NCBI GenBank assembly: GCA_963697165.1
Contig: CAVOMX010000025.1
Span: forward strand, 118,525 to 182,524
Length of the DNA: 64,000 bases
Reading direction: 5' to 3'
Source: Candidatus Bathyarchaeota archaeon
GTDB lineage: Archaea; Thermoproteota; Bathyarchaeia; Bathyarchaeales; Bathyarchaeaceae
Position 1 is the first letter of the stretch; each line of letters starts with the position of its first letter. Below are positions 1-64,000 of this stretch, one piece after another. A program made the translations under genes and the position numbers. The notes beneath the pieces were generated by a model. The model was not told the DNA's origin. It searched no databases and saw only the letters and a list, made by a program, of their open reading frames with translations.

Positions 1-53
1 TTAACTTCGTCAGCCTTTAACAGAGTTGATTGACGGACCACCATAACTTTTCC

Positions 54-740
54 CTACAAAGCCACCTTAATTGAAGAACCCATAGAGGTTTTCAGGTAAA
101 CCGACCTGAAGTTTTTGATTCCTCTCTTGAGTTTAACTTCTATTCGCCTAACAATAGCCTGAACGTTTTCAGCGATCTCCTCATCTGTCATAGATTCGTT
201 TCCAATTCGGCACTGAATAACGGGCTGTCCACGCATTCTCACAAACACGATACTCTGATGTTTCTTAATCTGCTCCTCTATGTTAGCATTTGGAGCAACT
301 GGAGTAGGCATCTTGCCTCTAGGTCCAAGAGAAGCACCAAGACTCTTACCCACAAGGGGCATCAAAGGAGCCTCGGCTATGAACATATCATACTTTTTGG
401 CGATGTCTTTCTGCTTCTTCTTGTCCGCAACTAAACTTTCAAGTTCATTTTTTTCGATGACCAAGCTAGCACCTGCATTTTTTGCTCTCATCGCCATCTC
501 GCCCGTGGCGACGACGCAGACTTTGAGTTCCTTTCCAACAGAATGTGGTAACTCGATACGTTCCTGAATTCTGCCTTCAGGCTTCTTCATGTCAATGTTC
601 TGCAGGTTTATAGCGAGGTCTATAGACTGAGAAAACTTACGTTCGCTAGCCTTGCTTCTAACCTCTTTAACTGCAGCAAGGACGTTTTTCAGGTTCAATG
701 GCATCTTAAGAGCCTCGCGCCAATGACGTACAAGAGCCAA
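54..740 (-). CDS. rpl1: 50S ribosomal protein L1 (real start probably Met at ~704)
   Basis: RKFSQSIDLAINL, LGPRGKMP, YLKTSMG motifs; next to rpl11. Confidence 0.95.
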   Translation of the reverse strand: MALVRHWREALKMPLNLKNVLAAVKEVRSKASERKFSQSIDLAINLQNIDMKKPEGRIQERIELPHSVGKELKVCVVATGEMAMRAKNAGASLVIEKNELESLVADKKKQKDIAKKYDMFIAEAPLMPLVGKSLGASLGPRGKMPTPVAPNANIEEQIKKHQSIVFVRMRGQPVIQCRIGNESMTDEEIAENVQAIVRRIEVKLKRGIKNFRSVYLKTSMGSSIKVAL

Positions 741-766
741 TTATAAAAATCTTGTTACTATTAAAA

Positions 767-1252
767 TTATTGAGTTAGTAAGGCATCGTGCTTTCCATCG
801 TTAAGTTCCTTTTGAACTTCGCGTGGGTCTTTGCCTTCCACTGTTACACCCATGCTAACGCCGGTCCCCAAAACCTCACTAACCGCTGCCTTAAGGCCCC
901 TAGCCAAGACATCGTTGCTCTTGACTTTAGCAATACGTATGATTTGCTCCAAAGAGAGGTCGCCAATCTTTTCAGTGTTAGGAACTCCTGAACCCTTCGT
1001 AACTCCCAACTCGCTAACAAGCAACGCCGAAGTCGTAGGTGTACCTACAGTCACCTCAAACTCCTTATTATCGGTGTCAACACTGATCTTCACGGGCACC
1101 TTCATGCCAGAGTAGTCTTTTGTTATCTCGTTGATTTTGTTTACAATAGCTAGAACATTTACTCCCAAAGGACCAAGTGCGGGTCCAAGAGGAGGACCAG
1201 CGGTAGCTTGCCCGCCGTTAACTAATGCATCAACAATCTTCTTTTCTCCCAT
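767..1252 (-). CDS. rpl11: 50S ribosomal protein L11
   Basis: GGQATAGPPLGPALGPLG signature. Confidence 0.97.
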   Translation of the reverse strand: MGEKKIVDALVNGGQATAGPPLGPALGPLGVNVLAIVNKINEITKDYSGMKVPVKISVDTDNKEFEVTVGTPTTSALLVSELGVTKGSGVPNTEKIGDLSLEQIIRIAKVKSNDVLARGLKAAVSEVLGTGVSMGVTVEGKDPREVQKELNDGKHDALLTQ

Positions 1253-1255
1253 TGT

Positions 1256-1732
1256 TTATTCTTCCTTTTTAGATTTCTCGACAAGTTTCACATAGTCCGC
1301 GTGAACTGTGATCGGTAATGTGAATGTTGCCTCCAACAATTCAAGAGTTACATCTTCTTTTGCTTTATCAACCCTCGTGATTTTGGCTCTCATTCCCTTG
1401 AATGGTCCTCCAACAACCTCGACGAGGTCACCATCGTCCAATTCTTCGATCACCGGCTTTACAACGATGTATCGTTCTATTTCCGGAAAAGTCACAACGC
1501 CAGGAACCCGGGATCTTATATGTTTAACTCCGGTTATGGCCTTCTCTACTGAGTGGGGTCCATCAGCTTCGATGAAAACGTAGCCCTTCAAAAGTTCAGG
1601 CACAAGCACGGTCTGTATCTGAAGTTCACCCATTTTCACTCTGGCTTCGATAAGGTTTGCCACATTTTTTTCTTGCCCTGCAGTTGTTCGTACAGCGAAT
1701 ATTGATGTTGAAATTTTCTTTTCCTCGCTCAT
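1256..1732 (-). CDS. spt5: Transcription elongation factor Spt5 (NusG family)
   Basis: NGN domain (RTTAGQE...KGYVFIE) plus KOW (GDLVEVVGGPFKG). Confidence 0.95.
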   Translation of the reverse strand: MSEEKKISTSIFAVRTTAGQEKNVANLIEARVKMGELQIQTVLVPELLKGYVFIEADGPHSVEKAITGVKHIRSRVPGVVTFPEIERYIVVKPVIEELDDGDLVEVVGGPFKGMRAKITRVDKAKEDVTLELLEATFTLPITVHADYVKLVEKSKKEE

Positions 1733-1738
1733 CAGTTA

Positions 1739-1927
1739 TCAACCCAGTAGCGTACTGACTCCAACGAAAATGATTTTGATTAGGAAGCCGATTCCTCCGA
1801 TTGCGATAATTCCTAGAAAGCATATTTTTAGCGATAGCCAGAGCTCGGTTCTGCCTGGTTTTGTCGCAAGTTTCAGCAATCTAGATGCTGACTTAAAGAA
1901 TGATCTTAGTCCCAACGTTCCTCGCAC
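1739..1927 (-). CDS. secE: Protein translocase SecE/Sec61-gamma
   Basis: RLLKLATKP...GGIGFLI, one TM; secE-spt5-rpl11-rpl1 synteny. Confidence 0.9.
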   Translation of the reverse strand: MRGTLGLRSFFKSASRLLKLATKPGRTELWLSLKICFLGIIAIGGIGFLIKIIFVGVSTLLG

Positions 1928-2067
1928 TTTCCAAATTAAATTCTAATATGTAAAGTTATCCCTGAGGGTAACCTGTTTCTAACATAGTTTTTGGGGTTTT
2001 CACAGGTTTTAAGTGGTTTGCACAGCACAAAAGATGTTAAAAGGCGAAAAAGCCGTAATATTAAGCG

Positions 2068-2463
2068 GTGAGTAAAATGTCAAAAGAAGATGAGATGCTT
2101 AACGAGCTTAAGCAGATACGTGAACTGTTGGCAGTTAAACCTGCTCCGCCACCACCGCCACCTACAGGACTTTGGAATGAATTCAAGAGTTTCATAGAAA
2201 ATTACAAGGTCATGGGGCTTGCTGTTGCTTTCATTTTGGGTTTGTATCTTGGTCAGTTAGTGCAATCGATGGTTACAGACTTGATAATGCCTGTCATTGG
2301 CTTAGCGTTGCCCGAATTAGATAACCTGTCAACTCTGAAAATTCCAGTTAACAATCAGGAGTTCGGAGTTGGAGGCTTTCTGGTGGCTTTGATCACTTTC
2401 ATCATCGTAGCCTTCGTCATCTTCATATTGGTGAAAGTCACTAAAAAATGGGGAATTAAATAG
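2068..2463 (+). CDS. mscL: MscL-family mechanosensitive channel
   Basis: EFKSFI..YKVMGLAVAFILG...LIMP...GGFLVALITFIIVAF. Confidence 0.85.
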   Translation: MSKMSKEDEMLNELKQIRELLAVKPAPPPPPPTGLWNEFKSFIENYKVMGLAVAFILGLYLGQLVQSMVTDLIMPVIGLALPELDNLSTLKIPVNNQEFGVGGFLVALITFIIVAFVIFILVKVTKKWGIK

Positions 2464-2570
2464 AAATTCCCCTCACACATTTTTTTGAATACTGTTTATA
2501 GTATTTCGCAGATTTGGTATTAACTTAGCATACGAGATCATCTTACCATTAATTCAGCGAAAGATAGTTT

Positions 2571-3470
2571 TTAGACCCTTTCTGGGTCTACGTCAAGTTT
2601 CTCCAGCGCTGCGATTATCTCGGGTTTGTGTTCGCCCTTGATTCCCTTCCAATCAAGAACCACAGAATCCACTTGTTCTACGGTTCTTTCAATACATTGC
2701 CGTATTATTTCAGTGTCAACTTCATTAAGAGCATATTTTGGAATCATGTGACCAAACGCCCGCTGATTGTTTAGAGCCATCTTCGTAAACTTTTTGTTAT
2801 AGTGTGGTCCACCGATTCCCAACGCCACAGAACAGCTAGTGCAGTCAGAAACAGCAGCCACAGCCGCATCTGCAACAACCTCGGCAGCCTTAGTGTCTTT
2901 CCACTGTTTCGGTGTGCTGCCCAGTTCCGCGAACATGGTTGGCGCATCCAAGGATGGCCCATGGTGAGTGCATTCGTAGGAAACTTCGTAGTTGAGGCTT
3001 CTTTCATTTGCCAGTTTTGCCATCTCTAAGAGGGTGTTCTTCATGGCGCCCGCGGGAGAGATGGAGACCGTTCCGGGTTTGCCCCCGAATTTTGCTTCTG
3101 ACAGGTTTCCGGGGGTATGCACAGACAGTGTTGGGATGCCTTTGGCGCTACTGTGTCTAGACAGGAAGATAAACAGCTGGGGGCTGAAGAGGTCACCTAA
3201 GAACTGGGTTTCCACTATCTCTGTGTTGACGAAAAGCAGTTTAGTTTCCTTTTTGTGAAGCGTTTTTATGTACACCGGGTTTTTTTGGAAGGTTTCTGAG
3301 AGTTTTTCAAGGTTATAATTGTCTACCAATTGTTTGGCGATGTTCATTCCGGCTGTGTCTTTTGTTGAGGCAATGAAAAGTATCAATGTTTGTGTCGTCC
3401 CTGAACGGTTATTGTGGATTATTAGAAGATTAAAGTTTTCATTTACGGGAAAGATTTTGTGGGCAAGCAT
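2571..3470 (-). CDS. dtdA: D-aminoacyl-tRNA deacylase (archaeal DTD2/GEK1 type; start likely ~3387)
   Basis: SRHSS, LSVHTPGN, YECTHHGP, ELGS, GGPHY motifs. Confidence 0.92.
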   Translation of the reverse strand: MLAHKIFPVNENFNLLIIHNNRSGTTQTLILFIASTKDTAGMNIAKQLVDNYNLEKLSETFQKNPVYIKTLHKKETKLLFVNTEIVETQFLGDLFSPQLFIFLSRHSSAKGIPTLSVHTPGNLSEAKFGGKPGTVSISPAGAMKNTLLEMAKLANERSLNYEVSYECTHHGPSLDAPTMFAELGSTPKQWKDTKAAEVVADAAVAAVSDCTSCSVALGIGGPHYNKKFTKMALNNQRAFGHMIPKYALNEVDTEIIRQCIERTVEQVDSVVLDWKGIKGEHKPEIIAALEKLDVDPERV

Positions 3471-3615
3471 TTACTGACAGCAGAAGGACATACAATCGAT
3501 TACTTTTACATCATAATTGTCTAGAAGTTAAGTATAGAGAAAGGTATCATGCCCGTTTATATGAAGGTCGTAATTCATTTTATAAAACGTGCACATAGGA
3601 GAGGGTTGGTAGATA

Positions 3616-3927
3616 TTGAAGAAGATAAGGATAAAGCGTTATCCCCCTCGAAACTTTCCGGAAAAGTCTCTGTGGGAGATAATAGCTGTTCCGCCAAAGT
3701 CTGAGCAAGACATCGAGTTTACGATGCTCTACAAAGCTAACCCCAAACATCCGGCTGTCATAGAGGAGATGACAGAGGTTGTGGAGCTTGAAGTTAACGA
3801 GAAAGCCTTCAATGAATTGATGTGGATATTCAAAAAATATGAAGTACCATGTAAACCAATCGACGAAGGAGTAGAAGTTAAACACATCGCAAGCAAATCC
3901 AAGTTCGTCAACGACAAGAACCGTTAA
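3616..3927 (+). CDS. Hypothetical protein
   Basis: 103-aa ORF with protein-like composition, convergent on PolB1. Confidence 0.55.
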   Translation: MKKIRIKRYPPRNFPEKSLWEIIAVPPKSEQDIEFTMLYKANPKHPAVIEEMTEVVELEVNEKAFNELMWIFKKYEVPCKPIDEGVEVKHIASKSKFVNDKNR

Positions 3928-3955
3928 AAGCCCAGTTGTTTGGAAACAAACTTTT

Positions 3956-6631
3956 TTACATGAAGCGCTCAAGCTTCGTTAAGCCGATTATTTCATCGAA
4001 GTCAAGCCCTAAAGCATCGAGAATCTGATCAAAAGTTGAATGCAAGTACGCAACGTACTTGTCCACGTCTATCTCGCTGTTTGAGGCTATTTGCACGGGC
4101 TTAACGCGGGGATCCTTTAAAACTTTAACGAAGCTTATCAGGTCTCCAGCCTTCATGTCGTAGCCAATCTTCTTTAGAAGAAGAGCAGCTTTCACATGCT
4201 GAGGAGTAGTTTTGGTGTAAGCTTCCGGCGGTTTGCCGAGGACCATATGGAAAGCCAGTTCTTCTGGAGTTTCTCCCCAGCGCCGTTGCTTTAGCCGCAA
4301 GTAACGGTCTCTAATAATTTTTTTAATTTCTTTTTTGGCTTCCTCGAATTCTGCGGGTGACTGCACCTGCTCTAGCCGCTCTTCCAGAGCGTAAAAAGCC
4401 TTTTTGATGTAGATGGGAATGTGTCGTTTCTTTCCGGTCATTCCCTTGACGTCAACGCCGCCACCCTTTAGGATTCCAAGATAGTTCTTTTTGCGAGAGC
4501 TGAAGACTGCATATCGATAGAACTTTTCTACTTCCAGTTCCATTCCCATTGTTGTCTTAGACCACTCCGCCATGATTTCTATCTGCTCGGGAGAGGGGTT
4601 CTTCAAAAAGAGGCTGTCTGTGTCCCCGTAAAGAACTTCAATACCTAATGATTTGGCTTTCTCTATAGTTTGTGTTATAACGTGGCGTCCGATTGCGGCT
4701 GTAGCCTCAGCAACTGGCGGACAGTACAAACTAAAGGCTGGTGAGCCGAAAACTCCGTAGCTCGCGTTCAGAATGACTTTGAGGGCGCTTGGGATTACAT
4801 TGTACCAGCTTCGCAGGTCCTTGGGCAAAGTTTTGTCTTTCGATTTAGATTTGTACCATTTGACTCTGAGATCTCTTAGGGAGCCTATCAGCAGGCTTTC
4901 AAGAGCCTTATTTTTGGTGCATATCCAATTTGACGTTTCAGGAACCTTGTTTGATTTGCACTCTTCATGATTACAGAGGAGGGTCTGATAGCCCAGATTG
5001 TAAACCTTAATTATGGAAGGATACAGGCTGGCAAAGTCCATCACAGCCACGCTGAAGTGGACTCCGGGCACGGGATCAACAACTATTGCTCCCTTGTACT
5101 TCTTTCCCTTAATGATAGCCTGAGTACTTGTTCCACCTTTGAGAGCAAGTATGTCCTCGGCGTTTGGAATTAAAAAGTTTCGTTGCCGATGCTCATGATA
5201 CAGAAAGTTACGTATCCACCTAGAAACTCCCTGTCGGCTCACGTCCTCTATTGGCATCCTCGATATTCGTGAGAGGGCTAAAATGAGTTTCATGACCAAG
5301 TTGTCGTTGAAGGTTGTTAGGTCTAGGGTGATTTCGGAGTCGCGTAGGTTGTATTCGGCAAGTTCAGTGTAGCTTAGTTCTGATAATGGTTTTTCGAATT
5401 CTATTTTTGGGAGCTCTAGCAGTGCGGTGCCGACTTCGTTTAGGGTTATGTCCCTGTATTTGTTGCCGAAGGCGTAGATTTGTATTGACCTGTTAAAGAA
5501 GAACTTGTAGAGGTCAATATGAACTGCGTGGCTGATGTAGCATACTCTTCGTCCAACTTCTATTGGAATCTGGTTTCGTTCAAAATTGAAGTGATTTCTA
5601 GCTCTGTTATACAGGTAGGGCAGGTCGAAGTCGTCTCCATTAAAGGTTAAAACAAAGGGATACTCACGAAGAGCATCAAAGAGTTTTTGAAGCAGCACCT
5701 TTTCAGAATCAAAATATTTGACAACCGCGTCGGAGGGCAGTTTCTTGTCGCCTTTCTCTATACCATCCCGCTTTAAAACAAAAAGTTGTTTTTTTCTGTC
5801 TGAACCAAACAGCGCCACACAAACAACAGGGTGAGCAGCCTCTTGAGGGTCAGGAACACGCGTTGCAATGGGCGAGCTGACTTCAATGTCGAGGGCGACT
5901 CTACGAAGTTCTGGAGCAGGAGATTCTAGTAGACGCGCCCACGTTTCCACGCTTTCCAGAAACTCTTTTCCCACGTCAGGAAAGAGACCGAGAATTTTTT
6001 CTACTGTGCCTTCGATTGATTTCTGCTTTACGGGAATTAGTTTTCCTTTCTGAATTTTGTACAGCATACCCGGAGCTAGATTGTTGTCGTAGATGTAGGA
6101 TTGGTAATACCTGATGTAGGATTCCCAGACCGTGGGGGGCTCTTGTATGCCAGTTAATTTTTGGTAATCTTCAGGGATTATGTCTCGCATGCAGCCGCTT
6201 TGGCGACCGCCTATAGCCAGCGGGTCCTTAGCCACAACCTTTGTCACCGTCACCTGCTTGTCCAGAAGAGGATCAAACTTTTCCACAATTTCGAAGTGGT
6301 CAAAGCCAGAATGGCCTGTTACGCGGCTAAGTTTCTCAAGTTTCTGAGGAGGAAGACTGGTGAGACAGTAGGGCTTGTGTCCGGTGTTGTCGTCCCAGAA
6401 GTAGATTTTTTGGGACACAGGCTCATACAGTTTGAGGGTGGCGAGCTGTTTTTTGCCGTCATATGAAACAGACACAATGTATGAGGGCGGCAGGTCTTGG
6501 GGAAAATCAGGATAAACAACAGCTTTCTGCTTTGATGGATCCTTCTTTTCAGCGGGGGCAATCTCTGTCGACTTGGTTTCTTTCTTTTTAAGAGTGTTAC
6601 CGAATAAATCTAGAGAACTCTGCGCAGCCAT
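3956..6631 (-). CDS. polB1: Family B DNA polymerase B1 with intact proofreading domain
   Basis: ExoI DIE, ExoII FNGDDFD, ExoIII YNLRD, DFASLYPS, KVILNASYG, YGDTDS. Confidence 0.95.
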   Translation of the reverse strand: MAAQSSLDLFGNTLKKKETKSTEIAPAEKKDPSKQKAVVYPDFPQDLPPSYIVSVSYDGKKQLATLKLYEPVSQKIYFWDDNTGHKPYCLTSLPPQKLEKLSRVTGHSGFDHFEIVEKFDPLLDKQVTVTKVVAKDPLAIGGRQSGCMRDIIPEDYQKLTGIQEPPTVWESYIRYYQSYIYDNNLAPGMLYKIQKGKLIPVKQKSIEGTVEKILGLFPDVGKEFLESVETWARLLESPAPELRRVALDIEVSSPIATRVPDPQEAAHPVVCVALFGSDRKKQLFVLKRDGIEKGDKKLPSDAVVKYFDSEKVLLQKLFDALREYPFVLTFNGDDFDLPYLYNRARNHFNFERNQIPIEVGRRVCYISHAVHIDLYKFFFNRSIQIYAFGNKYRDITLNEVGTALLELPKIEFEKPLSELSYTELAEYNLRDSEITLDLTTFNDNLVMKLILALSRISRMPIEDVSRQGVSRWIRNFLYHEHRQRNFLIPNAEDILALKGGTSTQAIIKGKKYKGAIVVDPVPGVHFSVAVMDFASLYPSIIKVYNLGYQTLLCNHEECKSNKVPETSNWICTKNKALESLLIGSLRDLRVKWYKSKSKDKTLPKDLRSWYNVIPSALKVILNASYGVFGSPAFSLYCPPVAEATAAIGRHVITQTIEKAKSLGIEVLYGDTDSLFLKNPSPEQIEIMAEWSKTTMGMELEVEKFYRYAVFSSRKKNYLGILKGGGVDVKGMTGKKRHIPIYIKKAFYALEERLEQVQSPAEFEEAKKEIKKIIRDRYLRLKQRRWGETPEELAFHMVLGKPPEAYTKTTPQHVKAALLLKKIGYDMKAGDLISFVKVLKDPRVKPVQIASNSEIDVDKYVAYLHSTFDQILDALGLDFDEIIGLTKLERFM

Positions 6632-6694
6632 TTTTGTTCGTGTCCTTTAATGGTATATTTATGTGCCCATTAAAAAAATCTCTGATGCAACTTT

Positions 6695-6880
6695 TCAGGG
6701 TCTTACGCATTCAGCTTTGGATCTGAAGGGACGCTTCCGTTTGGGTCTACTATGCTTTGGACAGCGCTTAACGCAAACCATTATGCCCTGCTGAATCTCA
6801 AAAACGCACCCACAAAGGTCTGTTCGCGTCTCAGCCAACTTACAATCCTCTTTATTGTCTTTAGTTAAGACAGCTTTCAT
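6695..6880 (-). CDS. Small Cys-rich hypothetical protein (possible Zn binder)
   Basis: CGC...CVKRCPKH; fills the gap between co-oriented genes. Confidence 0.5.
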   Translation of the reverse strand: MKAVLTKDNKEDCKLAETRTDLCGCVFEIQQGIMVCVKRCPKHSRPKRKRPFRSKAECVRP

Positions 6881-6902
6881 ATAAATTGTTTCAAGCCCAC
6901 AG

Positions 6903-7616
6903 TTACTTCGAGGGATTCAGTTTTATCAGTTCTGGAATCGCTCCAGCTTTGCCCACAACGCCACGGTACAGGATGAAGACACCTTTAACGCCATCTATAC
7001 TTAAGGCTCTGTCAATTCCCCGCCTAATCACGCTTTGAACATCATCTCCAGTTATCAGGTTCGCCACAGCCGTAGCAGCAGCATCAGCAATCCCAGCATC
7101 AACAGCAAAGATGGTCACCGCTTCTGCGTCGCCGAAACTGAAAGCGTGACTAAACAAACCAGAACTAGTTGCTAATCCCACGGGGAACTGCTTTAACCTG
7201 AAGCCCATCTCTTTTGAGAGCGGCTCGTCGCCCGCAGCGAATGCAATATCGATTGGCTGGTCTGAAACAGCATAGACTTCTCCTCCGTTTTCTACTACTG
7301 CAACCTTGCAGCCAGAATTTATCATCTCGTGCACTGCTAGGTCAGCTAAGACTCCAGCAACAGCAGCCATCGGTCCAACATCTGCCTTCTCTGAAGCTTC
7401 AGCCATCAACCGTGTCACTTCTGGGGCATTGTCTACGGCTACGGGTTCAAGAGAAAAAAGAAATCGTGGATGTTTTTTGATGTATTCTTCAAGCAGCGTC
7501 AGGTTATATTTTATCGATGATATTGCAATTTCGATTGCTTCTTCTTTGTCTGATATTATGGTGCAGTTTGATTCTTTGTGACGAAAAGCCCGTTTGAATA
7601 GTTTTTCTTTTGTCAT
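6903..7616 (-). CDS. UPF0280/ApbE-like protein (COG2122)
   Basis: GPMAAVAG, ENGGE, ATSSG...HAFSFGDA, DAAATA motifs. Confidence 0.9.
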   Translation of the reverse strand: MTKEKLFKRAFRHKESNCTIISDKEEAIEIAISSIKYNLTLLEEYIKKHPRFLFSLEPVAVDNAPEVTRLMAEASEKADVGPMAAVAGVLADLAVHEMINSGCKVAVVENGGEVYAVSDQPIDIAFAAGDEPLSKEMGFRLKQFPVGLATSSGLFSHAFSFGDAEAVTIFAVDAGIADAAATAVANLITGDDVQSVIRRGIDRALSIDGVKGVFILYRGVVGKAGAIPELIKLNPSK

Positions 7617-8026
7617 TTTCGATTGTTACGGTGCTGCTCAACAAGCGTTATGGCTCGGGCTGGACAAGCATCAACACATAATCCGCAGGGACTGCCGATA
7701 CAGGTTTTATCGTCGAAAACAACAGAATAGCCCTTATCATATGAGATGGCATCCACTGGACATAGAGCATAGCATGCGCCACAGTCAAAGCATTTGTCAC
7801 TGTCCACTTCGATGAGCTTCGGAAACTTTACAACTACGCCCTTTTTCCTGAAGGCTTTAACGACCTTGTCGACGTGAACAGCAGGCACTTCCACTAGAAT
7901 GTCTCCGCCAAGAGAATTGACGGTAGCAGTCACTATCCTCATGGGTATTCCAAGCTCAAGAATCACCTGCGAAGTTACTGGCTCAGCAACGTTTTCCTCA
8001 GAGAATCTTAACAGAATTCTATCCAT
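7613..8026 (-). CDS. NIL + 4Fe-4S ferredoxin protein (iron-sulfur partner of aspartate-semialdehyde sulfurtransferase)
   Basis: CFDCGACYALCP and CIGSPCGLCVDACP; directly after the DUF39 gene. Confidence 0.85.
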   Translation of the reverse strand: MDRILLRFSEENVAEPVTSQVILELGIPMRIVTATVNSLGGDILVEVPAVHVDKVVKAFRKKGVVVKFPKLIEVDSDKCFDCGACYALCPVDAISYDKGYSVVFDDKTCIGSPCGLCVDACPARAITLVEQHRNNRK

Positions 8027-8031
8027 CTATT

Positions 8032-9540
8032 TCACCTTCCTCTCAACTTAGCTATATCCTCAGACGTTATGAGACCCACAATATTCTTTTCATGATCCAC
8101 AACAGGCAACGCAGAAATGTGATGCTGTGCCATCTTCCTTGAAGCAGCCTCCAACGACTCCTCTGGTCTTGTGGTAAACACCTTCTTTGTGATAATGTCA
8201 ACCAATTCAGTTTTTCCTTCAGCAACAGCTCGGGTAACGTCCCAAGAAGTCACCAGACCCTTAATCGCTCCACTGTTATCCGTTACAACAACATGGTTAA
8301 CTGACTCGCTTATTATCCGCTGCGCAACCGCCTTAATACCCTCATCAACCCTGCAGGTAACAGCCTTATGAGCCACACTATTAACGAATATTATCGCGTC
8401 ACTCTGCCTCATTGGTTTACAAACCGAATCGGTTTGCAGACTCTCAGCGGGAGCAGACAAATAGAATGTCGCATTTTCAATCCATGACTTCAGCGTCTCC
8501 GCTATCTTTCTTGCCGTCTTCAAGCTAGAAAGAGAACTGACCTTGATTTTCCTGTCGTTGATTGTCATTTCACCTGACTTCAATGTGGCGTAACTGACTT
8601 TGCCAAGCTTTGGTCTCCCTCTGCGGGCAACCCCATAATCGACAATGTCAGTGAAGATTTCTTCATCCCGAAGTGAAGTCTTCTTAGCCAAACCCTCATT
8701 CAGTATGGGAATTGGAACGCCGATACCAACATAGAGGCTTGTGCCATACTTGGTAAAAGCACCCCCCCGAATAAACTCGGAGGTCATCTGTTTACAGTCT
8801 CCACGAACCATCATCGTACCAAAACGATTACTGGGATCATGCTGCGTGCCTTCTCCAATAACGTAACCTTGCCCACCACCCAAGAAAATGCGAGTCCCAA
8901 CTCCGATGGTCTCATAATCTGGATCATTCATTAGAGGATTCAAGCCACCAGCCCCAGAATAGGTGGCATTTCTAAATCGTGGCAAAAGCTTACCCATATA
9001 CGTGTAAATCATCTCATCGCGGCTGTTAGTGGCGCAGACATAACGCTGGTAACAGTTACGGAAATTCAGCAGATAGAACTGATTCAAATCATCTTTTGTG
9101 ATTGTGGTATCCAGTTTGGTTCTGGGATAACAGTCTGTCCCGTATGCTGTGGCTCTCACTTCAACTTCTTTGCCAGCAATCAAATCTTCTATAACATGTC
9201 CGCCTCCATACTCGTAAGGCTGAGTCTCGGACATCATTGTGGCTCCAATGTACAAGTCAACCGCCGCGCCTGGGTGGCTGACTTCAACATCGTTTAGCCA
9301 TGCCCTCTGAATTTTGATGGGCGGATCTGAGTGACCAAGATTAATTATTGCGCCTGAAGAACACATCGCCCCGAAGGTTCCTGTTGTAACAACATCAACT
9401 TCTTTATAGGCGACTTCCACGCCGCTGCTTTCCACAAGCTTCTTCATCGCTTCAGCAGTCAAAACCTGAACGTCGCCAGATCTGATTTTCTGGTTAATCT
9501 CGGCAATTGACCGTCCGTTACTTCTTTTCGAGATCGCCAT
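8032..9540 (-). CDS. Homocysteine biosynthesis protein (DUF39 + CBS pair; L-aspartate semialdehyde sulfurtransferase)
   Basis: VDVVTTGTFGAMCSSG, YGGGHVIEDL, TDCYPR, RNCYQ; C-terminal CBS pair. Confidence 0.92.
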   Translation of the reverse strand: MAISKRSNGRSIAEINQKIRSGDVQVLTAEAMKKLVESSGVEVAYKEVDVVTTGTFGAMCSSGAIINLGHSDPPIKIQRAWLNDVEVSHPGAAVDLYIGATMMSETQPYEYGGGHVIEDLIAGKEVEVRATAYGTDCYPRTKLDTTITKDDLNQFYLLNFRNCYQRYVCATNSRDEMIYTYMGKLLPRFRNATYSGAGGLNPLMNDPDYETIGVGTRIFLGGGQGYVIGEGTQHDPSNRFGTMMVRGDCKQMTSEFIRGGAFTKYGTSLYVGIGVPIPILNEGLAKKTSLRDEEIFTDIVDYGVARRGRPKLGKVSYATLKSGEMTINDRKIKVSSLSSLKTARKIAETLKSWIENATFYLSAPAESLQTDSVCKPMRQSDAIIFVNSVAHKAVTCRVDEGIKAVAQRIISESVNHVVVTDNSGAIKGLVTSWDVTRAVAEGKTELVDIITKKVFTTRPEESLEAASRKMAQHHISALPVVDHEKNIVGLITSEDIAKLRGR

Positions 9541-9641
9541 TTTCCTTTACTCCATTATCCCCGCTTAAGGTATGAACCATATCAACAGTCATTATCATTT
9601 TAATATTTTACTGAAAAAATTATTCCAAAAAGAATTTAAAT

Positions 9642-10220
9642 ATGCCCAACAAAATTTATGATATGTTACCTTCCATCGACGAAGTCGCCAAAAAACGAAG
9701 AATCGCGGGACTAACACAACAAAAGCTCGCAAAATTAGCGGGCGTAAGCCAGTCGCTTATCGCAAAACTGGAATCCCAAAAAATCGATCCTTCCTACACT
9801 AAAGTCAAAGCAATATTTGATGCACTTGAGAAACTGCAGACAGAAACAGAGGTGCGAGCTGAAGATGTTCTGCAAAACAAGGTTATTGGAATTCAAAAGA
9901 GCGAGCCAGTTTCGAAGGCGGTTCAGAAAATGGCAGAATATGGATATTCTCAGCTTCCAGTTTTTGACGAAGAACATGCTGTCGGAAGCATCTCAGAAAA
10001 AACGATTATAGGAAAAGTTTCGGCAGGCAAAGACCTGAACCAAATATCTAAACTTTCTGTGGGCGATTTGATGGAGGAGACGTTTCCGCAGGTTGGAGAG
10101 GATGCCCCGTTACCACTGATTTCAAGCCTCCTACAAGTTTACTCAGCGGTTCTTATTTCGACGAAGGGAAAGGTTGTTGGAATAGTCACCAAAGCAGATT
10201 TATTGAAGATGCTCCTCTAA
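9642..10220 (+). CDS. HTH-XRE + CBS transcriptional regulator
   Basis: GLTQQKLAKLAGVSQSLIAKLE HTH, then CBS pair (YSQLPV, GIVTKADLL); divergent from the sulfur operon. Confidence 0.9.
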   Translation: MPNKIYDMLPSIDEVAKKRRIAGLTQQKLAKLAGVSQSLIAKLESQKIDPSYTKVKAIFDALEKLQTETEVRAEDVLQNKVIGIQKSEPVSKAVQKMAEYGYSQLPVFDEEHAVGSISEKTIIGKVSAGKDLNQISKLSVGDLMEETFPQVGEDAPLPLISSLLQVYSAVLISTKGKVVGIVTKADLLKMLL

Positions 10221-10233
10221 TCCTACCAAAACA

Positions 10234-10980
10234 ATGGGGCTCATTTCTATGAGCGTTGCAGTTGAAGCAAAAAACCTTGTGAAAGATTTTGGGTCAGTCA
10301 GAGCCCTTGATGGCTTAAACTTCAGCATAAAGAAGGGAGAAATCTTCGGGCTCATTGGACTCAACGGCGCAGGAAAAACAACTGCACTTAGAATAACATC
10401 CACATTACTATTGCCTACTTCAGGAACCGTAACCGTTTTCGGTCATGATGTTGTTGAAGAGGCTTCAGAGATACGAAACCTCATCAGTTATCTTCCCGAA
10501 GAAGCTGGAGCATACAAAAACCTTTCAGGAATAGAATATTTGCGGTTCATGGCAAGCTTTAGAGAAGATAATAAAGGCGCAGTTAATGACTTGGTTGACG
10601 TGGCTTCTGAAATTTCTGGACTAGGAGAGCGCCTCAAGGACAAAGTGAAAGGATACAGCAAAGGAATGAAACGTCGGCTTCTAGTTGCGAGGGCGCTCAT
10701 GACAAAGCCTAAACTGGCGATATTAGATGAGCCAAACAGCGGCTTGGATGTACTTCATTCGGTTCACGTTAGAACAATCATAAAACGTTACGCGAAAGAG
10801 CATGATGTAACTGTGCTTCTTTCGAGCCACAACATGCTGGAAGTTGAGTATCTCTGTGATAGGGTAGCGATAATAAACAAAGGCAAGGTCGTCGTTGAAG
10901 GCTCTCCGGAAGAGCTTAAAACAAAATACAAGGCGGTTAACCTCGAAGAAGTGTTTGGGGAGGTAGTTGGCTTTGTTTAA
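10234..10980 (+). CDS. ABC transporter ATP-binding protein
   Basis: GLNGAGKT, YSKGM, ILDE, SSH motifs. Confidence 0.95.
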   Translation: MGLISMSVAVEAKNLVKDFGSVRALDGLNFSIKKGEIFGLIGLNGAGKTTALRITSTLLLPTSGTVTVFGHDVVEEASEIRNLISYLPEEAGAYKNLSGIEYLRFMASFREDNKGAVNDLVDVASEISGLGERLKDKVKGYSKGMKRRLLVARALMTKPKLAILDEPNSGLDVLHSVHVRTIIKRYAKEHDVTVLLSSHNMLEVEYLCDRVAIINKGKVVVEGSPEELKTKYKAVNLEEVFGEVVGFV

Positions 10981-12268
10981 GGGATTATTCAACATTATAG
11001 TAAAAGAGGTTAAGGAGCTGGTCAGAGACCCCAAAATTCTCCTTCCAATGATAATTATTCCGCTCATAATGTTCCCGATTATGGGTTTTGCGATTCAAAC
11101 ATCCATGGAAGCAGCAGAGGGAAGCATGGAAGAAATTTCGGTAGCAGTGATGAACCTTGATGGAGGACCAGTTGCTGAAACAATGATGAGTAATCTTACG
11201 CAGTGGAATGCTAAAATTGTTCAGATTGACTATGCTGATTTCATTAAAGCCTTCAATGATGTTCAGGAATCAAACCTCACTGCGCTCATAGTCATCCCTT
11301 CAGGCTTCAGTCAGAACATAACTGAAGGAAAAACAGCAGAACTGGAAGTTTACACACCATTCAGGGGAGGGGGCATAACAGAGTCCACAAGCTCCTCTGC
11401 AGTTAGTGGTCTCTTGAGGTTCTTTGAAAGCAATATTGTTAACCAAAGAATTGAAGAGGTCTCCAAGAACCCAGAAACATTTCTGAATCCTATAGCACTC
11501 TCTGAAAAGTCGATAATCAAAGGAAAAGGCGTAGACATCAACCCCAGTGTCCTCTTTGGCTTAGTGATTTCGCAGTCCACAATCATGCCAGTGGGAATAA
11601 TGATGTTGCTTATCTTCGCCATGCAGCTCGCAGCAACAGCTGTGGCGTCAGAGAAAGAGGAGAAAACCCTTGAAACACTTCTAACATTGCCCATTAACCG
11701 CTTCATGATCCTAGCGGGAAAATTAACAGGATCAATCCTTGTTGCTATTGTCGGCGCCATAGCCTATCTTATCGGCTTCAGTTTCTACATTGACTCCTTC
11801 ACCGGCATGATACCAACTGAAGTGGGATTAGACTTGGCAAGCATTGGATTAGCACCCACTCTACTGTCATATGTGCTTCTTGGAATCTCCCTATTCATGG
11901 CACTGCTCTCAGCATTAGCATTGGCAATTTCGATTTCTGTCTTCGCAGAGGACGTGAGGGGCGCCCAAGCCCTAGTTGGTCCACTCTCTATATTACTGAT
12001 CTTTCCACTAATCTTCACAATGTTTACAGACATTACAACCTTGCCATTCCCACTATCAACCATACTTCTTGCGATACCATTCACGCATCCATTACTGGCA
12101 GCAAACGTAGCCTTCACAGGAAACTACTTACTAGCCATCGGGGGAATCATCTACATGGCAATTTTCACAGTCGGAGTTCTTTACGTGGCAGCTAGACTTT
12201 TCGGCACAGAAAAAATCTTAACAGCAAAACTGAAGTTCAGAAAATTCAATCTAAGAAAAAGGGATTAA
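10967..12268 (+). CDS. ABC-2 type permease (NatB-like)
   Basis: KEVKELVRDP, EKEEKTLETLLTLP, multiple TMs. Confidence 0.9.
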   Translation: MALFKGLFNIIVKEVKELVRDPKILLPMIIIPLIMFPIMGFAIQTSMEAAEGSMEEISVAVMNLDGGPVAETMMSNLTQWNAKIVQIDYADFIKAFNDVQESNLTALIVIPSGFSQNITEGKTAELEVYTPFRGGGITESTSSSAVSGLLRFFESNIVNQRIEEVSKNPETFLNPIALSEKSIIKGKGVDINPSVLFGLVISQSTIMPVGIMMLLIFAMQLAATAVASEKEEKTLETLLTLPINRFMILAGKLTGSILVAIVGAIAYLIGFSFYIDSFTGMIPTEVGLDLASIGLAPTLLSYVLLGISLFMALLSALALAISISVFAEDVRGAQALVGPLSILLIFPLIFTMFTDITTLPFPLSTILLAIPFTHPLLAANVAFTGNYLLAIGGIIYMAIFTVGVLYVAARLFGTEKILTAKLKFRKFNLRKRD

Positions 12269-12294
12269 CAGTTCCCTATTCTTTTTGTTTTTGT

Positions 12295-15200
12295 TTACCA
12301 GAACTTGCGCGGCAGACTGTCCATGTATTCGTTTAGGGAACGGATGTCAAACTTGTTGCCTTCCCGTTGTTCCAGCATTTTGGTGAGAGCTGACGCCAAC
12401 TGAAGATTCGTTACTACGGGTATGTTGAATTCGATAGCTAATCTGCGGATGGTGTACTCGTCCTTTAGGATTTCAGAGAAGGTTGCCAGATGGTTTGGCA
12501 TGGGTATGTTGATTACCAAATCAATTTTGCCTTCCTGAAGATAATCGACGATGTTTGGTTTCTGTCCCACTTCTCTCACTTTGCACAAAACCGAAATGTT
12601 GTTTACGCCTGCTTCTCGTAACGCCTCAGCAGTATGATGGGTCGAATAGATTTTGAAGCCCATCTTCCTAAGAGCCCGTCCAATGGGCACAACCTGTTTT
12701 TTCAGTTCTTTTCCGCCAACAGTTATCAGCACCGACCCGCCTTCGGGCGGCATCTTGAACTCGGCAGACTGCAGCGCCTTAGATAGGGCATCTCCAAAGT
12801 TTTCTCCTAAGCACGCTACTTCGCCAGTGCTTAGCATCTCAACTCCCAGAACAGGGTCTGCTCCGCTTAAACGCATGAAACTGAACTGTGGAACCTTGAC
12901 GCCAACGTGACTGATTTCGGGTAAATCAACGAATCCGGAATCACTGAATTTTTTTCCCAGCATTGCTAGGGTGGCAAGTTCTATCATGTTGACTCCGCGG
13001 GTTTTGCTGACATACGGCATAGACCGTGAAGCCCTGAGATTGCATTCGATAACGTAGGTGACTCCATTCTTTACTAGATACTGGATGTTGTATGGTCCCC
13101 TGATTTTGAGGGCTTCAACTATCTTATGAGTGTAATCCTGAACAGTTCGAAGTACATCGCTGTCCAGAGTCAACGATGGAATTCCCATGGTAGCATCCCC
13201 GCTGTGAACACCAGCGTTCTCAACATGCTCAATAATGGCTCCGATAATGTTGTGTTCACCGTCGTAGACGCCGTCAACTTCAACCTCTTTTGCGTTCTCG
13301 ATAAACTTCGAGATTACGGCAGGATGCTCCCTTGAAACTTTGGCAGCTAACTTGAGGTAATCTTCCAGTTCATCTGCGGTGAAGGCAACCCTCATAGCCG
13401 AGCCTGAAAGCACATAGCTTGGGCGAATAAGAACAGGATAGCCAACCTGAGAAGCAAACTTTTTGAGGTCTCGGGTTGTTGACAGGTCTCGCCATTCTGG
13501 CTGAGGAATCTCAAGCTCATCAAGCAGAGCACTGAATTTGGTTCTGTCTTCTGCTTGGTCGATGCTTTCTCCTGATGTGCCAAGCAGGTTTACTCCGGCG
13601 TTGGAGAGTTTTAGGGCTAAGTTGTTTGGAATTTGTCCGCCCACGCTGGCTATTACTCCGAGAGGATTCTCCTTGTCATAAATGTCCAAGATTCGTTCTA
13701 TGGTTAGTTCTTCGAAGTAGAGCTTGTCAGACATGTCATAGTCTGTCGAAACCGTTTCAGGGTTATAGTTGACCATTATAGCCTCTTCGATACCATTCTT
13801 TTTGAGCGCCCAGATAGTGTTTACTCCGCACCAGTCAAACTCAACGCTGGAACCAATCCTGAAAACGCCTGCTCCAAGAACTATAACCTTCTTGCTGCTC
13901 GAAGAAAATTTGATGTCATCCTCGTCTCCGCCATACGTCAAATACAAGTAGTTTGTTTTGGCTGGCCACTCAGCAGCAAGAGTATCAATCTGTTTAATCG
14001 CAGGAACAATATTCGCTTCTTTTCGTAACTTCCGTATTGTAAATTCGTCTGTGTCGCGGCATATGGCAATCTGCATGTCAGAAAAGCCGATACGCTTTGC
14101 TTCACGGATGGTGTCTAGGAATTCGCTGTCCGTATGTTTTATTGTGGACAGTTTATCTTGCATGTCGATTACGTTTTGGATTTTGTGCAAGAAGAACGGG
14201 TCAACACCACTCAGCTTGTAGATTTCCTCGATGGACATTCCCTGTTTTAGAGCTTTAATTATCATGAAGAGCCGCTGGTCTGTAGGTTTAGCTAAAACAT
14301 CCTTTATTGTCTCTATTGGTTCAGGTTCGTCTTCCTCGGCGTTGCATACCAAACCCAGCTTGCCAATGTCCAGCATACGAACAGCCTTCTGCAGCGCCTC
14401 CTCGAAACATCGTCCGATTCCCATAACCTCGCCAACAGACTTCATCTGGGGACCAATATGCCTGTCCACGTTCCTGAACTTCTGCAGGTCCCAACGAGGA
14501 TACTTGACTACAAGGTAGTCGAGAGCAGGTTCAAAGCAGGCTGTGGTTACACCAGTTACCTTGTTCAGCAACTCGGGCAGCGTATAACCAATACACAGTT
14601 TAGCTGCGATATACGCAATGGGGTAACCTGTTGCTTTGCTTGCCAAAGCTGAGCTTCTTGACAGCCTAGCGTTCACTTCTATGGCGCGGATTTCCTCTGA
14701 CTTGTTGTCCAGCGCCCACTGGATGTTGCATTCGCCGATTACTCCTAGACTTCGTATCGCATTTATTGAAACTGAACGAAGAATGTGGTATTCCCTGTTA
14801 GACAGAGTCTGGGATGGGGCGATGACTATGGAGTCGCCTGTGTGGATGCCCATGGGATCAAAATTTTCCATATTACAAACAATTATACAGTTGTCATCGT
14901 AATCTCGCATAACCTCATACTCGACTTCTTTCCAGTGCCCCAAATACTCCTCGATGAGTACCTGAGAGATCATGCTCTGACCCAAAGCGCGGCAGACAAT
15001 CTTCTTCAATTCTGTCTCGTTGTGGGCTACTCCTGAGCCCTTACCGCCCAACGCATAAGCCAAACGGATAATAACAGGATAACCGATTTCCCTGCCCACA
15101 TGAATGGCTTCTTCCAGAGAAAGGGCAGATTTGCTCTTGGGAATCGGAACACCAGCCTTCATCATAGACTGCCTAAACAATTCCCTATCTTCAGTATCCT

Positions 15201-15570
15201 CTATGGTCTTGATTGGAGTACCCAAAACCTTAACGTCATATTTCTCGAGAATGCCCTTCTTAGCAAGTTGGACGCCGCAGTTTAGGGCTGTCTGTCCCCC
15301 AAAGCTCAACATAATCGAATCCGGGCGTTCTTTTGCGATGACTTCCTCTACGAACTCGGGCGTTACTGGTAGAAGGTAGACTTTTCCTGCTAGGCGTGGG
15401 TCGGTTTGGATTGTGGCTATGTTTGGGTTAACGAGAACTGTTTCTATTCCTTCCTCACGAAGAGCCTTTAGGCACTGGCTTCCAGAATAATCGAATTCTG
15501 CGGCTTCCCCAATTTTTATGGCGCCGCTACCCAAGACTAGAACTTTTTTTATCCATTCGAACTTGGGCAC
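12295..15570 (-). CDS. carB: Carbamoyl-phosphate synthase large subunit
   Basis: GSGAIKIGEAAEFDYSG, two ATP-grasp domains, MGS domain. Confidence 0.97.
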   Translation of the reverse strand: MPKFEWIKKVLVLGSGAIKIGEAAEFDYSGSQCLKALREEGIETVLVNPNIATIQTDPRLAGKVYLLPVTPEFVEEVIAKERPDSIMLSFGGQTALNCGVQLAKKGILEKYDVKVLGTPIKTIEDTEDRELFRQSMMKAGVPIPKSKSALSLEEAIHVGREIGYPVIIRLAYALGGKGSGVAHNETELKKIVCRALGQSMISQVLIEEYLGHWKEVEYEVMRDYDDNCIIVCNMENFDPMGIHTGDSIVIAPSQTLSNREYHILRSVSINAIRSLGVIGECNIQWALDNKSEEIRAIEVNARLSRSSALASKATGYPIAYIAAKLCIGYTLPELLNKVTGVTTACFEPALDYLVVKYPRWDLQKFRNVDRHIGPQMKSVGEVMGIGRCFEEALQKAVRMLDIGKLGLVCNAEEDEPEPIETIKDVLAKPTDQRLFMIIKALKQGMSIEEIYKLSGVDPFFLHKIQNVIDMQDKLSTIKHTDSEFLDTIREAKRIGFSDMQIAICRDTDEFTIRKLRKEANIVPAIKQIDTLAAEWPAKTNYLYLTYGGDEDDIKFSSSSKKVIVLGAGVFRIGSSVEFDWCGVNTIWALKKNGIEEAIMVNYNPETVSTDYDMSDKLYFEELTIERILDIYDKENPLGVIASVGGQIPNNLALKLSNAGVNLLGTSGESIDQAEDRTKFSALLDELEIPQPEWRDLSTTRDLKKFASQVGYPVLIRPSYVLSGSAMRVAFTADELEDYLKLAAKVSREHPAVISKFIENAKEVEVDGVYDGEHNIIGAIIEHVENAGVHSGDATMGIPSLTLDSDVLRTVQDYTHKIVEALKIRGPYNIQYLVKNGVTYVIECNLRASRSMPYVSKTRGVNMIELATLAMLGKKFSDSGFVDLPEISHVGVKVPQFSFMRLSGADPVLGVEMLSTGEVACLGENFGDALSKALQSAEFKMPPEGGSVLITVGGKELKKQVVPIGRALRKMGFKIYSTHHTAEALREAGVNNISVLCKVREVGQKPNIVDYLQEGKIDLVINIPMPNHLATFSEILKDEYTIRRLAIEFNIPVVTNLQLASALTKMLEQREGNKFDIRSLNEYMDSLPRKFW

Positions 15571-16716
15571 CTATTTCGCCTCCACAAGTTTTCTGAATCG
15601 ATCAAACAGAAATTCTGTGTCGTAGGGTCCGGGCGATGCTTCAGGATGCCACTGTAGGGCAAAGGCGGGTTTGGTTTTGTGTTTTACACCTTCAACTGTT
15701 TTGTCGTTGGCGTTCATGAACCACGCTTCCAAGCCAGTGCCGGCTAGGGAGTCCCTTTCTGCTGTGTAGCCGTGATTCTGGGTGGTGATGTAGCATCTTC
15801 CTGTTTCTAGGTCTAGGGCGGGCTGATTCTGGGATCGGTGACCATACTTTAGCTTGTAGGTATCACCGCCAAGAGCCAAGGCGAGAATCTGTGTTCCAAG
15901 GCACACGCCCATCATCGGCATATTTTCATCCATCAGTTCCCGGACGGTTTCGATTGTTTTCACGCACTGCTTCGGGTCGCCGGGACCATTGCTTATCATC
16001 ACGCCGTCTGGATTGTAGTCCAAAATCTGTTCTGCCGAAAAGTTGTAGGGAACCCGCATTACGTCGAAGCCTCTTCGTAGAAGGTTGCGTAGGATGCCGT
16101 ATTTGACTCCGCAGTCGATTAGAACTGCTAGTTTGTTTCCTCCAGACGGGTAAAGAATTGGCTCTTTTACTGTTACCTGTTTTACGAGGTCTGTGGAGTT
16201 GGGATCCTGAACCGTCTTTATTTCCTTCACAAGCTTGGGCAGGTCAGGTTCCTCATCCGCCTCACATACTTTTAGGATTCCCAGCATTACACCTTTGACT
16301 CTGAGTTTTTTCGTGAGTTTTCGGGTGTCGATTCCGTATATGCCGGGTACTTCTTCGTCTTTTAGCCACTGGTCCAGTGTCCGTGTAGATGCCCAATGGA
16401 AAGGATTCTTGCATAGCTCGTGGACGACAAAGCCCGTTACTTTGATGTCGTCGGATTCGAAGTATTTGAAAACTCCATTCTCTTTGTCGTATGGTGGAAC
16501 TCCGTAGTTCCCAACCAGAGGATACGTGAAGGTCAGGATTTGTCCATTGTAGGATGGGTCAGTTAATGATTCGGGGTATCCAACCATGGAAGTTGAAAAT
16601 ACGATTTCGCCAGAAACCTTCTTTGGTGCACCGAAGCCGTAGCCAACAAAAGTAGAGCCATCTTCCAAAACGAGAACAGCTTTACCAGGTTTCTGGACGT
16701 TAGTTTTTGTGTTCAC
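15571..16716 (-). CDS. carA: Carbamoyl-phosphate synthase small subunit
   Basis: SNGPGDP, GVCLG, QWHPEASPGP. Confidence 0.97.
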   Translation of the reverse strand: MNTKTNVQKPGKAVLVLEDGSTFVGYGFGAPKKVSGEIVFSTSMVGYPESLTDPSYNGQILTFTYPLVGNYGVPPYDKENGVFKYFESDDIKVTGFVVHELCKNPFHWASTRTLDQWLKDEEVPGIYGIDTRKLTKKLRVKGVMLGILKVCEADEEPDLPKLVKEIKTVQDPNSTDLVKQVTVKEPILYPSGGNKLAVLIDCGVKYGILRNLLRRGFDVMRVPYNFSAEQILDYNPDGVMISNGPGDPKQCVKTIETVRELMDENMPMMGVCLGTQILALALGGDTYKLKYGHRSQNQPALDLETGRCYITTQNHGYTAERDSLAGTGLEAWFMNANDKTVEGVKHKTKPAFALQWHPEASPGPYDTEFLFDRFRKLVEAK

Positions 16717-16730
16717 AGTTATGACCTACA

Positions 16731-18226
16731 CTACTTTTCAAGCATCATTTTTCGGGTGGAGTAACGCTGAACCACAGACTTTAGCTGCATGTCAGCTTCC
16801 TCTAGCCTGCTTTTCTGTTCTTTGAGGCTGGTTTTTGACTGGCTTGTCAACTGTATACGGTTTTTGAGCATTCGTTTAACTTCTGCTGGAGCTGGACCGC
16901 CCATGGCTTTGTGACTTTCAACACATTTTTGGGGGTCGATTGAGTCTTTGATGTCCGCCAGTTTAACGGCTAGAACGATTCCCGCAGAATCTTTAGCGGT
17001 TTCATTTAACAGTTCAGGTGTCAAGTCAGAAAGCGCCAGCTTCTGGTCCAGCAAGGTTTTGACGACGACACCAACTATCTTGTGTGAAGTCCTGAAGGGA
17101 ACATTATACTTCTTTACAAGCAGGTTAGCCAGTTCCGTCGTGGTTGAGTAATTGAGTATCTGCTTGCTGAAGACGTTCTTGTTTATGTTCAAGTTTTTAG
17201 CTAGCTCAGAAAGCATATTCACTGACGCTGAGACGGTTTCGAGTGACTCCCACAGTTTAGGAGTAAGCTCCTGCAGGTCAAGATTGTAACCCGAGGGCAA
17301 AGCCTTCATTGTTGTTGCTGATGCTACAAAGTTGCCGAGAACCTGACTCATCCGCGCCCTGATGACCTCTAGAACATCTGGATTCTTTTTCTGGGGCATT
17401 ATGCTGCTTGTAAACGCGAAGCTTTCTGGAAGATCAATTATTCCAAAGTCAGGGGAGCTCCAGACAATCAGGTCTTCAGCCATTCTGCTAACGTCAATAG
17501 CGAGTAATGTGAGGTCAGCAAGGGTTTCTAGAACAAAATCGCGGCTGCCGACCGCATCTATGGAGTTCTCTAGCACTTTGCTAAAGCCCAGCAGTTCGGC
17601 GGTGCGGTCGCGGTTTATTGGGAAGCTTGTGGTTGCTATAGCTCCTGCGCCCATGGGGCACATGTTAACTCGGGGAAAAGTCTCTTCTAACCGTTTCAGG
17701 CTCCGCTCCAGCGCATCCACGTAGGAAACTAGAATGTGAGCGAATGTTACGGGCTGTGCAGGATGCAGATGCGTATAAGACGGAACCACCGTTTCGGTGT
17801 GTTTTTCAGCCAGCTCCACTAGAGAGTCCTGCAGCTTTACTACGACATTCATCAGTTCTAGGATGCTTATTCGAAGTGCCATCCTTATTGCTGTTGACAC
17901 TTGATCGTTTCGACTTTTTGCTATGTGCAGGTTTCCGCCATATGTCTAAGCCAACTTTTTTGTTGATTTCCTCTTCGACTGCTAGGTGAACGTCTTCAAG
18001 TGACTGGTCTAGTGCCATTTTGGGGTCTAGTTCTAACTAGGGCTTGGAGTAGCTGGGCACCGATTTTAGAATCAATTATTTTCTGCTCAATAAGCATGGT
18101 TACGTGGGCTTGGTTGATTTTGATTACTTCTTCCAGTAGCTTTTGGTCGCTTTTTATGGATGCAGTAAATTCAACGGCATCTTTTCGTGCAGAGCCTATT
18201 CTTCCTCCACGCAACAGCTTAGACAA
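16731..18226 (-). CDS. argH: Argininosuccinate lyase, frameshifted near 17940-18020 (probably sequencing error)
   Basis: N-terminus in 17996-18226, EDVHLAVE in a middle frame, YTHL..AQP and SSIMPQKKNPD in 16731-17900. Confidence 0.9.
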
Positions 18227-18283
18227 CTTTTTTCACACCTAACAGTTCTATATGGAACAGACAGCCGAAACCGTCCAGTTCCG

Positions 18284-19496
18284 TTAACATTTCTTTTCGT
18301 TTTTCACCTTCTCTTTGAGTATGTTAGCTACCTTGGTGGGCAGTCCCCACAGTTCAATGAAGCCCTCAGCATACGCTTGATTGAACGATGTTTCTACCTC
18401 GTAGGTTGCCAAGTTCTTGTCATACAAAGACATTGGTGAGGAGCGTCCCACAACCCAGCAGTGTCCCTTATACAGCTTCATTTTCACTTCTCCGCAGACG
18501 CGCTCCTGAGTCTTGTCAATGAAGGCTTCCAGAGCCTCCCGCAGCGGGTCTATCCACAAGCCAGTGTAAACGAGCCATGTCCACTTTTCGTCTATCTGTT
18601 TCTTGAACTCTAGTTCGTGGCGCGTCAGAATCATCTTCTCTAGGTCTTTGTGGGCTTCAATCATCACCTCGGCGGCTGGAGACTCGTAGATTTCCCTTGA
18701 TTTGATTCCAACCAGCCTGTCCTCGATGTGGTCAACGCGCCCAATTCCATGCTTCCCAGCAATCTCGTTGAGTTTTTCGATCAACGCTACGGGCTTCATC
18801 TTTTTTCCGTTCAGGGCAACTGGACAGCCAGCCTCAAACTGGATTGTGACATATTCTGGTTTGTCTGGGGCCTCTTCGGGAGAAATTGTCAGTTCATAGA
18901 TTTCTTCTAGCGGTTCCTGTTCCGCATTCTCTAGGGGTCCGCATTCTATTGAGCGTCCCCACAGGTTCTGGTCTATGCTGTAAGGGTCAGATAGGTGAGG
19001 AATGGATATGCCTTTTTCTTTGGCGTACTTGATTTCTGCTTCTCTGCAGAGTCCCCACTCCCTAACTGGAGCCATAACCTTGAGGTTTGGGGCAAGAGCC
19101 TTGACTGTAACGTCGAAGCGCACCTGATCGTTGCCTTTTCCTGTGCAACCGTGGGCGACGGCTATTGCTTTTTCCTGTTGTGCGATTTCGACCAGCTTTT
19201 TTGCGATTAACGGGCGCCCTAGGGCTGTTGCCATTGGATATTTTCCTTCGTAGAGTGCGTTTGCTTTTATGGCTGGAAAGACATAGTTTTGTGACGAATT
19301 CTTCTGTGCCGTCTATTGAGTAGTGTTTTTTGGCGCCTAGGGTGTGGGCTTTGTCTGCGACCCTTTTTAGGTCGGTTTGTTGCCCCAGCTCCATTGTGAA
19401 TGTTATGATGTCCACGTCGTATTCTTCCTGTAACCATTTTATGAGAACAGACGTGTCTAGTCCGCCAGAATAGGCTAATATTATCGTGTCTTTCAT
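18284..19496 (-). CDS. argG: Argininosuccinate synthase, frameshift near 19290
   Basis: LAYSGGLDTS in the upstream frame; HGCTGKGNDQVRF and YSIDQNLWG downstream. Confidence 0.92.
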
Positions 19497-19585
19497 TGTG
19501 TTTCCCAGTTCGAGGTTGATAATTCGGGAAATGCTTATATAGATTTTGGTCAATATCATAGTAAATTGTACAGAAGTGACCAAAA

Positions 19586-20251
19586 ATGGTCAATTCCATC
19601 GCGAAAACCGTCCAAAACCTCATCGATGATGACCTCTCCCTACAGGATGCCCTGCAAAGAGACTACGGAAACTACAGCGCAATAGCCAGAATGCTCCTGC
19701 CCAAAATCAAAGAATCAGTAAACAGCGAAGTTAACCTCGAAAGCGTAATAACCTCGGTTAAACGCGCCAAAACAAACTACACAATCCTGCAAGGAAAAAT
19801 AACACGAGTCGTCGCTGGAAGCGACTTAAACATCAGAACAGACATGGCAAAAGTTTCTGTCGAAAAAACAAAAGAGAACCTGGAGAAGATAAGAAAAACG
19901 TTAGCAACGTTCTCGGGTGACTTTCTTCAAGTCATAGAAGGAAACACTGTCGTCACACTAATCTCTGATTTAAATTCTTTCAACAAAATCAGCTCCATCT
20001 TCACCAAAAAGGATGTGATAGACCAGAAACAGAACCTGTCAACAGTCATCATCCGAAGCCCAGACGAGATAACATCCACGCCCGGATGTGTACAAGCATT
20101 CTACAACGCAGTCTCACGACGTCACATCAACATAGAGGAGACAATGAGCTGCTACACAGAAACAATAATCGTGCTAGCCATGGAAGACGTAAGCAAAGCC
20201 TTCGCGGCACTCACAGACATCATAACAGAAGCGAGAAGAAAAACAGCCTAA
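19586..20251 (+). CDS. ACT-domain protein, putative regulator of the arg/car operon
   Basis: NYSAIAR HTH-like N-terminus; TPGCV...INIEETMSCYTE ACT-like C-terminus; divergent from argG. Confidence 0.75.
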   Translation: MVNSIAKTVQNLIDDDLSLQDALQRDYGNYSAIARMLLPKIKESVNSEVNLESVITSVKRAKTNYTILQGKITRVVAGSDLNIRTDMAKVSVEKTKENLEKIRKTLATFSGDFLQVIEGNTVVTLISDLNSFNKISSIFTKKDVIDQKQNLSTVIIRSPDEITSTPGCVQAFYNAVSRRHINIEETMSCYTETIIVLAMEDVSKAFAALTDIITEARRKTA

Positions 20252-20259
20252 ACAAAACA

Positions 20260-20320
20260 GGCAATAATATTAGTAGACTAATAACAGATTATTGTTGAAA
20301 ACAGCCTTTTTCTGGAAAAA
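20260..20320. repeat. Dispersed ~60-bp intergenic repeat, copy 1
   Basis: actaataa...attgttgaaaa..gcctttttc.ggaaaa shared with 36089-36144. Confidence 0.7.
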
Positions 20321-20414
20321 CTAAGCAACAAAAATAATGGGTTATCACTAGGCAACTTGTACATTTAAATCAAAATGGCGTGCTTCAAAAAAGCGCGCAC
20401 AAACTTGGCGCAGT

Positions 20415-20624
20415 TTATTCTTCTTTTGGCTGGAGTGCAACATTGAAGGCAACTGTTTTGCCACCATGCTTCCGCTCACATTTCACGGTTACAGTTTCCC
20501 CATCGTCGCTTATATAGACAACTTTGCCAAAATGGCCCGCTTCCTGATGGAAAACACTGTGTACCGGAATCTCCATCCTATCGCCAATCTTAAGTTCTGC
20601 CATTAACAGTTCTTCCCTAAACAT
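20415..20624 (-). CDS. Small hypothetical protein (SH3/KOW-like; start likely MAELKIGD)
   Basis: LKIGD...GKVVYISDDGETVTV pattern. Confidence 0.65.
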   Translation of the reverse strand: MFREELLMAELKIGDRMEIPVHSVFHQEAGHFGKVVYISDDGETVTVKCERKHGGKTVAFNVALQPKEE

Positions 20625-20921
20625 CTACGCGGCTCCAAAACAGCAACCACGTTTACCTCAGACACGTAACTTCTTCTCGATAAGCTGAGCGCAACTATTA
20701 AACATTACCTGAACACACACCCAAACACCGAAACAGAGGTTTTCCCCCAAAAAACAACAGTAAAGAAGACAAAAACTAAAGTGATTACAAAATTTATGAA
20801 AGCAACATTGTTTCGGGGAAGTGAACAAAAAAGCGCCACAAAAAATGTTACACATTCAACAAGCAATGTGCAAAGAGCTTATCTACGGGTGTTAACTATT
20901 TGGTGAGTGAAGGAAAAACTG

Positions 20922-21068
20922 ATGCCAAGAGACCCAGTATGCGGCGTGATTCTGACCGAAAAGACAGCCAAATATAAAATAACACACGATGGAGAAACAT
21001 ACTTCTTCTGCAGCGTAAAATGCAAAAAGAAATTCAAAAGAAACAGAAGCAAATTCGCCGACAAATAA
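20922..21068 (+). CDS. YHS/TRASH domain protein (48 aa, not in the ORF track)
   Basis: Translated by hand: MPRDPVCGVILTEKTAKYKITHDGETYFFCSVKCKKKF. Confidence 0.85.
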   Translation: MPRDPVCGVILTEKTAKYKITHDGETYFFCSVKCKKKFKRNRSKFADK

Positions 21069-21569
21069 AAAATCGGCTTTTTAAAGTGCATAATCACGAA
21101 TTTTAATTATGTGTTCTTCTATAAACCGCAACAATTGATAACCAAACAGTATAGCGGCAACATACGGAGCCCACAAAATCACTGGCCAATTTCCAGGAAT
21201 GTAATGCCACAAATCAGACTGGGTTGCAAACACTTCCATAAGAACCAGTGAAAAAAGCCCAGCAATAGCCAAGTAAAATTGTTCTTTAACATTATTTGTT
21301 TTGCCATTGCGTTTTCTGTTAAGCATTAGAACCGCCCATGCACCTATGAATGCAAAGAAGAGAATGAACCAATTTTGGTTAAAGTCAAATAGTGAGTTGC
21401 ATACCCCAAAAACAAGGTTACTCTATAAAAACCTTATTTATTTTCCCCAAAAAACTCGAATCAACAAAAAAACAAACCCAAATACAATCAACAGGGCACA
21501 CCGCCAAAAGAACCAAACCATGAGAATCCTTATGTAAAACCTGACGCATCAAAGAATTCGTGAAAAAAA

Positions 21570-21647
21570 GGGGCCGTCGGCTAGCATGGTCTAGGCTCTG
21601 AGCCTCGGACGTTCGGGACCCCGGTTCAAATCCGGGCGGCCCCACCA
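21570..21647 (+). tRNA. tRNA-Pro (anticodon CGG), CCA encoded
   Basis: GGGGCCG/CGGCCCC acceptor, CCCGG-TTCAAAT-CCGGG T arm, loop CT-CGG-AC. Confidence 0.85.
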
Positions 21648-21700
21648 AAAGCTACGCTAAAAGGGATAAACAAAAAAATGTACCTAAAAACTAGGCTAAT

Positions 21701-23078
21701 TTATTTCTTTTCTCGCTTAGCAATCTCTTTGGCAACTATAACTCCAGAAGCAGACGCTTGAATGAGTCCTCGGCTTACTCCAGCTCCGTCACCGATAGTA
21801 AACATGTTCTCGATTCTTTGTTTCCAGTTGATCAGTCAACTCGAGCCTTGAGGAATAGAACTTAACTTCTATTCCATAAAGCAACGTGTCGTTCGAGTTT
21901 ACTCCTGGAGCCACCTTATCCAACGCCTCAAGCATCTCTTTGATGTCAGACAAATAGCGGTAGGGCAAAACGAAGCTGAGGTCTCCTGGCGTGGCATTCT
22001 TGAGGGTTGGAACACACAGGCTCCGTTTTATCCGCTCCTCTGTTGAGCGGCGTCCAGCCTTTAGGTCGCCTAGCCTCTGAATGATTACGCCTCCGCTGAG
22101 CAGGTTTGAGAGTCGTGCAATATATTTTCCGTAGGCTATGGGTTCTCTGAATGGTTCTGTGAAAGCTGTGCTGACCAAGATTGCAAAGTTGGTGTTTTTT
22201 GTTTTCCGTTCAGCATAGCTCTGTCCGTTCACTGTTAAGATGCCATCATAGGATTCGGTGATAACTTCTCCGAGAGGCGAAACACAGAAGGTCCGCACCT
22301 GATCATCAAACGATTTAGAGTGATAAATCAGCTTGGGCTCATACAAGGTCTTAGTTAGTTCCTCCATGACAGCAGCTTGAAGCTCCACCCTGACGCCGAT
22401 GTCCACAGGATTGTTCAAAGTTTTCAGACCAAGAACCTCTGCCTCAGTTTTCAACCACTCGGCGCCGATTCTTCCAGGCGCCACAATCACATATTTTCCA
22501 TAGAACTTTTCGCCCTTTGTTGTCTCAACACCTTCAACCTTGCCGTCTTTAACCAAAAGGCTCTTAACGTCTGTTCGGGTCCGAATGTCAACCCTACCTT
22601 CAAGATGACTACGCATCTTACGAAGAGTCTCAGCACATTTTTCAGTGCCCATATGCCGAACTTTCTGGGAAACAAGCTTCAACCCAGCAAGAGAAGCTTT
22701 TCGTTCGAGTTCATCAAACTTTTCTGGACCCACACCATAAAGATGCTTAGTAGCCCCAAACTTCAGATAAACGTCATCAACATAATGGAGCAACTCCCAA
22801 AGTTGCTCTTCGGTGCAGTATTCGTTAAGCCATCCACCAACTTCTGTTGACAAAGTAAGCTTTCCATCACTAAAAGCGCCAGCGCCGCCCCAACCAGCCA
22901 ACAGGGAGCACGGGTCACAGTTCACGCAGCCCAAGCCTCTACTGGCAGGACATTTGCGCCGATCAATAGCTGAACCTTTATCCAAAAGCAAAATACTGAG
23001 GTTTGTTTTGTCAGCTAACTCAAGAGCAGAAAATATTCCAGCCGGACCAGCGCCCACAATTATGACGTCGAAATTCAT
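21701..23078 (-). CDS. FAD-dependent oxidoreductase with Cys-rich insert; frameshift near 21815
   Basis: IIVGAGPAG, GWGGAGAFSDGK; C-terminal IGDGAGVSRGLIQAS lies in a shifted frame. Confidence 0.88.
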
Positions 23079-23246
23079 CAAGGGTTCCTCCGGAATTCCA
23101 AAACTACATAGAATAGGTGCAATATATGTGTTGGCTGGAAAGCAACAAACTAAACAATAAGCCAATGTTAGAAGCAGAAGATAAACGGTTCAGTTTAGCT
23201 ATTTTGGCTTTAGCAAATTTTTGCAGATACAAAAAACTGTGGATAC

Positions 23247-23606
23247 TCATTTTGTTTCTTCCTCTTTTTTAAGAGTCTTATCCATCAGTTTCCGAAGAAT
23301 AGGAACAGCTTCCTGTTCGGTAACGGATTTTGTGAAAACTGAAACTAAACTGATCTTGTTCGTTTTTTGGGCAAGAAGTTCAGCTAATAGGCGGGCAATT
23401 GTCATATTTCTGTCTCCAAGCAACACTGAGGAGAGAGGTGAACCAACCAAGTTCTTTGGTTGCGGCATAGCCACAGCCAATGTGCCCAGCTTGTCTTCGC
23501 CTTCACTCAAAAACAGTTGGTTCGCATTTTTTGTTTCTATGTAAACGGCAAAAAATGACGTGCCCTGTTCATTATGCTCTTCTTTGATGATTTTTGCTCG
23601 TGACAA
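23247..23606 (-). CDS. Proteasome assembly chaperone 4 (PAC4/PSMG4)-like protein
   Basis: LGTLAVAMP...SSVLLGD...ARLLAELLAQKTNK..VS resembles the eukaryotic PAC4 core. Confidence 0.7.
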   Translation of the reverse strand: MSRAKIIKEEHNEQGTSFFAVYIETKNANQLFLSEGEDKLGTLAVAMPQPKNLVGSPLSSVLLGDRNMTIARLLAELLAQKTNKISLVSVFTKSVTEQEAVPILRKLMDKTLKKEEETK

Positions 23607-23682
23607 CCCCGATTCTCCATGCCATTAATAGCAGGGTCAAGCGTCTATTTAGTATTTTCAAACAAATAGGCAACTAAAAGGT

Positions 23683-24972
23683 TTACAGAGTTGTGGAGTA
23701 CACTGTGCTTAAGCTGGTCTCCCTGAAGTTTTTGTTCAGTTTTATCTGCCCGAAACACAGCGTAGACACTTTCTTGCTCACAGGAGTGTAGACTTTCAGA
23801 ACTTTTCGTTTGTAATCAACTTCATGCAGGATACCAATTCCCAAAAAATGGTCTTCCTCATCTTTTAGCCCCACAAGCAAGCCCTGCTCGTCTCCTTTAC
23901 GTATCACTTTAACCCGTTTTCCGAAGTGCTCCTCAACAGATTTAATGTTGCGTCTCATTAACTGTTTTCACTCTCCTTTAACACAACAAGGAGAACAGTA
24001 ATATGTTTCTTCAGCGTAAACTGGTCTTGTTCCCAACAGATTACACAAGGTTTCCAAACGGTTACGAGTCAATGGAACGCCAGACCCCAAAAGAGAATCT
24101 TCAACTTTAATCCAACTAATAGAAAAAGATTGAATCTTTGCTCCTTTCATGTACTTCTTGTAACTAAGCTCCCGCAAAAGCTTCCTTTTTTCTCTACTTC
24201 TTGGCTGAATCAGACTGTGGAGAATCAATAACAAGAACCTTGACGCCATGCAATGCGTCTAAAATGGGTGTTTAACTCGTTTTCCTGTTGCATTCCCACG
24301 ACAACGCTGGGAGCAACCTTTTCTGCTAATCGAACTTTGTATGCGACTGCCTCTTCGCCTTCGATCCAGCCGTCAGTGTTTATGACAAGAAAATCCACTG
24401 CCCGCCTCCATCACTCTAGCCTCCAGAGAAGTCAAGCCCTCAACGACCTTACTTATTGCTCCGCTTGGACTCGTCGACCCCACAAAAACCGCGTCCTGAG
24501 CATCAATCTCGAAGAGGTCCTTCACAGGCTCAGCTACGAAATTGAATCCCACAGTTGAGGGCGGACCCACATCAGACTGACCCAAATCAGCGTCGATAAC
24601 GCTTGTCCTCAGCTTCTCTTTCACAGCCGCATTCACAAGAAAAGTGCAGAAGCTTGTCTTGCCTGAGTCTACGCCGCCTACAACCATGACAGTCACAGGT
24701 TTATCTAGGGACAAAAGCTCCTTCGCAGCTTCATCCCACGAAGAAGGAACGGTTCCATCTTCAACTTCGTTTATGGAAGCCCCTTGCCCAAGCATAACTT
24801 CAAGAGTAGCCGTTTTTTTGATCCACAGGGGCAACCGTTTTCCTTGCCTGACCACAAGATTCTCTTCGATTTGAAGAGGTGCACCCAGAACGTTTACATT
24901 TCCGGAGAGAAGGCTCACGGAAGCGGGTCCGTCAACAAGTAAAGTCTTTCCTTCATCGATAACATGCTTCAT
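23683..24972 (-). CDS. Clp1/Nol9-like polynucleotide 5'-kinase, split over several frames
   Basis: GGVDSGKT, DADLGQSDVGPP, shifted INTDGW, C-terminal LGIGIL..VDY..KVLKVYTP. Confidence 0.85.
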
Positions 24973-25625
24973 GGAAGATTCCTTCTCGAAAATACTCGAC
25001 CTTTTCTTCCCGCAATTTTTATGGCAGAAATAGCGTCCCTTAACACTCTGCGGTTCACAGACTTGTTCGCGAGCTGACTTGTACCAGCCTCACGGACCAC
25101 CTCAACCAAAACATCTTCTGGCAGACCAGCTTCCAATAAATCGAGTAATGTTGTGGTGTATTCGGGAGTTCCATCTCCCACCCTCACCACGCTAACCTCG
25201 GCTGGAAACCGTTTCAGGCTGTCTACAATGAGGTGAGCCGCATCTTCTATGTTTGACGCTGTCAGGGTTTCTAGGACCTTGTTGTCGCCTAGAATGGCTA
25301 TGCCGCAGGTTTTGCCGGGGTCTACTCCGACAACAATTCTTTCGTAGCCCTGTTTTCCCTGAATAATCAAAACTGCCTCATCTACTACAGATTCAGGGTT
25401 TGATTCCTGCTCAAAAAGTAGAATGTTTGGGTGTGAAATCTGGCTGCTCTCCGCTTCTGTGGTTAGGACAACTTTGATATTAACTGGAACAGGATCCCAT
25501 GGTTTCAGGCTCAAGAAGGGCAACCTCTTTCTCTGCAGTTCGTTCACAAGTTCGTAATAGGCTCTTCCATTAACGGTTGCAACAGCTATTCTCGTTTTCA
25601 TTTGATTACACGTTCCATGTTCCAC
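24969..25625 (-). CDS. RNase H-fold (YqgF/RuvC-like) domain protein
   Basis: VGVDPGKTCGIA, VGDG, E.GTS, D..SA..IA. Confidence 0.7.
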   Translation of the reverse strand: MEHGTCNQMKTRIAVATVNGRAYYELVNELQRKRLPFLSLKPWDPVPVNIKVVLTTEAESSQISHPNILLFEQESNPESVVDEAVLIIQGKQGYERIVVGVDPGKTCGIAILGDNKVLETLTASNIEDAAHLIVDSLKRFPAEVSVVRVGDGTPEYTTTLLDLLEAGLPEDVLVEVVREAGTSQLANKSVNRRVLRDAISAIKIAGRKGRVFSRRNLP

Positions 25626-25802
25626 ACAAGAAACAACTGATTAGAAAATGGAGAGATGTCTTCATGCATAACTTTGAACCCTGCGTGACTCTTCCTGTCT
25701 TTTTTCCGCTTAAATATCTTACGAATAATTATTCAATAAAAACAGACAGCAGAGAGAAGGCTTATAATTCCTGAGGATTACTTCGATTCTTGTGTTAGCG
25801 AA

Positions 25803-26495
25803 TTGCATAAGCTCATTCCAACGGGTTGTATCTCGCTTGACAAATTGTTAGGAGGAGGATTCCCTGCCGAAAGCGTCTCCCTCATCTATGGAGAAGCGGA
25901 AACAGGCAAAACTTCTCTTGCTGTTCAATGCGCAGTTAATTGCGCACGCAGAGGCATCAAGTCACTCTTCATAGACACTGATGGAACTTTCTCCTATGAA
26001 CGACTGTCACAGATAGCAGAGTACGATTACCAAAAAATTTCACCACTCATGATCATAATGAGACCAACAACATTTCAAGACCAATCCAAATCAATAGATC
26101 ACCTTGAAAAGGTTATAAACAAAAAATTTGGGTTAATCATCGTCGACACAGTCACATCACTATATCGAGTAGAACTTGACGGCACAAAAGAAACATACGC
26201 CGCGAACCGCGAGTTGAACAGACAGTTGGCGGTTTTGATGCAGATAGCCAAAACATGTGGAGTAGCAGTTCTCATTGTCAGTCAGGTGAGAAGTGTTCCT
26301 CTTGGAGAAACGGTTGAAATGAAACCTGTGGCAACGCGTGTTCTGAACTACTGGTCAGACATCATACTCGACATGAGGCAGACAAGTCAAACGCGGGTCA
26401 TAAAGGTCCTGCGCGAGAAGCATCCGAAAATCAAGGGAAAAGGAGCCATTTACGTTAAGATAGAGAGAACAGGAATAAGCGATTACATGCACTAG
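25803..26495 (+). CDS. radB: RadB recombination protein
   Basis: TG...LD.LLGGG, GEAETGKT, IIVD, C-terminal EKHP. Confidence 0.88.
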   Translation: MHKLIPTGCISLDKLLGGGFPAESVSLIYGEAETGKTSLAVQCAVNCARRGIKSLFIDTDGTFSYERLSQIAEYDYQKISPLMIIMRPTTFQDQSKSIDHLEKVINKKFGLIIVDTVTSLYRVELDGTKETYAANRELNRQLAVLMQIAKTCGVAVLIVSQVRSVPLGETVEMKPVATRVLNYWSDIILDMRQTSQTRVIKVLREKHPKIKGKGAIYVKIERTGISDYMH

Positions 26496-26523
26496 AGTTA
26501 TTTTCTTCACTAATGAATAAGGA

Positions 26524-27069
26524 TTGAAAAACATGACAATAACAGTAATCGACGTCGCCGCAGCCATGTGGTTTATTTTCCCAGCGTACTGTGCCAACGC
26601 AGCCCCTGTCATCTTCGGCGGAGGCAAATCCATGGATTTCGGCAAAAAATTTGTGGACGGCAAACCATTCCTTGGATCCCACAAAACATTCAGAGGATTC
26701 TTGGCGGGCATTATCGTGGGAACGTTAGTTGGAGCAGCGCAAACAGTCATCTTTGAACAGTTTCTATTTCAATACAGCCCCCAGTTTGAATACAGCATAC
26801 TGCTTGGATTTGTGCTGTCTCTAGGAGCTTTAACAGGCGACTTGATAGAATCATTCATTAAAAGGCGGCTAAACCGTTCTCCCGGAAGCTCGCTTCCAGT
26901 AGCGGATCAGATAGACTTCATACTGGGAGCATTCCTCTTTTCCATCCCAGTTTCGTCCCCCTCTTTGGTTTCGGCTCTGATAATTCTCTTGATAACAATC
27001 CCGATACACCTGTTAACAAACCTAGGCGCTGCTCTTTTGAACATGAAAAACAAAGGAAAAAGCAGGTGA
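26524..27069 (+). CDS. carS: CDP-archaeol synthase
   Basis: PAYCANAAP, HKTFRG, GDLIESFIKRR, DQIDF. Confidence 0.92.
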   Translation: MKNMTITVIDVAAAMWFIFPAYCANAAPVIFGGGKSMDFGKKFVDGKPFLGSHKTFRGFLAGIIVGTLVGAAQTVIFEQFLFQYSPQFEYSILLGFVLSLGALTGDLIESFIKRRLNRSPGSSLPVADQIDFILGAFLFSIPVSSPSLVSALIILLITIPIHLLTNLGAALLNMKNKGKSR

Positions 27070-27104
27070 ACCTGCGCCGCTTTGGCTTGTAGCCCATCTG
27101 GAGT

Positions 27105-27527
27105 CTAGCCTAAGCTGGCTAACAGATTTTGTTCAAGTAAAAGATAGGCTAACAGAAGTAGAGCACAGCCAACCAGAAGGAACCTGTATGCTTGGCGGGG
27201 GTTATACGCGTACTTTGTGCTTCTATATGCCACAAGAAAGCCCACGACTCCCATAGCATAGAAAATCATGATGATTATGCTCTCCAAGAGCAACTGCTCA
27301 GAAATCCCATAAGGATAGAAACTGATTATTCTTCCAGTAGAACCGACGATTGCTACGATGGGCTGGATCAGCAGGTCGTAGACTCCGCCTGCAAACAGGA
27401 ATAGTGAAGCAGCAACAACCGCGGTGGCAACAACAAATAAGGAAGGTTTAGCAGTTAGTATTCTCTCGTAAGTTTTCTGCAACGAAAAGGCAAGAGATGA
27501 AAGTTGTTTACTAAAACTTTTAGCCAT
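27105..27527 (-). CDS. OSTC/DC2 (OST3/OST6 family)-like membrane protein
   Basis: FLFAGGVYDLL..P...FYPYGISEQLLLE...MGVVGF; three TMs. Confidence 0.65.
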   Translation of the reverse strand: MAKSFSKQLSSLAFSLQKTYERILTAKPSLFVVATAVVAASLFLFAGGVYDLLIQPIVAIVGSTGRIISFYPYGISEQLLLESIIIMIFYAMGVVGFLVAYRSTKYAYNPRQAYRFLLVGCALLLLAYLLLEQNLLASLG

Positions 27528-27530
27528 AGT

Positions 27531-27743
27531 TTATCCATCCTTGTTCATCAATAGATGCTCTGCAAGTTCTTTTGCCCAAGCGCCTGTGTATGAATTCTCC
27601 ACAACAGCTTTTAAATATTCCTTCCAAGAGACGCCCGCAGTCCTTTGCCAAGTTTCAAATTTCTGAACAACAGCACCGTAAGCTCTTTCGTGGAACTCGC
27701 AATATTTCTCTACAGCGTCTCTGCCACAAACAATGCACTTCAC
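27531..27743 (-). CDS. Small Zn-finger hypothetical protein
   Basis: CxxC...YCxxH; overlaps the topA stop. Confidence 0.75.
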   Translation of the reverse strand: MKCIVCGRDAVEKYCEFHERAYGAVVQKFETWQRTAGVSWKEYLKAVVENSYTGAWAKELAEHLLMNKDG

Positions 27744-29879
27744 GGTTTTTTCCTCCGCTTATCCTTAAGAGAGCAATCGAGATTGAAGCACATGTTCCAG
27801 GGGTTCTTGCCTCTGAGCCACACCAGAACAGTTGGCCAGCCACACGCTTTACAGTTGCTTTTGGCGGGTTTAATGGTTCCACGTTGAGGAAGAGGAAAAG
27901 ACGTTTTACATATACCTTTGAAGTAGTTGGTGCAGCCAATGAAGCGCTTTCTAGTCGTCCGCGAATAGATAATCATAAGTTCGCCTGTGCCACAATTTGG
28001 GCATCTTCCCACAGTTCGTTCCTGTATTTCCGCTCTCGTAGTGGCTTTACTCAAGGCTTCGCCGATACTTTCTTCGTTTTCTTTGAATTGTTCCAGCTGG
28101 GACTTCAGCTGCTCAACAACTTCTGCGATAACAGTTTCCCGCCTCATTTTACCGTTTTGGATTTGTTCCATTTTACCCTCAAGGTCTTGAGTGAGCATCG
28201 CCGAGACTAGAACCGAAGCGTACCTGCCGAGAACATCGATGATATCGAAGCCCAGCTCAGTCACCACAATTCTCTCATCCATGATGTATTCGCGGTTGTA
28301 AAGAGTCTGAATGATATCTGCTCGGGTTGCCTTAGTTCCGATTCCAAGCTCTTCCATCTTATTAAGGAGACTACTTGGATTGTAACGAGGCGGGGGGCAG
28401 GTGAATTTGTCTTCCCGTATGACCCGCCGCAGTCGAACAGTAGCCCCTTCTTTGAGTGGAGGCAAAAGCACCTCCTCGGCACGAACGTAGGGCTTGTAGT
28501 ATTCCATCCACCCTTCCTTCACAAGCCGTCTTCCCCTCAAAAAGAAGTTGTGATTGTTTACTTCTAGGCGCGCCTTTATACTCTCTTTGAGTGCATCCTC
28601 CCCGAAAACAGCCATGAACCGTCGGACAATAAGGTCCCAAATCCTCTTCTCTGGCGCGCCCAAGGGCTTTTCTGGTAGGTTTCCTGTTGGATAAACCGCA
28701 GGATGGGCGGAGTCGTCTTTGGCGCCCTCTCGTGGCTTGAGTTCTTCGTTTTCTAGAAGTTTTGAGGCTAACTTTTTGTAACCAAATTGTCTTTTGAGGG
28801 AGCTGAGAATCTTTCTGTAGTCTATTATGAGAGGCAGTTTCTGGCTGCTTGTCCTTGGATATGAGATTAAGGCGTCAAGATATAGGCGCTGAGCGATTAC
28901 TAAGGTGCGTCGTGGAGTGTAACCGAAGAGGCTGTAGGCTTCCCGCTGTAGTGTGCCCACATCGAAGGGCACAGGAGGTTTCTGGTGAACCGTTCTTACG
29001 TTAATCTTGGCGACTTCTCCAGTTTTGTCTGCACAGGCTCGCAGAACAGCATCAGCTTCCGCGCTTGTTTCAATTCGTTTTCTTTCATATTCTGCCTCAA
29101 CGACAGAGTTTAGGATTTCAGCCTCAGCAATTATTTCCCAGTATGGGGTGGGCACAAAGCTGCGGATTGCCTTCTCTCTTGAAGCCAGAAACTGGAGGGT
29201 GGGTCCCTGCACTCTTCCCGTGCTTAAGGTTGAGTATCTGCCGCTCCAGCGGCGCGCAGCTAAAGTTAAAGCCCGTGAAAGGTTTATGCCGTATAGCCAA
29301 TCCACTTCATGTCTGGTTCTTCCAGCTTCTATGAGCTTAAAATCTAGGTGACGGAAGAGGCTCTTCGTATGCTTTTTCTAACTCGCTCTTCATGAGAGTA
29401 GAAAATCGCATCCTTTTTGCTGAAGCGTCCTTGTTGCCGCAGGCATACTTCAGTATGCAGTATCCGATGAGGCTGCCTTCAATGTCGTAGTCGCAAGCTG
29501 ACATAAACTCGTCAGCATCATGGGACAGCTCCGAAAAGGTTTCAACCCAATTACTTATCGTCTTTGATCCTCGCTCTGCTAGGTGCCGCGGTGTCCACCT
29601 GAAATTGAAGACAGGATAATAGTTTCGTTTTCCTCTTTCTTGGACGATAGTGTAGAGATGTCCGATGGCGGGAATAACAACAAGCTGTCTGTCTCTTTGG
29701 GCAACGAAGTAGGTTACACCATTTTTTTTAAGATGCTTTGGCTTGCCTTGCCGGTCAAGGGCATATGCGATTCTTTTTGCTGCATCCGGTTTTTCGGTGA
29801 CTATCAGGGTATATTTTTCACATTTTTGTGTAACTATCGAGTCTGTACCAGAATTATCCTTTGCTGATTCTGGCGACAT
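27740..29879 (-). CDS. topA: DNA topoisomerase IA, frameshift near 29330
   Basis: TOPRIM EKP...DYDIEG, GRVQGP, ISYPRT, C-terminal Zn ribbons. Confidence 0.93.
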
Positions 29880-29939
29880 TGTACCTAATCAGTGGTTGAA
29901 ATTAGAGATACTATATTAAAACTTTCTAGTTGGTAATTG

Positions 29940-32100
29940 GTCAGTATTGTAGTACCCTAGAGAATTTACTCTAGTAATATCATTCTTCTGCTTTCAACAT
30001 AATATGACTGCTAAAACCGTATTAGTTGGTACTTTCCTTTTCTTTTAGATTGCGTGCTTCTAATATCTCAAGTTCATACTTCTTTTGTGCTTTAGCCCCA
30101 AAACTTTCCCTCATTTGTCTTGCCCATATACAGAGAAAAATGAAACTAATAATTCAGAAGACTATTAAGATAATATCCGACAGTGTAAAATTCGAATTTA
30201 TAAAAATTAAAAGTCCTACAGGTTAACAGAAGATATTTTGGTTTCTAATGGTACAACAGAAAGGAAAGAAGAGAGTATACACACAAAACCTAACGAGAAG
30301 AAAGGAAGATAGTTGGGTAATTGTCTTGACCATTTTGGATTTTTATCTGCTATTATTCTTCTTTTCTTTAGATTTGTTTCTCAGTTAAAGTCTTCATCTT
30401 TACTTTCAATACACATAGAAATGTAGGTTCCTGTACTAAGTAATACTGTCTTGTAGACTTTGAATCTTGTAACCTACTGTGAGAATTATTGTTATAGGTA
30501 ATAAAAAGAGATAAGGTCGATAAAGTGTAGTATCCTGTATTGCATAGCCTAAGAGTGTTGCAGTTACCAATATCGTATAAAGAGTCAAGTTATCAATTCT
30601 TATCTAAATTCAAATATTGTTTTTCTAACACTCTTGTACTCTTCAATAAGATGGTCATTAGACAATCTGAAACCCCCTGTATTTGGTATGATAAACAAAA
30701 TAGGATATTTGTTCTTTAAGTATTTGTTCTTAGTAAAATCTCTACTTAGCGGTAGTTTGTACAGCAATAGAAAAGTAGTTTGTTCACTTCTTAGAAATCA
30801 GGTGGTTTTATATAATATCCTCCTAAAACTGCACATTCACAATTCTCGTTAAGCAAACATATAGACAAAATGTAGACACAATCGTTCATACCCCATCTAC
30901 CCCCAATATAGGCTTTATAGAGTAAATAAAACAGGTTTTTAATGCGTAAAACTGGATTTTATAAAATAAACTAAATTAAGCGTAAAATAGAGTTAAGATA
31001 TTACCTGTACATAGACGAATATTGGTTAAGGTCTCCTGGTGACCTTAAGCTATATAATATAATTAATAAAAACTTTAACCTATTAACAAAATGTACAGAT
31101 CTGATATACAGTGGTAGAGCCTGTTCACTGTGTAATGTGCTACAAGTAGTTTAGTTTATCCTTGTTTGTATCTTTGCTCAGGTGCTACTTAGGTGCTTAC
31201 TCAGGTGCTTGGTATTATCCAAAAATAGTGTTAATAGAGTACATGAACAACATTATAATACTATATATCATCTGTGTTTAATTGTCCCATCATTTTCATC
31301 CTTCTCTCCCATCTCTCAGAAGTCTAATCAACACCAGTCTTAACTCTACAATTAGCAGACTAGTTTAACACTGATAGGAACAATCTTTGAATGGAATGGG
31401 AAATCAAACACTGACAATTACAGAACCAAACCACATTCAAAGACTTCCTAACATAACGTAATTATTAATAACAAAGCTTTAATGTATATTCCATCGTATT
31501 ATAATTGCTGAGTCATCAAGGGGATCATTCAAAACATACCCTTAGCTCAACCGTTTTGGAATGTAAACTGTACATTGTTTTGTAAGACTGATATGAATTG
31601 GTTTTTAGCAAAGTTTAAATTCAAATATTTCATCTCTGAGGAAGAGCAGTACCCCAATCTGAACTGGTTCTATCTCCCCCTGATGACTCAGTTTATTATG
31701 ATTGGGATACTGCTTTCTTTCTCACCTAAATAAGAAAAATCGATTATCATTTGTACCAAGTTGGATGTTACCAAAGTATAATTTCAGTTCGGTGATAATT
31801 CACATCAAATTCTGGGAACAACACATTTGGGATGAAAGGTCGGAACGAGGAATATTTTTTTGGTACCTTACAGTTCCCTATTATTTGATTGTGTTTAGTG
31901 AACTGCTATACAGTAGTTTTCCATCAACACTTTCAGTCCATGCTTCTATCAGGCACTCAGAATTCTATATATACGTTGCGAGATATATTTGCAGTTCACC
32001 AAAAAGGGAGCCGTTTGAGGTTACGCATGCGCGCGTAGCCAATAGAAAAGTGTTTCTCGCGGCTTCCGCAATTCGTCATAATACATAAATAGTTTGTGAC
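29940..32100 (+). ncRNA. Candidate very large structured noncoding RNA (or array of structured RNAs)
   Basis: No convincing ORF; about 20 helices of 6-23 bp found by eye, arranged as abutting domains with crossing pairings; most G.U wobbles on + strand. Confidence 0.55.
31177..31210. repeat. Triple tandem repeat ctYaggtgct(t)a
   Basis: ctcaggtgcta cttaggtgctta ctcaggtgctt. Confidence 0.8.
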
Positions 32101-32133
32101 GGTTGTATTTGCTTCTATAACGGCTGTGATACA

Positions 32134-32316
32134 TTGCCTCAGCAGGTAGTTTGCGAAAAATGCGGTTTTATTCTATATGAGGGCACAGATTTGAAACCCC
32201 CAGATGAGATAATCCAAACTCACGAGGGAAAATGCCCTAAATGCGGCAAAAAAATTTCTTTTATGCCAAAAAAGGTTGACGTTAAATCCGCCGGGGACAC
32301 ATACAGAAAACGTTGA
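32134..32316 (+). CDS. Small Zn-ribbon protein
   Basis: CEKCG...CPKCG, TTG start. Confidence 0.8.
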   Translation: MPQQVVCEKCGFILYEGTDLKPPDEIIQTHEGKCPKCGKKISFMPKKVDVKSAGDTYRKR

Positions 32317-32422
32317 TGGTTTTGAGTCCTACAGAAGTTCATCTGCAGGGATGCTCATTTTTTTGAAGGAAAGAAATTAATTTCTCCAAGTATGATACCA
32401 AGATTTGAACGGGTAATGGAAA

Positions 32423-32548
32423 ATGGTGAAGTGGGCATGTATGAAGTGTGGACATAAATGGAGCGACGAAAACAAAATCGAGCCTAGGCAGTGCCCCATG
32501 TGTGGATGCGGCATCATCTACGTTCCGAGAGTCATCAAACAGAAGTAG
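32423..32548 (+). CDS. 41-aa Zn-ribbon protein (Rpo12/RpoP-like; not in the ORF track)
   Basis: MVKWACMKCGHKWSDENKIEPRQCPMCGCGIIYVPRVIKQK. Confidence 0.7.
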   Translation: MVKWACMKCGHKWSDENKIEPRQCPMCGCGIIYVPRVIKQK

Positions 32549-32659
32549 GTCAAACAGGAAATTGGCCGGGTATCTGGACATTCCAAATGATGCTTTTTGT
32601 ATCTAAGTTGCTGTCCGTTACTTTTGTTTGAGTGTAGATTAAAAAGTTAAAATATTTCT

Positions 32660-34969
32660 TTGTTCAAAAGAAGGGAGTTAATAAGTGTGGAATACCACAA
32701 GAAAAATATAGGTTCATTGCTTTCATTGACGAGAGAAGGGTTTGCGGTGAAGATTGGAAAAATATTTAGTAAAGAAAATGCAGTTAACGCCTTAACGAAC
32801 ATTGGAGCTCTTCGCTTCCGGATGTCTCATTCTTCTCTATTGCACATATCGCTACTGCTCGTTATTCTTGTTATAGCCGCCACGATTAGGCTGCTTCCGC
32901 TCCAATGGGGTTTCCAACTCTCAGAATTTGACCCTCACATTCATTACCGTTTAACCAAGTACATAGTTGATAACGGATTGTTTTCTTGGACATCATGGAC
33001 AGACATGATGAGCTGGTACCCGCAAGGATACAACATTTCAGGCGCAATTTATCCGGGGCTGGCAGTAACAGCAGCGATCTTTTATCAAATAGCTAATGCG
33101 CTGAATCTTGCTCCGGCGCCAATTCTCAGTTCAGAAGTTTATCATCCTCTAACCGCTGACCCTGTTTTCAATTTCTGTGTATTGTTTCCAGTGATTATGG
33201 CGACATTGACCGTTCTGGTTATCTACTTTGTTGGAAGAGACATGGGCGGCAAAGAAGTGGGGCTCTTTTCAGCATTCTTTTTAGCTCTAAGTTCAGCATA
33301 TATTAGCCGTACCACCCTTGGTTTCTTTGATGATGAAACCGTCGGAATCTTAGGCATCCTCTTGTTTGTCTTCTTCTTCCTGAGGTCTATTGACCCTGAA
33401 AGATCCATCAAAAGCACAGTTACATATGCAGTTGCCGGAGGATTATCATTAGGTTATCTCTTTTCGTCTTGGGGAGCAGCACTGTATCCTCTCGGAATTA
33501 CGTTGGTTTTCGTCTTTGTTCTACTCGTAATAAAACGATATTCAACTCGTCTCTTTATTTCATATAGCACAACATTTGCCGTTTCACTGTTAATAGCAAC
33601 AATGGTACCAAAGTTGGGAACATCATTTCTGACACAGCCTACAACCATAGCGGTTGTTGGAATGTTCCTTGTGCTATTCATCTACGAAATTTCTCGCCGC
33701 ATAAAAACCCCTAAAACGAAAACGATTTTTATTATTAGCTTCATAGCCTTGATTGTCACCTTGTTAGTTGCACTTTCAAGTTTCGGATTAATCGGGTCAC
33801 TAGGAGAGAAGTTTGTTTCAGTTATATTTCCCAATACACGTATAGGTGAAAGTGCGACACAACAACTTGTGCAGTCTGTGCAGGAACACAGACCAGCCAC
33901 TTGGGGATCATTTTACTATGACCTAGGCATAGGAATACTCTTCGTACCTATTGGCTTATTCTTTATAATACAGAATCCAACAAACCGCAATATTTTCCTC
34001 GCAATATTCGGTTTGACAGCCATCTACTTCGCAGGTTCATTTGCGCGGTTAACTCTGCTTTTGGCACCAGTCGTTAGCATCTTATGGGCATTAGCTTTGG
34101 TTCAGTTGATCAGACCCTTTGTTACAATATTGCGGGAAAACCCAAAAATCCCGAGACGTAAAATGCGTTTCAGACCTCGCGTGGGAAAGGAATTCAGTGC
34201 AGCATTCATCATCCTAATGTTCCTCTTGTTAACGGTTACCTTCGTATTACCAAGCAGCGGTTCAGATTATTCGAGAGTCATAAACCGCGCATATTCGCCT
34301 ACAACTATCGCTGCCTCGAGTTTACCACTTAGACCTAACGAAATCGTTAGCGATTGGCTAGATACACTCAATTGGATACGAATTAATCTGGACGACAATG
34401 CTGTGGTGGGGGCTTGGTGGGATTATGGATACTGGATCACAGCTATCGGCAACAAAACAACTCTTGCGGATAACGGTACAGTGAATACTACGAAGATAGG
34501 CGATATTGGGAGAATGTTCATTTCGAATGAAACTCAAGCCATAGAATGGCTAAAAGAATATGATGTAACGCATGTTTTGGTTTTTACAAGCTTTGGAACA
34601 GACGGACAATCTAACACAATATATGATGCAGGATATGGTGATGAAGGAAAATGGAGATGGATGGCAAAGATTGGCCAATTAGATGACACCCTATACGGAA
34701 ACTATACACTTGGAAAAGACTGGATAGACACAAACGAGAATGGTTCAGTAGACACGGATGAAATAGTAGATAATGCTATGGGAAACAGCACAGTATTGTA
34801 CAAACTTATGCACTACGCAAGTGACACTCTTGCTTTAGGTTCCTCAAGCATCCAGCTAGAACACTTTGATAAGGCATATTTCTCACAGAGCCCAGAAACA
34901 ATAAAATGGTTCGCAGACGCGAACGGTTACTTCGTAGCGGTAGTATGCGTGTATGAGGTCATCTACTAG
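32660..34969 (+). CDS. aglB: Oligosaccharyltransferase AglB/STT3
   Basis: EFDP, GFFDDE, SVQEH, WWDYG, DNGT motifs; many TMs. Confidence 0.95.
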   Translation: MFKRRELISVEYHKKNIGSLLSLTREGFAVKIGKIFSKENAVNALTNIGALRFRMSHSSLLHISLLLVILVIAATIRLLPLQWGFQLSEFDPHIHYRLTKYIVDNGLFSWTSWTDMMSWYPQGYNISGAIYPGLAVTAAIFYQIANALNLAPAPILSSEVYHPLTADPVFNFCVLFPVIMATLTVLVIYFVGRDMGGKEVGLFSAFFLALSSAYISRTTLGFFDDETVGILGILLFVFFFLRSIDPERSIKSTVTYAVAGGLSLGYLFSSWGAALYPLGITLVFVFVLLVIKRYSTRLFISYSTTFAVSLLIATMVPKLGTSFLTQPTTIAVVGMFLVLFIYEISRRIKTPKTKTIFIISFIALIVTLLVALSSFGLIGSLGEKFVSVIFPNTRIGESATQQLVQSVQEHRPATWGSFYYDLGIGILFVPIGLFFIIQNPTNRNIFLAIFGLTAIYFAGSFARLTLLLAPVVSILWALALVQLIRPFVTILRENPKIPRRKMRFRPRVGKEFSAAFIILMFLLLTVTFVLPSSGSDYSRVINRAYSPTTIAASSLPLRPNEIVSDWLDTLNWIRINLDDNAVVGAWWDYGYWITAIGNKTTLADNGTVNTTKIGDIGRMFISNETQAIEWLKEYDVTHVLVFTSFGTDGQSNTIYDAGYGDEGKWRWMAKIGQLDDTLYGNYTLGKDWIDTNENGSVDTDEIVDNAMGNSTVLYKLMHYASDTLALGSSSIQLEHFDKAYFSQSPETIKWFADANGYFVAVVCVYEVIY

Positions 34970-34980
34970 TAAGGTATACC

Positions 34981-35754
34981 TCAAGAAATGTAGGTGATTC
35001 TCTCTTCTTCTACCCTGCGCATTTTTTGCATATACTTAACTCGTCGTTTCTCGATGTCCCGCATTCTACCAAGTATCTCTTTAGAACGCTTTATCTCCTC
35101 ATCCAATCCCTTCAAATCAACAGTGACATCAATAAGGTTCTGCAGAACATCTATAACGCTTTTAGCTGTCTTCGGGTCAGGTAAGTAGCCGCGAGTTTCA
35201 CCCAAAAGACAAACAGCGTCCATCTTCCTAAATTTCGCTAACCCCAAAAGCAAACCCGCAGTCCCCACAATAGGAGTTCCTGCCTCGCTGGATAATGCCT
35301 TGGCCTTCAGAGCTTTCTCAAAAAGAACAGAACTTGTTGATACTGCAACCACGTTCGGGGTGCCTTCAACCTCGTTTCTGTATCCGCCAATTGTAACGAT
35401 AGTCTTCACTTTTTTCTTTTCAACAAAGTCGAGGATACTATTAGCTACCTCAAACTGGCCCTCAATTGTTTGGGGTTGACTGTCCCCAACAAGGAAAATG
35501 AAATCGTTTTCTCCAGTCTCGTTTTTCCAGAAATAGAATTCCCCACGAAGAAGCCTAGCGCTTCCTTTCTTGTTGACAATAACATGATAGGGAAAATGGG
35601 GAGAATACAAGACTGCAAATTTTTTGGCTTTTAACTGCTTTACAAGATATTTTGTGGCTATGCTCCCCACCATACCTAATCCAGGAAAGCCTTCAATCAG
35701 AATCGGATTCTTCAACTCAACATTCGCTAGTTCCTTAATTACTGTTGTTTTCAT
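34981..35754 (-). CDS. PAC2-family proteasome assembly chaperone
   Basis: EGFPGLGMVG, GDSQP, TIGGY, PDPKTA; eIF2a-nop10-PAC2 synteny. Confidence 0.9.
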   Translation of the reverse strand: MKTTVIKELANVELKNPILIEGFPGLGMVGSIATKYLVKQLKAKKFAVLYSPHFPYHVIVNKKGSARLLRGEFYFWKNETGENDFIFLVGDSQPQTIEGQFEVANSILDFVEKKKVKTIVTIGGYRNEVEGTPNVVAVSTSSVLFEKALKAKALSSEAGTPIVGTAGLLLGLAKFRKMDAVCLLGETRGYLPDPKTAKSVIDVLQNLIDVTVDLKGLDEEIKRSKEILGRMRDIEKRRVKYMQKMRRVEEERITYIS

Positions 35755-35917
35755 TCTGCCCTAAACTCCTCATTGCCTGTCTATACTTTGCGTACCGATC
35801 TTCAGGCGAGAACTTAGCAGGATGCGGGATACGCAAGTTACCTCCACAAACGGGGCAGCTTTCCTGATTCAGCGTATAATTTTCGCACTTTATACATTTT
35901 CTAAGGAGCCAAACCAT
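35735..35917 (-). CDS. nop10: H/ACA RNP protein Nop10
   Basis: RKC..C..YTL...CP.CG....PHPAKFSPEDRY. Confidence 0.93.
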   Translation of the reverse strand: MVWLLRKCIKCENYTLNQESCPVCGGNLRIPHPAKFSPEDRYAKYRQAMRSLGQNENNSN

Positions 35918-36088
35918 CAACGCCACCCGTTTATACCATTTTTTGCTTATTATTTTTGGGTATTCACACCTATTGTGCGAACACACCTATTTACGTTTCC
36001 AATAAGCAGAAAGCGCCATCTTTCGACCACTTTCTGCTCAACAGATCCAAGACAGCAAAAGCACCAAGCAACCCAACTTCTTACTCTT

Positions 36089-36144
36089 GGCATAATAGGA
36101 AACTAATAATATCTAATTGTTGAAAAAGGCCTTTTTCAGGAAAA
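36089..36144. repeat. Dispersed ~60-bp intergenic repeat, copy 2 (contains the 18-bp palindrome tgaaaaaggcctttttca)
   Basis: Aligns with 20260-20320. Confidence 0.7.
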
Positions 36145-36174
36145 GGCTGGACCAAAAAAACCCTATAAAGAAAC

Positions 36175-36966
36175 TTACTTCTCTCTGTTGAAGGCGCCCT
36201 TTCCCCCACTCTTTGAAATGAAGTCTAACGCTGAGGCAGTGGCTTTCTCCAAGACATTTTCGGCAGTTTTGTAGTCATCAGCCGAAACCACAATACGATA
36301 GTTGGGAGGCGAAACAAGATACACACTTACATCTGCTCCCTCTGATTCTCCAACCTCTTTAGCATGTTTCAAGGTATCTTTGATGATGAGCACCCCTTTC
36401 GGTTTCGGGTTCTGAAGCTCCAGAATACCTTTCACATTCACCAAGGATATCTGAATCTTTTCCTTCGCAATCTCCTCTAGGGTAACAGCAAGATCGTTAT
36501 CGATTCCGAGCTCAAGCAGAACATCTATGCCATCTTTCGCAGTCTTCTCCAGCCCCTGATGAAGATCCCCAAAAGCATTCTCAATCAACGCTCCTGCCTT
36601 CTCGTAGGCTTCCTCGAAAGAAATGTTCAATTTTTCAGCGGCGGTACGCAGCAAACTCTCCGCTTTACGATCCTTTTTCCAAGACAGAAGCTTCTCCTTC
36701 TTATCCCGCTTCGTAACCCTTCTACGCGACAGGTCAACTTGACCCTTGGCCGCCTGAACACGCAGAACCTTAAGCACAACCTTCTGTCCCTCACGAACAT
36801 AATCACGGACATTTCGTACCCAGCGAGAAGCAACCTCAGAAACATGCAGGAGACCCTCCTTGTCGTATTCATCTAATCTAACGTAAACACCATAAGAGGT
36901 AATGTTCACAACAGTAGCAATAACCAGATCGCCTACCTCAGGCCACTCAGGTCTCCTTAAACTCAT
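36175..36966 (-). CDS. eif2a: Translation initiation factor 2 alpha subunit
   Basis: S1 domain PEVGDLV...EGLLHVSE, VDLS, PPNYRI. Confidence 0.95.
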   Translation of the reverse strand: MSLRRPEWPEVGDLVIATVVNITSYGVYVRLDEYDKEGLLHVSEVASRWVRNVRDYVREGQKVVLKVLRVQAAKGQVDLSRRRVTKRDKKEKLLSWKKDRKAESLLRTAAEKLNISFEEAYEKAGALIENAFGDLHQGLEKTAKDGIDVLLELGIDNDLAVTLEEIAKEKIQISLVNVKGILELQNPKPKGVLIIKDTLKHAKEVGESEGADVSVYLVSPPNYRIVVSADDYKTAENVLEKATASALDFISKSGGKGAFNREK

Positions 36967-36990
36967 TTTCTTCTAGTTCCTTCCTCTTTT

Positions 36991-37188
36991 TTACTCAAGT
37001 ACAGCAGTAATCTCGCCCTTGACGTTTGCCTTTCCGCCAGAAGGCTCCGCTAAAATCGCTCTACACACATTACAGTGGACAGAACTGGTAGCATGACTGA
37101 AAACGAACTGTTCGTTTCCACAGTCAGGACACTTTATTCTATAGAAACTGCTGTTAGGTTTCGGTATAACTTTATCCCATTCACTCAA
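36991..37188 (-). CDS. rps27e: 30S ribosomal protein S27e
   Basis: KCPDCGNEQ..FSH...C..C...L.EP.GGKA. Confidence 0.95.
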   Translation of the reverse strand: MSEWDKVIPKPNSSFYRIKCPDCGNEQFVFSHATSSVHCNVCRAILAEPSGGKANVKGEITAVLE

Positions 37189-37205
37189 CTTTTCTTCACC
37201 CCACT

Positions 37206-37493
37206 TTAGGTTATAATCAATTTTTTAAGACGAATACCTTTCTTATGTCGCATAAAACCGCAGCTCTTACACTTGAGCCTCAGCGTCTGCTTTTTAGTCA
37301 CTTTAGCAAACTTCCTTTGACGAGGAAATTTCTGTCCACCATAGCCCTTCTTTTCCCGCAGTTCATGAGCTCTCTCTCCCTTGGCTAGGGCTCTCCTCTT
37401 CCCCGCCTTATACAAGGAAACAGCGTGAACCTTATGAGACTGACACTTGGGACAATATGTGTTAACTTCTTTTGGAGTGTTCATCGCAATCAC
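37206..37493 (-). CDS. rpl44e: 50S ribosomal protein L44e
   Basis: PK...TYCPKC..H, GYGGQ, K.TKK..LRLKC..C. Confidence 0.95.
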   Translation of the reverse strand: MIAMNTPKEVNTYCPKCQSHKVHAVSLYKAGKRRALAKGERAHELREKKGYGGQKFPRQRKFAKVTKKQTLRLKCKSCGFMRHKKGIRLKKLIIT

Positions 37494-37563
37494 AGACTAG
37501 TAGGTATAAAACAGCCCCCTTAATTACTATTTATACGTTTCTTCCACGCATTTAGTAGTCTTT

Positions 37564-38907
37564 TCATTTGACCTTTCTGAACAGTTGTTCTCCTTCAATT
37601 TGGCATACATATTCAAAGCCGTTTTCAACGAGTTTCTTTGCATCTTTAGCGGTTGATGCTACCTCACAGATGTAGCTGTCAGGTCTTAAATCGCTATAGA
37701 TTTCTTCGTAGAGATCGACGTATCTTTGGGTAGTCATTATACTCTTGTGCCCTAGTACTCTCTTCACGTGTTGCATTGACTTTGTTTTGTGGTATTCTCG
37801 AAGGGCTTTGCAATGTCGAAAGGTGTGGTAATGAATTTTAGTTAATCTAGGGTTATCATGAAGCCTCGCCAGCTTTTTCACTCTATTTCTGAAGCATGTT
37901 TGTCTAACCTTTTGTGTTAGTCTAGGAAAAACAGTCTTCTCCTTCCTCGGTAAACTTAGTAACTTTTGCATTAGAAGCTTTGAAACGGTTAAAACGCGTG
38001 CATTGCCATTTTTGGAGGCTCTGATACTTACTTTATTGCGTTCATAATCTAAATCGGTCCATTCTAGTCGTTCTGCTTCGTTAACTCTTGCACCTGTTTC
38101 ATAGACGAGTAAAGTAAAGACATGGCTTGCTTTGCTGCCGCAATTAATTGCCAGTTTTAGTTCATCTTCTGTGGGAATGAAAGCTCTTTTGTGTTCCTGT
38201 TTGTACTGAGGCTTTTTCCAAGGAATACCTACGAACTTCAGAAAACTGTCGTATGCATAGCAGACTAGGCATTTGGTATTTCGACTTTCCAGTTTATTGG
38301 CTATCACTAATTTTATTTCTTCTGGATTCATCAAGTCAGCGTCTTTTGCGAGTATTTCCAGGTAATCTATGTATGTTTTGATTGTGCTATCAGATCGGCC
38401 CATTTTCTTCAGATGCCAGGCATAAGATATCAGTTGTCCTTTGATGTTGCTCTCCCGCTGAGCTACTTTTTGTTGGGTTTCCACTTTGACCAAGTTTTTC
38501 GTCCCCTTTGTCTGGGTGACGCAGATTTGGCGATCAAAAAGTAAGCTATAAGGTGTATTTAATGGCAATCTATGGACAATTTGAACAGGTTTAGGCTCAT
38601 TGGATTGATCTAATCGGGTTTCGCTAAACCTTAAGCCGCATTCTCGGCAGAAATAGCGTTGTATTCTTTCGTGCTCTGTCTGTCTGGTCCCATCCTTCCA
38701 TGTTTTGGTTGAGCCGCATTCTGGGCAGGTTGGGACCTTTTTTGTCATTTTATGTTCCTCAGGGTAGAGATATAGGCGCATCATTTGGCGAGGTTTGGTT
38801 TTGAGTTTTAGTCTTATTTCCCATGGAAGTGTTATTCGGCCGTCAGTTGATCCGTCTGTGCAGAGTTTGGCAAAGAATTCGTTCTTTGAATTGAGGCCTA
38901 TTTGCAT
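37564..38907 (-). CDS. Tyrosine integrase with N-terminal Zn ribbon (start ~38748) and an in-frame AbrB-like segment upstream
   Basis: TGAR, SK, HTFRH, LGH, TQRY catalytic set; CPECGS...QRYFCREC. Confidence 0.9.
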   Translation of the reverse strand: MQIGLNSKNEFFAKLCTDGSTDGRITLPWEIRLKLKTKPRQMMRLYLYPEEHKMTKKVPTCPECGSTKTWKDGTRQTEHERIQRYFCRECGLRFSETRLDQSNEPKPVQIVHRLPLNTPYSLLFDRQICVTQTKGTKNLVKVETQQKVAQRESNIKGQLISYAWHLKKMGRSDSTIKTYIDYLEILAKDADLMNPEEIKLVIANKLESRNTKCLVCYAYDSFLKFVGIPWKKPQYKQEHKRAFIPTEDELKLAINCGSKASHVFTLLVYETGARVNEAERLEWTDLDYERNKVSIRASKNGNARVLTVSKLLMQKLLSLPRKEKTVFPRLTQKVRQTCFRNRVKKLARLHDNPRLTKIHYHTFRHCKALREYHKTKSMQHVKRVLGHKSIMTTQRYVDLYEEIYSDLRPDSYICEVASTAKDAKKLVENGFEYVCQIEGEQLFRKVK

Positions 38908-39038
38908 AATGATTCTATCTTTATTCTCAGAAATTTTCCAGATTCTAGTTTGAGGTGTTGTCTAATTTCTATTGGTATTTGGATGCGGTTTTCGCGCTGA
39001 AGTAGTGCAAGGAAATGTATTGTGTCATCTTTTTTCAA
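38898..39038 (-). CDS. AbrB/MazE-like small DNA-binding protein (46 aa, not in the ORF track)
   Basis: MKKDDTIHFLALLQRENRIQIPIEIRQHLKLESGKFLRIKI. Confidence 0.6.
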   Translation of the reverse strand: MKKDDTIHFLALLQRENRIQIPIEIRQHLKLESGKFLRIKIESLCK

Positions 39039-39100
39039 CTTTTGTCATCTCCCCTCATCTTTTGTCAACTTTGTACAACTTTGGACACCTTTCCTCAACG
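39021..39100. repeat. Eight tandem degenerate 10-bp units, consensus TTTGTCAWCT
   Basis: tgtgtcatct tttttcaact tttgtcatct cccctcatct tttgtcaact ttgtacaact ttggacacct ttcctcaacg. Confidence 0.75.
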
Positions 39101-39231
39101 GGTGATACAGTTGTTTTAAGCCCTGTTTTTGTAAAGCAAGCTGGAAAATGCTTTGTTTCGATTTTTTGATTTTTTTTGCATACCGTTCTTCTTCTACTAA
39201 AAAGAATTCAGAATCTTGTACATTTCAGAGG

Positions 39232-41020
39232 TCATGTGGTCCATCTCCACCATCCTTCCGGATCCATGGCTAGGTCTCCTTGGTCAACCAGTTTTTCGAA
39301 GAGCTGTTCAGATTCAGGTTCGGTTAGTTTGGGATCGAGTTGTTTGGCTATTTTTTCGAAGTCTTGTTGAGTTCCAGATGAGAAGAGTTCTCTTAATCTA
39401 GATTCGAGTTGAGAAAAGCCTAAATTTTGTAGTTTTTCTTCTACGCCGACAATTTTGGGCTCCTTTAAGGTTTTAGAGTCCTGTTTAGGTTCCAAAGGCT
39501 CTAGAAAATATTCCTCCCTGAAAAGCGTCTCTATGAAATATTTTGTTAGGTCGCAGCTTGAGTTTAAGGGATGTTTTTCTTTGTCCACTAAATTGTTGCA
39601 TATGAAGATGTTTTCTTGGGAGGAATAATTTTGGAGGTTTTCTAGCCAGTTTTTGAGGTCTTTTTCGTGAAAGAAGGGCGTAGATTGTCGGAGCGAATAA
39701 TATAGACGGCTTTCAGCCTTATTTAATGGATAAACTAGTCGTCGGCGTTTGTCTTCTGGGTCTTGTATGGTGTCTACCCAGCCGATGTCTCGTAATAGTT
39801 CGATGTATTTGTAGGCGCTTTTTTTGCTGACTTTTTCTGACATTGTTGTCGTTATGTTTTTCGACTAGTTCTTCGTAGTTGGCGGGTCTTTGGAAGGGAA
39901 CGATTATTTTGTGGTAGAAAGTTATGATGTGTCCGGGTATGCCTGCTCTGGTTGTTTCTTCGAAGCTTTTTAGCAGTTCCAATGCTGTTATGTAGTCGTG
40001 GATGGTTGCCATCCAGTACTGGTTTTTGTTTAGGATTATGTATGGTCTTTTGAAGATGTTGAGTAGGCAGTTAAGTTCTATTAAGGCTATGAAGTGTAGG
40101 TAGTCTCTCATGTCTCTGGATAAGGATGAATGATAGATTCTGCTTAGTTCGTTAGAGTAAGGGATCACTACGTTGTTTATTATGGATAGTCTGCCTGTTA
40201 GTATGTCCAGGAATTCTTGTAGGTTCTTGAATTCTTGGTCGGTTTTGCTGTCGAATTTCCATGGGTATGCTTTCTTTTCGCCTATCAGCTGTATGGCTGC
40301 TTTGATTTTTTCTTGGTCTAAGTCAGGTGTTACTGTGAAGCCTCGGGTTGCTAGGTCTTCGATGTATTTGGTGTCTGTTGTGCAGAAGATGCAGGCTGGC
40401 CAGCCCTTGAGCACTACGTGCATGGTTCTTAGGGCTCCTCCTCCGGGTTTGTCTGTGAATTTGTAGCTGATTTGTGGTGCGTCATGGCTAAGGACTGGTC
40501 TTAGGCGCATGTATGTTTCTAGATGAGGAGATTCCAAGAAAACTAGTATTTTTCCTTCTAGGTTTACTAGGTAGTATGCTTTTCTTAGGCGGTCTCGCCA
40601 TCGTTTTTGGGCTGCTTCATAGGCTTTTTTGTCGAATTTTTCGTTGTCGTCGTTGTAGTCTTCTTTTTTTGGTTTGTCTTCGATGGGGTCGATCTCTTCT
40701 TTGGTTTCTGCGTCTATGAGGGTTCCGAAGTCGTGAACTAGGGCTGTGGGGGAGAGGCCTCCTAGCATCCAGATGGTTGATTGGCGAAAGTAGCGGAGGG
40801 TTTGGGTTACGTTATAGGTTTTGCCGATGGATGATGGTCCTTTTAGGAAAAGGTTTTGTGGGTTTTGGGAATAGGCGCTTAATGCTGTTAGGAAGACCAT
40901 GCGTTTGGTGGCTTGATCCTTTTTCACGGTTTTGTCTAGATGGTTCATGTAAACGTTGAGAAGGTTTGGGTTTGTCTTTAGCTGAAGTAGAGCTTGGTTT
41001 TCTTGGGATTCGTTGATCAT
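39232..41020 (-). CDS. AAA+ (MCM-like) helicase/replication protein with winged-helix C-terminus; frameshift near 39850
   Basis: Walker A GPSSIGKT, SPTAL, ILVFLE, CIFCTT, LATR; C-terminus in 39232-39843. Confidence 0.7.
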
Positions 41021-41032
41021 TAGCGGTTAACC

Positions 41033-41377
41033 TCATTTTTTGAGTTTTTGTCTGTAGATCCGGTCAAGCTTTTCGCCGTAGAGCCAGTAGCTGTGGATGT
41101 AGCCTTCTCCATGATATCGGGTGCTGATTGTGGATTGACTATTCTTAAGAATGGAGATTGCTTTGTTCCAAGCCTCGGTTTGATTGGCTATTTCTTGGGC
41201 GATTTCGTATTCGCCTAAACGGGTGCCTTCTCGTTGCTCGAAATTGAGGGCAAAAAATATGGTTTCTGAGATTGTTTCGTTTGTTTGTTGGTTGCTGATT
41301 TGTTGTTTAAGTTGTTTTGTGGCTGCTTCCACTGATTCTAAATATTTTAGAATTGCTTGTTGTATTTTTTCACTCAT
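41033..41377 (-). CDS. Hypothetical mobile-element protein
   Basis: 114-aa ORF tightly packed in the element operon. Confidence 0.7.
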   Translation of the reverse strand: MSEKIQQAILKYLESVEAATKQLKQQISNQQTNETISETIFFALNFEQREGTRLGEYEIAQEIANQTEAWNKAISILKNSQSTISTRYHGEGYIHSYWLYGEKLDRIYRQKLKK

Positions 41378-41612
41378 ATTTTCTTCTGGTTCTTGTGCTG
41401 CCGCTACCTGCAGCTGTATATTCGCTACCAGATTCTTCTACAATAACGGCTTGGCCGTCGATCTTGGGGTTGTAGTGTCCTAATTCTAGGACATTGATTT
41501 TTCCTCGTAGACCAGTTTTTGCAGCTTCTGCTTTGGCTATTCTGATTAATCCTTCAGCGTCAAAGAAGCCTTTAATGAATAGCGCTTTGCGTTTGTTTTC
41601 TAGATGTGCCAT
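41370..41612 (-). CDS. Hypothetical protein
   Basis: 80-aa ORF overlapping the next gene. Confidence 0.55.
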   Translation of the reverse strand: MAHLENKRKALFIKGFFDAEGLIRIAKAEAAKTGLRGKINVLELGHYNPKIDGQAVIVEESGSEYTAAGSGSTRTRRKYE

Positions 41613-41628
41613 GTTTTTCTCACTCTTT

Positions 41629-42123
41629 TTACATTGTTCCTCTTCTTGTGGCCCATTTGTGGAAATTCATGAATGCTCGTATAGCTCCCTTGCAGAAGAC
41701 GTCTGACATTTTTTCGGGAGTTTCTATTTTCTTTGATTTACAGAATCTTGTGATTCTTTCTCGCATTTTTTGGATGGCTTGAAGTTCTGCTGCGTCTCTG
41801 TAAGGTGTTATTGTTGATAGGATTCCGGCTTCGGGGGTAATTTCTTTTACAATTATGTCTTTGTTGATTTCTGGATACCATTTTTCAAAGTCGGCTAGAG
41901 TCATTTGTTTTGCTACTTCTTCGAAGAATGCTTGCCCTTTGTTGTACTCTTCATTTCCTTCTGTCTGGAGTCTTTTTGCTATTTGCATAAAATTGTCCAG
42001 GTCTCTGATGTTCATGTATTCTGTTATTGCTTTTCTTGATACTTCAGACCAGTTTACTTCAGGATATTGTAGCATTTGTTCGGCGATTTCGTCTGGAATA
42101 TATATGGTTACGTTTTTGGGCAT
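41629..42123 (-). CDS. Ribbon-helix-helix (CopG-like) N-terminal regulator
   Basis: MPKNVTIYIPDEI..QM..YPEVNWSEVSRKAI. Confidence 0.75.
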   Translation of the reverse strand: MPKNVTIYIPDEIAEQMLQYPEVNWSEVSRKAITEYMNIRDLDNFMQIAKRLQTEGNEEYNKGQAFFEEVAKQMTLADFEKWYPEINKDIIVKEITPEAGILSTITPYRDAAELQAIQKMRERITRFCKSKKIETPEKMSDVFCKGAIRAFMNFHKWATRRGTM

Positions 42124-42278
42124 TCTTTTTTCTCCTTTTGTCTGCTGGGAATAATGCGCGGAATAATTATATAAAGTATTCTGTGTAACGTGTGGAATCT
42201 GTGGATTAAGTGTGACTTATGTAAGATGTTTTACTTATTCCATAACAGTTATGTCCTAAATCAGACATATCGGAATGC

Positions 42279-42563
42279 ATGGTAATTGAAAAGCAGCGAA
42301 TGCCAGCTGACTCCTCTAAGGTCTGTGGAAGCTGCCGATTTTTACGTCATCCAATCTATCATCAAGGTAGGCTTATTGAAGTATGTGAAAAAGCAGTAAA
42401 TTCTAAGATTTGTACACAGACTCTTGCAGAGCTTACCTACGAGGTACTATGCATACATCGAAAGACCTTCTGGTGCAAAAAAGACAAATGCTGGACCCAC
42501 CTACTAGACAACTGCAGCCTATGGCAACCCCGACAATCTGCGCAATATCAGCATTCTGCTTGA
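42279..42563 (+). CDS. Cys-rich hypothetical protein
   Basis: CGSCRF...C...WC...C..W pattern. Confidence 0.55.
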   Translation: MVIEKQRMPADSSKVCGSCRFLRHPIYHQGRLIEVCEKAVNSKICTQTLAELTYEVLCIHRKTFWCKKDKCWTHLLDNCSLWQPRQSAQYQHSA

Positions 42564-42651
42564 GAGAACTTTTTAATCAGAAACTATTATCATTCCTTTC
42601 TCTGGCACGAAATTCTATTTTATGAGGTAAAAGAAGGGTAGAGTTAATGAG

Positions 42652-44567
42652 GTGGGTTGCTTGACAATTTATTATCTTTTGGATGCTACTGTTTCAGATA
42701 AGGAACAGGGCATAAAGCTAACTTTTTTTAACCCATCCAAAAACAAATGGAAAGAAATAGTGGACACTGATTATCGACCATATTTTTTCATTCCTTATCC
42801 AATACCTGAAGACGATTTGAAAGTAATACAAGAACTAGGATTAGTGATAAGATAGTAGAGAAAACAGATCTTTTCACTCGGCAACCTGTGAAATTAACTA
42901 GAGTAGAACTAAAAGATTTCTCTGATCTTTTACAATTGTCTAGAAAGTTCAGCAAGTCATGGGAAAAAGAGGTTCCTGTTGTTTCAAGCTACATGTACGA
43001 TAAGAATCTGGTTTTTGGAGCTCAATACAAAATTAAAGGCAAAGAGATTGTTCCTCTTTTAGGTGTTTCAAAAGAAGACTTGAAGACTTTTAGAAGAGCC
43101 TTTTCAGAGATAAGAAAAAATGATCCTGAGAAATACAAGCTTTCAAAAAGGCTGTTTATTCTTTGTTCTCAACCTGTTCCTGAAGTTTCTCTTGAAAGAT
43201 TAGGAATAAGAAACAAGGTTGATTCAGAAGAACTTCACTCAATGTTTATGTTGGCAAGACTGGCAAACATTCCTGTTCCCTCGACTTATCGTGCTCGTAA
43301 AGTCAGTGTTTGGATAAAATCAATTCTACACAATTACCTGAGAAAGAACAACATTTTGATTCCCACAGCCAAAGAGCTGAGAAGGGGAGAAGAAACACAT
43401 TCCGTTAAAGGTGCACTTACATTGACTCCTGAACCTGGTGTGCACTTCAATACGGTTGTAGTTGATTTTGACAGCATGTATCCAAGCCTTATTGATTCCC
43501 ACAATCTTTCCCATGAAACTATAGACTGTGATGATGATGAATGCCAAAGCAACAAGGTACCTGAACTAGACCATTATGTTTGCACTAAACGAAGAGGCGT
43601 TTATTCTATACTAATTGGCTCATTAAAAGATCTGAGAATTCATTGGTTTAAACCACGATCCAAAGACAAAGCTCTATCTGCCGAGAAACGGAGCCTTGCT
43701 GAATCTACATCGCAACTTCTCAAATTGATTTTGGTTTCAAGTTATGGCGTAGTGATTAGAATACACGGCATATCCCGATCATCTTTAGGAGAATCAATTA
43801 CTGCGTATGGTCGTTATAGTTTGAAAAGTGCATACAAAATTGCCAAGAAAAAGGGATTACATCCCATTTATGGTGATACCGATTCTCTTTTCTTAGAAAA
43901 TCCAACCGAAAAAGAAATTGAATGGTTAATAAAAACCGTGAAGAATCGGTTAAAGCTAGATCTTTCTGTTGAAGTAAGGTACAACCTCTGTGTTCTTCCT
44001 GAAGCTGCAAAAGCCTATTTTGGAATAAAAAAAGATGGAACCGTAGAATTCAAAGGATTAACTGCCATAAAATCGAATTCTCCAAGTTTCATTTTCAATG
44101 TCTTTAATGATTGTGTCAAGGAATTAAAACTTGTAACAAATAAATCCGAATTCGTCAAGGCTAAACGCAAGATAAAAACAGTTGTTCAAAATGCTATGGA
44201 CACCCTTTTGTTGGGAAAAATTCCTATAAAAAACTTGGAGTATGCCGTTGTAATTCATGATGACCCAAAAGAAAAATTGAAGGGAAAATCTCTTCATCAA
44301 CCATATCAATGTGCAATTCAACTTCTCGACTCAGGAAAAAGTGTGAAGAGACGAGATGAAATGCATTTTGTAAAAGTCAAACCTTTCAATTATCAAGGAA
44401 GAAGATTTACGGTCAAACCTACAGAGCATGTGAAAAAGTTTAGTGAAATTAATGTCTTGGATTATATTAGGAATCTGAGAACTGCCCTAAATCAGACATT
44501 TGAACCAATGGGAATATCAATTGGTTCATTTGAGAAAACTAATGGAACACTTTCTAATTTTTTATAA
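42652..44567 (+). CDS. PolB1-derived family B DNA polymerase lacking the 3'-5' exonuclease domain; frameshift near 42845
   Basis: N-terminus D..YRPYF; DFDSMYPS, KLILVSSYG, YGDTDS; no DIE/FNG..FD/Y..D motifs. Confidence 0.85.
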
Positions 44568-44676
44568 ATCTAAATCCAAACTTGACTAACGATTTAACTA
44601 TTATCTAGAGAATTTACGTCATAATTAAATATTCGGTAAAAGTAAGAATATATCAACTAAACAATATTTTCCATCG

Positions 44677-44725
44677 GAGGTCTCTGGAGCCCCTGACGGG
44701 AGTTCGAATCTCCCCCGGGCTACCA
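44677..44725 (+). other. 3' half of tRNA-Gln(CTG), probable att site
   Basis: loop CTCTGGA, GGGAG-TTCGAAT-CTCCC, CCGGGCT-ACCA; no D arm or 5' acceptor strand upstream. Confidence 0.75.
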
Positions 44726-44752
44726 TCTTCCAGAGTCTAATTTATACTTGTT

Positions 44753-44800
44753 AGCCGAGAGAGATTTGAACCCAAGACAGATGGAGATATCTCCCGAAAT
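44753..44800 (-). repeat. tRNA-3'-like repeat family, inverted copy
   Basis: Reverse complement atttcgggagatatctccatctgtcttgggttcaaatctctc matches 63675-63716 and 52901-52928. Confidence 0.7.
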
Positions 44801-44879
44801 ACCGCTATCTAAGGTGTGACTTCTACTTTTACTGTTAAGTAATTATGCAATATAAATTCATATGGAGAATGGATTAACG

Positions 44880-45244
44880 TTATCGTTTACGTATTAGTGT
44901 ATATATTGCTCCACCAAAGATTAACAGACCAAAGATGATTATCAATAGGGGCCAGATTTTAAATCAATTCCTGCTAGCGATGTTACTCCGACAAGAATTA
45001 TTATTATTCCGATAATAAGTCCGAAGATTGTGCCTCCATGTGGTAACCCGAAGCACTCTTCCTCTGCACGTTTCCCAAAATTTTCTCCCCACATCTCCGC
45101 TCGTTTACCAATATCCTTTCCCCATTCATCCATATTGTCGAATGTCTTGGAGCTCCGGGAACCCTCCTCGAGAGCTGCACCACATTTCACACAATATTTA
45201 GCGTTCTCTTCATTATTAGTCCAACATTTAGAACAATGAACCAT
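44880..45244 (-). CDS. Zn-ribbon membrane protein; C-terminal frameshift
   Basis: HCSKC..N...AKYC..CG, ECFGLPHGG, TMs. Confidence 0.75.
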
Positions 45245-45335
45245 GAAGTTTCCCCAACACGAGTTTTGTCGATTCAAATATAAAAGATCTACGAGCATCG
45301 GACATCTGGAACAAACATTTGCAAGCTGAAATAGA

Positions 45336-45362
45336 GGTTAAAATTTAACCCCAAACCCAAAC
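45336..45362. repeat. Palindromic GGGTT-AAAATTT-AACCC site, copy 1
   Basis: ggtt aaaattt aaccccaaacccaaac. Confidence 0.75.
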
Positions 45363-45394
45363 ATTGCTTTTGAATATGAAAAAAGAAAGTGACA

Positions 45395-46183
45395 CTATTT
45401 CGTTTCAAAATTTTTCTCAAAACCTCTTGTAACTAAACGGACCATGAGCTTTGCAACAAAAGTTTTCAATGGGTTCACCTTTGTTTCATAAAAGAAATAT
45501 TCCTTGTCCTTATAGAAATCATAATCAGCAGGCAAATAATGTTTGGTCTTTTCTGATTGGATTTTAAACGCTTGAAACCACAAGACGTTCCAAAACGCAG
45601 GTGGAAGCGGTTTATCAGACTTGAGCGAACTGTAGAATTTTTTGGACGCCTTTTCAACATCATGAGCAATGCTTTCTTCATATTTCGGTCGGTATTTGTA
45701 CGGGGGTGTTTTTACAGCCAGTTTGGCCACCAAATCAATGCCTCCCAAGGTATTAGAAAGCGATTTTAGTGTTTCTTTCAGTCCACCATCACCAGCTGTT
45801 ACTAACAACATGAGCTTCTGGTTTACGAATATTGGACGGTGAAGTGTGTATGCAAATCTATCCATAAAGTTCTTCATCAACCATGTTACGTTCACCGAGT
45901 AAACAGGTGAAACAAGAATAATGCCATCAGAAGCAAGAATTCGTTTCTCGATATCGACCTTAGAGTCCTTCAAGGGGCATTTGTCTTCACCAAGGGAAAT
46001 ACAAGCGAAGCACCCCTTACACAACTCTAGGTTTGTATCCTTCAGGAAAAGGTAATCGAATTCCAAATCCAATTTTCCATTGTTATCACTACTGGCATAA
46101 TATTTCAGGCGATTTTCTACCTGTTGAGTGATTCTGTAACTATTTCCTTTTCTCGGACTACCGATTATAGCAAGAACTTTCAT
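45395..46183 (-). CDS. Flavodoxin-family (iron-sulfur flavoprotein-like) protein
   Basis: GSPRKGNS, CKGCFAC...C, SPVY, KNFMDR. Confidence 0.9.
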   Translation of the reverse strand: MKVLAIIGSPRKGNSYRITQQVENRLKYYASSDNNGKLDLEFDYLFLKDTNLELCKGCFACISLGEDKCPLKDSKVDIEKRILASDGIILVSPVYSVNVTWLMKNFMDRFAYTLHRPIFVNQKLMLLVTAGDGGLKETLKSLSNTLGGIDLVAKLAVKTPPYKYRPKYEESIAHDVEKASKKFYSSLKSDKPLPPAFWNVLWFQAFKIQSEKTKHYLPADYDFYKDKEYFFYETKVNPLKTFVAKLMVRLVTRGFEKNFETK

Positions 46184-46269
46184 GATATACTCCCCTTTGT
46201 TGAATAGCGAATAATATATCTCTTCAATATTTATTTTACCCGTAAAAAAAATCGTAAAAATATACCTAC

Positions 46270-46695
46270 TTAATCATATAGTTTTCCTGCTAAATCAAGG
46301 ATTCTTTGACCATTGGCAATTAAAAATTTAATAAGAATCAGAAAAGCTAATACTAGAAAAGCGGTTTCAATATCTGATATAAAGGGGAGCTCAATCTGAA
46401 AGAATACAGAACCCACTAACAGTATGTTGAATACTCCTATCGCTATTGCAAGAATACGAAATGGGTCTAGCCATCCATATAATTCCCCACTAGCATACAT
46501 ACCAAGGCTACACATTGTGAACCCAATAATCGCTAAGGCAAAGAATGCTTCACGGTCTCCTGAAATAAAAGGAATTGGAGAATCGTTGACTTGCGCTAGG
46601 ACTAGTAAGAGTACCAAAACACCTATTAATGCTGCAAAAATGTATAAGCTGTTTAATATTTTTGGAGATATAGTGGTTTCTTTCTTAACAAACAC
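46270..46695 (-). CDS. Hypothetical membrane protein
   Basis: Four hydrophobic segments. Confidence 0.7.
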   Translation of the reverse strand: MFVKKETTISPKILNSLYIFAALIGVLVLLLVLAQVNDSPIPFISGDREAFFALAIIGFTMCSLGMYASGELYGWLDPFRILAIAIGVFNILLVGSVFFQIELPFISDIETAFLVLAFLILIKFLIANGQRILDLAGKLYD

Positions 46696-46794
46696 ATTTC
46701 ATCCTTACCTTGAGGAGCTTGCCATATTAGGAATTACAGCCAGAGCGACCAGATATTATTCTGGTTAATTATTTTAAATGTTTTTGCATAATCA

Positions 46795-46835
46795 TTGGGT
46801 TTGGGTTGGGGGTTAAATTTTAATCCCAAACCCAA
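46795..46835. repeat. Palindromic site, copy 2 (spacer reversed)
   Basis: ttgggtttgggttgggggtt aaatttt aatcccaaacccaa. Confidence 0.75.
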
Positions 46836-46880
46836 GCAGCACTTTGTATGATTTGGATTTGCGTGCTTGTAGGAAGTGTG

Positions 46881-47552
46881 CTAAACTTTTTGGCCAAGTT
46901 TGTAGAGTTTTATTCCAACGACTATTTGCCAAATGCCACCAAGACTTAATCCAAACAGTACAAGTATTGTTAAGGGTTCAAACAAGACTCCGATTGCACC
47001 TAAGAGAGTCAAGGTACCTGCAATTATAACCAAGTAACTAACGCCCTTGCTAAAAACTCCTTTCAACATAACCAAACCTATAATGATAGAAGATACTCCG
47101 AGTAACATCAAAGCTATGTTTGCGAAAACATTACTTAATTCAATGGAATGTTCAGCTGATACCAGATATGCTACTTTCATAGCCTCACTAGTTGTAGCCT
47201 GGTAACTACCACTTATTGGAAGGAGAGATATTATTTGAGTGCGAGATATAAGGAACGAGATTACAGCTACCAACCACAGGGCGGTTGCCATCAACATGTG
47301 AGTTTTCTTGACGTTCTTCAGAGCGACATAGAGTCCCAGCACCCCAGGCATCAGAAGTAACTCTCCAAAGGCAGCTAAAGCATAGAGTGAAACAGGAGGT
47401 AATGGATCATCGAGAATCATCTCTGGAGTTAGGGTTGGAGATGTTTGTACAATTAATAGAGCAAGAAAGAATAGAAATACAATCAATCCAGCGGTAAACA
47501 AGGAAAGTCCGCCCGCTTTATAAGCGCCTTTCCAAGATTGATCTACACTCAT
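46881..47552 (-). CDS. Membrane protein (DUF4386-like)
   Basis: About six TMs; family assignment tentative. Confidence 0.65.
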   Translation of the reverse strand: MSVDQSWKGAYKAGGLSLFTAGLIVFLFFLALLIVQTSPTLTPEMILDDPLPPVSLYALAAFGELLLMPGVLGLYVALKNVKKTHMLMATALWLVAVISFLISRTQIISLLPISGSYQATTSEAMKVAYLVSAEHSIELSNVFANIALMLLGVSSIIIGLVMLKGVFSKGVSYLVIIAGTLTLLGAIGVLFEPLTILVLFGLSLGGIWQIVVGIKLYKLGQKV

Positions 47553-47764
47553 TTCAATATCACTTTTTCAGCTATTGTCAATAAGAAGTATATAACGTGA
47601 TCTAGCTATGAATGGGGGGAATTTTTTCAAGAAATCACTTCCCAGTATTCTTGCTAACGTTTGATATGTTGTAAACATGGCCACAAAAAGAATCGGAGAA
47701 AGCGGAATTGCTATTTTCTGTTTTGAGTTTAGAGAAAAATGTTTTTTGTCAGTCCTTTTTTCAC

Positions 47765-48439
47765 CTAATATCCACCTCCAATAAAGGCGAAACCTGCTAA
47801 ACCCATAAAATCAGTTAGTATATGTGCAAAAGTTGTCCATCGAATTGAATTGGTTTTCTTTGCAACCCAACCAAAGGTTAATCCCATGAAAATGGACATT
47901 GTTGCGAAAGCTAATGCTCCTCCTGGCATCTGACTGGGAAATATTACTTGTGGTGAGAGATGCCAATATCCAAACCAGATAGAAGGATACAGGTAGCTCC
48001 ATAGCCAACTATTGGGAAAAGCAGTTACGAAAGTGCCACGCCAAAGCAGTTCTTCCATTGTACCGTTCATGATTGCAAATAATAATGAAACCAAGAGGAT
48101 CGATAAACTTACTTCACCTATTTGAACTAGAAACATCGTAAAGAATGGTGCCACAAAAGGTCCGGCAAGAAACATTATTCCTAGCAGCCTAGGTTTTCCA
48201 AATCGATTTTCGGGGTTCTTGAACATCTTTTTGATATTCTTTAACCCAATTAGCAACAAAGGAAGTAAACCACACCAGACAATCCAATAAAACAAAAATC
48301 CCCCCAGATAACCACCTACAGAACCTAGCAATTCACCCAGTAATCCAAAGATGATGTAGGTTGTTGCAAGCAAAACAGGTGGAATAATCAACAAAACAGT
48401 CTGTATTTTCGTGAAACCAAATCTACCTGTTTCTGACAA
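47765..48439 (-). CDS. CPBP/Abi-family intramembrane protease
   Basis: EELLWRG, FGYWH, HILTD motifs. Confidence 0.9.
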   Translation of the reverse strand: MSETGRFGFTKIQTVLLIIPPVLLATTYIIFGLLGELLGSVGGYLGGFLFYWIVWCGLLPLLLIGLKNIKKMFKNPENRFGKPRLLGIMFLAGPFVAPFFTMFLVQIGEVSLSILLVSLLFAIMNGTMEELLWRGTFVTAFPNSWLWSYLYPSIWFGYWHLSPQVIFPSQMPGGALAFATMSIFMGLTFGWVAKKTNSIRWTTFAHILTDFMGLAGFAFIGGGY

Positions 48440-48451
48440 ATTATGTTCCCC

Positions 48452-48676
48452 CTAGAATTTTAGAAAGTTGCATTTTCGAGCAATTAAGTAAGTGAGACCT
48501 GCTGCAACAATCGATATTATTGTTCCAAATGGTGTAAAGGAACAATGGGCATAGTAGCCAAGATAGCAAACTTTACTGGCCGTTGAATCGGGTATGACTG
48601 TAAGTATTGCAGATGAAAACCATCCAATAATCATTATGATTAATATGACCGAAACAAAGAGTCTTTGGAGCTTCAT
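48452..48676 (-). CDS. Small membrane protein with CYLGYYAHCSFTP motif
   Basis: Two TMs; coupled to the MarR gene. Confidence 0.7.
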   Translation of the reverse strand: MKLQRLFVSVILIIMIIGWFSSAILTVIPDSTASKVCYLGYYAHCSFTPFGTIISIVAAGLTYLIARKCNFLKF

Positions 48677-49140
48677 TTATTCAACTCCTTTTGATATTGG
48701 TTTTTTATGACGCTGTAAAGCTGTTCAAGAATTGGAATAATCGCTTCGATTTCTTTTTGATCTGCTGCTTCAGTAAAAAATTTGTATCTTTGCATCATCA
48801 AGGGGTAAGCTTTCACAAAGACATTTCTTCCTTCACTTGTAAGAATTAGTTTGTTTACCCTTCTATCTGCAGGATCTTTTAATCTTTTAAGAAAACCTTT
48901 CCTTTCAAGAGAATCACAAATAACCATCACAGTAGTAGTGTCAGTGTCCAATCTCTCTGAGAGCTCTTTTTGTGTGATGTTGTCTTGAAATGAAAGACTC
49001 ATTAACGTTCCAAACTGAGGGAATGTAATTCCTAAAGTTTTTAGTGACTCTTCAGACAACCTTCGGCTTTTCAGATAAATCCCAGATACCAAAGCGTAAA
49101 GTTTCCAATGAGGTTCTTCAGGATTCATTACACAAACCAC
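48673..49140 (-). CDS. MarR-family regulator
   Basis: ITQKELSE...LERKGFL.R..DP.DRR...LT..G. Confidence 0.9.
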   Translation of the reverse strand: MVCVMNPEEPHWKLYALVSGIYLKSRRLSEESLKTLGITFPQFGTLMSLSFQDNITQKELSERLDTDTTTVMVICDSLERKGFLKRLKDPADRRVNKLILTSEGRNVFVKAYPLMMQRYKFFTEAADQKEIEAIIPILEQLYSVIKNQYQKELNK

Positions 49141-49355
49141 CTAATCACATGTATAATTATCATAGCTATGATAATCATAACTATTATTTAATATTTATGA
49201 TGAAAAAACAATTTTACAATAATTAGAATGCTCAATTATCGAGCAAAGAAATTCTTGCCAATTATTAAAGAAGAAATTGAACTTCTAGAAAAACTTAAGG
49301 ATAAAAGATGATTAGGGAATGAAAAAATTTTTTCCTTTAAACTGATAAATAATCA

Positions 49356-50048
49356 TTGAGTGGTACACAATTGAGCAATCAACTTAGAAATCAAGATCAA
49401 ATTATTGATATATTATATGACTTTCTTTCAAGTCAACGAATGGGTTACAAATGTAAAAAAGATTTTAACCCAAAAAAAATTACTGGACGTCCGTTTATAG
49501 TTGACTTGTTTTGTAAAAGTGAAACTGATTCTTTGATTGTGGAAGTTAGACAATATTATGTAAGATTGCATGACATTATTAGGTTAGCTTATCTCCGGAC
49601 TTTTCCAGGATTATCTGAAACTAAATTATATTTAGCTGTTCCAAAAACTCTAGAATTCTCGGAGGAACAATTGGCTGCAATTATTCAAAACAATATCAGT
49701 GTAATAAAAGTCGGTGCAAAAGACGATGTCATTTTTGAAAAACCCCATCTGTTTCCTGAACATTTGCTTCCTTCTAAAGTCTTAAGTTTGTTACAACTCT
49801 CCGCATTTGCGATACAAAGGAAGATTCCACCTACCTTCTTTGATGTACTTAATTTGAATAATCTTTCGTATGGTAGAGAACTGGGCGAATTTTTAGAAGA
49901 ATATGGAAATATTCGAAATCAAGATGAAGAGGTTGAAATTATTCTTAAATATCTTGAAATACTGTGGTCTGGAAAATACGGGAAAACCCAAAGTGTAAAA
50001 GCATTTACCAATTTCAACGATTTTGAACCAATGCTGAAAAGAATATGA
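49356..50048 (+). CDS. PD-(D/E)xK nuclease-like protein, possibly truncated
   Basis: VDLFC...LIVEVR; AT-rich; ends abruptly next to a permease fragment. Confidence 0.5.
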   Translation: MSGTQLSNQLRNQDQIIDILYDFLSSQRMGYKCKKDFNPKKITGRPFIVDLFCKSETDSLIVEVRQYYVRLHDIIRLAYLRTFPGLSETKLYLAVPKTLEFSEEQLAAIIQNNISVIKVGAKDDVIFEKPHLFPEHLLPSKVLSLLQLSAFAIQRKIPPTFFDVLNLNNLSYGRELGEFLEEYGNIRNQDEEVEIILKYLEILWSGKYGKTQSVKAFTNFNDFEPMLKRI

Positions 50049-50112
50049 GGTTACAGAGACCACTTCACTCATCCGTTTCAAGTTTTTCTTAAGAACTTTA
50101 GCTTCAGTAACT

Positions 50113-50388
50113 TTGATTCTCGGTTTAGCCCTTATAAATCCAATCTTCGCTGAAGAATCAAGAGAACGCAACCTAGGAATCGTAATAAACCTCATGATAA
50201 TCATTTTCGCCACCATCGGACTTGGGATCGGCTTACCTAGACTCGGTCTAAGTTTTGGAATGGCGTTTCCAAATCTAGATCAATTCACGGGTCTCTTGTA
50301 TGATCATCTCTTGCTGACAATGGTTATTTGGTTGATGGGAATTTTCCTTCTTTACATTGGAACCAGAAAGCTAGATAGAATCGAATAA
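50113..50388 (+). pseudogene. C-terminal fragment of a membrane (ABC-permease-like) protein
   Basis: Hydrophobic fragment ending G.RKL.RIE without its N-terminus. Confidence 0.5.
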
Positions 50389-50477
50389 GGTTAGGTGTGC
50401 AGAATATGTGGGCACGCTATTTTGCAAAGGAATTTTTGGGGTTGTAATTCTCCAAAGATTTCGGTGTGCACTTGGTT

Positions 50478-50711
50478 CTACTGACGGAAAAATTCACTCC
50501 ATATAGTATAGAAAATAACAAGAACAATAATGACTATGACTACAGCATAGCTGCTTTTTCTGCTTAGTTTTAAAGCACTCGGTCTTGATTTCGCCAAAAC
50601 CACATATAATACCAAGAATAGGAATGGTACAGCTAACCACATTAGAGCATCAATATCCATTGTGGTGAATCCCTTAGAACATTGAATCAGTAAACAGTTA
50701 AGCCTTTTCAT
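50478..50711 (-). CDS. Small membrane protein (start likely MDIDAL)
   Basis: Two TMs. Confidence 0.55.
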   Translation of the reverse strand: MKRLNCLLIQCSKGFTTMDIDALMWLAVPFLFLVLYVVLAKSRPSALKLSRKSSYAVVIVIIVLVIFYTIWSEFFRQ

Positions 50712-51022
50712 ATCTTCCTATTTTTCATGATATCTTGAAGAAACACAGTGATCTTGTTGGTGTACTGACAAAGGAATTGAGCGGAGATCGCCAAAAACGC
50801 TCGTAAAAACTGTAGCTAGTTTGCATTGACGAAAAAAATTATTATTATTTTCCAAAACAGATACGAGTATCTGTAGCTTACATTCGTAACTTTTGGATTG
50901 TTTTTTAATTTAAAAAAAATGTTACTTTTCCAATTCGCATGCAAACTGGTTTTATGTCATATCTGAAGAGAAACGTTGTTGTTATAAATGTAAAGCTAAA
51001 CAAGTCTATACTGGCAAATTAA

Positions 51023-51646
51023 ATGGAAAGAATTTATCGAAAGACCCCTTTGAATGAGATTCCTTGGAATATTGAGACTCCCCCAGAAGTTTTAATCAGG
51101 TTGGTCGAGAGCGGAAAAGTGAAATCTTGTAAAACTATTGATTTGGGGTGTGGTACTGGTAATTATTCGATTTATCTTGCCAGCTTAGGCTTTGAAGTAA
51201 CAGGAATTGATATTTCACCAACGGTCATAGAGATTGCACAAGAGAATGCAAAGAAGAAAGGAATCAAATGCCATTTTTTTGTCGCAAATGTTCTTGGCAA
51301 CTTGAATGAAGTCAAGGACACATTTGACTTTGCTTATGATTGGGAGTTGTTGCATCATATATTCCCAGAGCAAAGGACGATATACGTTAAGAATGTGTAT
51401 AAAATACTCAATCCTGGAGCAAAATTTCTTTCTGTTTGTTTTAGTTTTAAAGATCCGGGATTCGGTGGATCAGGAAAATACAGGAAAACACGATTGGGTA
51501 CTATTTTGTATTTTTCTTCTGAAGATGAATTGAGAGAACTTTTCGAACCATATTTCAAAATAAAAGAATTAATAACGATAGAAATCCGAGGCAAGCCCAA
51601 TTCCCACGTTGCAAACTACGTTTTTATGGAGAAGAGAAATAAATAA
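51023..51646 (+). CDS. Class I SAM-dependent methyltransferase (TPMT/TehB-like)
   Basis: IPW, DLGCGTG, GIDIS, FDFAYD..LLHH. Confidence 0.9.
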   Translation: MERIYRKTPLNEIPWNIETPPEVLIRLVESGKVKSCKTIDLGCGTGNYSIYLASLGFEVTGIDISPTVIEIAQENAKKKGIKCHFFVANVLGNLNEVKDTFDFAYDWELLHHIFPEQRTIYVKNVYKILNPGAKFLSVCFSFKDPGFGGSGKYRKTRLGTILYFSSEDELRELFEPYFKIKELITIEIRGKPNSHVANYVFMEKRNK

Positions 51647-51659
51647 AATATTTCAGAGG

Positions 51660-51724
51660 AAAAAAGGGGGAGTTTGCGGGAAATTAACGGGTGATTTCAC
51701 CACTTGTCCGGGGTGCAAGGTCTC
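51660..51724 (+). repeat. tRNA-3'-like repeat family, degenerate copy
   Basis: aaaaaagggggagtttgcggg...cggg...ccact...gggtgcaa aligns with 63651-63710. Confidence 0.6.
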
Positions 51725-51788
51725 AGAGATAATCAGAATGGCTGGGGTCTGTAATTAACCTAAGACTCATACCAGTTTAAGTGATGAT

Positions 51789-51824
51789 TTAGGGTTAAGG
51801 GTTAAAATTTAACTCTTTAAAAAA
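51789..51824. repeat. Palindromic site, copy 3
   Basis: ttagggttaagggtt aaaattt aactctttaaaaaa. Confidence 0.7.
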
Positions 51825-51901
51825 GGTAGACTAGAAAATAATGTTAACTTACATTCAACGAACTGTTATTTAACCGAGTTAAGTTTGCGTGACTAGTTTT
51901 G

Positions 51902-52783
51902 TTATGTTGCTCTGGCGTATGCCTCTATCAAATCACGTGCTGAAAGCATACCCACTAGCTTACCATTTTTAGCAAGCGGAAGCCTCTTAATATGTTTTGA
52001 AGTCATGATGGCAGCGGCATCATGAACACTAATCCCCAATGGAGCAGTAATAAGCGGAGATGAGCAAGCTTTGCCAACTTCTGTATTCAACGACCTGTCT
52101 TCTGCTAAAAACTTGGTGAGCAAGTCTCGTTCAGTAAATATTCCTATAGGCTCTCCGTGGCCAGTGATTATTACACTACCAATGCTTCTCTTACCCATTA
52201 TTTTTGCTACATTTTCTACAGACATTTCCTCATCAGCGGTTATAATTCCTTCAGTCATGAAATAATCAACTTCAGACCACACTGACATTTTTTCTGGGAA
52301 CCCAGGAAGACTTCGAATAAGGTCTGTGGCTGTTATGATTCCAACAACTTTTCCAGATCCACGGACTGCAAGTCGCCGAATTCTCTTCTCAATCATCGTT
52401 TGGGCCGCCTCTTTGATGCTTGATTTCATAGATATTGTAATGAGAGGATATGTCATGATTTTCTCAACAGTTTCTTCTTTGATGGTTGGTCCACCAGCTA
52501 ACCAATCTTTCTCTAAAGCGATTTCTTTATCGGCAACTTCACGTAACAGATCCCTTTCGGTGATTATGCCCACTGGTGTTTCATACTTTATCACTATCAA
52601 ACTTCCAATGTGTTTTTTACCCATTAATCTGGCAGCTTCATATAATGTACTTTCTGGAGTTATTGTGGTAATATGTCTCATAATTTCCCTTATTTCTTGG
52701 TGCTGTGCGATAGTCTGTTTGGGTTTTGTGTTCGCGATTTCATGGGAATCTGTATCTTTAGGCAGCTTCATCTCTTTCATCAT
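51902..52783 (-). CDS. Four-CBS-domain protein
   Basis: Repeated IGSL/V...GI.TERDLL and IRRL.V motifs. Confidence 0.9.
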   Translation of the reverse strand: MMKEMKLPKDTDSHEIANTKPKQTIAQHQEIREIMRHITTITPESTLYEAARLMGKKHIGSLIVIKYETPVGIITERDLLREVADKEIALEKDWLAGGPTIKEETVEKIMTYPLITISMKSSIKEAAQTMIEKRIRRLAVRGSGKVVGIITATDLIRSLPGFPEKMSVWSEVDYFMTEGIITADEEMSVENVAKIMGKRSIGSVIITGHGEPIGIFTERDLLTKFLAEDRSLNTEVGKACSSPLITAPLGISVHDAAAIMTSKHIKRLPLAKNGKLVGMLSARDLIEAYARAT

Positions 52784-52836
52784 TAATACTGATTGCTGAT
52801 TGAGTATTTACAATTGTTCATGAACACATTGCGCGC

Positions 52837-52879
52837 GTTTGGGTTTGGGTTTGGGGTTAAAATTTTACCCTTTAAAAAA
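52837..52879. repeat. Palindromic site, copy 4
   Basis: gtttgggtttgggtttggggtt aaaattt taccctttaaaaaa. Confidence 0.75.
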
Positions 52880-52950
52880 TGGGGAGTTGCGGGTGCTGCC
52901 TCCACTGGTCTTGGGTTCAAAATCTCTCCAGGCCCACTTTTCAATTCACC
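52874..52950 (+). repeat. tRNA-3'-like direct repeat, left flank of the USP/ATPase block
   Basis: tgggttcaaaatctctccaggcccacttttcaattcacc. Confidence 0.8.
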
Positions 52951-53013
52951 TAAATTGCAGTCAAAATATTAATGTTATCACATGAAATGCAAGTGTAAGA
53001 AAATGTGATGCCT

Positions 53014-53886
53014 TTATCTAACTATCAACACTGAAGATCTTGCATGCATGCTTATGTCATCGCTGACACTGCCAAGCAAAAATCTCTTCACGCTGCTTAC
53101 TCCTCTGCTGCCGACAACAATAAGATCAATATTTCCTTTTTGTGCCATTTTAATTATTGTTTCTGCTGGATTACCATACTTCAGAAACTTGCCAAAGGGC
53201 ACTCCTCGAATATTTTTTGCTGCATTTTCTAAGATACATTCTCCAATAGTTCCAATACAATCTAAGACTTGTGGTCCTCCAACCCGAATGAGCTTGTCAT
53301 CTTCGACATGTAGCAAAGCCAAGTCTACTCTAAATTTATTGGCTATTTGAACCGCATATTCAAGTGCCCTGTCTGCATATTTTGAGCCATCGACCGCAAC
53401 AAGAATTTTCTCAAGTAACGTTTTTTTCTTGACAATAAAAACAGTACATTCAGCATGCCTAGCAATTTTCTCTGTAACACTTCCTAGTGCATACCGCTCA
53501 GATTGATGCCCTGCACGATTTCCTATGATAACTAAATCGTATCCTTCATCTTTAACTAACTCGATTACACTTTCAGCAGGATCCTCGCAGGTAATTAGCC
53601 GAGAGTCTATTTGTATTCCATCCTCTCTGAACAGGTCCTCGGCTTTTCGAAGAATTTTTTTCCCCGACTTCAAATACTCCTCTTCAATTTTCTGTAAAAT
53701 TGCCGACGGTAATCGATACTGGGCTTTCAATTCAGGATGCATACATTCGTGTGTGGTAACATGGATTACAGTTACTTTTGATTTAAATTTAGACGCAATA
53801 AAAGAAGCGAACTTTTTAGCATGAAAACAAGAACGCGAATTATCTACAGGAACGAGAATATTCCGAAAAAAATGTTGATCACTCAT
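53014..53886 (-). CDS. Tandem universal stress protein
   Basis: Two USP domains; GSRG...LLGSVS. Confidence 0.92.
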   Translation of the reverse strand: MSDQHFFRNILVPVDNSRSCFHAKKFASFIASKFKSKVTVIHVTTHECMHPELKAQYRLPSAILQKIEEEYLKSGKKILRKAEDLFREDGIQIDSRLITCEDPAESVIELVKDEGYDLVIIGNRAGHQSERYALGSVTEKIARHAECTVFIVKKKTLLEKILVAVDGSKYADRALEYAVQIANKFRVDLALLHVEDDKLIRVGGPQVLDCIGTIGECILENAAKNIRGVPFGKFLKYGNPAETIIKMAQKGNIDLIVVGSRGVSSVKRFLLGSVSDDISMHARSSVLIVR

Positions 53887-54169
53887 ATTTATATATACAT
53901 TATATACTTGGATATTTTAAGTTTATCTGATTATCAACATAAACCAGTTGTTTTTCCCAAAACTTTTAGGCAATCTCAATAGTTACACAGATTTTTTTGT
54001 GAATATCATATGGGCGATTGACTATTTTAGAGGTCAACGAAAACAACAACCAGAGTTAGTTAAGCTCTTCTTGAGGTGCCCAAAAGATTATTCGCGATAA
54101 ACAGCAACAATTATCTCGTATTATATTCCAAATTATGGTCTAGCTTTTAAGTACAGACCGCAAATATTT

Positions 54170-54502
54170 ATGGTGTATCAGGGGAAAGCTTTGAAAGGAA
54201 TAGCCCTTCTAGCTGACAGGCATACTGTAACCTGCTTTAAGCTAGCGGGGTTAAGTAACATATTTTCGGTGGAAGACGCCAAAGAGGCAGAAAAACATCT
54301 TCTTTCGCTTCTGGAAAGAAACGATCTAAGGATTATACTTGTTTCTGAGCATCTAATGAACCAAATTCAAATCTTCGAGAAGATTGCAGACCAAAGTCCT
54401 TTGATTATTCCGATACCTGACCTACAAGGTCCAACGGTGCTCAAAACCGATCTTATAGCGGAACTTATCAAACGCAAAACAGGAATTGAGGTGAAGTTTT
54501 GA
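54170..54502 (+). CDS. atpF: A/V-type ATP synthase subunit F
   Basis: IA..AD..TV..F.LAG, P.II.IPD. Confidence 0.88.
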   Translation: MVYQGKALKGIALLADRHTVTCFKLAGLSNIFSVEDAKEAEKHLLSLLERNDLRIILVSEHLMNQIQIFEKIADQSPLIIPIPDLQGPTVLKTDLIAELIKRKTGIEVKF

Positions 54503-56322
54503 GAAATAATCACCAAAAAATTGGAACCCAAAAGCAGGATAACACATCAAAAGGGACAATCCATCGTATAGCAGGTCCATTCATTATCGCCAAAAACATG
54601 TCAGGATCCCGCATGTATGAGTTAGTAAGAGTTGGGGACGCTGGGATAATTGGAGAAATAATCCGTCTTGAAGGCAAAAACGCGGCAATACAGGCATATG
54701 AGGAGACAACAGGAATAAGGATAGGCGAAAAAGTGGAGGGCACCGGAAAACCCTTGTCAGTTGAGCTGGGTCCGGGCTTGATTACGCAAGTATACGATGG
54801 AATTCAGCGTCCTCTGCCCGTTATCCAAGATTTAATTGGGTCACGTATCGAGAGAGGAATTATTCCCCCAGCATTGGATCGAAAAAAGAGATGGCACTTC
54901 ACTCCCACTTTAAGGAAGGACACTCGGATTGTGGGCGGCGACATAATTGGCACCGTGCAGGAAACGTCTTTGGTGGAGCACAGAATTCTTGTTCCACCCA
55001 CAGTCAACGGGATTGTAAAAAAAGTGGTTTCTGAAGGAGAATATACAGTGAGTGAGCCGATCGCAGAAGTCGAAACTGAAAGAAACATAGAGAGCATGTA
55101 TCTGATGCACTCCTGGCCTATACGACAGGCTCGACCTTCAAAAGCGACTTTATCCAGCGAGATTCCATTGTTAACTGGGCAACGAATAATCGACGCATTC
55201 TTCCCATTATCCAAGGGCGGAACAGCAGTTATCTCAGGCGGGTTTGGGACAGGAAAAACTGTTTTATCCCAAAGCCTAGCACGGTGTGCTGACGCAGACA
55301 TCCTAATTCTTGTCGGCTGTGGCGAGCGTGGTAACGAAATGGCTGATACCATAGAAAGGTTTCCTCAATTGGAAGATTTTCGTTCTGGTCAACCTCTTAT
55401 AAACAAGACAATTCTCATAGCAAACACTTCGGATATGCCAATAGCAGGCAGAGAGGCAAGCGTCTACTCGGCGCTTACGCTCGCTGAGTATTACCGAGAC
55501 ATGGGCTATGATGTTGCAGTGATGGCTGACTCTACATCAAGATGGGCTGAAGCGCTTCGTGAAATTTCTGGCAGATTAGAGGAGATGCCTGGAGAGGAAG
55601 GATACCCTGCTTATTTGGCTTCAAGATTGGCTGATTTTTATGCTAGAGCAGGTCGTGTCCAGACAATAGGAAACACGGAAAGATACGGGTCTGTCACAGT
55701 TGTGGGCGCAGTTTCCCCGCCGGGCGGCGATTTTTCGGAGCCGGTAACAGAAAAAACTATCAGATTAACCAGAGTGTTTTGGGCGCTCGATTTCTCTTTG
55801 GCTCATCGTAGACACTTTCCGGCTATTAACTGGTTCATAAGCTACTCCGAGTACATGGAGTCTCTTCAGCAATGGTATGAAAGTGTGGGCTCTGACTGGA
55901 GAGAGTTACGAGAAAAAGCTATGACTTTGTTAAAGGAGGAAGAAAAACTCCGAGAAGTGGTTTCTCTAGTAGGAGCCGAAATATTAGGAGACAAACAGCG
56001 TGCCGTCTTTGAAGCCGTAAAAATGGTCAAAGAATATTTTCTTCTTCAAAGCGCATTTCATCCAGTTGATTTATACTGTCCCATGAAAAAGACCCATAAA
56101 ATGCTTGAACTGATTCTGAAATTCTATGAAAAAGCACAGCAAGCAGTGAATTCTGGAGTGCCTTTATCACGTGTGCTATCTCTGGGTGTTAAGGAAGAAC
56201 TGGCGAGAATGAAAATCATCAGAGCTGAAGCGTTCGAGAAACTTAGCGTAAAGATCAACGAAAAAATGGACCAAGAATTTGATCAGCTTGCCAAAGAAGA
56301 TGGGGGAGAGACATCTCCATGA
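54499..56322 (+). CDS. atpA: A/V-type ATP synthase subunit A
   Basis: [33 protein letters not shown]. Confidence 0.97.
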
Positions 56323-57731
56323 AGATTTTAGAAAGAGCCAGCCGCACTTTTCGAACCATAAGTGAGATTTCAGGTCCGCTGGTCTTTGTAGAATCCGTAA
56401 CTGGAGTCGGTTATGGGGAACTTGTGGAAGTTACTTCCCCCGGCGGCGAAGTAAGAACTGGACAGGTCATTGATGTTAGCGAGGAAGTTACGGTTGTTCA
56501 AGTCTTTGAGGGTACTTCTGACCTTGACACTAAGACGACTATGGTCAGGTTTACAGGAGAAAGCATCAAGTTGTCCGTCTCGATGGACATGTTGGGGCGA
56601 GTTTTTTCTGGAGGAGGCAAGCCTGTAGATGGCGGTCCAGATATTGTTCCGGAAGCGTACTGGGATGTTCATGGTTATCCAATAAATCCGTATTCGAGGA
56701 TACATCCAACTGATTTTATTCAGACAGGAATTTCAGTAATTGATGGAATGAATTCGCTGGTTTTAGGGCAAAAACTTCCTCTATTCTCAGGCTCTGGTTT
56801 ACCACACAAGATCATCGCGTCGCAGATAGTTAAGCAGGCAAGAGTTAGAGGAAAAGAAGAGGAGTTCAACATAGTTTTCGCGGCTATGGGCATAACTTCT
56901 GAGGAAGCACGATTCTTCAAAGAAGACTTCATGAAGATGGGTGTGCTCGGCAGGGTAGTGATGTTCGTTAATTTAGCCGAAGACCCAGTTATAGAGAGAA
57001 TTTTGAGTCCCAGATTGGCGCTCACCACCGCCGAATATTTGGCATTCGAAAAAGACATGAATATTCTCTCAATTCTGATCGACATGACCAATTACTGTGA
57101 GGCTTTACGTGAAATCTCTGCTGCACGTATGGAGATACCTGGCAGGCGCGGCTACCCTGGATACATGTACACTGATCTGTCAAGCTTGTATGAGCGGGCT
57201 GGAAGAATCAAAGGGAAGAGGGGCTCCATAACATTGATTCCCATTTTGACCATGCCTGATGATGATATAACACATCCGATTCCAGACTTGACCGGCTACA
57301 TTACTGAGGGGCAGATAATCTTGGATAGAACAATGTATAAGACAGGTTTATACCCGCCCATTGATCCTCTGCCTTCGCTTTCTCGACTTATGGACAAAGG
57401 AATCGGCAAGGGAAAGACCCGGGAGGATCATAAGCAGTTGTCTGATCAGCTGTATTATGCATATGCTGAGGGAAAGGTTATACGAGAAACGGCTTTGGTT
57501 TCTGGAGAAGCAGCGTTGACTGATGTTGAAAAACTCTATTTGCGTTTTGCCGATCGGTTTGAGAAAGAATTCATAAGCCAAGGAACTGAAGAAAACAGAG
57601 ACATAGAAGCGACCCTTGATGTTGGCTGGGAACTATTATCGGAGCTTCCCGAATCCGAGTTTTCGAGGATTGACCCATCTATAATCGAGAAATATCATCC
57701 TAAACACCGGATTAAGGATGTGAACAGCTAG
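56319..57731 (+). CDS. atpB: A/V-type ATP synthase subunit B
   Basis: [35 protein letters not shown]. Confidence 0.97.
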
Positions 57732-57733
57732 CT

Positions 57734-58408
57734 GTGTCAGTTGATCTTGCCAGTGTGCACCCCACACGTTTAGAACTCTTGAGACTTAAACATCGGAAGT
57801 CAATGGCTGAAGGAATCGTTGACATCCTAAAAAAAGAAGTTGACGCGTTGACTCTCACCCTTTTTGCGCTAGTAAAAAAACGTTCTCCTTTACGAGATAA
57901 AATGTATGCTGCACTAAGAGAAGCATATACTCTTTTTGTCGAAGCCGAGATGATCTCTGGTTCGAAAAGAATTGAGGAAGCTTCACTGGTTGCTCAACCG
58001 ATTGACTTCAAGATTTCCGAAGAAACAAAGAAAGAAGTTCTAGGACTACTGTTTCCTGTTTTTCAACTTGTTGAAGAAAATCGAATTTCTGGACCACGAT
58101 TTTATCCATTAGATACTCCAGCTAGTTTAGATGAATCTTCCTCAAAAATCAAGGATGCACTCCAGGACATAGTTAAGCTTGCGGAAATAGAGGAGTCTGT
58201 GAAAATATTGCTTGATGTTATTGCCGTAAAGAAGAGGCAGATGAATCGGCTTCAGTTTAAGATTTTGCCAGAACTAGATGCTACCCTCAGGTATATCGAA
58301 TTGATTCTTGAAGAGACTGAAAGACAGGATGCTATTAGAGTAAGAGTTCTGCAAAGGAAACGAAAAGAACGGGCACTTAAGCATGGTGAAAAGAGGACGG
58401 TCTGCTGA
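57734..58408 (+). CDS. atpD: A/V-type ATP synthase subunit D
   Basis: PTR.EL..LK, LAE.E, KR..N.L...I.P, L.E.ER. Confidence 0.9.
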   Translation: MSVDLASVHPTRLELLRLKHRKSMAEGIVDILKKEVDALTLTLFALVKKRSPLRDKMYAALREAYTLFVEAEMISGSKRIEEASLVAQPIDFKISEETKKEVLGLLFPVFQLVEENRISGPRFYPLDTPASLDESSSKIKDALQDIVKLAEIEESVKILLDVIAVKKRQMNRLQFKILPELDATLRYIELILEETERQDAIRVRVLQRKRKERALKHGEKRTVC

Positions 58409-59487
58409 TGTGCGCATGGAAATACAAAAAGGTAATGCCAAGGATTACGGTTAAGAAACTCAAGCTCATAGAACCAAAGAAAATAACTAACTTAGTTGGA
58501 ATGAGTCTCCATCATATCTCTTCGGAGCTAGAGAAAACGCCCTATAGACCAGAAATCTCTGAACTTAACACAAAAGAGCTCAGCTCCATTTCTCTGGAGC
58601 AGGCTCTTCTAAAGAACTTCATAAAAACCTGTGAAGAGCTAATAGAATTATCTCCTAAAGATGTTCGTCTGCTGCTCTCTGCCTTATTGATGAAGTTTGA
58701 AGCTAATTGCGTGAAAACATTGCTCAGGGCTAAAGAAGCTAATCTTTCTGTGGAAGAATCCATGGAATATATTATTCCTGCAGGAAGACTCAGCGAGGAC
58801 AGATGTAAAAAGACTTTGGAGAATTCTGAAAATATCGCTGATATAATTGATTCTCTCTCAGACATAGAATATGGACCCGTGCTGGAAAAAGCATTTGAGG
58901 TTTACCTGAAAGAGAAAATTTTCTATCTTCTTGAAATTGCCCTTGACAGACATGTTTACCATAAGATTTGGAGGGCTACCGGAAAGTTCTGGGGTTTGGA
59001 CAAGAAGATTGTAAGGACAACTATTGGATTAGAGATAGACTCTATTAACGTAAAAACTGTTCTACGATGCAAAGCAACTGGAATCAGCAAGAATCAGATA
59101 AAACATTACATTCTTCCAGTATCAGAAGTGTTCGGCGAAAAAGAGTTAGAAGAAGCCATGAGCTGTTTGGATATGCAGTCGACAATTGATTCTTTAGTTG
59201 AATCGGCTAAACTTGCTAGGGCAAGAGATCACAGGTATATCTTTACAGAACTTCAAGAGTCGCACGTAACCTCTCTAACAGCACTTGAGACGATTCTTGA
59301 CAGAGGGCTGATAAAAACTAATTTAAGAATAATAAAGAGGTACACGCCCTTCTTCAACATTGGATTACTTTTAGCTTTCTTGAACCTGAAATGGTTTGAA
59401 GTAAAAAATCTAAGAGCAATTATACGAGGATCTGAAGCCCGAATTGCCCCAGATAGAGTGAAGAAGTTGCTAATACTTCAAAGATGA
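58408..59487 (+). CDS. atpC: A/V-type ATP synthase subunit C
   Basis: EIDSIN.KT.LR, EVKNLRAI..G. Confidence 0.88.
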   Translation: MCAWKYKKVMPRITVKKLKLIEPKKITNLVGMSLHHISSELEKTPYRPEISELNTKELSSISLEQALLKNFIKTCEELIELSPKDVRLLLSALLMKFEANCVKTLLRAKEANLSVEESMEYIIPAGRLSEDRCKKTLENSENIADIIDSLSDIEYGPVLEKAFEVYLKEKIFYLLEIALDRHVYHKIWRATGKFWGLDKKIVRTTIGLEIDSINVKTVLRCKATGISKNQIKHYILPVSEVFGEKELEEAMSCLDMQSTIDSLVESAKLARARDHRYIFTELQESHVTSLTALETILDRGLIKTNLRIIKRYTPFFNIGLLLAFLNLKWFEVKNLRAIIRGSEARIAPDRVKKLLILQR

Positions 59488-59498
59488 GTTGAAAAGTG

Positions 59499-60017
59499 TT
59501 ATCGAAGGTCATTACGTTTTTCTTCAAGCCACTCCCTAAGCGCTAAACCTTTCTCTGTAACATCCAGCTCCCTTAAGTTAAAGAGAGAAGGAGGAAGATT
59601 TTTGTGCATAGACCTTCCGAGCTTCCTCTGGAAATTTCTGATTGGTCGACCTAAAATGGTCCGGAATTTCTTCATGAGCAATGAATAACGCATTTTCGAG
59701 CGGTTACGTTTGAATTTTCTGTGGAAAACGGCTTCTTTTTTGCTTTCACCATGTAAGCGTTTAAGCAAGTTATTTTTTCTCAATTTCGACTTAGTTACGG
59801 TTATTTCTCTTTTTATCTTGAATTCTGACCCTTTATTCTTCTCAGATTTCAATATGTTGGTCAGTCTTTCTATTTTTCTTTTTAATCTGATCGACTCTGC
59901 TATGTGGGGATAACTTTCAGAAAAACTTTGAAACTCAAAAGTTTCAACTACTGAATTCTCAAGCTCCATTTTCATGATTCTTTCGTAATGCCTATAATAC
60001 TTCAACTGATCTTTCAC
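59499..60017 (-). CDS. Highly basic hypothetical protein inside the ATPase cluster
   Basis: 172-aa Lys/Arg-rich ORF directly after atpK. Confidence 0.6.
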   Translation of the reverse strand: MKDQLKYYRHYERIMKMELENSVVETFEFQSFSESYPHIAESIRLKRKIERLTNILKSEKNKGSEFKIKREITVTKSKLRKNNLLKRLHGESKKEAVFHRKFKRNRSKMRYSLLMKKFRTILGRPIRNFQRKLGRSMHKNLPPSLFNLRELDVTEKGLALREWLEEKRNDLR

Positions 60018-60047
60018 GGGATTACTTCCAATAAGCAGACAATCATC

Positions 60048-60494
60048 CTATATCTGACCGATAATCATGAATGATATCAATAGCCCATAAATAGCGAGGG
60101 CCTCGGACAAGACAACCCCTATCACATTGGAAGAAAACGTTTCAGGTCTTTCAGCTGTCGCAGCTATCAACGACGATCCGCTGTAACTGATACCGACGCC
60201 AGCGGAAACTGTTGCAACAGAAATTATTATCCCTGAAATGAGAGCCTTGTTTGCAGCTTCCATAGTCGTGATATTGGGTAACTTTCCCAAGAGCATAAAA
60301 GCAATAAGCAATCCATAGATAGCCAGCGCTTCACCCAAAACCACTGTTATGATCAGCCTACTGAGCAGTTCTGGTTTTTCTGTTCCAACTCCCGCTAATG
60401 CAGTTCCGCAGATTATGATCGAGACAGCAGCCGATAGAATAGGTATCCCAATCGATATTGCTAAGCCAATGAGGCTTATGAGACTAGGATCCAA
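60048..60494 (-). CDS. atpK: A/V-type ATP synthase proteolipid K/c, double hairpin
   Basis: EKPE...GEALAIYG and ERPE...SEALAIYG. Confidence 0.92.
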   Translation of the reverse strand: MDPSLISLIGLAISIGIPILSAAVSIIICGTALAGVGTEKPELLSRLIITVVLGEALAIYGLLIAFMLLGKLPNITTMEAANKALISGIIISVATVSAGVGISYSGSSLIAATAERPETFSSNVIGVVLSEALAIYGLLISFMIIGQI

Positions 60495-60515
60495 TAATAA
60501 TCCCCCTCTTTTCTA

Positions 60516-62418
60516 TTAAGTAGATTCGAATGGCTTAAAAGGAATTCCCTCGCCAGAGTGGAATGTTGAAAACCATTCAACCCAGTGAAGCCGGAGAGTG
60601 TGCACAAAAACTACGAGCCCCTCGATAACTAGCACAAGAATAGTTCCTATAGCTATTATAGGAATGCTCTGCAACGTAAAAACGCCATGCTCCACCCCAC
60701 CCAACACCAAGAACAAGTAATTCATGGCACTGTGTACAAGACCTAACGCCATTAGTCGGCTGTAGGACATAGAATGGCTTAATGTTTCAGCAAACACCTC
60801 TACAGTAAAACCTACGCCAACCATAAAACCTTCGGCGACAGCTGCGAAAACAAAAATAAGCATTAGCGGCAAAATCACGAGCACTCCCAGCATAAGGATG
60901 CCTTCAGCAAACCACAAAGAAATGTTTGATATACCTCCCCAGTATGACCACATGAACAAACTGCCGAAAATTAGCCATATCCAACAGATTGGTATTGGGG
61001 CAAGCTTGTAGTGTTTGTGTCGAAGTTCATTTAGAAACCTCAAAACCAGACCCTGTACTTATGTGAATTGCGCCAACTAGTATAGCAAACTTCAGCATTT
61101 TCATCGGCTCTTGCGTAGGTTCGAATCCCCCTATCTGGAAAGGTCCAATTTGAGCTAAAGTTATAGGGTGAATGACGCCAGATGGACCAAAAAATTCGCC
61201 GAAAATAAATCCGAAGAAAATGGCTGAAAAACCGATATAGATCAGCATTTCGCCGCTAATTAACAGGTATTGAATTATGTCACCTCCTTCAGTAAATTTT
61301 CCTTTTCTTCGAAGCATGGTGAATATTATTCCAGCAATTACGAAAATAGCGCCTTGTCCAACATCAGCAAACATTATTCCGAAAAGTAGTGGAAATGTTA
61401 TTGCGAAAATTCTAAGAGGATCAATGTCCCCGCTGCCTGGGCGTCCATATGCGCATTCTAGCTTTCCAAAAGCTTGCAGATAGCTCGGGCATTCCTTAAT
61501 CATTATTGGTACATTTTTTTCGTCAAGATCAGGAACCTCGTCTGATATCATGCAATTTCCATCAGACGCACTCTTTATACGTTCCATCGCTTCTTTTTCG
61601 AGACTTTCTGGCACCCAAGCCTCGAAAAAAACAGTTTTGGAGCTTCTAACGAACTTTTCTTTTTCTTCTGTTATTCGCTTCTCTTCTTTTGCCATAGCCC
61701 GCAGAGTTAAGAGGTCTTTGCGAATCTCTTCGAAATCGATTCCTGTCTCGATTGTGCCTGTTATGGCTTCAACGGTTTTTTTTAGAGTAACAAGTCTTTT
61801 CCCGAAATACCTCTCGCTGTCTATGACAAATTTTGAGAGCTCTGCGAACTTTCTACCAATTTCATCAAGGTCATCAAAGTGTTTAGCGGCTATTCTTTCA
61901 ACCAACACATGGTGATTTGCCAAACCAGTTGTCTCGATTGTTTTGTCAATCTCTATCAATTCGAATTCGATGTGTTCTATCTCCAGTTCTTCGGACTGCG
62001 TCAGTGAAGTCTCTCTATCAAATTGTTCTGGTTTAATTCCAAGGTCATCAATGATTTGGTCAATTCTCGAAGCCAATGCGTAGATTTTAGACTCTTCGAC
62101 GGGTAACTCTGCTAGTTTCTGTTCTATAGTTGCTAGAACTTTTTGCGTTGGCTCCTTCGTGATAGGTATCTCTGGAATTGGAAAATCGTCAGGTTTGATG
62201 TGCAGAGTTTCACATGCGGCCTCGATTCTCGAAAGAAGGTCCGAACATTTTGCTATGGTTTCGGTGGAACCTTTATAGGGAAATAAACCCTCTTTCCAGT
62301 CTTCAGGTTTTTGTTGCATATCAATGAACTGGACTATGCCTGCATGCCCAAGGGATCTGACAACAGCGTCAATATTATCTTCATAAACAAGTACCTTGAG
62401 CTTTTGCATCCCTATCAT
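60516..62418 (-). CDS. atpI: A/V-type ATP synthase subunit I/a; frameshift near 61050
   Basis: DP...FP..FG.MFADVGQG; SYSRLMAL; LRLHWVEWF. Confidence 0.9.
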
Positions 62419-62561
62419 GTCATCATCTTCGTTTGGAATCTCCTTTTGATGATGTACTTCAATACGTATGACGCTAATAGCAGATAATCTTTTGTATCTC
62501 TAAACAAGAGAAAAACTCTTAAAGATTTTCATTCAAAACTAATTCAGTTTTGGTGTAAACC

Positions 62562-62882
62562 TTGCTTGAATCCTTTAAGGCAGTTTTGGAGAAGGAGAGA
62601 GAAGCTGAAAAAATTATACAGGAAGCAAAAGAACAAGCAGAAAAAATAAGAAAGAACGCTCAAGAAAAGGCAGAAGCAGTTTACAGGGAAACTTACCAAA
62701 ATACTATTGCTGAAGCTAGATGTAAATCAATTGAAATCAAGGAGCAGGCGAAGAAGGATTCTGAATCTGAAGCACAGATTTTCATCAAACGCGCAGAGAA
62801 ACTGAAAAAGAAAATTCTAGTGAATGCTGAGCAGAAATTCAGTGAAGCAGTGGATTTCATTCTAAACGAAATATTATCATAA
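62562..62882 (+). CDS. atpH: A/V-type ATP synthase subunit H/G (stalk)
   Basis: Charged coiled coil EREAEKII.EA...A; precedes atpE. Confidence 0.75.
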   Translation: MLESFKAVLEKEREAEKIIQEAKEQAEKIRKNAQEKAEAVYRETYQNTIAEARCKSIEIKEQAKKDSESEAQIFIKRAEKLKKKILVNAEQKFSEAVDFILNEILS

Positions 62883-62894
62883 TCTGGTGAAAAT

Positions 62895-63530
62895 ATGGAA
62901 TCCTCAGAAAATAGAATTATTGATCGAATACTAAAAGATGCAAGAGAGGAGGCAGAAACTATTGTAAAAGATGCTCAAAAGTCTGCTGAAATGATTATTG
63001 AAAAACAAAGAAAAACAGCTCGTCACAACGCAGAGAAAGAGGTGTACCCACTGTTGAAAAGAGCCGAAAATGAGGCAGACATCATTAGAGGAAAGGTATC
63101 CACTGATATCAAGAGACGAGCGGGCTGGATAGTCTTATCTGAAAAAGACCGTTTGATCACAAGCGTTCTAACGGAAGCGAAAAAAAAGCTTGTGAATATG
63201 CAAAACTCTGAGGAATATTTTCCAATCCTCGAGAAGTTGATAGTTGACGCTGCCGCAGTTTTAGATGGTGGGATCTTAGAAGTTTTGTTGAACGAAAAAG
63301 ATTTAGCATTGCCCCTTAAACTTGATAAACTGGAAAAAGAAATCTCTGCTAGAATCGGTGTAAAGACACAGCTTAGATTCTCTGATCAGCACATCACGGC
63401 TGTTGGGGTCATAGTCAAAACAGTTGATGACAGAATCTTTGTTAATAACACATTTGAAGTCATACTTAGCCGACGCGAAAGAGAACTAAGATTAAAAATA
63501 GCGCAAATTCTGTTCAACAATGTGAACTAA
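62895..63530 (+). CDS. atpE: A/V-type ATP synthase subunit E
   Basis: II..I..DA..EA..I, GV.V...D.RI.VNNTFE, IA..LF. Confidence 0.88.
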   Translation: MESSENRIIDRILKDAREEAETIVKDAQKSAEMIIEKQRKTARHNAEKEVYPLLKRAENEADIIRGKVSTDIKRRAGWIVLSEKDRLITSVLTEAKKKLVNMQNSEEYFPILEKLIVDAAAVLDGGILEVLLNEKDLALPLKLDKLEKEISARIGVKTQLRFSDQHITAVGVIVKTVDDRIFVNNTFEVILSRRERELRLKIAQILFNNVN

Positions 63531-63650
63531 GGGGACAATTCACTTATTTTACATCTCCATTGTAGGTTTCGGACAAATCTCCATATCATAACCATCATGT
63601 ACTTCACTCCCTCTTACATATAGAAAAAGAGCTCGAAGCTATTTACTTAC

Positions 63651-63749
63651 AAAAAAGGGGAGTTTACGGGATTTTTTCGGGAGACATCTCCAGTGTTGGG
63701 TGGGTTCAAATCTCTCCAGGCTCACTTTTCAATTCACCAGGCCCACTTT
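63651..63749 (+). repeat. tRNA-3'-like direct repeat, right flank of the USP/ATPase block
   Basis: tgggttcaaatctctccaggctcacttttcaattcacc followed by a duplicated aggcccacttt. Confidence 0.8.
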
Positions 63750-63845
63750 AATTAATTTTTTAGCTATTTTCCGAGCAACCAACAGACAGCACACAGGCAA
63801 AACAGAGAAAAGAAAAGGGGAGTTTTTGGAAACTGCAGTGGACCT

Positions 63846-63973
63846 TTAAGAAAATCTATAGCCACAGTCTCTACAGTAATATCGTTGTACTTCTCCAAAA
63901 CGAGTATATCGATTCGATCCTTCCAGTGATTTCTGCTTCCACATTCAGGACATATGATTATTGTTTCATTCAT
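63846..63973 (-). pseudogene. Isolated integrase-type Zn ribbon, frameshifted
   Basis: CPECGSRNHWKD, then in a shifted frame RYTRFGEVQRYYCRDCGYRFS*, like the N-terminus of the integrase at 38748. Confidence 0.65.
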
Positions 63974-64000
63974 TTACCTTACCTCCATTTTATTTTCCAA

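Follow-up and report, generated by a model that had tools for sequence, protein, structure and literature searches.

The window analyzed here is a 64,000-nt stretch of an archaeal genome assembled as Candidatus Bathyarchaeota archaeon. Within it, the spacer between topA and the Zn-ribbon and aglB genes is a long gap, which an earlier note, made from the sequence alone, had read as one very large structured RNA or an array of RNAs. The description of this gap as AT-rich is accurate: GC content is 0.29-0.36 across 29880-32134, compared with 0.44-0.52 in the flanking genes and 0.414 in the whole genome. The genes that flank the gap read normally with translation table 11. Under the same table, the interval 29880-32134 has no open reading frame (ORF) longer than 128 aa, and Pfam assigned no family to the two longest frames (128 aa and 99 aa). 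A scan for tRNA and tmRNA genes found none in the gap. Rfam 15, whose models include RNase P, SRP, rRNA, group I/II introns, riboswitches, RsaE, and C/D and H/ACA RNAs, returned no match at gathering score anywhere in the 64-kb window. Relaxing the search to E<=10 over 29700-32700 gave just six weak matches (7-19 bits against thresholds of 33-70), none of them on the plus strand of the hairpin described below.

The inserted interval and its contents

Sequence similarity to five relatives ends at 29817-29890 and restarts at 32068 (three relatives), 32075 (one), or 32108 (one); one of the five additionally matches 31918-31972. The restart marks the ancestral promoter region of the Zn-ribbon gene (32068-32133, plus strand), which is 73-81% conserved in all five relatives. 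The distance from topA to aglB is 2780 bp here versus 510-1320 bp in 5/5 relatives, one of which (G001) has just ~120 bp at the insertion spot. Because none of the five relatives has the interval at its topA-aglB spot, we regard 29890-32067 as a lineage-specific, AT-rich insertion into the divergent topA/Zn-ribbon promoter spacer; parsimony favors insertion here over deletion in the relatives. Neither flanking direct repeats nor att-like sites were found at the borders. Any part of 29880-31400 is matched in only four of 24 genus genomes, as pieces sited elsewhere in those genomes. Three public DNA runs contain short contigs that span 31788/31809/31872 to 32163/32234 at ~95% identity. As a separate observation, the topA/aglB spacer has gained different extra DNA in two species.

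On the minus strand, 30025-30659 is what remains of a gene for a 212-aa membrane protein, now a frameshifted pseudogene. Its intact counterpart in the relative G019 (L030, 1493-2131), a 212-aa ORF, matches it with an E value of 2.7e-39, in two overlapping matches that lie in different frames and with 10 stop codons, and the pseudogene and the G019 gene are 75% identical at the DNA level over 641 columns. Pieces of the pseudogene are also visible among the stop-to-stop ORFs of the gap. The earlier statement that the gap holds no credible gene has to be qualified, since a broken gene is still recognizable there. The 212-aa protein belongs to no Pfam or PHROG family and has only six homologues among 5.8 billion proteins. 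In G019, the intact gene adjoins the gene of an unclassified 332-aa protein, which has no Pfam or PHROG family, no match in 50,697 phage records, and no remnants in the source genome at E<=1. Since this neighbor lacks any Pfam, PHROG, or phage match, the inserted DNA is not assignable to a known kind of mobile element.

Short noncoding modules, which also occur at other places in the genome and in one close relative, make up the rest of the interval as a mosaic. Within the source genome, pieces of the interval match C9, C12, C22, and C11; in G019, G003, and G013 they match scattered sites. A dispersed short repeat with the TATA-like TATTAAAA of the earlier note, at 29907-29938 (plus strand), resembles a promoter and may function as one. 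The source genome has a further copy at C11:48930-48961 (94% identity over 32 nt), G002 and G019 contain 22-34-nt matches, and the surrounding 29905-30048 is 75% identical to G019:C11. A noncoding fragment with a TATA-like core at 30784-30861 (plus strand) is common to G003 (C5; 82% identity over 78 nt), and no ORF lies beneath the match in that relative. The noncoding segment 31292-31453 (plus strand) is 89.5% identical over 162 nt to G019:C14 (L010/L034), where a further copy of the hairpin RNA follows ~160 nt downstream of the match. Finally, 31752-31921 (plus strand), here called Element B, is a dispersed promoter-like or leader module that is 87% identical to C12:134080-134249 of the same genome and has copies in G013 and at no fewer than five places in G019. 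Its best-conserved part is a TATA-like box and the next ~20 nt, the sequence downstream varies by copy, and its fold z is just -1.4. We conclude with good confidence that 29890-32067 is a ~2.1 kb lineage-specific insertion, now a decaying mosaic of a pseudogene, promoter-like modules, and one small RNA (sRNA) copy, and not one RNA.

Folding of the interval

The proposal that the whole of 29940-32100 is a single architectural or catalytic RNA was built on nine named helices. All nine exist in the sequence where they had been placed; eight contain at most one G.U pair and are otherwise perfect, and the 17-bp helix has one mismatch. However, folding energies give no sign of a structure that spans the interval. 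In 200-nt windows, the mean fold z is -0.09 on the plus strand and -0.21 on the minus strand, and the sole outlier is 31500-31799 (z -3.3/-4.1 and -3.05/-1.9). Longer chunks give z values of +0.81 for 29940-30660, +3.27 for 30660-31400, and -4.29 for 31400-32100. About two-thirds of the interval therefore folds no better than shuffled sequence, and 31400-32100 alone stands out.

The density of short stems, to which the earlier note had also appealed, does exceed that of shuffled sequence. The interval contains 102 ungapped complementary runs (>=9 bp, G.U allowed, span <=260 nt) versus 69-72 in dinucleotide shuffles (z ~3.6-4.1). This excess is not special to the gap, since two of nine random 2255-nt segments of the genome also have z >=2.2, one of them 4.7. 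Moreover, the longest stem in shuffled sequence averages 13.6 bp, so chance alone would provide a helix like the 13-bp AT one at 30966-78/31147-59.

Large structured bacterial noncoding RNAs such as OLE, GOLLD, HEARO, and ROOL occur in many genomes and have covarying long-range helices. Like these RNAs, the gap is long, noncoding, and free of genes in a gene-dense region; unlike them, it is restricted to a single lineage, mostly folds like shuffled sequence, and holds a pseudogene. A giant RNA would be in keeping with the promoter-like motif at 29907-29938, which points into the gap, and with the right-hand third, which folds better than its shuffles. Against it stand the left and middle thirds, the 635 of 2255 bases that a protein match assigns to a minus-strand pseudogene, the separate homologues of the remaining pieces at different places, the silence of Rfam, and the lack of the interval at the syntenic site in 5/5 relatives. 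This last finding also means that there are no syntenic homologues for a covariation test. The earlier note had named folding against shuffled sequence, covariation in syntenic homologues, and protein or Rfam matches among its own criteria, and by these the giant-RNA reading is already refuted; we give it practically no chance. The idea of an array of RNAs survives in small part, as one covarying sRNA gene at 31636-31726.

A hairpin small RNA and its family

The only well-folded part of the gap, 31636-31726 on the plus strand, is a real small-RNA gene with a predicted transcript. It is a paralogous copy of a genus-wide hairpin sRNA, as judged by covariance model, fold, and covariation in the family. 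The hairpin consists of a 14-bp stem, P1 (31646-59/31700-13), a second stem, P2 (31662-68/31686-93, with C31689 bulged), an apical stem (31672-74/31682-84), and the loop UCCCCCU (31675-81), and a T-rich tail lies 3' of it. It folds at -34.5 kcal/mol (z -6.44). One P1 pair of this copy is a C.A mismatch, and each strand of its P2 is one base short of the family consensus. Its covariance score is 88.8 bits (E 5.5e-20) on the plus strand versus 28.8 bits on the minus strand, and the choice of the plus strand in the earlier note was right for this RNA. No second copy of the hairpin was found elsewhere in the gap, where the next-best score is 9.8 bits. A TATA-like box at 31614-31621 (plus strand) aligns with a conserved upstream block of the family and lies ~30 nt ahead of the 14-bp stem; at the usual archaeal spacing between TATA box and start site, transcription would begin a few nucleotides before P1.

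The hairpin RNA is a real gene family of its genus. Six copies of ~85-93 nt are present in the source genome according to the covariance model. By blastn, the hairpin core is found in 24/24 genus genomes and in 0/16 genomes of other families. The covariance model (R1) finds it in 16/16 genus genomes, with 1-9 matches in each, and in 0/9 genomes of other genera of the family and 0/95 genomes of other families of the order, although this apparent absence outside the genus may reflect limited sensitivity, as closely related sequences went into the model (effective sequence number 1.38). With filters off, a search of the syntenic site at eight loci of other genera in the family recognized no homologue; the best score was 15.6 bits (E 0.12), from bare stems. 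The evidence points to Candidatus Bathyarchaeum (Bathyarchaeia) as the genus that carries the family. One copy, the home copy (C22:83045-83137 in the source genome), lies next to genes with the Pfam names topoisomerase VI-A and HTH regulator and is syntenic in most relatives.

Conservation of pairing was assessed in 83 distinct sequences, which were gathered by an exact 21-nt pattern (loop plus 3' strand of P2) and then aligned to the model. In this set, 98.2% of cells are paired versus 31-47% with slid partners, and 16/27 pairs have two-sided changes versus 4.6 +/- 1.5 in shuffles (0/500 shuffles reach the observed value), with the reservation that pair counts lean to the model because the alignment was fitted to it. 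All 14 pairs of P1 covary: the sequence of P1 drifts while its pairing is kept. In the gathered set, the inner helix hardly varies and the UCCCCCU loop does not vary at all, an invariance that is partly a product of selection by the 21-nt pattern. Outside the hairpin, a TTTA[AT][AT] hexamer begins 57-60 nt before the loop in 79/122 distinct loci, and the longest T run of the tail is 3 in 62/122 loci and >=5 in 23/122. The T-rich tail is a weak terminator.

The repeat could also be a DNA-level element, such as a miniature transposable element, a recombination site, or a protein-binding palindrome, with the RNA fold a by-product of its inverted repeat. Its multiple copies, their varying number (six here), and their placement in variable regions fit this explanation, as does the present copy, which lies within inserted DNA and next to a pseudogene; the intact G019 homologue of that pseudogene adjoins the gene of the unclassified 332-aa protein. 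Against it stands the strong strand asymmetry of the model scores, in the window copy and in the other copies listed on both strands (94-112 versus ~28-30 bits). Many pairs are G.U on the plus strand (UG in 34 and 50 of 83 sequences at two P1 pairs), which would be A.C on the opposite strand. In addition, each genome has one copy that keeps its synteny between species, the TATA-like box is at a fixed distance, and the unit has neither terminal inverted repeats nor target duplications at its flanks. We consider a DNA-level element highly improbable.

Several known classes were considered for this RNA. A conserved small ORF across the hairpin was rejected, as a stop codon or frame-shifting indels interrupt this stretch in most members of the family. 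C/D RNAs carry a C box (RUGAUGA) and a D box (CUGA) at their two ends, and H/ACA RNAs have an ACA box after the basal stem and a guide pocket. By eye, in an alignment of 23 sequences, TTTCT rather than ACA follows the basal stem and there is no RUGAUGA near the 5' end, while neither the order nor the spacing of the internal CUGA and UGAUGG suits C/D boxes; no Rfam C/D or H/ACA model matches. Reading the CUGAUGG and GAAA motifs as a hammerhead likewise fails by eye on motif order and spacing. Rfam (cmscan) on three family loci from relatives produced nothing but one unrelated weak match, and literature searches on this group of sediment archaea yielded no regulatory RNA. The family has no Rfam match and is apparently undescribed.

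Candidate targets and the upstream arm

What might the hairpin RNA do? RsaE/RoxS and the hairpins of staphylococcal RNAIII, all from Firmicutes, are base-pairing RNAs whose C-rich loops act against G-rich Shine-Dalgarno regions. The archaeal hairpin resembles them in presenting an unpaired C run (UCCCCCU) in its loop, in having candidate sites of the form UCAGGGGGAGG, and in its putative own promoter. It differs in being archaeal, in consisting of one hairpin closed by a long stem of 14 bp, and in having been detected in a single genus; its targets and transcript are predictions, and cmscan of the window and three family loci found no sequence or Rfam relation to these RNAs. The exposed C-rich loop CUCCCCCUGAUGG would pair with the extended G-rich ribosome-binding sites of mRNAs, several of which would encode small secreted proteins, and translation of these mRNAs would be damped. 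We put forward such action in trans as a tentative proposal, to which we give somewhat less than an even chance.

The 13-mer complementary to the loop has 12 matches in 25 genomes versus none for a reversed control, a control that is too lenient because the complementary motif contains the Shine-Dalgarno core. Five of the 12 matches lie directly before the ATG of an ORF, and most of these ORFs have signal-peptide-like starts; three of the 12 represent one conserved coding site. Two matches are in the source genome and share a near-identical leader, so they may be paralogous. Candidate leaders of the source genome include those at C19:17784 and C24:145919. Two copies of the sRNA itself lie ~300 nt upstream of genes from a weakly related set of secreted proteins.

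Alternatively, the hairpin may be a cis-acting leader of the gene downstream (an attenuator, a thermometer, or a protein-binding operator) rather than a trans-acting sRNA. The weak terminator allows for this, since transcription could read through into downstream genes; the T tail is short at most loci. In most relatives, an operon on the same strand begins 100-180 nt downstream of the home copy and encodes an unnamed 112-119-aa protein and a JAB-domain protein, and the C9a, C9b, and G010:C24 copies lie 270-340 nt upstream of same-strand genes for secreted proteins. However, the downstream genes vary among copies, and the window copy has none. Promoter, hairpin, and T tail travel as a single self-contained module, and only a few nucleotides separate the 14-bp closing stem from the predicted start, an arrangement also seen in stable small RNAs. 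In the copies that we inspected by eye, the hairpin pairs with no adjacent start codon. A cis-acting leader is accordingly the less probable role, though we would give it an appreciable chance.

A second segment of the window copy bears on how such an sRNA could be controlled. The loop of the sRNA and the 3' strand of P2 have a complement in an arm at 31508-31524 (plus strand), which pairs with 31675-31691 at 16/17 positions. This pairing is the 17-bp helix of the earlier note, which had counted it as part of the giant RNA; it persists as a conserved arm-to-loop pairing in 4/4 long-form copies. In these four copies, the duplex of arm and sRNA has an energy of -26.5 to -32.8 kcal/mol, compared with -9.9 to -13.9 kcal/mol for shuffled arms, and 0/300 shuffled arms match the observed energy in each copy. 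A copy of the short form has no such pairing. A two-sided change is seen between the window copy (GTC/GAC) and C9b (GCC/GGC). An anti-loop arm within <=230 nt upstream and with <=2 mismatches is present at only 2/125 distinct loci; the long-form set of four includes the window copy (three mismatches) and G019:C11, which were added by alignment. Ahead of the arm, at 31476-31505 (plus strand), are two overlapping TATA-like candidates that are conserved in the four long-form copies only. Judging from the sequence, one or other of these boxes may be used and the arm may be transcribed.

In long-form copies, the arm would belong to a longer transcript in which it masks the loop, or would be a decoy RNA of its own. 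RosA is reportedly a sponge or decoy RNA for RoxS and FsrA, and the arm is like it in being a second RNA segment with a long complement to a C-rich seed. Unlike RosA, this complement shares strand and mobile module with the sRNA, only ~150 nt upstream of it, and its transcript is putative. Because of this arrangement, the arm may serve as a mask inside one molecule and not as a sponge of its own. On the broadest reading, 31470-31726 would be a mobile two-part module that joins an sRNA, which would tune the translation of small secreted proteins through their UCAGGGGGAGG sites, to an arm RNA whose 5' end masks or titrates its loop, as a built-in off-switch or decoy, a possibility that we regard as improbable.

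What do these findings mean for the organism? The gap is a warning against taking the debris of an AT-rich insertion for structure; a giant RNA would have been remarkable. In its place is an sRNA family that is specific to abundant but barely cultivated sediment archaea and that brings with it a testable idea about targets. If the two-part module were real, it would spread with promoter cassettes through the variable regions of Bathyarchaeum genomes, and inserted DNA would therefore carry its own copies of a host regulator. The pairing of arm and loop could serve as an experimental handle in the existing enrichment culture of the genus.

The gap between topA and aglB

The earlier note proposed that 29940-32100, in an AT-rich gap, encodes a single densely structured RNA of about 2.1 kb. 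The gap itself is real: GC content is 0.29-0.36 across 29900-31850 compared with 0.44-0.52 in topA, and the longest ORF in it is 128 aa. All the helices listed in the note are also present as described. Whether they exceed chance depends on the test used. The gap has 102 ungapped complementary stretches of ≥9 bp within 260 nt, where dinucleotide shuffles have about 70 (z 3.6-4.1); of nine randomly chosen segments of the source genome, two also reach z ≥2.2, one of them z 4.7, and the longest stem in shuffled gap sequence averages 13.6 bp. Folding energies in 200-nt windows gave no signal for most of the gap (mean z −0.09 on the + strand, −0.21 on the − strand). Chunks of about 720 nt, long enough for the long-range pairs of the note, gave z +0.81 at 29940-30660, +3.27 at 30660-31400 and −4.29 at 31400-32100. 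Rfam returned zero matches at gathering score and only weak ones at E ≤10. With fold scores null across most of the gap, the interval missing from the same spacer in relatives and a pseudogene inside it, there is no giant RNA here.

The window (G000:C25:118525-182524) belongs to an archaeal genome of 1.99 Mb in 25 contigs, with GC 0.414. By Pfam, the neighboring genes are a CDP-archaeol synthase (26524-27069, +), the type IA topoisomerase topA (−), two small Zn-ribbon ORFs (32134-32316 and 32423-32548, +) and AglB/STT3 (32660-34969, +). topA (27740-29879) is split into a 521-aa body (27740-29305) and a 180-aa Toprim ORF (29337-29879), with the break near 29337-29352. Because five of five genus relatives encode topA in one ORF of 706-728 aa, and contigs of three public runs lack the base at 29352, whose omission restores one open frame of 712 aa, the split reflects either a frameshift of recent origin or a mistake in the assembly. 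Near aglB, a 140-aa ORF (27105-27527, −) weakly matches OST3/OST6 (E 3.1e-4; 20.7 bits, under the cutoff of 27); if that match is real, the oligosaccharyltransferase could have this protein as a partner in the membrane.

Extra DNA in the topA/Zn-ribbon spacer

What fills the gap? From the start of topA to aglB, five genus relatives have 510-1320 bp, whereas the window has 2780 bp. The interval is absent from the spacers of all five in alignment: similarity stops at 29817-29890 and restarts at 32068 (three relatives), 32075 (one) or 32108 (one). One relative, G001, has about 120 bp at the site, and the closest, G019, carries a different and unrelated filler of about 700 bp in the same spacer (L037 229-928, on its contig C55). 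Since the spacer is short or otherwise filled in relatives, the interval is extra DNA of this lineage, and parsimony favors insertion here over deletion in the relatives. No flanking repeats were found at its borders. At the right-hand junction, short contigs of three public DNA runs read across at about 95% identity. Foreign DNA may have landed in this spacer repeatedly. The last helix of the note (32019-32040), about 30 nt ahead of where conservation restarts, is a GC-rich near-palindrome at which a regulator of the Zn-ribbon/aglB promoter could bind.

The interval is insertion debris that holds a pseudogene and one paralogous copy of a hairpin RNA with a loop-pairing arm. Positions 30023-30657 are 75% identical to a G019 locus with an intact 212-aa membrane-protein ORF. 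Searched against the source genome, that protein recovers 30025-30659 (−) at E 2.7e-39, with 10 internal stops and more than one frame, and is a pseudogene. The intact protein is an orphan that has no Pfam or PHROG family and six homologues in a large protein collection. In G019 (contig C77, L030) its gene (1493-2131) adjoins that of a 332-aa Cys/His-rich protein (94-1092), for which Pfam, PHROG and phage records gave no match and of which we found no trace in the source genome. Element B and the hairpin RNA also have copies on that contig, and this stretch may be variable or mobile.

Scattered noncoding pieces with homologues lie at 29907-29938, 30784-30861, 31292-31453, 31428-31724 (element A) and 31752-31921 (element B). 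Conservation of element B is strongest over a TATA-like box and about 20 nt, with variable sequence downstream; it looks like a dispersed promoter or leader cassette. A 23-nt tandem duplication with core TTRCTCAGGTGCT occupies 31174-31209; contigs of three public runs are short by exactly 23 nt at 31177, and the duplication is therefore a copy-number variant in natural populations.

A genus-restricted hairpin RNA

Element A is the sole strongly folding stretch of the gap. Its 3' part (about 31636-31726) has a blastn match in 24 of 24 genomes of the genus and in 0 of 16 from other families. An alignment of 23 copies defines an outer stem of 14 bp (P1), separated by an internal loop from an inner stem of 8 bp in which a C is bulged (P2), and a 3-bp apical stem closed by the 7-nt loop UCCCCCU, followed by a T-rich tail and preceded, about 30 nt upstream of P1, by a conserved TATA-like block. 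A covariance model of this RNA, R1 (93 positions, 27 pairs), finds six copies in the source genome, including the window copy at 31636-31726 (88.8 bits on the + strand, 28.8 on the − strand). R1 matches all 16 genomes searched from the genus, none of 9 genomes from the family's other genera and none of 95 genomes from the order's other families; its effective number is 1.38 and its reach beyond the genus limited. A pattern scan with the RNA core found 32 loci in named public genome records; the titles read Bathyarchaeia, Bathyarchaeota or Candidatus Bathyarchaeum for 28 of them, 'Thermoproteota archaeon' for 3 and 'Candidatus Sifarchaeum subterraneum' for 1, and on this basis we treat the genus as Candidatus Bathyarchaeum.

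Covariation was assessed in 98 sequences, 83 of them distinct, taken from named genomes and metagenomes. Paired cells make up 98.2% of the total compared with 31-47% in slid controls, and two-sided changes occur at 16 of 27 pairs compared with 4.6 in shuffles, none of 500 of which reached the observed value. All 14 pairs of P1 covary. Invariance of the inner part is partly built in, because only sequences that matched a 21-nt pattern exactly, across the loop and the 3' strand of P2, were gathered, and these were aligned to the model. Among 122 distinct loci, a TTTA[AT][AT] hexamer begins 57-60 nt ahead of the loop in 79, and the longest T run past P1 is 3 in 62, 4 in 27 and at least 5 in 23.

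Most relatives have one copy at a home site. On one side of it lies a topoisomerase VI-A gene, as a rule with an HTH regulator after it, and on the other an operon whose last gene encodes a JAB-domain protein; no homologue was recognised there in eight loci from other genera. In the source genome the home copy is C22:83045-83137, so the window copy is a paralogue. Its TATA-like box (31614-21) is retained and its folding energy is −34.5 kcal/mol (z −6.44), with a C.A mismatch in P1 and one base missing per P2 strand. A 73-codon stop-to-stop frame (31512-31733, +) with a hydrophobic stretch at its end spans the RNA; stops or frame-shifting indels interrupt it in most family members, and because it is not conserved it is probably meaningless.

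Rfam 15 has no family for this RNA. By the titles and abstract openings of papers found in full-text searches, those on Bathyarchaeum are not about RNAs, the match for Bathyarchaeia with 'non-coding RNA' is unrelated, and those for Bathyarchaeota with 'sRNA' concern RNase P proteins, a splicing endonuclease and a methanogen. The hairpin is an apparently new, genus-restricted, covariation-supported small RNA, with one paralogous copy in the gap.

Loop pairing and candidate targets

The 17-bp helix of the note, 31508-24/31675-91, is an upstream arm paired with the hairpin loop and the 3' side of P2. The arm helix therefore competes with the hairpin, which the minimum-energy fold of 31500-31730 prefers. 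This helix goes beyond chance. Arm pairing is kept in all four long-form copies (window, C9a and C9b on contig C9, and G019:C11) at −26.5 to −32.8 kcal/mol, where shuffled arms give −9.9 to −13.9 (none of 300 per copy as strong), and these copies vary on both sides of the helix (GTC/GAC vs GCC/GGC). A short-form copy lacks it, and among 125 distinct loci the arm appears, at the threshold used, only in source-genome copies. The arm would be either a mask in the same transcript or a decoy from a separate upstream RNA; two TATA-like candidates lie upstream of it and a T5 run downstream (31602-06).

The stem drifts while the exposed C-rich loop stays invariant, which suggests that the loop sequence is what is recognised. 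The loop complement, CCAUCAGGGGGAG, has two source-genome sites outside RNA genes, each directly before the GGUG-N5-AUG of an ORF whose start resembles a signal peptide; the two have a leader in common and could be paralogous. In 25 genomes of the genus there are 12 occurrences of the 13-mer and none of its reversed control, although the motif includes the SD itself and the numbers are small. Three occurrences are one conserved coding site, five lie just before an ORF's ATG, one precedes an ORF-less start, two are upstream of sRNA copies and one is elsewhere. A 16-mer, with two mismatches allowed, has about 36 sites by our own count, antisense strands of the RNA genes excluded, compared with 4 for the reversed control, and many share UCAGGGGGAGGUG.

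About 300 nt downstream of both C9a and C9b there are genes for small secreted proteins. That the RNA serves as a cis-leader seems to us unlikely, at about one chance in four. The proteins downstream of C9a and C9b share, by eye, a C-terminal G-x-G-x-F/D-x-G motif with two candidate targets. Small secreted proteins of this kind (160-235 aa, without Pfam families) are encoded at C19:17784, C24:145919, C9:64870-65360 and C9:100910-101510 of the source genome and at L094 in G008. By eye, the set carries a C-terminal G-x-G-x-F/D-x-G-x-K/L motif, with weak blastp links (E 0.002), and its members either follow sRNA copies or bear a loop-complementary ribosome-binding site.

We tentatively propose, at somewhat less than an even chance, that the sRNA loop pairs with extended ribosome-binding sites and would thereby control translation; a protein-binding or other role takes up what probability these two readings leave. 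C-rich-loop sRNAs of Firmicutes control translation by pairing at extended ribosome-binding sites, and the candidate mechanism of translational control in Bathyarchaeum would fit that mode.
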